From Harriotta raleighana (lineage: Eukaryota): a stretch of DNA of 61,070 nucleotides. The notes beneath the pieces were generated by a model. It saw only the letters and a list, made by a program, of their open reading frames with translations. It was not told the origin of the DNA and searched no databases. Location of the stretch: positions 1,814,055-1,875,124 of the forward strand of contig JBNZDD010013650.1 in NCBI GenBank assembly GCA_050575255.1, given 5' to 3'. Within the stretch, counting starts at the first letter, position 1. Each line of letters opens with the position of its first letter. Positions 1-61,070 of the stretch are shown here, piece after piece. Both the position numbers and the translations under genes were made by a program.

Positions 1-12400: not shown

Positions 12401-15400
12401 AAACAACAAATTGTATGTCCTTAGGTAATGTTTGTTTCTTCTGAGCATATGAGATAACTCTTGTATAAAAAGTGTTTCAGTGCCTGACAATCTGTCTTGA
12501 TAAATGATTTGAAGATAACACACCTATTACAACCAGCTTGCTTCAGTATAATTTATGACATTTCCATATGAATTATTTAGTGAATTTGAATATCAGTAGA
12601 TGAAACATTATACAGCGGTTGGCTTTGGCAGGTCTGTGGGATGTTCAAACTCTCAATCATCTTATTTCTATTGCACAACATTCACCTTGGCTTTAAGTTC
12701 ATCTCCAAAGTTTGGATCATAAAACTCCACAAAACGGAAGAAAAGAGCACGTTTCTGTGCCACGCTATAATTCTTGGGGATCTCTTCTTCCATATACTCC
12801 TTAAGGAAAGTCATATTACTCAGGAAGCGCCCGGTGAAGGCACGTAGCAGTTGAAACAGCAGCTCAATCTCTGCAAAATTACGCCTGGTGGAATGCATAA
12901 TATTTACACAAACATACATTTTGCTTTATTCAAAAAAAATCTTAAGTAACTACATTTTACTCAAAGTGCTGTCACTATTGGTAGACACAAAATATTTTCA
13001 CAAAACAATGAGAACTTCACTAATAACAATATCTTGGACTTGCTCTCTCCAGTATTATACAACTGTAATTTTGCTGTTGTTGATAGCTCTGATGACATAC
13101 ATAATCCTGAAATTTCTCTGATTTACCCTAAAGCTACCATCATCACTCAGCTCAATAAAAATATTCCAGCTACTCGTAACAGTGGCTTCCCTGGACAGGC
13201 CTACTGTAGAGGGAAGAGGAAATCCTCATCAGGATATGATTTCACATAAGGAGTCCTCAACATGGGAAAATATTATTTTCAACAATTTATTTTACTTCTG
13301 TATTTGGTGGGAAAATACTTACTAATAGTCCTTATATTTGATATAGTGGCCCTCACTAACCGACCTACCCTCTTCACTTTCTCTCCACAAATCCCTCTCC
13401 TCCAACCTTGACTCCTTCGACGGTCCCATCAGTCACCCCAAATCCCTCCCCCCTCTCCCTCCACAATCCCGAACCCAGCTCGGGTCTGAAGCACTGACTG
13501 TCCAGTGCCTTGGGACGTCCTCCCAACAAATGTAATTTTGTTGTTGTTATTGTATCATTGAGACGTCTCAAAGCACTTCACAGAATATACTAAAAAGTGA
13601 ATTGATTGTGTATTTTGAGACGAAAAGAAGTAATTTTGCTAAACATGCACTTCAGAACAAATTATTTTTAACTGTATAAATTCCAAGTGAATATTAAAAG
13701 CTACACTATAAAGGAACCTGCAAACTCCACCTATCTCTTAAAAGAGCCACCAAATAAACACTGAAGGTATTGCAAATGTGACTTAATTTTTTTAAAATAC
13801 ATTATTATCCGACACTGTGCGATTTTCAGAAGTGCACATATGGCACAATAACCATGAACAAGCTACTCATGTAGAAAATCCTAATCCTAACCCTATAAAT
13901 CATAACAGAACTTTTTTTTGGAAAAAGTGACTGCAGAACTTAAGTATCAGAAACATGTACATTAATTTTAATGAAGATTGAATGGTATGTGCTGCTTACA
14001 GAATTGCACTGAAAGACTTCATTCATTATCCCACCAATAACTCCATTAAAACATTGCTTAAATCAAAGTGTATGCGTACTTGCAGTAATTGAGTAGGCAG
14101 AATGCTAGCAGCTTCGGCTCTTTCCAATGGGTAGCGACCATGTTTTCCTTACGATGCCGTTCCTGGAAGGAATCACTCACCCATACCCGCCTTAAGTGGC
14201 TCACCAACTGCTGCTGGCCTGATAGCCAATTCCCATCATTCTTCACAATTATGCTGATAATCTATTAAGCAGAGTGAGGGTGATTAATGGGTTATTAAAA
14301 AAATGATTGCCTTGTAGTTAATATCCTAAGGAAACATTGATCGCTAATTTGAGGCTTTCTTGCTATCAGGCAATTAATCTGATTGTTAGTTATTGGTATT
14401 CCAACGGGTGTTTCATAAGGCTTCATTGAGAATTTGGGGTTGGCCAAGATGCTGGAATGAGAATGTAGTACTGCAATAAGAGTGGATGTGTAATTGACGA
14501 GATTTACCTTGATTGCTTGAAACTGCAGATCTAACCGGATGGTGCTTGTGCTGGGAGACCCAGGCCTGACTGCAGCTTGGGCTCCAGGAAATAGTAGGTT
14601 GACAAAACGACCTGGAGTTGCAGCAAGAACATCACGCAACGGCTTTGCATCCTTATGTTTTAAAAAACTCTGGAATGAGAACCAGGTGAAAGTACGGGAG
14701 TGAAGAGAGATGAAAGTCTGTAAAACATGCTGTTAAATTTCCAGGAACATTTGGAAACCCCAGGCAATAAAACAGCAATATACAGTAAAAGCCCGTTTAT
14801 CCGTGACTCAATGAACCGGAAAACCTGTTGAATCGCAAAAAAAGTCCCGATTCGATAAACCGGAAGTTATCCGGCAGAATAGTGATGATGCATTTAATTA
14901 ATTGATTGTCGCGAGCGAGTACTGGTGCAGATATATTGGCTGGCCGCTAGTCGAGCCTAAACTCGCTCCTGCCTTTTTTTGAAAGTCGCGATACTGTCGT
15001 TTTTTTCAAAAGTCGCCCTGTCATTTTGTTTTCCTCCCATGGCGTCCACCGCCAAGTTACATATAAATAATAAATACCAATACAATACTCTGTTATTATA
15101 GTATCTGTTATTAGTGTATTTAGTCTATTATTTATATATTAATGTTCAACATTTACAATAGTCATACAATATTCTGTTATTACAGTATCTATCATTACTG
15201 TATTTACTCTATTATTTATATGGTATTGTGTACAACATTTACAATAAAATACACATACAATATTGTTATTATCTGTTATTATTTAGTCTATTATTAATAT
15301 GTTATGCATTAAGATAATTTTTAATTAAAAAAAATATATTTAGTTTTTTTAAGAATTATTTAACTGGAAAAACGTTTAACCACAACTGGCCAAGTCCCGT

Positions 15401-18400
15401 GGGTGCCAGATAAACGGGCTTTTACTGTATATTGTCTACCCATTGTACCACCCATTTTAACGAGAATTTAGAATAAAGTTGTTCCAATGAACACAGTGAA
15501 CAAGGATGCAATGCAGAATATTTACCTGATTTTTCTTCCCTTCCCCCAACATCATCAATATCAAATTGTTATTTCCAAACTGATTATCTTGATTTATCTT
15601 TCCACAGTACACAATTAAATTATAAATTCTGCCAATTAAAAAATTATTTGGAGCCCATATCTAACAAAGGAAACTTTGTTATCCAGTTATGTTTCATGCT
15701 GTTTAATATCATCGATATTAAACAGCATGACTTTGTACGTGCCTGTCCAGTATCCTAATCACCAATGTTGGGTTGTGATGGCCAGTGTTTTGATTTGCTA
15801 ATGGAGTGAGTCATCTTTCCGTCTACAGAATACAGCCTGTTATCACACATCACTATACTATTACAAAACAAAAACAGAAATTGCTGGGATCACTCAGCGG
15901 GTCAGACAACATCTATGACCACCAGAACAGCATCATGACCACCAGAACAAAACGTTGACTCACTTTCTTTTCTCCATAGATACTGCCTGACCTGCTGAGT
16001 GATCCCAGCAATTTCTGTTTTTGCTTCAGATTTCCAACATTTGCAGTATTTTGTGTTTTTATCTTTATATAGTTGGGATTTTATGGTTCTCCACTAACAT
16101 GTATTAACAGGACACTTTTGTATTATTCCAATATAATTTTTATATAAAACTGATTACCATGAACATTCTACTCCATTGAGGATCATTCAAAGTGGCTTCC
16201 ATCATAAAGAGTTCAACAGTCTGTGCTGGGTAACGAGTTAAAAACTTAATCAGAGGCTCACGAAATGGACTTCCAGCCTGTACATAAGGGGGAAATATGA
16301 AAAAGTGATTAATCTAAATTTTGACTATTACATTGGACTATTTGATGTCACACTCAAAACTTTGATTAATATATTTTGTCGGCAATGGCATTATCTCAAG
16401 GCAGATACAACAAGTTACTATATTTCACACTGAGTTGACGGATTTCCACATTAGTAATAAACTACTAAAGGAGACATCTGGTCAAATCTCAATCTCCTGC
16501 TTGTCCAATATTCTTTGACTTTATCTCTTTATTATTCAATTCGTGAAATCCACTGGCCCGTTTTCAGTGCCTCAACTTGTGCTAAGGAACCCACAGTGAC
16601 TGCCTGATAGCATCACAGCCCTGACCCACTGTTCCAAGTCTGTAGAATGAGTTTACTGCATCAAATTCAACTGTATTAAATAATCAACCCAAAAATTGGC
16701 TGCCACGTTTCACCAACAAATATACAGTAAATTCACTTTACAATATATTCTGTGAAGCGCTTTGAGACATCTAGAAGACGCAAAAAGTGCAACATCAAAT
16801 GCAAGATTATTATTATTCAATCATACATAGTGTTAAACAAAAGTTTGGTTTTGGTTAGCTACATTGTAACTAAAAGATATGCTGTGCATTTAAAAATTCT
16901 GTGATCATGATGAAAGGTTACTCAATTAACAGAAGCATGTGTGTCTGCATTTATTTAAATAGTTTGACCTGAACACAATTTCACATTTAATACCTCAATT
17001 AGCATGGCTCTTTCAGTTTTCATCACCACTTCCAACAGGGGCTTCACCAGGGTTTGAGGTGCAGCCGGGATTAAGTGAAACAGATTAATGATGGCCGAAC
17101 AGATTTTCATTTCCTGCACAAGTTAATCAGAAACAACATTATGAAAGCGCATCAAACCAAGATATTGAACAGCATCACTCAATTAACTAGATACATTACT
17201 ATTGGAACTTTCTGTTCTTGATGATAAATTGTTGATTCAATAATGTTTTAGCAGAAAATGATTGCTGATCTTTCAACTGGTGCAACTCAATAGCATTGCT
17301 GGAATCAAAGCTTACCTCTACTTAATAAAGTCTGATTGCTATGAACACTCAAAAATATGTTTGTAATACAGTAAAATCTCGATAATCCGGCATGTCTGGG
17401 GAAGCCATGCCACATATACGACATAAGATGTAAACACACTGAAGCCAAAAAATGGCCAAGCTTCACCCACAGCCCGGGTGACAGAACGGACATGCCGGGA
17501 TCCACAAGCTGCTGTTCTCAACTCCGGGAGATTTGCCGACATCGGAAAAAATCTAATCCTGTTTGTGGCGGTTTTAGGGAGTTACAGGCCTTCGTTGAAT
17601 TATCGGAACGTTGAATTATCGATCTTTTACTGTATTGTATAATCCTAATTAAACACACTGGGATGAAACGCAGCAGTAAAATGTCACATGAATTAAGAAC
17701 CACCATCGAAATGTAAAAGCGCAAATTAAGGATTGCTCCAATCAGCATTCTCATTTTTTATGCAGATCGTACAATTTATTCAACTATGTACTTTAATTTG
17801 AGAAATAGTAAAGAAAGGAAATGGCAGTCAGTTCATCTAACTTATGCCATGCATAATTATAGAGAGGGAGGGGGCAAAAATAAAAGAAAAAATTCAAAAT
17901 AAGTAGTTTGAGTGAACTTTCGAGACATGCTTCACGGTGACTCAAATCATTGAATGCTTTGTTCCTTATAATTCCAAATCTAATGGTCATAAAATGCACT
18001 GTTCCCAGTTAAGCCAGCATAATGAGCTTTTAGCTACAATGACTGGTGGAGTACTTAAACAACGAACCAATTATATTTTAATTTTGGCATTCAGAATCAA
18101 AAACTATAAGTGACTTGCTTGAGTCATGTGGCAGACCACAATCAATTTTATATGTCAGTCCAATTTAACTTAAAAGATTGATCAGGATCAAATAACAGAT
18201 ACGAGTAAAGACGACAGGAGAAAAAACACGTAAAAAATATTTTTAACACATGTAGAGAGACCTCATATTGAAAAACTAAAAGTATCTGATCTAAAACAAA
18301 TCTTCCACAAGTGTCCTCACCCATTACATTTCAGTGTGGCCTCATCAACAAAACAATACCACAGAGAAACAACCACTGGAAATTGCCACAGCACCGCATT

Positions 18401-21400
18401 TTCAAGCAAAACGCACAACTGCTAACCACAGAACACTACAACAGCTGGAACATCAAAACACAACAGAAAAAAACAACACCATAAAATGGAACAACTTCCT
18501 GATCACACTTGGCCTTTACCAGAATTCTCACCTCTACCCCCTCCATGGCAGGCTAAACCAAAACAAGAATCATAACAAAACAATTGAACAGGGCAGACAA
18601 TAAGTGCTACTGGACTGAAAATAAATCAGATTCAGTAAATCTATAAATCTGCAGAAAATTAAAAATTGACAAGAGGCAACTTAAGTTTCACCAGTATGAC
18701 CTATTCTACAGAAGAAACCTATACAACGAGGCTTCATATGAGGCTGTCGTACAAAGTCTTATGTAGAGATCCTACTTCAAATAGAAGTAGGAGGAAGATT
18801 CATATGCGGTATAGGTTTAAAACATTTTAACGTATTCAGTAGAGTGTAATTGTCTACAAAAGCTGGTCAAACAGTCATAAACAGCCTCTCCTTCTACAGA
18901 GAAAGAGAATGGGGACGCAACAAAAAAAAACACGAGCCTGGATAACTGCAAAGCATGTCCATGTCGAAACATTACAATTGCTGAAACTACCATTATTCAG
19001 ATTGGGCAATCTCCCAGTGAATCTACATAAAAGAATGAGATGACAATTTCTAAAGTTAATTGTTCACAAAAGTCAAAGGCCTTAAAAATCATAGAAATTT
19101 AATTAGATGTTCTTCAAATAATTAAGCACAAAGTTTTGGCAAATTACTATGACGGTCATACATTCTTCCAAGGTTATCTGTCAATAAAAGAGAACACCCC
19201 ACAGACATCATTATAGCAGTCCAAGAGCCACTACATTCCTAATTTGTTATAATGGGTATTTTTCTCTTTAAATAGTACTGAATGTCTTACATGAACAAAT
19301 TTTTTACATTTATCTTAATAAATAGACAAGCTAAATTACTTACATTTCCATCACTTCTTTGTCCTCCTTTGTGAGTGAGAACCACCACCTCCATCCACTT
19401 ACGCAAATGTTGCTAGGATTAAAAACAAGGTTATCCGTTAAATTATATCTGATTAAATCAAACATTTCATTTGCTATACAATTGTGGAATTATGGTTGTG
19501 GAACTTGAGCAAAAATTAAAATAGCATTTATTTGTTCATGCCTTACTTCCTTCAGCTAGTTATTGGGAATTAAATTCTCATTTAAAAAAAAGTATTCACC
19601 TGTGTAACATAATTGTTTCAATCCTTATTTAACACGCCATTTGGCATGCATATGATTGCAAATCCGTTTATATGTTAGGTTCTTATATCCTCAACAAACG
19701 CCAAACAAAATGCAATCAGTATAAATTACTATAATGCTAAAAGTGAATTCTACTGAATGCCCACATGCTCCAAGGTAGATTCCTATACAGCCAATGCCCC
19801 TTACGACACATGCTAGGAATGTTAAAAGCCACTGGTAAAAAAGAACATAGGAGTCGAGATTTTATATAAAGTTTCCCTTGATGTGAATGGGAAAGTCATC
19901 TTTATGCACCTGACTAACTGGATGGCTAAACCTCTACTGTCCAATATCAAGCTAATTATATTATTCCTGTTCATAACTGTGCAAGCAGCCTTGTGCAAAA
20001 TACCTTTCAGTGGTGATTCTACCCATTTTGTTTCATAACATAATAAGGTCATTATAAAGAAGGATAACACAAAAGTGGGGCAAATCAGGCTGAACAGAAT
20101 GATATAATATGCCATATTTGGTCTAAAATTGGGTTCATTAACAATTCAATAAGAACTTCAATTAGAATGTCAGGAAGTCTCAATCATTTGTTCAGTACAA
20201 TTCATGTTCCTCGTCCAAATGAACAGCTGTGTAAATACTCAACATCAACTCTCAGGATCCTTTGAACTTAAAATTTACTGTAATTTTAGAAGGACCAGAT
20301 AATTGCTTGACGTCTATGCTGGATACAATGTCTCGTTATTCAAAGAGAGGCATGCACTGCCACCAAAATAAAATTTATCTCTTTTGTGTGAAAAAGTATG
20401 GGTTCAACAAGTCCCAGGGGCATCACCCTGATTGCTAACATATACATGTCAAAATGTATATATACTGTGTGCAATTTGGCTGCCGCGTTTTGCCCACAAA
20501 TATACAGTAAATTTTCCTACTTTTCTTCCCCCAACCCCTCCCCCCTGCTCTAATCCCTACTTGACTGTTCAGCGCCTTGGGACATCCTCCCGATGTGAAA
20601 GGTGCTATATAAATATAATTTTTGATCAATTGATTGATTGAAATGAGTCTTTCCCCATTATATAATTGTGTTGGGAAGCATTTCAGTTATTTTCCATTGA
20701 ATATGACATGCCTTATAATTCACCTTATTGTGAAATATCAGAGAACTCAAACAGTGTTCAGGTATCAATGGTATCTCAGAATATTGTGAGCCTTAGACAA
20801 TACAGAGAGAAATTGTTTCAACTCAACAATTCTAGAGGAAAGAACTACAGTATCAAGTCATAATGTGGAACAGGAATTATGGAAGGAAAAAAATTTAAAC
20901 TGAGAATCACTGCATCAATATTATTGGTCCTGAGGAGTAGCTTATTCGGCCACCTTTTATTCGGATTAATATCAAATAACTCAAACGTTTTGACACCACT
21001 CAAAACAAAATAGCTAGGATCACCTATCCATTAGGGTACGTGACACTACTACACTTTAGGAAGGATATTAAGGCATTGGAGAGGTGCAAAGGATAGTTAC
21101 CAGGATGGTACAAATGAGGAACTTCAGTTATCAGGAGAGGATTATTCTCCTTGAAGCAGAGAAGGTTAAGAGAAGACTTAATAGAAGTTTTCAAAATTAT
21201 TAGGGTGTTCGATAGGGTGAATAAGGAGAAACTATTTCCACTTGCAAGTGGATCGGTAACCCGAGGACACCAATTTAAAATAGTTGTTAAAAGAAACAGA
21301 GAACTGTTTTCATGCAATGAGTTGTTTGAAACTGAAATGCATTATCTGAAAGGGTGGTGGGAATTGATTCAATAACAACTTTTAAGACAGAAGTAGGTAA

Positions 21401-24400
21401 TTATTTAGGGAGGACAAGTCTGTAGAGCTATGGGGAGAGTGGAAAGTGGGATTGATTTGGACAGCTCTTTTCAAAAAGTCTGCACAGACTGTGCTGTATA
21501 ATTCTATGATTAAGTTTAGTTTACAGGAATTAAAACATTCAAGTCTTTCAAGTCTCCTTGAGCTAGAAAGCCTCATGAAAATCATAAAACAGCAGTTAAT
21601 AAACTGAGTTATGTATGAAGCCTATGATATTTACTTCCACATATGAAACAACCATAGCTGACTTGCAATTTTGAGAGTTAAGTCTGCTTCAATAAGAATT
21701 TAAAAGAATTTTCACTTCTCTACATACATAAGCGTATTTTCAATAATGTCAAGTTTGGTTAAAAAATCTATAGAGTATTGCAGTGACCATCAATTCACTT
21801 TACAATATATTCTGTGAAGCTCTTTGAGACGTCGATACGACGTGAAAAGCGCACTATCAAATGCAAGGATTATTATTATTGTATATACCCTGAGACAAAG
21901 GACGAAAGCACTGCAAGCACTATACAAATGTTATTTTGCTGTTGCTGCAACACACAATTGTATTTCTGATGTTTGCTTTAAATGCTTTCACATAGAATTA
22001 AACAAATGCACTTAAGTAGAATTATTTAGATCAAAACCTCACGAGGGGCAGAGTTAAAATTTGTTACACTTGTGAGAATGGAAGAACATCCAGCAAATGG
22101 TTATACAATCTACCTATCTTAATAATTTCAAAAGAAGTTTAAATCATCAACCATACATTATCCTCCATCACTATCATGGTACAATAAAACCTTGTTTATC
22201 CGGCACGCTCGGGGGGGTGGGGGGGGGTGGGAGGGATGGGTCGACTAATTGACTCTGCCGGTTAAACGGGGACAAGTCGCCGAAAACCCAACATAAAAAA
22301 ATTAACTTATTTTAAAACATACCATGTTAATAATAGACTACATAGTAACAGAATATTGTGTGGATACTTACCAATAAAGCATTCTAGCACAGTCGGGAAA
22401 AAAATCGGTAAACAGCATTTTTTACCGATCGGTAAAAAACCCAAGTGCGTGGGTTTATTAAGTGAGCATGCGCACATATTGCATGCATGCGCAAAGTGAG
22501 CAAACTCACGATTCTGGAATGGGGAATTGCCCCGGGAGGGGGTCAAGCCAAATTGGGTCACGGTTGATCGGGTCACGGATGAAAGAGGTTTTACTGTACT
22601 ATCCAATTAAAAATGAAGAACCAAATAAAGCAGTTCATCATTTCTAACATTAATTAGGCAATCAGTCCAATCTTAGAATAATTCTTCACTACTCTAATCT
22701 AATCTAAAGTGAAAAGGTCATAGTGGAGGGAAACCATTCTGAAACATGATGGAAGCTTCACTTAGTATTGTATGTTTGATCCATGAGTGCTCATAGTTGT
22801 GGAACCTGCAGGAACCAATGACTAGAATTGGCTGGAATTGGCTTAAAATTGGGTGGAAATCATCACGGTAAAAAAAAAAGAACAAATGGATGGATGAGGA
22901 AAACTTTAATGGAGTGAGGAGAAAAAAATGGTTCAGGTAAAAATGTAACACTTTTAAAACCAATCTCACTGATTATGCAAGATAAATTCTTTGGATTCAA
23001 GAAAAGGTTACATGAACATTCGCCATAATGGGTAGTCAAATCAAATGGTGATAAATTAAAAGAAGCTAGAACTCTTTAAAAATAACAGATCTCTTTTTCG
23101 CTCTTCCTTTCTAACCATCTGTCTCTTTTTGAACTTTTTCTGATATTCATGCATACAGTATTAGCAGATTTAGACTTAGAATTAATTTTTTGCACAAGTT
23201 TTTATTGTAGAGAATAATATTAATTTAACATACAATTTCTGTAGTATATCCATTACTCTAAAGGATTTGAATGTCACATTGCTTCTGTTCTTATATTGCT
23301 TGAAGTACTTAATTTTAGAGCGCGCTATAATTCAGCAATAAAAATAAGGCTAAAATAGCAGGCACTTGAACTATGTGAGCCAACTAAAATCTACATTATC
23401 ACATTGTTTCTAATAAATAAATCCAAATATGACTATTTCTTGCAAGATTTGCATTATTGCACCATTAAAAGCGATATTCCCTTTCAATGAACTGCCAGCA
23501 AATATGACTGGAGTTCGGGCACTATTCATTCAAGTATTTGTGCTATGGGAAATTCCTAATTCCATTCCAACAAGAAAAGTTCTAAGGAGAAAGTATTTGT
23601 TGAGCCAGCTACCCGGAATCCAAAGTCTTAATGTAATAGTATGGAATTTTGTGCAGTAAAAACTGATTGTTAATAGACTTGGTTTGAGAAGAGTGGTAGA
23701 CTTCTCAATGGAGGAACAAAGATCTGAGAGTACAAATGTTTGTTCAAAGTGCAATTATAATTAGCAAAGGCTGTTAAAAGGCCACAGAGGATTCTGAGTA
23801 TCATATACAGAGGCAATATAGACAAAAGTAAATGATAATCTGCACAAGACATTAGTTAAATTGGCAGTAAATTATGTGCAGTTGTAGCGCCAAATTGTAA
23901 AAAAGATATTACAGCTATGGAGATAGTGCATCGTAGGCTGATACTGTACTAGAAATGAAAGCATATAGCTATGGAACTGGCTTGTGTGGGTAGGGCTTTT
24001 TCTATTCAAGCATCGAGTCATCATCTCATCAACTTCTATCTTTACTTGTCTGTGACTTTGTAGTTATTTTCAAATTGGACATTGCGAACATAAAAATCAA
24101 TGAGATTTGATGACAGTTAATGTATAATGATTCATCATATGAATGGAATATAATTCACTGCAGAATGCATAAAAACATAAACACATGTAACAATTATTAT
24201 AATATAAGGAATGTCAGAAAAAAACATTTGGACTTCATTTTAAATTAGAAAATGTTTCTACAGAGATGAAGTTCTCTTCTAGATGGCAATATGTGCAATG
24301 CATCATTCTATCCTGGGCTATTAAACTTTTAACTTACTCAAATTTAAAATTCCTTAAACTTTAACAATCTCAATATTGGGCTATGGTTGTGAAATTCTTC

Positions 24401-27400
24401 ACATACTTACCATCATTTGATCACAGAATTTATCATTAAAGGAGTTGGGGAACAACCTTGTTACAGAAGTCAAACGATTCACAACATTTAATGTCAGGCT
24501 GCGATAGTCACCTAACATCATCAGCAAGGGCCGCATGTGGGTGTGGATTTGATCCACTTCAATAGTAGCTCCTTCCAAAAACTAAGGAAAAATATTAAAC
24601 TTAGAGTTAGCATCATTCCCAAATAAAGTCCATGCTCAGAAAAAAAACATATGCTCCACCTCATCCAAAATTTGACTTGCCCCCATTCCTACCGTTTCAA
24701 ATGCCTATCTCCTCACCATTGTCTTCCGTTGGAAGTGGATCGATTTCAAAATCCTCACTCATCTATATCCATCCCTCCACTGCTCTTAAATCTCCATATT
24801 TCTGTTATCTTCTCAATTCTCACTCAGACTCAGTCCCTCTGCCCAGCAAACCCGACTGCCCTTCACCAACGGCAACCGAGATTTCAGCACCCCTGGCACT
24901 CCCTTCCTTAATCTCTCCGTCTCACCCCTCCATCTTTGAAAGTTGCCTAAAAACCTAAAACTTACCTTGCTCGGTCCCATTTCCTCTTCACACTCGCTGT
25001 CCTATATTTTACTCTGTGACAGAACTTATGTGAAGCTAGTTCATAAATCCAAAAAAGTTGTTTTTGTCTCTTTAACAACTCCATATTGTATATACTGTAT
25101 TATGTATTACACCATTCAACTGACCTTCCTCATGCAGGCTTCTCCTGCCTCCTGCAATTCATTATTAGTAGAGTTTAGAGCCTTGAAAAGCGCTGCAATT
25201 ATTTTTTCTCGTGACTGAGGCAAATAATTGCAAGCAGCTAGCGCATCTGTTCAACAAATAAAAAGAATCAATGGTTAAAAAAAAGTATTTGTGCAATGTA
25301 AGCCAACAAATAACTTTCCACTTTATCACTATGTGAGTTAGAGCACATCCAGAACAAAATAAAGAATTTGATTTTTTTTTTGGTAAACAGATAAGAAAAC
25401 GTATTATCTCAATTCAGTACAACAGACAAATAATAAATACATGGTAAGTGTACATATTTTCAACTTGGGTTTAAATTTTTTTTGCTGATTTGATGCACTG
25501 TTAATATGAGGAGGAAGATGTAACTGCTAAGAAAATGAGAAGCCGCTCTATCACATTTTTGACTCCTTTTAAATATACTGATCAATTTCCTTACTTGTGC
25601 TGCCCCGACAACATTTTAATGGTTTTCAATTATAGTAATTAATGCAAGCATCAATCTCAGATTCAAAATGTAATGCTGATACCAATAGATTTTATTGCCA
25701 ATGCGTTTTATTTTTAAGAATTTCCTGTGCATAGTTTGGGGCCATTAGAACTGATAGAACACATTTTTATGAGATCCTGAATTGACAATCTTTCTACATC
25801 TTGATTTTTTCTGGAATATCTTGGGTTAATATCATACTGGATAAATCAAACAATTCTCATCATTTCACAGTACCCTGTATTAATGCACCAACCTATTGTC
25901 ACACCTTACCACTCAGTCATTGCTTAACTTTGTGAACCAATTCACAGGTAAGGGTGTAAAGTACTAAACTCACCTAAAATTTCCTCTAAAAACAGCTTAA
26001 ACAGCCAGGAATTAGACATCTCTTAAACATCCTGTTAATTCATCCCCAAACTGTACAAATTGCAGGTGAACATAAATAACTCCCAAGTGTCTAAGTTGAC
26101 AACAGCTTTCTGTTTTTTGAGTTACCATATTTTCACTTACTTAGGGCAGCGATGCGTAATGGCACAAGCGAAGGGAGGCTTTTATAGCATGGCAGCTTCA
26201 TAAGTGCGACATCTTCTGCCTCACACAGATTTAATAACTGTAATAAGATAAAAGCATTTGGTAAGTGGGACTACAACTTTGTACTTGTACAAATAATTCC
26301 ATTATATAAGCTATTTTTGTAAAAAAAACGCTTGCATAATTTTTTTCTTTTTAATCCATCAATGGTTCTCATGTCCAAGGAAACAGATACATTTGCGGTC
26401 ATTTTTTGGTTGGGTAGCTCTGGATCAGCTCCCAAGCTAATATAAAGCACTGACCTCTATTAAACAACTGTAATTATTACTGCAGTTGTATATGTTATTA
26501 CCAAAACAGCCTAGGTTCTACAAATCATCGCATTCATGAACGCTTTACAAATGTAAAATATGAAAAGGATTTAATCTGCATTTGTAGCTAGCTAGGTGGA
26601 CCATTAAATTATTACCCCAAATTGTTTTGCTTCTCAAAAATAACATTAGCTCACTGCTACATCAAAAATAGCTAGCAACAACAGTTTCCTTCTTTTTCAG
26701 TCAAAAAAATAAATCAGAAGAATAGGCTGTGATACTTCAATACATTATTATAATAACACAAATCAAGCATTCCACATTAAATTATTCTTCCAACTTGCAG
26801 GTTATTAAATATAGAACTGAGAAATCCTGGGGGGGAAAGCTCATACCAAGACACACATCAACTCTTAGTTAACTTTTTACATTCATTCTTATGGGAAAAA
26901 TGTATTCATTTAAAGTCTTTTCGTTTAAAGTCGCACTTTGCATGAACCAAACTACGACATTAAGCAGAGACTACCTGTATATTAAATTACACTGATTAAC
27001 ATAACTCACCAAATGTTGGTTTCAACACCTTAAACATTAAATACACCCAGCACTTACTTCTGTATAAAAGACTTTGTGCTCCACAACATTGAGATCCATA
27101 GTGAAGAGCCTAGGCTGCAGCGTTGTGCAAAAAGTGTTTCCTTCCATCAGTCCAATCTGGGCGTTTGCAGGTTGATGCCGAAGCAAGTGCTTTTTAGGTG
27201 GAACCATGTCTTGTAGGACCTGGGAGCATATTAAATTATTCCATGAATTTTTATACAATAATTAAACTAAAATCACCATGAGAACAAACTTCTCACACTT
27301 GGATTACTGATTCAAGTAAACAGATCATTGACATGTCTTTTCGGTTTAGTAGAGTGATTAAAAAAAAACTGATGGGTCTGTAAAAATATACAAACAATCT

Positions 27401-30400
27401 CCTATGTAGTGACTCATACTGGCATTCAAAATCTCCATGGCTATCTTTTGTAGCACCTTGGAAGTCAAGTGTGAAATTGGAAAACTACTTCATCCCATAT
27501 TTCTGCTCTACGGCTAAACATGATTCAGACACCTCTATGATTTTTACCGCAACAACTTCCGGCTCTCTATCCTTGGTTTCCTGTAGTCCTCCAATAAACT
27601 CCAGTGCAGACTGTAAGAGTAGCAACTATTTTATCTGAAGAACCTTTCGGTCTTCAAACTTTAACAATGCTTTTGTAATATCTTAATATGTTAGCCATCT
27701 ACTTTATTTTCCCTCTCCATATCCCAAAATTTGTTTCTGTTTAATCTCGGTCATACTGGAACCTGTTATTGATACTTAACCTACAGTGACTATTTTAGGG
27801 GCAAACATGACAATGAATTGACACACACCAATATTCCACAAACAGCCAAATCAATGATCAATTTATTCTGGGGAGCATTGGGAAGGCAGGATGTTGATTT
27901 ACAATCTGATCCGAAGGATGGCACATCTCAATCAATCAAAGTTACATTTATATAGAGTCTTTTACGTTGGGAGGACATCCCAAGACGCTGTACAGTCAAG
28001 AAGGGATCAGAGCAGGGGCGGATGGGTCGGGGGAAGGAAAGTAAGAAAAATTAACTGTATATTTTGTGGGCAAAACGCACATCAGAGAATTCAGCCCTCA
28101 CTGTGTCCAAACCAACCCATAAAAATTATAAATAGTAATATAAATAAAGCAAAATTTTTTACATTCACACATTACCTCCTTATGGGGCTCCATAATTTCA
28201 GTAACACTTTTTCCAGTTACTTGAGCAAGGACTTGCAAAGAATGCATGGCCTGCTTCCGCACAGTGGAGTTTGGGGATGTCACTTCACGAACCAAGTCAT
28301 GAGTTACATGGTGGAATGACTTTTCCTGAGCTGCAAGAAGCTCTTCAGTTTTTTCTTCGTCCTTTAAGGGAGTTGCACAGCGAACTAACAGCTGTTCTAA
28401 TGTGGTCTTTGCCATTGCAACAGCTCCGTTGGAAACCTGAAAAGAAATGGGAATTATTTTTCAAGCACAAAATTAGAATTCCGTTCAGACAAAAAAAATT
28501 GACCAGAACCATGTCACTTCACGAACCAAGTCATGAGTTACATGGTGGAATGACTATAGTTCCATGCAGCGGTATAATATCAAATCACATACAGTAAAAC
28601 TATTGTTCTAAATTCTTACTTCCTGTGAAACTGTTTTGTTCCTTTTATGTAATAAACATTTCCCCACTTGTTTGACATTTTGTCTGACATTGGATTTGCA
28701 ATGTTGATTAAATAATCTTGCTTATTCTCTAATAAATGCAGCAATATTTTAATAATAACAATCCTTGCATTTGATAATAGCATTCTCACGTCTTCTAGAT
28801 GTCTCCTTATTGCTATCCAGTGTTATTTAACATCCATATATAGATATTTATATTTTTAACATGATGATGCTATATAACAATAATTAATCCTTGCATTTGA
28901 TATAGTGCTTTTCACATCTTCTAGTTGTCTCAAAGCATTTCACAGAAAACATGGTAAAGTAAATTGATTGTATATATGTGGGTGAAACCACATTGGCAGC
29001 CAATTGTGCACTGCAGTGTCCCACAAACAGTCGTGGATTGAAATGACCAATTCATTATTGTTTTTTTTGAGGGATTATCATTAGGCATGTGGAGTAAGGA
29101 AATTTGCCCGAAGTTTCACCCTGCCTAGAATTGAACCCAGGTCTCTTGCTTGTAAAGGGAGTGCTTAACACTGAGCTACAAGAATCCACATTTTGTGCCT
29201 AATATATAATATGCCTAGATTACAATTTTTATTTATTTATTTGTTTTTTCCGTTCCAGTGCACCTAGGCCTAAGTCAGTTGTAGCCTTCAATCTACATGA
29301 TTTGAAAAGTGCAGGTCTCTCAGTTTTGGCAAATTTAAAGCTGTCCTCTATGCTGTTGACTGGAAAATGCAGCTTTAAGTTCTGTAAGAATGTGATATTA
29401 AATCAATTTTATTTGGTGACAAGGATGACTTTAAAAGTGTAACTTAAGAAAAATACATGCTTTGTATTTAAATTATGCAGTTCATATTTTTAGTAAACTA
29501 TGAAAGTTAGAAACTGTTTTAATTTTTATCTTTTAAATTCCAATGACCTTAAATTCTGCATCTGCCAACATTTTCAGAAGTGCTTCATGTTGAATCGTAT
29601 TTGATCTGATGAAGCTAAGCAAACTAAATCAATGGTTTAAAAATGATGATATATATTATACATATATATATATACACTCCTGGGATAACTTTGTCTAATT
29701 TTAAACTAACTTGCATGTCTAATTCACAATAAGGATTGTAGTTTTACTGCACAACTGCATTCAAACAATTCATTCATCCAAGGAATTAATTAAATCCCTT
29801 TGGGTAAAGTGTTGCCAAGTCATGCATCCAATTATCTACCTCTTCCAACATCCCGTCCATCACTTCTTTTATGAACCTCAATGTGAGCACTGTTAGCTGT
29901 TATCTCAAACTTCACAGAAAAACACTTTTAGTTATGCCTAATCCTCATTATAACAGAACCAAGGCCACAGTACCTCTCCAGTGAGATCCATCATGACAAA
30001 AAGGAGAGCCTTGAGAAATGTCTGCTGGTTCTGAAGGACCCAGATCAAAGGAAGTCTTTCCATTAAGAATTTAATGGACACCACGCCTCCCAGCTTGGCG
30101 TACCAAGCTTGCTCATAACAGCAGGCACAGAGGCGTTCCACAATGTAAGAAAATAATGGTAACTGACAAGCCTGGAGTTTAAAAAAAAAGGTGTTATTTG
30201 ACAATATGTCATAATTGAACAGGTAACTGATCTAAACATTAAACAACTAGAGATGGCATTGGTTACATTGCGTGGATATGGTTTTATAAATTATTTGAAA
30301 TTCAAGAGAAGATTTACCCGTTCTTTTGATCCTAAAATGATACTTGCTACATCAAAGATGACAGCAAGTGCCACCTCGCCTATTTTACACAGCTCCTTCT

Positions 30401-33400
30401 CCTCATAAGCCATGCAGATGGCGATGGCATCTATAAGAACTAGTGGGTCCATTCCTTTTGATCCATTCTCTTCACTGTGGAACATGGCTGTGCTGGGCTG
30501 GCTGCCGACTTGATAACACTGCAGCAAGAATGGGCCTAAGGTTATGGAAAGAAGATACAGTATTAGGGTGACATCAAATAGAAGTATCACCAAGGAATAA
30601 TAAGATTCTACGCATTTACAAAGGGATGTTGGCAAAGCAAAACACTGACAGTAAATCTAAAAATCTGGAAAACAAAACTCGTTATAAAACAGTACATGAG
30701 GAGCTTCCACAGAAAAGGGAGACTCCATCACACACCAGCAGTGAATCATGTTCTACTTCACCTGCAGCATCTGGTAATATTAAGTAAGGAAAAGTATTAC
30801 ATAGATACAAATGTCATTCACAGAATGAATGGCTAGGAACAGAGTATGGCAGTGAACCATGAGTACTGCACAGTAAACCAGGATACAACTTTAGCATTAA
30901 TTATTCAGAGAGTACTTTGTACATTGTTTCCTGTCTCATATATTCAGATTTCAAACAAAGGTTCATCCAATATCATTATTTCATGCTTATAAAACAATTG
31001 TAAAGATGGCAAAGCATTCCCTGACAGCAACAACAAAATTGCATTTGTATAGCGTCTTTCACATTGGGAGGATGTCCCAGCGGGACAGTCAGTGTTTCGG
31101 ACTCGAGCTGAGGATCGGGAATGGGGAGGGTGGAGGGGAAGGAAACTGACCAAAGGCACAGTCGAAGAGGAGGGTGTTGAGGTGGGTCATCTCTAAGAGT
31201 GGGGCCAATGGCTGAAGGACTGCCCACCCATGGTTGAGCAGACAAGGACGAAGACTGCTGAGCAGAAGGAGCCGGCAGGTTGGAAGGGGTTAGGAAGTCG
31301 CAAAAAGGGAAGTGGAAGCAAGGCCATGGAGGACTCTAAAGTGAGGACCAGGATCTTGAACTGGATGCTCTATATAATGGGAAACCAGTGGAGTCGGCAA
31401 AGATGGGGGTGATAGTGGCACTGAGCCTGACCTACTCCATGTGCCTGAAGCTCTACAAATGTTAATGCATCTGGCAACCAGGATGGCTTAAACGGGCCGA
31501 GTTTAAGTTTAAGAAACAAAAGAAAATTTAGGAGCAACAAATAAAAATCAATGCTTCATTGTGCCTCCAGAAACTCAACTTAATAAACTAAATTAAATTT
31601 TAAAAATATTAAAGAATTTAATTTTAAAAAGTGGTAGAATATTTCACTGAATATTCCAGTGAATGACTGGGCTGTCTTTATTCCTACTGAAGACTTAATA
31701 ATCTATCTTTGCCAAATCCTCCATTAAATTCTATGGAGGTTTCAGTTGTTTTTGACAAATAACTTTCAAAATGTTAGGGAGCCTTGATCCAATTTCAAAG
31801 CATTCAGTAAGTGTCATTCACTCACCACACTGTTGAGCTACAGCCACCATAGTATAGTGACGGATTAAGCTGGCCACAAATGGCAAGGCGCTGGGCCGTA
31901 GATCTTTAATGACAGCTGACATAAATGCTCCCGTCAAAGCCTGTTCAAACGTTTTGCGAGCAGGCGTATCCTGTGCTTTATAACGATGGGATATAATTAC
32001 ACTGGGTATTGCCTTCTCTGTGAAGCTGGAAGACAAAATTAAGCCCATTACGAGAACATAGTCACTGCACAAACAAGTCAACCATGAAATTCACACTTCA
32101 TTCAGGATTTTTTTCCCCATTTTGCTGAAAGCTGACCCAATTCAATTACTTCACTTTAATATTGTCAGCAACTAACCACAAATAAGATGGATGGTTCAAT
32201 TTCATCACAAGCATTCAGAGCCAGAGGCTTCAAATGAGGTATATATGTTCCAAATATTACATATGCTGACACCTGAATGCGATTAAATTACTGAGTGACG
32301 TTTCCAATATTTACAGCATGCTATGTTGAAGCTTTTAAATTTTGATTTGAAAGGCTGAAATATTAATCAATTTAGCAGGCCAAAACATACTAAGATGAAT
32401 TTGCTTACCTAAAAAATCTATAGAGTATTGCAGTGACCATCAATTCACTTTACAATATATTCTTTGAAGCGCTTTGAAACGTCTAGAAGACGTGAAAAGC
32501 GCTATATCAAATGTAAGAATAATTATTATCAAGGAAGGCTTTTTCTACTCACACCCTTCTACTCTCAATAAATTTCAGTAGCTGCAGATCATTCCAGAAC
32601 TCTGCAGCTCGTGTCCTCACCTGCACCAAGCTCCGTGATCACATCACTCCCACCCTCCCCGGCTCCATTGGCTCCCCATCTCCACAGAAGATCAAATTCA
32701 ATATCCTCATCCTCATCTTCAAGGCCATTCACAGCCTTCCCCCACCCACCTCTTCGAATTGCTGTCCCACTGTGAACTTCCCCACCCTCTCTGTTCAGTG
32801 GGCTCCGGACTGCTCCATGTGCCCCCACCCTACCATTGGCGACGGGCTTTCAGCCTCTCTGCTCCAACACTCGGGAACACCATCCCACAATCCCTTCGCC
32901 TCACTCCCTCCCTCTCCTCCTTCAAGACCCTCTTCTTCGACCATGTCTTCTGTTGCCCTCCCAACTCTCTCCCGTCCCTCTCCACTGCCCTTTCCCTCTC
33001 CCATCCTGACTGTTCAGCACCTTAGGACGTCCTCCCGACATGAAAGGCGCTCTATAATTGTAATTTTGTTGTTGTTATATCTGTGAGCAGAGGGTTAGGG
33101 TTATATATTATGAAACAAAAACACAATCTCTTCTACGCAAACGTCACATAATTACATTGCATTCAAAAGACTTCACCAAATTATTAAACAAACATTAAAC
33201 TGATTTTGTACATCTCTTACTTTGGATGGGCAAGAAGTTGGTAGAGTGAATGTTTGTTGTCATCCAGGCTCATCATTGCCACCAAGAAACATTTAATCAC
33301 TTCCCAGGCCTGCCTTCGGTAATATGGTTCAGTGTTTGCACTCTTTAGACAATCTAAGGCAGTCTCAATAGCCTGAAAACAAGCAGAGCAGCATTTGTGC

Positions 33401-36400
33401 ACAAATCCAAAGGGACACCACCAAAATCGTTTCCCATCAAAATAATCACTGGTTAATAATAAACCCACAGCAATAAATATATCTAACAATAACTAAATAT
33501 ATCCTCTATATTGGATATGTACAGTGTACAGCACTTACAATAAAATACCCATACAATATTGTTATTATGTTATTATTTAGTCTATTATTAATATAGTATC
33601 TGTTCAAATAATTTTTAATTTAAAAAAACGTTCAACCAGAAAGCAGTTTAACCGGCACCGGCCGGGTCCCGTGGATGCCGGATAAACAGGCTTTTACTGT
33701 ATAATTATTTTCAAAGTTGCAAAACTTGAGTTAGTCACAAAGATTCTACTTCCATTTATATTGGCCATTTGTTACAGATTTAAGTGGAACAAGCTACTAC
33801 TTCAGCATATTCCAAAATCCAGAGATTCTCTGCATTTAGCACAGAATTTCCCCTCGCAATTACCCACTCGATTCAGACATGCCTTGGACTCGATTCAGCA
33901 AGCTCCATACTTGTGATCAAGACTGCATATAGCAGCTTACTGTTCGGCATTCTGTTTACATTACAAGTACAGTACACGAGAAAGATTCAGTTCAAAACTA
34001 TGTCTATTATAAATGTAGGCATACATTAATGAACTCTGATAATTTATGAGAGGTGACTTTGATCTTCCTCCTGAGATTTTATGACACCAGGTTGAGATTG
34101 AAGTTCTGCATTAGAGGAAAGTAAAGGCCTAAAAATGTATATTTTGATGAGATTTTAATTGAACTAATTAACATGTTGAGCTCTGCAACTCATTAATAAT
34201 CCTTGCATTTTAGATACTGCACTTTTCACGTCTTCTAGACGTCTCTTATTAGCACTATAATTGCAAAAATATGAATTAGTCTCAACATTGTGGCATTACT
34301 ATTAAACATCTCAACAGGGCTGGTTCACACTTCAGATTCTCCTGTTGTTAGAATGTGGCTTCAGTAATATTGTTGAACTGGGATGGACACAGGAAGCAAA
34401 ACTAGTCCCAGCTCTCAATGGTTAACCAATTATACAAATTGGATCATTTATTCAATTGTCTCCATCACACACTTTAAGATTAAATACATTTCATCTACAG
34501 ATGCTGGATGTCTTTTCACAGGGCTCAGCATGAACCTACAAATCAGAATATTATGGATAATAATAATCCTTGCAATTGATTTAGCAGTTTCCACATCTTC
34601 TAGACATCTCAAAGCGCTTCACAGAGTAAATTGTAAACAACTACAACAACAAAATTACACTTGTATAGCATCTTTCATGTCAGGAGGACATCCCAAGGCG
34701 CTGGACAGCCATTGTTTCAGACCCGAGCTGGGTCACGGACGGGGAGAGTGGCAGGAAAGGGGGAGATTTCGGCTAATCGATGATACCGTCAAAGAGGAGA
34801 GGAGGGACTGCGGGATGGAGTTCCAGAGGTTGGGGGCAGAGTGTCCCGCCAATGGTGGGGCGGGTGACATGGAGCAGGCTGGAGCCTACTGAGCAGAGGG
34901 GGCGGGCAAGCTGATAAGGGTTAGAAGGTCGCAGTTGTAGGATGGGGCGAGGCCGTGGAGGGCTTTGAGTGCGAGTGCCGAGATTTTGAATTAGATCCTC
35001 TGGTTGATGCCAATGGAGTCGGTGAGGATGGGGGAGATGGCGTCACGAGGCTAGGAGAGGTAGCGGACAAGTCCCCCAGAGTTCTATGGAGGGAGGAATT
35101 GGGAAGGCCAAGAAGCAGGGCGTTGGCGTAGTCAAGCTGGGATGTGATGAAGGCATGGATGAAGGTTTCAGCTGCCTGAGGGGTGAGTAGTGGCGGAGGC
35201 AGGGAATATTGCGGAAGTGAGGGAAGGCAGAGTGGGTCATGGCTTGGATGTCGGGGAGGAAAGACAGTTGAGGATCGAACAAGACACCTAGGTTCTTGAG
35301 TGGCTTGGTGAAGTAGAATGTGCAACCATGCAGGTCAATGCAGCCAGTGCCTGATGCATGAATGCGCTGCAGAGCGAATCAGGAGGGACGCTGTCTTGTA
35401 AAAGTTCAACTGTAGAAAGTTAGCTCTCATCCAGGTCTTGATGTCTGACAGGCAATCTGTCAGGACAGCAGTGGTCCTGGAGTCGAGGGTAGAGTCAGAA
35501 AGATAGAGTTGGGTGTCACATATATGTGAAAGTTGACCTCATGTCTGCGGATGATGTCACCACAATTCATCTCCAAATGCAAATATATAGTACTGTATAA
35601 CCTCACCACATGACAGTTTCTTCCTTTTACACGTAAACAGCATACAAATTAAATTATGACTTTGCAAGATATGACATAATTATTTAATATGGGTGGGGGT
35701 GGAGGGAGGAGGAAAAAAAAGCCTGAACTGTAAGTCAGGCAGTGTAAGAAGGAAAATGAATACTCCTTTTAAAATTCTGGTCACAAAAGCCAAATGTTTA
35801 TGAGAGCAATATAATGGGAACTATATTTTCAATCATACTTTCAGTGCAAAATCCTTTTCTTTTGAGATGCAAAATGTGATATTCCAAATTGATTTTCCAT
35901 AACATACATATATTTACTATACATCAAACAATTTCTCCTTGGTGACAGGATTCATAACAATTTATAATGTAAATGCAAATATCCATTACAACACTTTACA
36001 ACAGTAAGAGTTTGGCACCTAGGTATTTCATATATTTAACAATCAGAATCAAATCTACAGTACAAATCAATCTATATTGCGCCATTCACTTGCCGGTAGA
36101 TGGTCTCAAAACATTTTCCACATCTGGATGAGCACCAGAACTGGGAAGGAACCTAAAATTTTAAGTGCAATTGGCTGCCGCTTTTCACCCACAAAATATA
36201 TGGTCGATTCACTTTACAGTATAGGCTGTGAAGCGCCTTGAAGACGCGATAAGGCGCTCTATCAAATGCAAGGATAATTATTATGGGACCCCCTCCTGAC
36301 ATGAAACTTGCTATACAAGTGCAATTTTGTTGTTGTTATTATTAACACAAGTACGGCTGTTTTCTATCGCTGAGCATTACAATTTGTGAAGGTTAGTAGT

Positions 36401-39400
36401 TTATACTAAATGATTCATCCCAGATGTTAGAGAACAGCCAACTGTACATGTTGTTCTTTTGAAAACAAAGATTGGCATTTGAAAGAAAAGAAAATCAGAT
36501 CATGGATAAAAGTAAATTCAGTCCGATCAGAAGTAGAATGCCAAGCATTTTTTACTTTCTTGTTAGAGGGGCATCAAACCCAATTTTAGCACTCCTATTG
36601 CCATTCCAACCGAGATCAACTAACACAGCACAGTAGGCATTGAACTAGGGACCCAGTCTGCACATTGTTAAATAATGCTTTTAAGAAAGGAGCCCAAAGG
36701 GGGTCCTACCAGGAAAATTGGAAACTAATGTTTTGTTTGTAATGGTACTTTACCGATTATAGTAAAAGCCCGTTTATCCGGCATCCACGGGCTCTAGCCA
36801 GTGGCGATTAAACGGTTTTCCGGTTGAACGGTTTTTTAAAAATATATTTTTTTTAAAATTGTAATTAAAAAATATTTTAACACGTATATTAATAGACTAA
36901 ATAATAACAGATTATAACAATATTGCATGTAAATGTTATTGTAAATGTTGTACACTGTGCCATATAAATAATAGAGTAAATACAATAATAACAGCTACTG
37001 TAATAACAGAATATTGTATGGCTACTTTAATGTAAATGTTGAACAATACTATATAAATAATAGACTAAATACACTAATAACAGATACTATAATAACAGAA
37101 TATTGTATTAGTACTTATTATTTATACTTAACTTTGCAATGGCTGCCCCCATGGAGGAAAACAAAACGGCAGTGCTACTTTTTTTTTTAAAAACGGCAGT
37201 ATCACGACTTTTAACAGGAGCAGAAGTGAGTTTATTCTCGACTAGTGGCCAGCCAAAATACCTGCACCAATACCTGCATGCAACAATCGATTCATTAAAT
37301 GCATCATCACTATTATGCCGAATAACTTCCGGTTTATCGAATCAGGACTTTTTTTGAGGTTCCGGTTGAACGGGTTTTCCGGTTCAACGGGTTTTCCGGT
37401 TCATCGAGTCATGGATAAATGGGCTTTTACTGTACATAGAAAAATGTTGAATATATCTTCTTGGCTACTCTGCACAATTAAGCGATTTATTGGGTAAACC
37501 CAACTGATAAACCCTACACTATTCAAATGCACCAATTGATGAATTAACCATTTGGCGATTCACTCCACCACTGTGCATAGATTGGCTGCCACAAAACAGT
37601 TCACCCACAAAACAGTTACTCCATTTTGCAATATATCCTGCAAAGCACATTGTGACCCCCTGAAAGGCAGATGCAAGTATTATCTTCATACAAAAGAAGG
37701 CTGAGTTGGTAGTACTCTTATGTCGATTTGGAAGGTTGTGGATTGAAGCCCCTCATCAGGACTTTAAACTCATTGTCTAGAATGAAACTCGAATGCAGTA
37801 GCAGAGAAGTGCTGCATTGTCAAAGGCAACCTTTGTGAATAAAAAATGTAAAACCACAATAAAATTCTGCGAAAGCCTTGAGATGTCCAAAAGACACAAT
37901 GATCCACTGGATCAAAATGCATTATTATTATAATGGAATAATAAAGATTATTATTGTGATTAGGAGTAGTGCACAATAATGGGGGGAATTGTACCCCGTT
38001 TTACAATTGTAAGTTTGATTGCTAAAACTGCAAATGGATATTTTTTATAGTATTTTGAAATTAATATATGAAGGAGAAACAAACCCATTGCAATCAATCA
38101 AAAAACAGTTCTGAGACATTTACAATCTTCCAAGAGAGAAAAAAAAAGGAAAACATTATTTAATCCAAATATCGCCCATTCTCAGTCCTTCCCAAGAAAT
38201 GACAAATTGTGTGATAATTATTTACTACAATTATTTTACATGTAAATTCGTAACTGGTATTGAGTCTCCTCACACAAAACACCACAATGCCAAGAAGCTT
38301 CTGGCAAAGCTTAATTAGTGACTGGAAGGTGATAAGATAATTCATTTTTTGCCTTATTCCTGCTCTTCTGGAGGGGAGAACTCAACCTATACTCCACAGC
38401 TCTCCGCATGAATGCAGCAGCGTGGGTGTAGACAATTTATCTTACAAATCTATCTAATAAATGACACCAAATATTACCAAAGCCTCACCACAGGATGGCA
38501 CTGTACAGTCCTTCTGTAGAGAATTATGATTTTACTGTGAGATACGACTGCAAAGTATATTGCCACTTCTGCCACACACTATTCTTTATACATAGTGCCA
38601 CCAAGTGGCTGCAACCAAATTCTCAAACACTTCAATATGAAAGCTAGTGCTAAACAATAAATATAGGAATAATGTGATTGTAAAAACATTAATTTCTGCT
38701 AAAAAGCTAATCATAACTAGTCTGGGAAGGTGTGCTACTGGAACAGATTGGAAGGGGGAGGATGCAATTCATGTCAGCAGAACTTATGCATAATGTTCCA
38801 TTTCAATGATACAAATCGCTTGAACACAAAAGTTCCCAAAATTTGTATAGGTTTGAAGAAAACATACATTTAGAAGAAAAAAAGTCTTGCATAAATCTGC
38901 TGCTGTTTGTTGTTTTTTCTCTCACCTTTTCCATGGGAAGTTGAATAGATGCTTTGCAGTCTGAAAATTCTGCTGTAATACTGGGTCCTTGGACCTCCGT
39001 GATAACATACTGCAGTTTCTGGGATTCCTTCAGCATTTTCCGGTTACTGCCTCCAAATTTTCCCAGGACACGATAAGCCACATGGGAAATACTGTCCGCA
39101 GGATTTCGTAGAGTACGCCACAACGCCTATGAAAATAAAAGCATTTATACCAATGTTGTTTCATTTTCTTAAGTTTATTTAATACTGTGGCAGTCATGAT
39201 CTTGTACTTCTTTGGTGTACTGTACACTAACATCATCAGTACACATTGGGTCTCCTATAAATTAATCTGGTTGCTAACTCAAACCTGCAAACTACCTTCA
39301 CGCTAAAACTACTTCCGGATGACGAATTGGCCATTGAGTACAAAGGAGTAGGTTGCAATAGGCAAATCTGAGATTAAGGGATAGCTTTCATTTCTGCAAA

Positions 39401-41390
39401 TCTTTGAATGTTGCTCATAATATTAAACTGAGAAATATTAATCTGGTAGGATGGTAACAGTTAATTCACTGTACAGTAAAACCTCGATAACCTGACATTC
39501 CGACAGCCGGCAATTCCCTAAAATCGGAAAGATTTAAAAATACAACCGTATCAGATTTTTTCCGATGTCCAGCAAATCTCCCGAAGTTCGGAACAGCTGC
39601 TTGTAGTTCACGGCGTGGCTGCTCTGTGGTTGTAGCCCGAGCATAATTTGGCTTTAGTGTTGTGTTTACAGTAAATGTGGTGTATGCAGCGCTGCTTCCC
39701 CAGCCAATTCTAAGCAGGTTTTGAAACACCGCCAAACTCCAAAATTCAGGAGGAGCGTGGGCCCAACCGTGCCGGATTATCAAGGTTTTTGTACAAACAC
39801 ACAGTTAAGGCATGCTGTTTAACTGTACACCAATCTTCGGGATAATTAAAATTTACAACAAACACAAATCCACTCATAGTCCATCCATTAAAATACAACA
39901 GATACATTTGAGAAATACAAATCATTTAAGGAGTTATCTGGCATGTAGAAATATATTACCATTTTATAATAATAGAAATATAATCCTCTTCCAGTTTTAC
40001 CTGCATCAGCTCTGCACGTACTGGCTGAATATGGTCATATAAAAAGTCCGGTTGTAGGTTATCAACGCATAGCTCTAGTGTCCGTAAACCTTGGCTGACC
40101 AGAGTCTGGGATCCGTTAAGTGCAGAAACTAATGGGTCCATCAGCATTGGCAGGTAAGGTAAAAGTGAGCTAAGTCGGACAGGTACCGTCAAACACAATT
40201 CTACAAAGAGATCTTTCATATGTTGTTTATGCAGGCCGCTCTGAAGCATATTTAACCCTGCAATAGCAAAAATGAAAAACATAGCAAGCAAACGTTAAAG
40301 ATGGTTCACAACTCAGTTCCAATTTTATCCTTACACATTATACAGTTGTCCTAGTTAAAGGCAATAAATGGAATTAAACTACAGAATAATCCCATTACAA
40401 AGTTTACCTGTGTAGTTTACCATATGGTAAAACAGTAGAATAGGTAGAAACAATAACAAGTAAAAAATACGTCAGAGAAAATAGGAAAGAGAAACTAAAA
40501 GAAAATATTGACTGCAAAGTATGAGTCAAGGTTTTATACTTTTTTAAAAACAATATTTATTTAAGTGGATTAAGGTCAATGTTAATAATAAAGATGAAAT
40601 TTATCCTTCAAGTTATTGTTGTTTGGTATCTATTCTTCACAGATTTATATAAACCAATAATTTTATACAAGACTATTTATGTATAGGTAGACCCCGCTTA
40701 ACCTTTCAACGGTCAACGTTGTTTTGTTAGTACGTTGCTGATACATAGGGAACATATATCCATTTAACGTCGCAACGTTCGCTATATCGTTCGCCAGCGC
40801 GTGGAAACTAACTACTGTCATTTGGGTAGCATAGGCCACCATCCAGTATTCTGACACAGCGTCCATTCTGATCCTATCCCTTCGTCCCAATAACTCCACC
40901 ACTCGCCCCTCACCGCAACCCAACTCCATAAACAGCTCCACAACCATCTCAAGTGAGTGTTATGTTATTTAAGGGGGCACGATGACCTGCCTGTCAAGAA
41001 AGCGATGAGCAGGCTGGGAGTGAGCCAGGTCAGCAGTGAGAGAGCGAGGCGGGTTGGCAGCCGATGAGACCAGCAGCGAGTGAGTGAGCCAGACAGGCAA
41101 TCAGGGAGCAAATGAGTGAGCCAAACAGGCAGTCAGGGAGTGAGCATTACATTTTTTTAAAGAAAATTTTGTTGAAAAATGTCCAAAAGAACCTAACTCC
41201 AGTTTATACATTAATTCTTATGGGAAAAATGTGTTCCCTTAACATAATTTTGCTTAAAGTCACACTTTTCAAAAACACAACTACAATGTTACGCGAGGAA
41301 TACCTGCAGTGCTTTTCATCATATTACACGCATGCTGGGTGGGGGGAGGGTGAACAAACCTCAAAGCACAGTGGGCACCCAACCAAACTN

Positions 41391-41439
<49 letters not shown>

Positions 41440-44400
41440 AGGGAAGCTGAGGAGTGCATGGCGCATGGGGTGGTGAGGGGTGTAGGAGATTTGGAACACC
41501 GCAAAATTGATTCAGTATCTGAAAATGTTAAACAATGTGTGCTATTATTCCATTAAAATGTGTACCAATCCTAAAAAAAATTGCTAGTTCTTAAAATATA
41601 CAAATTGAACAACACAGTAACGATCTGCTAAACTATTAGATGTGATTGTCTGTGCTTTCTTACCTTGCAGCAAATTGGGCAGCAATGGTAGAAACTCCTG
41701 ATAGAGGAGATCATGGCTGCCGCCACCAATGGATCTGAAAAGAGCTCGAAGCAACAAGAAATAGTTGTATGGCTCTTTAGCTGTTTGAGCGAGCTCCATT
41801 GAACTGTTCACAATCTTGTGTAAATGAGGCTAAAAAACAAAACAATAAACATTGTTAATTTAGTAATTACTTCAGAGATGGCTATCTGTATTCATTGGGA
41901 CCAGCACAAATAATTGGACATTAGCTGGGCCAATAGAAAAGTGCGGCCACACATTTTCTGGTACAATGGTCCCCCGCCCACCACAAACCCGCCATAAATG
42001 TTTCTGGGCTGTGGGCCGCTCACATCACTGTGGCCAGGGCAGCTCCAGACACACATGTGCAGTCGAGGACAAGCAGTAAATGGGCTACACTCAGAGACCT
42101 CACTGCTGTGATTGTCTATGTATGACTCCATGTCAGTCTGTCTATGTGTGTGGGTGTTTATGAGTGTCTCTGCGTGAATATGCGTCTCTCTGTCTGTTTG
42201 TGCATGGCTTTGTGTCTTGACTCTCTGTGTGTCTCTGACTGTATGTATATATATCTGTGTCTGTAAATGTATGTATCTGCCTGTGAATGTGCATGTCTCT
42301 CCGTGTCTGTGAATGTGTCTCTGTGATTGTGAGTCTCCACCACATTCTCACCTTCACTATGCCTATTTCACTCTCAGTATCCCCATCTCTCACCCTATTT
42401 CATTCTCACTTGCACAGTGTAAAAGTGCTTACCTCACATAACCAGGAACAAAAAGCCCTGTTGTGAGTCTGTGTAAAGTTGGACAAATGCCCCAAAGTAT
42501 ATTAGGGATGCAATTTATGTGATTTAGCGATCGGAGCAACTAAATCGCATCATTAGCAAGCTCAATTGTATGTTCACAATAGGACTTTTGGGGTTGGTAT
42601 TTCACAATCCCAAATCAAATTCTGCAACAAAGCCCACTGCAAATAAAAGTGCATGCAGATAATTGGAGTATGGATTCCCAGCAGTCTACTGTTTCTCACT
42701 GGATCAATACATTTAAGAATTAAATAGTTTATGCATTTAATAGAAGCCATTGCTAAACAAAAAATTATACTGACATGTTGGTATTAGGAGACTTCATTAC
42801 TCATTCAATTGTCTACAGGTCAAAACAGTCATTCTCTAACCAGTAAAATAACATTAAAGTGTAGATTTAAGAAGGTATGAAAATCAATTCATTTAAATTG
42901 CAGTTACACCTCATTAAATTCATTCGACCTTGGATGTTCTGACAGTGGGGAAGAATTAAGTCACTTTCTTTCAATAAAAACTACTTTAAAATGACCTTCA
43001 TACAACAAAATTATACATCAAACCATTAATCACTGAAGGAAGTCATATTTTAAACAGTCACACCATTTATATTAGTCATCATTTAATATCTTACTGGTTT
43101 CACAAACAAGAACAAAACGTTCTCAAAAATTATACAAGAAATCTGAAGTTTTCATTTTACTTGTACTATCCTTATTAAAACTACTGGAAACAATATGTTA
43201 TTGTTCAATTATGAAAGAAGGGCAAAAACAACCAATATTAATCTCACACCAAAAGACACCACACAGCTCACTTCAGGAGCTACAATCGATCATAAATGTT
43301 CTTGGCTCAAGAGTGAAATATAAATCAAGCTTGATTCTGGGATCAAATTATTAATAACAATAATAATAATAATAACCCTTGCATTTGATATAGCGCTTTT
43401 CACATCTTATCAACGTCCCAAAGCGCTTCACAGAGTATACTGTAAAGTGAATTGACTGTATATTTGTGGGCGAAACGCGGCAGCCAATTGCGCACAGCAG
43501 TGTCCCACAAACAGTCATGGATTGAAATGACCAATTTTATTATTGTAGTTTTTTTGGGGGGAGGGATTATTATTAGGCATGTGGAGTAAGGAAACTTGCC
43601 CAAGGTTTTGCCCTGATCTGCCTGGATTCGAACACAGGCCTCATGCTTGTAAGGCATGTAAGGCAAGTGCTCTAACCACTGAGCCACAGGAGGCCGGGTT
43701 ACTAAACTCTTCTAGATTTCAGGTTTCAACACTAAAAATACATACACAAAAGTCCCCCCTTTCTTTAGTTTTAAGAAGTGTATAGCCATTATTGGCTGCT
43801 TCACTAACTGCTTTACCCGGATAATGGCACGATATTCAATCCAAACCTCAGAGATTACAAAACGACAGTCGAAGCATTTTATAAAAAACAGCAGAAACCA
43901 AAAGGATTTTTTTAAGTGATAGATTAGTCTTCAAAAGAAGTTCACATACTTCACATACAAAACAGCTATCACCAAAAGCAGAAAATCACCTGGGACATGC
44001 ATGCATCTTTTAAGAAATCTGCACCAAACAGTTTGCTATTGTGAGATCACAGCAATGTCTAGCTCAAGGTGAAAAGAAATGATGAAGAATTATTTTCTTA
44101 AGTACACACAGAAAAATTGTTTCCACAAAACCAAAAAAAAGTGCCTATGATTGACATATGGAGAAAAAAATTACTTTCCAAACTAAGAAAGCATCTCCAG
44201 AAGGTTGCAGTTTAAAAAAAACTCAAGCTTTTGAGGAAATATTTTGTTTTTCCTCCACAAGTTTGTACACTCACCAGAGAGCTGACATTACTGGAGCAAC
44301 TATGACTTAGATTTGAGCAACTCTACAGGGAGCCATAGAAGAAATCCATATCCTTTTCCATCCAATAGTGAACACATTTCCTTGCTCCAATTAACATCTT

Positions 44401-47400
44401 CATTAAACTGATGCTCTATTTAAGTGGGAGTAATCAGTGTCCTTGCTTTAGCATAAGTAATACACAATATAAATTTTAATTGAAGAGTTTATTGCCTTGA
44501 AAATGCAGGACTCATCATAGAATTTCAAGCTGCAAATACATCTTTCCACAAATGCATTTTAAAAAAAATGAATTTGCAATCTTTATGAACAGCGCAACTT
44601 TGCCCAAGGCTGCCAATATTGCTAGAAATATTATATTTCTGAAAGTTTAGATTGAAACTGGTTCTGCGATATGTCAGGCACCAGCAATTTACCATAGATG
44701 ATTCATACATTTAGTAAATCAACATTCAGCTGAAGAAAAAAAAATTAGAAAGTTATCTCTGAACCTCAAATACTCCATTGGCGAGAATTTTAAGTCCTTG
44801 TCATAATTTTTTGTATTAATCCTCCTTCCCTTACCTTCAGCATTTGTTCATTTTCAGCTGCAAAGAGAGAGACGGAGCCAAACACCAGTTTGAACAGCTT
44901 GAGATAAAGATTGGAGAGTTCCACGTTGGAGCCCATCTCTGGAAGTCGGTCCAAAAGATATTCCACCAGAATTGTCGCAAATAGAGCCGATGTCGAAGGG
45001 TTTGCCAAAAATGAGTTGGCCACAATCTTCAAACAAAATCAAAGTCAGACACACCAAGTGATCAAAACTCATATTCAAAATTACACCTGTTTAATCACAG
45101 ATGTTCGTATCTACTGCATTTCCTTGAGGAATTTTGCAAAAAATGCAAAATCCTTGCAAAAGAGAGATAAAATTCTAGGCTACCATTTAAATTATTCAGT
45201 TTAAAATGGGGACGCTGAATTCTAGCTGAATTCCCCTGAAGACATAACAACAACATACAAAATTACATTTGTATAGCGCCTTTCACGTTGGGAGGACATC
45301 CCAAGGCACTGGACAGTCAATGTTTCAGATCCGAGCTGGGGTCGGGAACGGTGAGGGTGGAGGAAAAGGACGGAATTTTGGGTTACCGATGGAACTGTCG
45401 AAGAGGAGGGTCTTGAGGCGAGACTCGAAGGAAGTTAGGGAGGGGCGAGGCAGCCGGTTGGATGGATTTCCAGAGGTAAGGGGCAGCGGAGCTGAAGGCT
45501 CGCCAGCTGATGGTGGAGCGAGTGGGTTGTGGGACATGCTGATCGGGCAGGTTAGAAGGCGGTTAGGTAGTCGCAGAGGTACAGTGGGGCAAGGCCACCG
45601 AGGGCTTTGAAGGTGAGGACCAGGATCTTGAATTGAATCATCTGGGTGATGGGGAGCCAGTCGGGCGAGAATGGGGGAGATGGAATCACGGAGCTTGGAA
45701 CGATAGAGTACACGGCCGCAGAGTTCTCGATGATCTGCAGCCTATGGAGGGAGGAATTGGGTAGGCCAGTAAGCAGGGCATTGGCATAATCGAGCCTGGA
45801 TGTGATGAAGGCATGAATGAGTTTCAGCAGCCTAAAAATGCATTGAAAATGCAAAACACTGGTTAACCTAGGATGTCTGAAATTTCTTTAAAACTGTTAC
45901 ACATTTAAGTAGCTTAAAAGATTCAAGTACTGATACAAAGCTGCCCTTCATCTGGCAAATTGAACTGCGCCAAATGACTACAAAATGACGTAGCTTAAAT
46001 CATTTCTCCCCCAAAGCAAAGATGTAACTATCAATCAATCTATCAAAATTACATTTATATAGCACCTTTCACATCGGGAGGACGTCCCAAGGCCCTGTAC
46101 AATCAGGCAGGGATCAGAGCGGGGGGGAGGGGGGGTGGTCGAGGGAAGGAAAGTAGGAAAAATTGACTGTATGTTTGTGGGAGAAACTATATAAAGATGT
46201 AACATTTCCATTAAAAACTGTACATTGAAAATTCACATCACCTGAAGAGCATAGTTCTTCGAGATCCTTTCAACCATGTATGGCACAGTTGTCTGAAATA
46301 TCTCTTTGAACGTCAAGGGATTCATCATAGTAAAAACACCAGCAAAATGTTCCAAAACTTCCTTCTCTTCCTTCATCCTTACTGTCTGGCAGTTTGCTAC
46401 TCGAATGTACGTTTGCCCATTCCCAGCTATTTGAACCTAAAACAATGTTAATTAAAATTAAGTTAAATTTAGTATGAATGCTAACAAACTTTAACACTTC
46501 CACAGATAATATCTTCTACTTTCTCTCACACACACACAAACATGCGCATGTTTTTATCTCATTCCCTCCACCATAAGGAATCGAACAATGTAAGCTTTCA
46601 AGTATAATGCAATATTGACTTTGTTCTAAAACTGCTGACGTTCAAAACAGACAGTAATTACAACATCTACATTCATCATTTCAAAAGTGCTTCAAAGGAA
46701 TACTCAGATATGAGTTTAAGCTTTTTTTTGAAAACATTATAATATCGAACTGCACTAAAACGCAGACTTCAAGTCAACCCAATTGATTCTGTGTTGATTC
46801 TCTCAAACACAGATGAAATCATTTTGTTTTAGGAAATAACATAGCTGGTTCATGACATGCGAGCATGCGACCACCAGGAAGCTGGAAGGCGAACTAAATG
46901 AACCTTGTTCTTTTTCGTCTAGAATTTCTTATATTGTTATGTAATTCTGCAGCACTTGCAGAGAAAGGGAAGGGTGGGATGTTCTGCCAATGTAGGCCTG
47001 CTGAGAATCACTGTTAACATTGACTCCCAGCAGACGATCAAATCATAGGTAGCATGAAATAGCCAGACTCAATCATGTTCCCACACTAGATTTTCCAACA
47101 GGGGTGATTATAAACTGATCAGGGGTAGGGAGGGTTAGGATGAAGGAAGGCAGAGGTAGGGGGGGTGACTGAAGGCAAATGATGATCTTTAAATCAAATT
47201 CAACTTTCACAAAGTCAGTATTTAATAATGCAATTAAAATGTGAAAGTTTTTAGTCTGAATGTGCTGAAAAATGAGGAATCTCCTTCTGAATGCCCTTTT
47301 AATCCTGTTTTTTTCTTCAATCTCTAAACATTTCAAAATAAGGATCAGATTGAATTACATAGATACATAAATAATAATTAGTTGCATTTGATATAGCGCT

Positions 47401-50400
47401 TTTCATGTCTTCTGGATGACTCAAAGCGCTGCACAGAATATACTGGAAAGTGAATTGACTGTATACTTGTGGGCAAAAACAGAACTTCTCAGTAAAATCA
47501 ATATCTATACCTGATAAATGTCCAAGGCCTGCATTGCGTATTTAACTAACTTGATATAAATTTGTGTTTCTTTGGGTTGCAACTGCTTATTCGGAATAAA
47601 AGATGCCTCTGAAAAATAATAGAAAATACATTATTATTAAGATTGCCAACACTTGCTTGTAGTAACCTTATAAAAACCTTTTAATGCAAAGTAATTTTAG
47701 CTGCCGTGTAAAGTAGCTCAGGCATTCTCTCTTAAGGTAATGTTGAGAGAGAGAAAGAGAAAATAGACACAAAAACAGGAAAATAATTTAGAAATCAAAA
47801 GAAAATGTTTGTGATTCATCGAAGACTGNAGCTGCCGTGTAAAGTAGCTCAGGCATTCTCTCTTAAGGTAATGTTGAGACAGAAAGAGAAAATAGACACA
47901 AAAACAGGAAAATAATTTAGAAATCAAAAGAAAATGTTTGTGATTCATCGAAGACTGCCCCAAAATGTACCTTTGTTGCATATCAGTGTATACTATATAC
48001 CATTGTAATTCACTCGGCCCACCACCATGAATCATTTTCACAACTCCTGACAACCGAAAATTATTTCTTCCCACACAGCAGAAAACATTGGTGAGGATAA
48101 TTGCAAGTAGTTTATGGATTTCCTATTGTTTAATTGAGCCAGAATTGTTTGGGAATCTTGTTATGTAATTATTAACTTTACCCATGAAAAGATCAATTTG
48201 ATCTGCAAAACAGATTTATGGAGTACAGTAAAACCTCGTTTATCCGGCACGCTCGGGGGGTCAACTAATTGACTCTGCCGGATAAATGGACAAGTCGCCG
48301 AAAACCCAACATAAAAATTAACTTATTTTTTAAAATATCATGTTAATAATAGACTAAATAGTAACAGAATTGTGTGTGGATACTTACCAATAAAGCATTC
48401 CAGCACAGTCAGGAAAAAAATCGTTAAACAGCAATTTTTTACCAACCGGTAAAAAACCCAAGTGAGTAAGTTTACTAAGTGCGCATGAGTACGCATTGCA
48501 CACATACGCAAAGTGAGCAATCTCGCGAATCTGGAATGGGGAATTGCCCCGGGAGGGGGTCAAGCAATTGAATCGGGTTACGGTTGATCGGGTCACGGAT
48601 GAACGAGGTTTTACTGTACTTTGTCAAATGCTTTGATGTATCCGTTTAATATTTTGTAAATATTCTACAGCCCAGTGGTTCCTTGCAAATGTTACTTTGT
48701 GAGGCAAAAATAATTCAACATAAAATGATAATAACTATCCCAGTTAGAAATATTCAAGTTAGCTACAGTATTTTACTATAATACTTGTATTTGATATAGC
48801 GCTTTTCACATATTCTAGACATCTCAAAGTAAGTGATAGTAATTTTGTTTTACAGAATACCCTATTACAATGTAGATGTGCTTATAACATGATTGGTTTG
48901 TGGACATTTTCTTTCTTAAAAATCAAAATCATGCCATTACATCCCATCATCATGAAAACGTGGCTGACATTGATGTAAACATTTCAAATAGACACTTTGT
49001 TCTTCAGCATTGTTTCACTAAATATCCAGTAACTATGAATCAAAGGGGAGGTTCCTCAAACAAGTAAGGGCAGGAGGAACATGAGAACAGTCAATTAATA
49101 AAATTTGGACTTTTTTTAATACGGTACCGAAGAAATACAATATCTACTAAAGTTTCCACTATTATTGCTAGGCAAATATTTAATTCATGAAGTAATTTTG
49201 TTTCACATTTGTTTATCTCCATAAGGCATCATTAGTAATAATATTAATAATCCTTGCATTTGACATAACACTTTTCACATCTTCTAGGCGCCTCAAAGCG
49301 CTTCACAGAATATACTGTAAAGTGATTTGACTGTATATTTGTAGGAGAAATAATAATGCTTGAATTTAATATAGTGCTTTTCACGTCTTCTGGACTCTCA
49401 AAGCTCTTCACAGCATTTGAATTAATTGTATATTTGTGGACAAAACAAATCATTGTCTGACTTATACAAAACTCCGACCAAACAAGATTTGCTTCATGTG
49501 CAGTCAACCTCAGACATTGCAACCGCTAGATCTTTCAAATCCTATCCACTTGTCATACAAAGGTTTCATTTAAGAAAAAATTCAAGAAAGAGTTATTCAT
49601 TATTCAATGAACATTAGCATAATTGTATCCCACTTAAGCATATCTGGCTCTCACCAAAATCACAAAACTGAACAGTAAGATGAGTATGTCAGAGTTGCTT
49701 TCGTTCCTGCTCCTTACCTCCAGGTGCTTTGCAAGACGTTATGCCCCATGTAATGGTCTTTACACCACAAACCAGGGTTTTCACCAAACTGCGGCAGTCT
49801 GACACTTGGAATGTCTGTTTTTCCTCTTTATCTTTATCCGCATGTTTTTCCAATACTGGGGCAGGAAGGGTTGGTGTAGCTGGTGTGGGTGGGGGAGCAG
49901 ATGTTGTGGGTGTAGCTTGGGATGCTGCAATAGGGACGTCTGTGGCTGTCAGTTCAGACTGAGGTTTGCATTTCTTAAAAATAGTGGAGAGTTGGTACCG
50001 GGAAATGGTGTGAAACTTTAACACGAAGACCTGAAATTAAGAGGCAATTTTAAATGTAGCAATTGCATGGAATCAGACATCAATTAAGAAATCTTCAATG
50101 ACAACCGGACAGACCACTGTTACTTCCATCTACGAATCAATCAATCAAAATTACATTTATGTAGCACCTTTCACGTCGGGAGGACGTCCTGAGGCGCTGT
50201 ATAGTCAAGTAGGGATCAGAGCGAGGGGAGGGGTCGGGGGAAGGAAAGTAGGAAAAATTGACTGTATATTTGTGGGCAAAACTACAAAATCTACAAAAGA
50301 TCAGCAACTAACAAATCAACCCTTTAAATACTTTCCCCAATGCACATCTCGTGTCTGCTGTGAAATTTATTGACAAAAGTTTTACAAATTCCTAACCATG

Positions 50401-53400
50401 TTTTCAGAGGACAACAATCAAAAGATCCATCAGAAAATGCAAGTTGAATACCGCCGATAAATGTGTTTAAGTGTACTTAACTCCTAAACTTAATTCAAAA
50501 TGTGTTTCCCCTTCACACAAGAATGTACTTGAATTTTGATTAAGGAAAAAAAACTAAGCTAAAAATGTTATTTTCAAACATTTAAAAATAAATCTAAACA
50601 TTCTAAAATTAAAGTATGTGATTTTTCTTCCAAATTCTGCTGCTCAATGGTTACATTTCCACGATCATCTATTTGTATAAGTCTAAATATTGTTCTATGT
50701 CATATGAGGGCTGGACTATATGACAATTGTTGCATGTGGTTTCATTTAAACAGATTATAATAGAAGATCCATGTGAGTATAGCACGTACCTCCAACATCC
50801 TCATGAGAATATCCCTTCCATTTCCATTCTCCTGCTCACTCTTGGAACGAATGCAATCGACCAGGTTTAGGAGAAGTTTACAAGACATTGTTTGGATACT
50901 ACTGGGTAACGATTCATCATCTATGTTCTTTGCAAACAGCTGGACAGCAAGAGCCAAGTCATTCAGAGGTAGGTGCTGGCGGACATGGTGTACAAGATCG
51001 GCTAATGTGCTGTAGGCCAGAGGTCTAGATTTACATAAAAAAGGCAAAAATTTAATACACAACAATGTTGATAAATGTTCATTCATAACCAGTTGAGTTT
51101 GTTATAAGGACAGCATTCAATTTGAGTGAGAGTAAGCAAACTAAGCAAGCACTATTCCATAAATAAAATTCTATTACATTTGACTGTTCTCCTACCTCAG
51201 CGTTTCCCGAGCTGTGTATCCTGAGCCAATTAGTACAGATTCATCAAAAAGTTTATCCATGCATGGAATGAATTCTGTAAAGTAAATTATTGGCATTATG
51301 TAGAAACTCACTCATTATATTTCAATAAAGAAGTTTCCTGCGTGAAATAACAAAATTAGCTATAGGATTTTAAAAAAACACTATTGTTAAAAAAAGAGGT
51401 TTCTCCCCAGTGTCCTGGCCAATATATTCTAAATAAAATTGGTTATTTGGTTCATGAATGTTTGTGGAACATTGCTGTGCGCAAAATGGTTGCAACGTTA
51501 ACCACAAAATACAAAGTCAGGCTCCCATTTGAAAAAAAAAGCCTTAATAAGCCATTAATCCAAAGCAAACTCTGGATCACTTAACCTTGCTTTCGCCTAG
51601 TACGTTATCTGCTTACCTAATGACTGTGGGTTGTGTCCTCTAAGGGAGAGAAAGAGTGCATATTCTATTTCAGCCACGTGGAAATTTCCTTTCTGAGATG
51701 ACATGCATATATGGCACTCTCAATCTGCTTTCAATACTTGTAAGCATGGTGATTACTTTCAGCGCCAGGCAACCAATTCAACAAAAAAAATGATGGTTTT
51801 ACTTTTGTTTCTGCTCTCTTTTTCCTTCTCCTCAATTTTCTTCCTCTTACATTGCCTCTTGATTTAGCTCACCCTTTCACCCATGTTATCTTGCTGGTGT
51901 CTTTGAATCCAGGTTTCTCAATCTACCCCCCACCCTGCCCCAAATCAAGGAAGCAAAATGGGATGGCAAAATAATCTGTGTAGGCCTCTCTTGCACATAC
52001 CCAATTACTGATTTTACATTACCAGCAGAATGCTTAAGAGAAAAACTCTTGCCTTGAGACAGAAGATTGTGGGTTCAAGTCCCCAATTCAAAACTTTCAA
52101 TTCACAGGCTGGAATACATATCCAATAAAATGCTGGTAATTGCTAATTTGTCAGAGATGCTATTCTTTTAAGGTTCTACTGCTTTTCAGATGGACCTTAA
52201 AGATTCTATGGCATTATTTGAAAAGAGAAGGGAGTTTCTCTCTGCCTTGTGCAACCCAAATAAAACTGATCATTCCTTTTTTTATTGTCTTTGAGATATT
52301 GCTGTGTACCACATTTGCCTACAAGTCTCTACACTTTACAATAAGTCTTGCAAAGCGCGTTGAGGTGCCATCCCAAAGTGAAAGGTTCTATATCAAATGG
52401 ACGTAATATTATTATTTATTACTCGGCCATAATTGAGTGTGGCCTGGGAAATGCAGGAAAGGGGAAAAAAAATTGAAAGACAGGGTTTTGTGTCCGCACA
52501 AAAGGAATACACGATTTTCTTTGGGATCTTCAACTGTTGAACCATTTTGAACAATATGATTTGAAACTACATACGATTCCGAAGGTCTGTGGTCAGAATA
52601 TGCTTGGCTGCGATTAACAATTCCTTTCGCAGGTGAGCTGTTTCTGAAGGACAGTTCGTCAAAAGTTGCAACATTCCTTTTACCATCTGATGTGAATATT
52701 TTCCAACTGACTCCTATAGGAAGGCAGTAAAAAAAAATGTACACAATCCTTTGCATGTATATTTTTAAAGCCGATATTTCCCATTCAGCAAACTCCCATC
52801 CCAGTATAAAAGTAACTTTACCAGTCCATCTCCTCGGGAATTTCCCTTTAGTTTACAATAAAATTTCCAGTAAAATAAATAGCATTTTTGCTTCTATTTC
52901 AGCATTTTCTGGCAAAGAAACTAGTTTGATCAATTTAATAATTAGAAAATACAATTAGAAAAAGTAACACAAAAGCTTTAGTAAATCAAAACACATTCAT
53001 TCTGCCCTACAAAACTCAAAGCAGTTATTAAAATGGACGTACCTGATAGATTCTTATGATATACGCAAGAAACGACAGTGTCTTAATCTGGGCAGCAATG
53101 AAGTCAGCATACAGTTCTTTGTTGTAAAGTTTATTTTGCCTGCAAATAATTTTTAAAAATATCACCTTGTAATACAGCTACATTTTTAAAACTAGATTAA
53201 ATATTCAGAATTTCCAATAGCACCAATTTCTAGAAGCAGTTGTTCTTGGTGCAGAAACTGTTACTGCATCACACTCCCCAAGATCTTTAGATAGTAATAA
53301 TCGTTGCTTTTGATATAAAACTTTATCATATCTTCGAGACGTCCCAAAGTGCTTCACAGAATATATTGTAAAGTGAATTGACTGTATATTTTGTGGATGA

Positions 53401-56400
53401 AACACAGCAATCAATTGCGCACAATTGATTGTGAATTGCTTTTAGCCTCTCTGGAACTTCATCCCACAATCCCTTTGCCTCGCTTTCTCCCTTGCCTCCT
53501 TCAAAGTCGGGTCTCAAGACCTTCCTCTTCAATCGTGCCTTATACTGGTCTCCCAACTCTCTCCCTCCCTTCCTAACTCCCTCCCCTTCCCCCTAGCCCA
53601 CCCCTCCTCCTTGCTCAAGTGGAACTCCTGTGGCTCAGTGGTTAGAGCACTCGCCTTACATGCCTTACAAGCATGAGGCCTGTGTTCGAATCCAGGCAGA
53701 TCAGGGCGAAACCTTGGGCAAGTTTCCTTACTCCACATGCCTAATAATAATCCCTCCAAAAAAACTACTATAATAAAATTGGTCATTTCAATCCATGACT
53801 GTTTGTGGGACACTGCTGTGCGCAATTGGCTGCCGCGTTTCGCCCACAAATATACAGTCAATTCACTTTACAGTATACTCTGTGAAGCGCTTTGGGACGT
53901 TGATAAGATGTGAAAAGCGCTATATCAAATGCAAGGATTATTATTATTATTATAAGTCCTGCCCTGACTGTTCAGGCTTGGGACATCCTCCCGACGTGAA
54001 AGACTCTCTAGAAATGTAATTTTGTTGTTGTTATCTCCCATGAGTGCTCTAACCACTGAGCTACAGGATTACACATGAATTAGATCTGGCTCATCGAAAA
54101 AAATACAGTTTGTGTTCTCAGATTCAAGCTGTACTCATACCACAAGCCACCTCACACAATTTCCTATCAGGACAGGTGGGGAGAGGCAAAACTAACTACT
54201 TTTGGTGAAGAGAAAATAGTATAACCTTTGACCAAAAGTTTCAAAAAGTCTTAAAAATCTCCCTTGCTTGCATTTGCCTTTTATGCAGAGAGCGTCTCAG
54301 GGCAGTTAACAGCAGTGTGGCTTGATGCTGATGCATCATGGAGTAATGGAGGAAAAGTGACCAAAGGCACAGTCCTGTTTAAATCTGTTCAACCCTTGAT
54401 GTACTCGGCCTATAGCACCACCTGCAGGAATACTGCTTACCTTGCTTGAAGTGTAACCTGAAGCATGATTGTGTTCATTATCAAGGGCACAAAATCACCT
54501 ACAATGCTGTGTATGTTCTGTTTGTACAGCTGAAAGAGAGCAGAATTCTCATCACTTTTATGTCTAACTACCAATGTTAAGCATTAATTGTCCCTTTAAA
54601 ATTTCTAATGTTCTTAAGTAATCCTCTTTGTTTCATTTGTAGAACATTACGGTGCATTAATTCTCCCACCAATAATATTACAAGTGGACAAGTACCTGAT
54701 ACATCAATACAACAATAATCGGGAGCTCAGCCAACACCTTCAGTGACAGGGATCCTCTAGGAATTATTGTATGCTGAAAGACACAAGTATAACATAAAAC
54801 AAACTTTCATTAATATAGGCAACTATTGTAATGCTAAAAAATAAATATTAATATAAACAAGAGCAGCAGTATCCACATGCAGTCTTTGGGCAAACGCCAC
54901 CAACCGTTGCAATTAACAATCAGCTTCTTTCTAAGCCGGAACCTTTGTTTTTTGAAATATATATATCTATACTAATAAAAACAAAATGCTTGTGTGTGTA
55001 CAAGCCAATAACGCAATAACTGATCAACGTAGAGACATGATTTATACCTCATTGGAACGATCTTGCACACAAGAGTGTTTTGGTCATAGCTCTTTCAAGG
55101 GTATTTTGATGAGCTGTATTTAAAAGATGCTTTAATAAAGGCCCAAAATATGAGGTGTGCATGGTGTTCTGTAAAGCCAATAACTCAATAACACTATGTG
55201 ATAAGATTCCCACCTAAAAAAAGGCAATGGTTTTCTCTGTCATTATCTTGTGCCCTTGATAAGTACAGTATTAAGATAGATGTATCTCTAGAACTCTGTG
55301 TGAATTCCCACTACTTTGTTGTAGAATATTCTTCCTGAATCTTGTCTATCCCCTGGCAGATGGGGAGCCAATGGAGTTGGCCAAGAAGTGGGAGAGATGC
55401 AATCATAGAGCTTAGAGTGGTAGAGGACACGAGCAGCAAGAGTTCTGGATTATCTGCAGCCTGTGGAGGAAGGAATTGGGAAGGTCGACAAGCTGTTGTA
55501 GTCGAGACTGGATGTGATGAAGTAAACTCTTCCATTCACAAGATGCAGATCATTCAAAACTTTGCAGCTCGTGTCCTCTCCTGCACCAGGCTCCACAACC
55601 CTATTTCTCCCATTCTCGCCTAACTCCCATTGGCTCCCCATCTGCCGCCTGACCCGCCCTAGCATCAGTGCCCAAGCTTTCAGCTTCCGTGCACCCACAC
55701 TCTGGAACTCGATCCCACAGTCCCTCCACCTCGCTTCTTCTCTTGCCTCCTTTTCGACCGTGCCTTCAGCTGCCCTCCCACCTCTCTACCTTGTCTCAAC
55801 CCTACTCATCCCCTCACCTTGCTTGGGTCCCGACCCGAATGTTCTGTGGCTTGGGACGTCCTCCCAACGTGAATTGTGCTCTATAAATGTAATTTTCTTG
55901 TTGTCAGCTTCTGATTCAGAACCTCATGTCACAACACTTCATACAACACACTTTAAATGTAGTGACTATTGCTATGCAGGCTTTGCAAATAATTCTCCAG
56001 ATAAAATTGGTCGGCGTTTGTCAAACATTGCTGTACACAAACTGATTTCCATGTTCACTTACCAATTATAATAATATTCAATATTTTAGACACTAAATGA
56101 ATGTAGGTTTATTAGATTATCAAAGGCAAATGCTGCAGTTAATCTATCCCACTAAAAATGAAATTTCAGTGAATTATGCATAAGAAAGATTGGCCAAGGC
56201 ATCAGGAAAAAAACGTAATAGCACATGTCGAGACGTTAAAGGATATGTTCTCCATGTATCAGCAAAGTAATAACGAAACAACATTGACCGAAGCAAAGTT
56301 AAGCAGGGTCTACCTGTAGTGTTCTATAGTAAACTGCAGTTTAGATTGTTATAAAGGTTTGAACACAAACAAGTTAATGTGGTATCACAATATTGGACCC

Positions 56401-59400
56401 TATACTACAGAACTTTATTAACGAATTTTAAAAGAGGAACTAATGACAAAAATCAAATGATTTATTAACCATGCCATCAGAACAAAACATGTTCTACTCA
56501 CTAATATGAGATTTCATTGCAATGTAACTGAATACTATTACCAGTCACTTATACCATAATCGAAAATGGTATAAAAGTCAGATGAAAGCAACAATCTAAT
56601 TGCATACTTCAACCCAACCTCAGAAGAGTTCCCTAAATCCACCAGAACATTCTCGAATCCTCAGATAATGCCTATTCATGCAAATTTATGAACAACCTGG
56701 ATTAAAATTGCCCAAATCTTTTTATACTGGACTCTTATTGGAATGAAAAGTGGGGCAAGTTTAATCCAGCACTCTAGGCTATGTTTCAGGTTCCTGAGGT
56801 AAAAAATCACCATCCATACATTACATTTCTATGTTTGAACTTACAGTTCTTGATTCACTGTCCCCTCGCTCTGGATTGGTTTTAACTACAACCTGAGTGA
56901 CCATGCCAACCATCTCTGGGGAAGGAATAGTGTTCTCTGGGATCACCTGGGGGCTCTCAAAGTATCTGGTCTACAAGAAAACAAACAAAAATGCATTAAT
57001 TTCAAAACAAATAGAAGGAACAATCTTGTGGAAGGATTAATCCTCAGAACAATACATACCACAACTTTAATAAGGTCTTTGTAGATCTGTTTCACAAAAT
57101 CAAGAAAGTGGTGAATCTGTAAACAAACCAAAAATGTATGAGTAAAACAATGCAAGCTTTCGTCCAAAAGATCTTAAACTAGTTTTTTTTTACATCTCAT
57201 TTTGCTAATAAACCTTCACAGGTAACCACTGAATAGTCTCAACTGAACAATTATTGCAATAAATCAAAAATGCTCCAAAAACCGAGTTTATTCCTGACAT
57301 TCGTTTTTCCCAAAAATAAACAGTCGATTCATTTTAGAGTATATTCTGTGAAGCGGTGTGAGACATCTTTAAGACATGATAAGGCATTATATCAACAACA
57401 AAAAAATTACATTTGTTTAGCACCTTTCACATTGGGAGGATGTCTATCAAATGCAAGGATTATTGTTATCCTATATTTTCATAATGGTTAGACTATAAGG
57501 CTACTTACTTCCTGTGTAATTGGTGGTCTGAACTGTTTATGTAATTCAATAATGATCCGCAGACATATTAGCACATTCTCTTCATTCTCAACCTGAAACA
57601 AGATAATAGCATGAATGCAACATCACATTAATCACTTACCATTGCTACTGACTAAAACTAACACTTCAGAGGCATAAAAACATTCATGCTCTTCACCCCA
57701 ATACATTTGTCTGAAAATGTAAGATTGCATAATTTTTTTAAAAATACAATCTTAATGGGCTGTTTTTATGAATTTAGCGGTTCTTGAAAAGCACTGCAGA
57801 ACAGTGTCTTCCAAATTAAGACAATTTAAGAATTTTCCACAAATTCTGCAGTCTCAATTTTTAAAATAATACTCTTTAAGGCCAATTCTTAATTTCCATA
57901 GTGAGGAAATAATCGTGTCATAGAATCTTTCTTGATTAATCATATTCCCAAACCCTTTTTAGTATTGTTTAGTTTGGGAAAAGTCAAAAGTTTTGTGATA
58001 GTGTGATAAGTTTATTTGTTTTCATGCAGATCAGTATCGATTTATATTGCAGAGGGAATGACAGATCCATCAACAGTAATAACATCATGGATATACAAAC
58101 TTTTAAACTTGAACATGCAAAGTGGAAATATTATGACTAATCAGTCATCAATTATAATGGAGATTAGAACTCTCTTTAATTACAGATAATTAATTTAATG
58201 CTGCAGGCAAAGATTTAAAAATACAAAATACAAAAAAAAATTACTGCATACCTCCAAAACTTACTGAAACTTACCTCTAAAAATCGAAACATCAGAGAAA
58301 GAATATTCTTCGTGTGAGAACGCAAATGCTCATTTGTTGGAATTCTATGGATGATCTCAAGAACTAGCTTCCGAACTTGCTGCAAATAGTTGTGGTTTTT
58401 AAAAAAAAATTGATCAGTACTTTTATCAAAATACGAATTCTGTTAACACAGTATGATAAAGAGCAAGTACTTGCACTAGAACTTTATTACACGAAAATGG
58501 TAAATGTACAAAAGCTCTGATAAAATGATTGTTTGATTTTAACGGGAGGCCACAGTTGTTTAAGCTCATCTTAAAGCTAATGCACAGGGTCAACACAGCT
58601 TTTGATTTCAAAAACAATCCTCGATTTCAAATAAATTGCTACTTTTATCATGCATCCCCTCCACCCCCCGAACGTCAAAAGGTGTTAGCTAACATTGAAT
58701 GGTGAAGTTTTGTATTCCCAAGCGTAACTTTGAAAATTATATGACTATAACTCTGATTCAAACTGTGCACTGTGCAAACATATTTGTAGGTTTTGGTTCC
58801 CTATCCCTTGGGGTGGGTGGGGGAACGATGATTCAAGATTATTCAATAAAGTAAATGCCACAATCTAAATTCAACAAAGCAAATCTCCACACACCTGGGC
58901 AGGTTTTTCTTGGAGAAACTGTACTTCCCCATCTTGTAGAAAAGTCAGAAAACGAGGAATGATATGCTCTAGGAAAGTTGAATACTGCGGTGAAGTGGTC
59001 ACATTCTGAGAACAAGAATAACATTACTTTGCTAAGCACTTTCAATACAAATAAGCATTATAGATTGTAAATTTGGGAATAATAATATAGTACTTGAAAA
59101 AAATCAAATCCACACTTCAGAACCCAAAAAATTGGTGCAAAACTGCATTTCAGCCGCTTTGATCCTCCTACTTTCCTTTAAGTTACAGCTCTCCTGTCAG
59201 GAGTCCACAAGCCATACTTCTAAAGCATGCACCCGTCACGTATGTAATCCAACTCACCATATAATTATCATTCTATAAAGTTCATGCAATACACAGGTAT
59301 TGCACTGATAATGCTGCGGTATTAGCATTTCATTTCATTTATATGAAAGCTTATCCAAAAATTCCAGGCCTTTTTATGTTCACCAAGTAACCTAAAAAAT

Positions 59401-60768
59401 ATAGTACATTTGCAAAATCCTGAATTTACATGGACTATGATACTATTTAACAGTGGAAACTTACTTCAAAGTTTTCACTGACTTCCTGCATCATTTTCAG
59501 CTTGGTTTCATCAGCTGTAACATAAACGTATTAAAATCCCTGCTTTAGTTTTTTAAACATCACATTCAGTTTGGTTTTAGACACATTTCAACAAAAGCAA
59601 TCAGATCTTATCAGTTTTACTAACACCGCCCGTGAGAATGCAGCATTAGAACCACATATACGCACAACAAACACACCTCACATCCACACTGCTACATTCC
59701 ATATGGTTCTGTGGGGCTCTAGCAAATGTTTTGCATCATCTTGCTTCTGTTCAACTTATGATATAGATAACCATCTGTGTCACGTAGCTCTTTTATTAAT
59801 GACTCTTTTTGGTCTTACTGCCAACGTTTTCAATTTCAATTTAACCTAGATCACACTTGTATATGTTATGATTTTAAAAATTGATGATTCCATTGAAGGA
59901 AAGGGAGCATTAGCTAAGATTCAAAAAATATATATTTTAAATTTGTTTTTGTACTTACTTCTTTGGGTTGAGATTATTACAATACTAATTTATTCAATCC
60001 GATTCTTGAGCCTTTCCCTCTGTTCCTTTCTCACTCTCTGTTCCACCTCTGTTGGTCTCTGTGACCATCTTTAGCCACTATGCCTGCTCACTGTAAATCC
60101 CCCAAATATATTCTCTTTGAAATTTCTATCCCAAAGTCCCTCTGTGCTTGGTGACTTCCATCACCTTTGTAAAGCACTTGAAGATGTTTATTCTGCATGA
60201 AAACTTGACATAAATGAAGCTGTCAAACTAGAATTATCCTGATACCATACTTGTTTATTTTGCCTTAATATTATTGGTGGGAGAGGGTTGGAAGGGAGGA
60301 AGTGAAGAAAGAGAGAATATTTTAGCAGCACAGAGCAGTCAACCCAAAGAGACATGAGTTTGTTTCCTCCATCCCGCTGGCAGGCGTAAGCTTGAAAATA
60401 TAGAACCAGCAGACGAAAAATGATTGAAAGAGAAAAAGTACATTGCAGTTTCAGTGCTTCAAAGCACTACACGGGAATTACATTTTCTACAGACAAAGAT
60501 TAGAACAAGACAAACTTTTTAGTCCATAGTTAAAAAAAGATGTGACAGCAAAGCCATAATTTCCATTTTCTGGAATAAGAGGCAATTTGTTAAGCTAATA
60601 GGAGTGGCAGTTGTTGTGCTATCCTTGAGAATATGAACAGCACTTTTAAAAGTTCTGAGCAGAAGACTTACGTGTGTTGCTGTCAGTCAAGACAGCCACA
60701 AACTGAAGGTATTTCTTCATTAAAGTGGTCTGATCGACCACGGCACCCGGTGTCGCGACAAAAGCCAT
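3310..60768 (-). CDS. TRRAP: TRRAP (transformation/transcription domain-associated protein), 45 coding exons in window, 6703 nt (~2234 aa), 3'-incomplete
   Basis: Spliced translation runs from [24 protein letters not shown] to ...[13 protein letters not shown](G), colinear with vertebrate TRRAP. Every intron is GT..AG and phases join without stops. Confidence 0.99.
3525..3738 (-). CDS. TRRAP: TRRAP coding exon 44 (214 nt)
   Basis: [16 protein letters not shown]...IFPTEP; cattag / gtaggt. Confidence 0.97.
5290..5610 (-). mobile_element. Full-length tRNA-derived SINE (older copy)
   Basis: Head GTAGCTCAGTGGTTAGAGC...GGTTCAATTCC and the same body and tail. Confidence 0.88.
6369..6515 (-). CDS. 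TRRAP: TRRAP coding exon 43 (147 nt)
   Basis: [15 protein letters not shown]...DKLLMTV; ttccag / gtacga. Confidence 0.96.
7639..7749 (-). CDS. TRRAP: TRRAP coding exon 42 (111 nt)
   Basis: [13 protein letters not shown]...LIRIACQ; atatag / gtaaga. Confidence 0.97.
7937..8342 (-). mobile_element. tRNA-derived SINE carrying an internal inverted duplication
   Basis: Tail at 7937-8080, head remnant at 8294-8342, palindrome at 8179-8293. Confidence 0.8.
9065..9184 (-). CDS. TRRAP: TRRAP coding exon 41 (120 nt; NLS-region linker)
   Basis: [13 protein letters not shown]...[20 protein letters not shown]; atgtag / gtgagt. Confidence 0.92.
9326..9484 (-). CDS. TRRAP: TRRAP coding exon 40 (159 nt)
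   Basis: [14 protein letters not shown]...QRIKDQQ; ctttag / gtaact. Confidence 0.97.
10061..10267 (-). CDS. TRRAP: TRRAP coding exon 39 (207 nt)
   Basis: [14 protein letters not shown]...IVQHFR; ccatag / gtaagt. Confidence 0.97.
10862..11128 (-). CDS. TRRAP: TRRAP coding exon 38 (267 nt)
   Basis: [15 protein letters not shown]...HKKIVLQ; tcttag / gtaagc. Confidence 0.97.
11675..11803 (-). CDS. TRRAP: TRRAP coding exon 37 (129 nt)
   Basis: [14 protein letters not shown]...SVFITK; gttcag / gtgaaa. Confidence 0.97.
11966..12192. mobile_element. Tigger-like MITE family D
   Basis: TA|CAGGCAGTCCTCAAGTTACG...CGTAACTTGAGGACTGCCT; internal AGTTAC(G)A repeats. Confidence 0.85.
12686..12884 (-). CDS. 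TRRAP: TRRAP coding exon 36 (199 nt)
   Basis: [16 protein letters not shown]...DELKAK; caccag / gtgaat. Confidence 0.97.
14080..14261 (-). CDS. TRRAP: TRRAP coding exon 35 (182 nt)
   Basis: [13 protein letters not shown]...CLLNYC; taatag / gtacgc. Confidence 0.97.
14508..14669 (-). CDS. TRRAP: TRRAP coding exon 34 (162 nt)
   Basis: [15 protein letters not shown]...LQFQAIK; ttccag / gtaaat. Confidence 0.97.
14783..15427. mobile_element. Tigger/pogo-type MITE family A
   Basis: 19-bp perfect TIR CAGTAAAAGCCCGTTTATC, TA TSDs, AT-rich internal subrepeats. Confidence 0.92.
15869..16060. repeat. Palindromic repeat (30-bp perfect arms), resembling a Penelope-derived palindromic family common in sharks
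   Basis: 15869-15898 is the exact reverse complement of 15994-16023; family assignment is from recall. Confidence 0.75.
16158..16277 (-). CDS. TRRAP: TRRAP coding exon 33 (120 nt)
   Basis: [16 protein letters not shown]...WSRMFM; gtacag / gtaatc. Confidence 0.97.
16994..17113 (-). CDS. TRRAP: TRRAP coding exon 32 (120 nt)
   Basis: [16 protein letters not shown]...ERAMLIE; gtgcag / gtatta. Confidence 0.97.
17369..17632. mobile_element. Tigger/pogo-type MITE family C
   Basis: TA|CAGTAAAATCTCGATAAT...ATTATCGATCTTTTACTG|TA. Confidence 0.85.
18532..18552 (-). CDS. TRRAP: TRRAP 21-nt cassette microexon (coding exon 31, PAMEGVE)
   Basis: ttcttgttttggtttag|CCTGCCATGGAGGGGGTAGAG|gtgaga; phase 0/0 between SDGN and EMKIC; peptide matches a TRRAP isoform insert I recall from other vertebrates. 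Confidence 0.85.
19344..19412 (-). CDS. TRRAP: TRRAP coding exon 30 (69 nt)
   Basis: [23 protein letters not shown]; tcctag / gtaagt. Confidence 0.97.
21045..21510 (+). mobile_element. CR1-clade LINE 3' fragment; CR1/HER1-like tail also at ~3045-3205 and a decayed copy at ~23700-24010
   Basis: [28 protein letters not shown]...TRGHQFK is a typical CR1 ORF2 C-terminus. Confidence 0.85.
22182..22596. mobile_element. Tigger/pogo-type MITE family B
   Basis: TA|CAATAAAACCTTGTTTATCCG...GAGGTTTTACTG|TA; paralogue at 48226-48616. Confidence 0.88.
24411..24581 (-). CDS. TRRAP: TRRAP coding exon 29 (171 nt)
   Basis: [18 protein letters not shown]...KFCDQMM; ccttag / gtaagt. Confidence 0.97.
25125..25246 (-). 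CDS. TRRAP: TRRAP coding exon 28 (122 nt)
   Basis: [14 protein letters not shown]...GEACMRK; gaacag / gtcagt. Confidence 0.97.
26141..26237 (-). CDS. TRRAP: TRRAP coding exon 27 (97 nt)
   Basis: [32 protein letters not shown]; ttacag / gtaagt. Confidence 0.97.
27058..27219 (-). CDS. TRRAP: TRRAP coding exon 26 (162 nt)
   Basis: [15 protein letters not shown]...HKVFYTE; tcccag / gtaagt. Confidence 0.97.
28176..28436 (-). CDS. TRRAP: TRRAP coding exon 25 (261 nt)
   Basis: [15 protein letters not shown]...IMEPHKE; tttcag / gtaatg. Confidence 0.97.
28879..29187 (-). mobile_element. Full-length tRNA-derived SINE (older copy)
   Basis: Same head, body and tail. Confidence 0.86.
29974..30171 (-). 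CDS. TRRAP: TRRAP coding exon 24 (198 nt)
   Basis: [14 protein letters not shown]...MMDLTGE; ctccag / gtactg. Confidence 0.97.
30318..30535 (-). CDS. TRRAP: TRRAP coding exon 23 (218 nt)
   Basis: [13 protein letters not shown]...ILGSKER; ccttag / gtaaat. Confidence 0.97.
31026..31412 (-). mobile_element. L2 3' fragment. Further L2 tails at ~409-457(+), 4410-4590(-), 5630-5820(-), 13365-13548(+), 24640-24990(+), 53440-54032(+)
   Basis: Shared tail gggacgtcctcccgacgtgaaaggcgctatataaatgtaattttgttgttg. Confidence 0.8.
31826..32025 (-). CDS. TRRAP: TRRAP coding exon 22 (200 nt)
   Basis: [15 protein letters not shown]...VAVAQQC; ttccag / gtgagt. Confidence 0.97.
32580..33076 (+). mobile_element. 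L2-clade LINE 3' fragment
   Basis: LQIIQN(S)AARVL / LHWLP-type motifs; tail gtaattttgttgttgtt. Confidence 0.88.
33221..33372 (-). CDS. TRRAP: TRRAP coding exon 21 (152 nt)
   Basis: [16 protein letters not shown]...QLLAHP; tttcag / gtaaga. Confidence 0.97.
33517..33699. mobile_element. MITE family A, truncated (one end)
   Basis: Matches the right third of family A, ending GGCTTTTACTG|TA; left boundary approximate. Confidence 0.8.
34640..35562 (-). mobile_element. L2-clade LINE 3' fragment
   Basis: Frameshifted ORF2 C-terminus (FDPQLSF..., [25 protein letters not shown]) plus 3'UTR ending (TTG)n. Confidence 0.9.
36760..37432. mobile_element. MITE family A, opposite orientation
   Basis: Reverse complement of 14783-15427 with TIRs and TA flanks. 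Confidence 0.9.
38926..39126 (-). CDS. TRRAP: TRRAP coding exon 20 (201 nt)
   Basis: [12 protein letters not shown]...IQLPMEK; tcatag / gtgaga. Confidence 0.97.
39474..39791. mobile_element. MITE family C, opposite orientation
   Basis: Internal sequence is the reverse complement of 17369-17632; right TIR degenerate. Confidence 0.78.
40001..40257 (-). CDS. TRRAP: TRRAP coding exon 19 (257 nt)
   Basis: [15 protein letters not shown]...VRAELMQ; ttgcag / gtaaaa. Confidence 0.97.
40684..41306. mobile_element. Tigger-like element family E (degenerate TIRs); related end fragments at ~26860-26977 and ~56232-56316
   Basis: Left AGGTAGACCCCGCTTAAC, right GTTACGCGAGGAATACCTG. Shared subterminal sequence (cttatgggaaaaatgt) with 26890; 56232-56316 is the reverse complement of the left end. 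Confidence 0.7.
41390..41438. other. N followed by 48-nt poly-G (contig-edge sequence of unreliable length)
   Basis: n at 41390, then uninterrupted G. Confidence 0.85.
41664..41829 (-). CDS. TRRAP: TRRAP coding exon 18 (166 nt)
   Basis: [15 protein letters not shown]...LLPNLLQ; ttttag / gtaaga. Confidence 0.97.
42134..42335. repeat. Degenerate TG/TC low-complexity microsatellite
   Basis: tgtgtctctg-type units. Confidence 0.8.
43359..43692 (-). mobile_element. Young full-length tRNA-derived SINE
   Basis: A box TGGCTCAGTGG, B box GTTCGAATCC, SacSINE/AmnSINE-like 3' part, (TTA)n tail. Confidence 0.92.
44835..45026 (-). CDS. TRRAP: TRRAP coding exon 17 (192 nt)
   Basis: [12 protein letters not shown]...AENEQMLK; less common AAG acceptor (tttgaag) / gtaagg. 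Confidence 0.95.
45246..45832 (-). mobile_element. L2-clade LINE 3' fragment
   Basis: [29 protein letters not shown]...[13 protein letters not shown] plus tail. Confidence 0.9.
46242..46436 (-). CDS. TRRAP: TRRAP coding exon 16 (195 nt)
   Basis: [17 protein letters not shown]...ISKNYALQ; ttttag / gtgatg. Confidence 0.97.
47511..47608 (-). CDS. TRRAP: TRRAP coding exon 15 (98 nt)
   Basis: [32 protein letters not shown]; tttcag / gtatag. Confidence 0.97.
47699..47957. other. ~130-bp direct duplication around a single N (assembly overlap artefact)
   Basis: 47699-47828 repeated at 47830-47957, N at 47829. Confidence 0.9.
48226..48616. mobile_element. Tigger/pogo-type MITE family B
   Basis: TIR CAGTAAAACCTCGTT, TA TSDs. 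Confidence 0.9.
49718..50030 (-). CDS. TRRAP: TRRAP coding exon 14 (313 nt; Pro/Thr-rich linker)
   Basis: [14 protein letters not shown]...[10 protein letters not shown]; tttcag / gtaagg. Confidence 0.97.
50790..51024 (-). CDS. TRRAP: TRRAP coding exon 13 (235 nt)
   Basis: [16 protein letters not shown]...ILMRMLE; atctag / gtacgt. Confidence 0.97.
51196..51274 (-). CDS. TRRAP: TRRAP coding exon 12 (79 nt)
   Basis: [25 protein letters not shown]; ttacag / gtagga. Confidence 0.97.
52045..52414 (+). mobile_element. Old DeuSINE (SacSINE1/AmnSINE-like) copy; other remnants at ~37700-37935 and ~51395-51510
   Basis: Deu-domain-like segment gatggaccttaaagattctatggcattatttgaaaagagaagggagtttctc, followed by a degenerate SINE tail. 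Confidence 0.65.
52575..52713 (-). CDS. TRRAP: TRRAP coding exon 11 (139 nt)
   Basis: [22 protein letters not shown]...TTDLRN; ctatag / gtatgt. Confidence 0.97.
53043..53139 (-). CDS. TRRAP: TRRAP coding exon 10 (97 nt)
   Basis: [32 protein letters not shown]; ttgcag / gtacgt. Confidence 0.97.
53621..53953 (+). mobile_element. Young full-length tRNA-derived SINE
   Basis: Near-identical to 43359-43692; possible AAGT TSD; nested in an L2 tail. Confidence 0.92.
54441..54529 (-). CDS. TRRAP: TRRAP coding exon 9 (89 nt)
   Basis: [29 protein letters not shown](R); tttcag / gtaagc. Confidence 0.96.
54696..54773 (-). CDS. TRRAP: TRRAP coding exon 8 (78 nt)
   Basis: [26 protein letters not shown]; tttcag / gtactt. 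Confidence 0.97.
54966..55195 (+). mobile_element. Helitron-like non-autonomous 5' end
   Basis: A|TCTATACTAATAAA start; homologous to 480-672 on the minus strand; no 3' hairpin-CTRR end identified. Confidence 0.55.
55340..55903. mobile_element. Two head-to-head L2 fragments (minus 55340-55522, plus 55524-55903)
   Basis: The same L2 ORF2 segment is present in both orientations. Confidence 0.82.
56845..56970 (-). CDS. TRRAP: TRRAP coding exon 7 (126 nt)
   Basis: [14 protein letters not shown]...DSESRT; ttgtag / gtaagt. Confidence 0.96.
57060..57116 (-). CDS. TRRAP: TRRAP coding exon 6 (57 nt)
   Basis: [19 protein letters not shown]; ttacag / gtatgt. Confidence 0.97.
57509..57592 (-). CDS. 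TRRAP: TRRAP coding exon 5 (84 nt)
   Basis: [28 protein letters not shown]; tttcag / gtaagt. Confidence 0.97.
58275..58379 (-). CDS. TRRAP: TRRAP coding exon 4 (105 nt)
   Basis: [14 protein letters not shown]...MFRFLE; ttgcag / gtaagt. Confidence 0.97.
58895..59005 (-). CDS. TRRAP: TRRAP coding exon 3 (111 nt)
   Basis: [14 protein letters not shown]...QEKPAQ; ctcag / gtgtgt. Confidence 0.97.
59465..59514 (-). CDS. TRRAP: TRRAP coding exon 2 (50 nt)
   Basis: (P)[16 protein letters not shown]; ttacag / gtaagt. Confidence 0.97.
59595..59746 (-). ncRNA. SCARNA28: Intronic box C/D scaRNA guiding 2'-O-methylation of U2 snRNA U47 (SCARNA28/mgU2-47 orthologue)
   Basis: Terminal stem AAGCAA/TTGCTT; C box ATGATGC (59739-59733); D box CTGA (59604-59601). 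The guide AAACTGATAAGA pairs with U2 nt 44-55 and the D+5 rule gives U47. Internal GU-rich hairpin; D box ~86 nt from the 3' splice site; same host intron as human SCARNA28 (recalled). Confidence 0.9.
60672..60768 (-). CDS. TRRAP: TRRAP coding exon 1 (97 nt CDS; exon extends through 5'UTR to 60822)
   Basis: [11 protein letters not shown]...LTDSNT; AACATGG Kozak context; donor GTAAGT; acceptor ttttttgcag above 60822. Confidence 0.96.
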
Positions 60769-61070
60769 GTTCATTATAGAGAAGGGGTCCACCAATATAT
60801 TTTTCAAATGACTGGAGGCTGTCTGCAAAAAACATTCAAAGGAAAATAATTAGCATCTAACAACTGCAACACTGAAAACAGTTTCAAAATGCACATACTA
60901 ACATACAAATACTTGATAATCTGGGACGGTTGGGCCCAATCACTTCCCGGATTTCGGAGTTTGCCGGTATTTAGAGCCGACCCTAGACATGACTGGGGAA
61001 ACCCTGCCCCATACACCAAGTCAGCTGTAAACACACTGAAGGCGAAGAATGGCCGTGGGGGAGTGTGGGG

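What the first reader, a model, noticed from the sequence alone, without database searches (positions are those of the whole stretch)
59595..59746. Hidden C/D scaRNA for U2-Um47 in the first coding intron, with a Cajal-body-type GU stem
Seen: C box, D box, 6-bp terminal stem, a 12-nt guide complementary to U2 nt 44-55, and a hairpin (AGAACCATATG...TATATGTGGTTCT) enclosing a G/U-rich stretch. Established: the D+5 rule predicts Um47, and GU-wobble stems direct C/D scaRNAs to Cajal bodies. Inference: this is the SCARNA28 orthologue, kept in the same TRRAP intron across jawed vertebrates. The C box is non-canonical (AUGAUGC) and the GU tract is irregular rather than a pure (GU)n repeat, which makes it a useful test of the localisation signal.
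Basis: partly seen in the sequence, partly recalled or inferred. Interest (0 to 1): 0.7.

Follow-up and report, generated by a model that had tools for sequence, protein, structure and literature searches.

The report
Chimaera copy of U2 guide SCARNA28
An intron of the TRRAP gene of a chimaera-like cartilaginous fish holds a well-conserved copy of a known vertebrate guide RNA (SCARNA28) that is predicted to place a methyl mark on uridine 47 of the splicing RNA U2; it is an ordinary new member of a known family.

Summary
Confirmed, on the minus strand (59746→59595). It matches Rfam sno_ZL1 (= mgU2-47/SCARNA28) end to end at 52.1 bits, E 7e-11, below the 64-bit cut-off. It lies in the first coding intron of TRRAP. 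Its 12-nt guide pairs perfectly with U2 nt 44-55 in 6 of 6 full U2 copies fetched from this genome, and D+5 is U47. In two relatives it has 1 and 5 listed substitutions in 152 nt against about 7% and 11% elsewhere in the intron, none in boxes, guide or terminal stem. Corrections: the family is published down to lamprey, so it is older than jawed vertebrates. The C-box change lies outside the kink-turn core, and opossum has a similar one. A 6-bp alternating G·U/U·G stem like the human Cajal-body signal is predicted instead, but weakly, and not in one relative. Expression, Um47 and localisation are untested; one RNA run gives a weak hint. The scan earlier noted a similar TRRAP-intron guide in another genome. 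New member of a known kind; low interest.

The parts
59595..59746 (-). Predicted box C/D scaRNA, SCARNA28/mgU2-47/ZL1 orthologue, about 152 nt
   Evidence: Rfam RF02723 model 1-196 matched at 59750-59594, 52.1 bits, E 7e-11, GA 64; conserved in two relatives
59741..59751 (-). 5' arm of terminal stem (6 bp inside the predicted RNA, 11 bp with flank)
59733..59739 (-). C box AUGAUGC; position 7 non-canonical, kink-turn core intact
   Evidence: no listed difference in runs X1, X3, X6 or X2
59720..59725 (-). 5' arm of internal stem P1 (UUGCUA)
   Evidence: pairs with 59622-59617, p 0.85-1.0 for its inner 4 bp in the constrained fold; same stem as in the Rfam consensus with two both-side changes (read by eye)
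59690..59700 (-). 5' arm of predicted 11-bp helix (partner 59645-59635)
   Evidence: p 0.75-0.99 for 10 of 11 pairs, unchanged in relatives; length not significant, 98 of 300 shuffles reach it
59650..59689 (-). G/U-rich tract with two GNGUGNNUGN TDP-43 consensus sites (59689-59680, 59676-59667)
   Evidence: motif as quoted in PMC11233918
59658..59676 (-). Predicted apical wobble stem-loop GUGUGU/GCGUAU (G·U, U-A, G·U, U·G, G-C, U·G; 7-nt loop), candidate Cajal-body signal
   Evidence: p 0.41-0.49 at 37 C and about 0.8 at 10 C; pairs kept but p ≤0.06 in organism A
59648..59710 (-).
   Evidence: p ≤0.04; central A-U broken by 59702 in both relatives
59635..59645 (-). 3' arm of predicted 11-bp helix; alternatively part of the local hairpin of the Rfam consensus (59646-59623)
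59606..59617 (-). 12-nt antisense guide to U2 nt 44-55; D+5 = U47
59601..59604 (-). D box CUGA, 86 nt upstream of the 3' splice site
59590..59600 (-). 3' arm of terminal stem
60672..60822 (-). TRRAP first coding exon (ATG at 60768); 5' edge inferred from an AG acceptor
   Evidence: matches human TRRAP aa 1-33, E 3e-9; spliced to the next exon in RNA contig X1; acceptor
59515..60671 (-). Host intron, 1157 nt, GT-AG, phase 1 (first coding intron; human intron 2)
59465..59514 (-). TRRAP next coding exon, 50 nt

Best explanation
This is the chimaera orthologue of SCARNA28 (mgU2-47, Rfam sno_ZL1): a box C/D RNA gene in the first coding intron of TRRAP whose 12-nt guide matches U2 snRNA nt 44-55 and is predicted to direct 2'-O-methylation of U47, likely in Cajal bodies. 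Shown: boxes, stem, guide register against this genome's U2, host intron and splice junctions, and excess conservation in two relatives. Inferred from established C/D biology and the human orthologue: TRRAP pre-mRNA is spliced; Snu13/15.5K binds the C/D kink-turn; NOP56, NOP58 and fibrillarin assemble; exonucleases trim to the terminal stem, leaving about 150 nt; the guide pairs with U2 and fibrillarin methylates the base facing D+5. Least certain: the G/U tract forms a short alternating R·U/U·R terminal stem and/or binds TDP-43, which sends the RNP to Cajal bodies (via WDR79/WRAP53 or TDP-43) rather than the nucleolus.
For: Full-length match to RF02723, E 7e-11; it is 1 of 2 Rfam hits at E≤0.05 in the 61-kb window. 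ZL1 is the U2-U47 guide and is conserved to Petromyzon (Kishore 2013, passages); mgU2-47 genes lie in TRRAP introns across vertebrates (Marnef 2014). Host exons match human TRRAP, and an 11,117-nt contig of run X1 joins exon 3 to exons 2 and 4. Guide and D+5 register; chance 2 of 5000. Conservation: organism B 1 listed substitution in 152 nt vs 68 in 994 (Fisher p 0.0008); organism A 5 in 152 vs about 103 in 919 (p 0.0013); none in C box, D box, guide or terminal stem. The DNA search finds a single copy. The only intronic contig of X1 in the 1146 nt laid covers 59610-59815, a weak hint. The predicted apical stem resembles the human element G58-U63/A68-C73.
Against: The score is below Rfam's gathering threshold (52.1 vs 64). 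No data show a discrete 150-nt RNA, Um47 in this species, or localisation. The X1 contig runs about 69 nt past the predicted 5' end, has depth under 5 and was picked by the query, so it may be pre-mRNA. The whole RNA folds no better than shuffles. The apical wobble stem has p under 0.5 at 37 C, and in organism A a terminal stem of ≥4 alternating pairs appears in only 1.6% of sampled structures. The thermodynamic rod conflicts with the local hairpin of the Rfam consensus. The longest UG run is 2, whereas inserted (UG)2 failed and (UG)6 was needed for full targeting in human cells. The table of differences for organism B was cut to 40 rows of all runs, so '1' is the number listed.
Confidence: 0.93

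Rival explanations
1. It is the orthologous, working U2-U47 guide, but it has lost an effective Cajal-body signal and accumulates in the nucleolus or nucleoplasm. It would be a snoRNA by location.
For: No UG run longer than 2. The wobble stem is only weakly predicted and is not favoured in organism A. Human mutants without the stem go to the nucleolus but still accumulate.
Against: The tract is still the most UG-dense part of the intron. Organism A's changes at 59676 and 59659 keep R·U/U·R pairs in the same register. Two TDP-43 consensus sites are present in all three versions. A 4-bp wobble helix was proposed to suffice in a human mutant.
Confidence: 0.2
2. It is a decayed, non-functional relic of SCARNA28, and another copy does the job.
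For: C-box position 7 departs from consensus; score below the Rfam cut-off; no direct expression data; the family search of the genome was too shallow to exclude paralogues (one search missed this locus itself).
Against: Boxes, guide and stem show no listed change in two relatives while the intron differs by about 7-11%. The guide+D pattern occurs at 3 places in the genome; the other 2 have no ZL1 match and no matching C box and 3' stem.
Confidence: 0.04
3. It is a chance assembly of short motifs, or a conserved intronic splicing element (a UG-rich TDP-43 site) rather than an RNA gene.
For: The 21-nt guide+D pattern also hit 2 metagenome contigs that show no C box within 350 nt; one scored 23.9 bits with the model. 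UG-rich intronic sites are common TDP-43 targets.
Against: Full-length model match at E 7e-11 in the very intron where the human gene lies, on the sense strand, with C box, 11-bp stem and D+5 on a known methylation site.
Confidence: 0.01

Closest known systems
SCARNA28 / mgU2-47 / ZL1 (Rfam RF02723 sno_ZL1; PMC4041459, PMC4053766, PMC12150615, PMC6412121)
   Same: Same host intron of TRRAP, sense strand; same terminal stem and 3' guide-D-box end; target U2 U47; internal G/U tract; internal stem P1 kept.
   Different: 152 nt vs 189 nt in human (published rows 137-207 nt). C box ends in C. No long (GU)n run. The exon/intron junction reads CAC|GTA, so the E-box CACGTG needed for the human independent transcription unit is absent. 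No cartilaginous fish is among the 11 rows of Fig. S1.
Lamprey mgU2-47 (row of Marnef 2014 Fig. S1)
   Same: By eye, the 3' third upstream of the guide resembles this copy more than the tetrapod rows do; it also has an irregular GU tract, and a P1-type pairing is possible.
   Different: 187 nt, canonical C box. Not aligned by tool.
SCARNA7/U90, SCARNA9, SCARNA2 (other UG-bearing C/D scaRNAs)
   Same: C/D guides for snRNAs with a G/U localisation element.
   Different: Other hosts and targets (U1 A70; U2 G19; U2 G25/C61); the known C/D scaRNAs were described as 330-420 nt. My search for SCARNA7 in this genome failed twice.

Membership tests
SCARNA28/mgU2-47 (RF02723) | Match to the family covariance model over its length | tested here: met
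   model 1-196, 52.1 bits, E 7e-11
SCARNA28/mgU2-47 (RF02723) | Score at or above Rfam gathering threshold (64 bits) | tested here: not met
   52.1 bits. This is a curation threshold, not a biological feature; the loss comes from the shorter, divergent middle.
SCARNA28/mgU2-47 (RF02723) | Located in sense in the TRRAP intron after the first coding exon | tested here: met
SCARNA28/mgU2-47 (RF02723) | Antisense element to U2 44-55 with D+5 on U47 | tested here: met
   6 of 6 full U2 copies
Box C/D guide RNA | C box, D box and terminal stem forming a kink-turn | tested here: met
   3-nt bulge, tandem G·A, U·U, G-C present; only the last pair is C·U; 6-11 bp stem
Box C/D guide RNA | Purifying selection on boxes and guide | tested here: met
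   two relatives only
Box C/D guide RNA | Stable processed RNA bound by fibrillarin | tested here: inconclusive
   One 203-nt contig in one RNA run of a relative; contigs cannot show ends
Box C/D guide RNA | 2'-O-methylation of U2 U47 in this species | not testable with these tools
   needs RiboMeth-seq or LC-MS; shown in human and mouse
Intronic C/D scaRNA | Terminal stem of alternating G·U/U·G (R·U/U·R) pairs on the apical hairpin | tested here: inconclusive
   6-bp stem predicted, p 0.4-0.8 here and in B, ≤0.06 in A
Intronic C/D scaRNA | Cajal-body localisation; WDR79 or TDP-43 binding | not testable with these tools
   needs FISH and co-IP; TDP-43 consensus sites present
SCARNA28 independent transcription unit (PMC12150615) | [quoted passage not shown] | tested here: not met
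   junction is CAC|GTA; no CACGTG in 60401-60823

The most novel reading that the evidence does not exclude
The chimaera RNA reaches Cajal bodies and drives Um47 without any UG run longer than two, using only a shifting wobble stem or dispersed GNGUGNNUGN sites. That would make it a natural minimal signal for separating the WDR79 wobble-stem model from the TDP-43 (UG)n model. It would also suggest that long (GU)n tracts and the MYC E-box-driven independent transcript of SCARNA28 are later additions.
Probability: 0.3. Interest if true: 0.4.

Novelty: new member of a known kind. Interest (0 to 1): 0.22.

Why it matters
It fills the cartilaginous-fish gap between the published lamprey and tetrapod copies of SCARNA28, and shows a real RNA gene that annotation at Rfam's cut-off would miss (52 vs 64 bits). 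It does not change what is known of the family: function, host intron and vertebrate-wide range are in print. Its one use is as a short natural variant for testing how intronic C/D scaRNAs are sent to Cajal bodies, where two published models differ.

Tried and rejected
Plus-strand reading: nothing (z -0.07). Rfam at gathering level found only a tRNA-like hit. An AGAGCC/GGUUCU pairing: p 0.0. A second guide to U2: the only other complement of ≥7 nt was a 7-mer inside the GU tract; other snRNAs and rRNAs were not tested. Genome-wide RF02723 search: scored 35 of 289,609 candidates and missed this locus, so it is uninformative on paralogues. SCARNA7 search as a lineage control for GU tracts: no answer, twice. 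Metagenome scan for more vertebrate orthologues: 2 hits, neither with a C box, so no covariation alignment could be built. TRRAP exon search for lineage: inconclusive, best 68%; RAG1 settled it. The stretch upstream of the window read largely N, so exon 1 was not located. Paper searches with no result: scaRNA+U2 snRNA+Nipped-A, snoRNA+ZL1+TRRAP, scaRNA+Callorhinchus. The paper on optimal snoRNA distance to the 3' splice site was not held; that rule is recalled only. The scan's notes by sequence gave nothing.

Full report
Observation. The feature lies on the minus strand, 59746 to 59595; the plus strand shows nothing. The C box AUGAUGC is at 59739-59733 and the D box CUGA at 59604-59601. A 6-bp terminal stem extends to 11 bp with the flanks. 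I fetched this genome's own U2 genes (38 matches, 6 full-length at about 196 bits). In 6 of 6 the stretch at nt 44-55 is the same, the candidate's 59617-59606 is its perfect 12-nt complement, and the fifth base upstream of the D box faces U47. Such a guide+D arrangement arose in 2 of 5000 shuffles of the intron and once in 40 shuffles of the window. The kink-turn geometry is complete (3-nt bulge, two sheared G·A pairs, U·U, G-C); only the outermost pair is C·U. That this core is what Snu13 reads is established knowledge, recalled.

Identity. Rfam at gathering level reports only a tRNA-like hit. At E-value level it gives sno_ZL1 (RF02723) over the whole model, 52.1 bits, E 7e-11, cut-off 64; this is 1 of 2 hits at E≤0.05 in the window. 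Kishore 2013 (PMC4053766, passages) describe ZL1 as a GU-repeat C/D RNA predicted to guide U2 U47, validate the modification by primer extension, and trace it to Petromyzon. Marnef 2014 (PMC4041459: abstract, parts 2-4 of 6 of the text, passages, and part 1 of 3 of the supplement) name it mgU2-47, 189 nt, in TRRAP intron 2, with orthologues in TRRAP introns. Their Fig. S1 has 11 rows, including lamprey and no cartilaginous fish. PMC6412121 (passages) equates mgU2-47 with scaRNA28.

Host and lineage. The flanking exon matches human TRRAP aa 1-33, and a downstream exon matches aa 372-452. The intron is 1157 nt, GT-AG, with the D box 86 nt from its 3' end; that this is a favourable position is recalled, as the paper was not held. 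Run X1 holds an 11,117-nt contig whose loose ends join exon 3 to exons 2 and 4, which confirms the junctions in a relative and shows that X1 is RNA. This genome's RAG1 is 93% identical to Callorhinchus milii, 82-87% to sharks and rays, and at most 80% to the other listed vertebrates (best 120 of 233 hits shown). The animal is therefore a chimaera-like cartilaginous fish. A search for scaRNA+Callorhinchus found no paper; that is the only search behind the statement that this lineage's copy seems undescribed.

Conservation and copy number. Organism B (run X2) spans the laid intron with 69 changed places; 1 is listed inside the 152 nt and no gap is (the table showed 40 rows of all runs and omitted 100). 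Organism A (X1, X3, X6) has 5 substitutions and no gap in the RNA, against 106 other letters in a 995-nt contig that is mostly intron. Fisher tests give p 0.0008 and 0.0013. No listed change touches a box, the guide or the terminal stem, so the odd C box is real and tolerated; the opossum row of Fig. S1 also departs at that position. A DNA search finds one copy. The guide+D pattern occurs at 3 places in 1.1 Gb; the other 2 lack a ZL1 match and a matching C box and stem. The family search of the genome missed this locus and cannot exclude diverged paralogues.

Expression. No holder was on record as RNA. X1's only intronic contig covers 59610-59815 at depth 4.95 and carries the same five differences as organism A's DNA. 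It overlaps the RNA but runs about 69 nt further 5', and the run was chosen with this stretch. This is a weak hint only. X7 gave no test.

The GU element. The tract is real: 80% G+U and the highest UG density in the intron, 11 vs at most 7 per 41 nt. Its longest runs are only (UG)2 and (GU)3. With boxes and guide held open, the best fold is a rod: stem P1, an 11-bp helix, and an apical 6-bp stem GUGUGU/GCGUAU. That stem follows the alternating R·U/U·R rule that Marnef found essential, and resembles the human element G58-U63/A68-C73 (read on the human row of Fig. S1 by eye). Organism A's two changes in it keep the pairs, and its other three fall in unpaired positions. Against this: the stem has p 0.41-0.49 at 37 C (about 0.8 at 10 C); in organism A another register wins (p≤0.06); an 11-bp helix is reached by 98 of 300 shuffles; the RNA as a whole is no more stable than shuffles; and the Rfam consensus puts 59646-59623 in a local hairpin instead. 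The fold is unresolved. Two GNGUGNNUGN sites, the TDP-43 consensus quoted in PMC11233918 (passages), occur in all three versions. PMC6412121 argues that TDP-43 rather than WDR79 carries most of these RNAs to Cajal bodies. Um47 falls when Cajal-body scaffolds are lost (PMC8336889 and bioRxiv 2025.11.30.691380, passages).

Mechanism. Most likely the RNA is cut from the spliced TRRAP intron, protected by the C/D proteins, and guides fibrillarin to U2 U47 (0.93 for a working orthologue). It probably does so in Cajal bodies (about 0.75, my estimate). The human gene also has an independent, E-box-dependent transcription unit (PMC12150615: abstract, sections 19 and 20, passages). Here the junction is CAC|GTA and no CACGTG lies in the exon or the first 270 nt of intron, so intronic processing is likely the only route.

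Comparison and novelty. It works like SCARNA28 and meets every sequence and synteny criterion tested except Rfam's score threshold and the human E-box. The wobble stem and expression are inconclusive; Um47 and localisation could not be tested. It is a new member of a known kind. The scan's notes hold a similar guide in a TRRAP intron of another, arthropod-like genome (e1-7595341, unchecked) and a note that calls this genome chimaera-like (e1-9892015, in line). Verdict: real, correctly identified and ordinary; interest 0.22, rising to about 0.4 if it proves a minimal Cajal-body signal.

Noticed in passing
window 60666-60674 (exon 2/intron junction, minus strand): The junction reads CAC|GTA, one base off the human E-box CACGTG reported to drive independent transcription of SCARNA28.
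   Followed up: partly
window 59610-59815: A 203-nt contig of RNA run X1 (relative, organism A) is the only intronic cover in 1146 nt. It extends about 69 nt 5' of the predicted RNA, as a precursor or pre-mRNA piece would.
   Followed up: partly
window 60672-60822: X1's spliced TRRAP contig holds 152 nt upstream of exon 3, within 1 nt of the 151-nt exon predicted from the AG acceptor; a weak hint of an upstream non-coding exon, as in human.
   Followed up: partly
window 59622-59660, minus strand: The segment before the guide resembles the lamprey row of Marnef Fig. S1 more than the tetrapod rows (by eye), which may be the ancestral state.
   Followed up: no
window 5537-5608, 29116-29180, 43618-43689, 53628-53699, 54042-54066: The Rfam tRNA hit has four further diverged copies in the window (72-96% alike), so it is more likely the head of a tRNA-derived SINE than a tRNA gene.
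   Followed up: partly
window 60140-60203 and 60300-60353: Short intronic pieces draw several unrelated contigs in the relatives' DNA runs; likely repeat fragments.
   Followed up: no
window 60768-60673: The TRRAP N-terminus lacks one residue after position 9 relative to human.
   Followed up: no
L002/L003 and L004/L005: U2 genes occur as neighbours 2.3 kb apart on two contigs, consistent with a tandem U2 array.
   Followed up: no
L017 1201-1221 (metagenome contig): Exact guide+D-box pattern just after a short tandem repeat, with no Rfam hit and no C box within 350 nt; treated as chance.
   Followed up: partly
earlier finding e1-7595341 (another genome): An unchecked note reports a similar U2 guide in a different TRRAP intron of an arthropod-like animal; if right, the TRRAP link predates vertebrates.
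   Followed up: no
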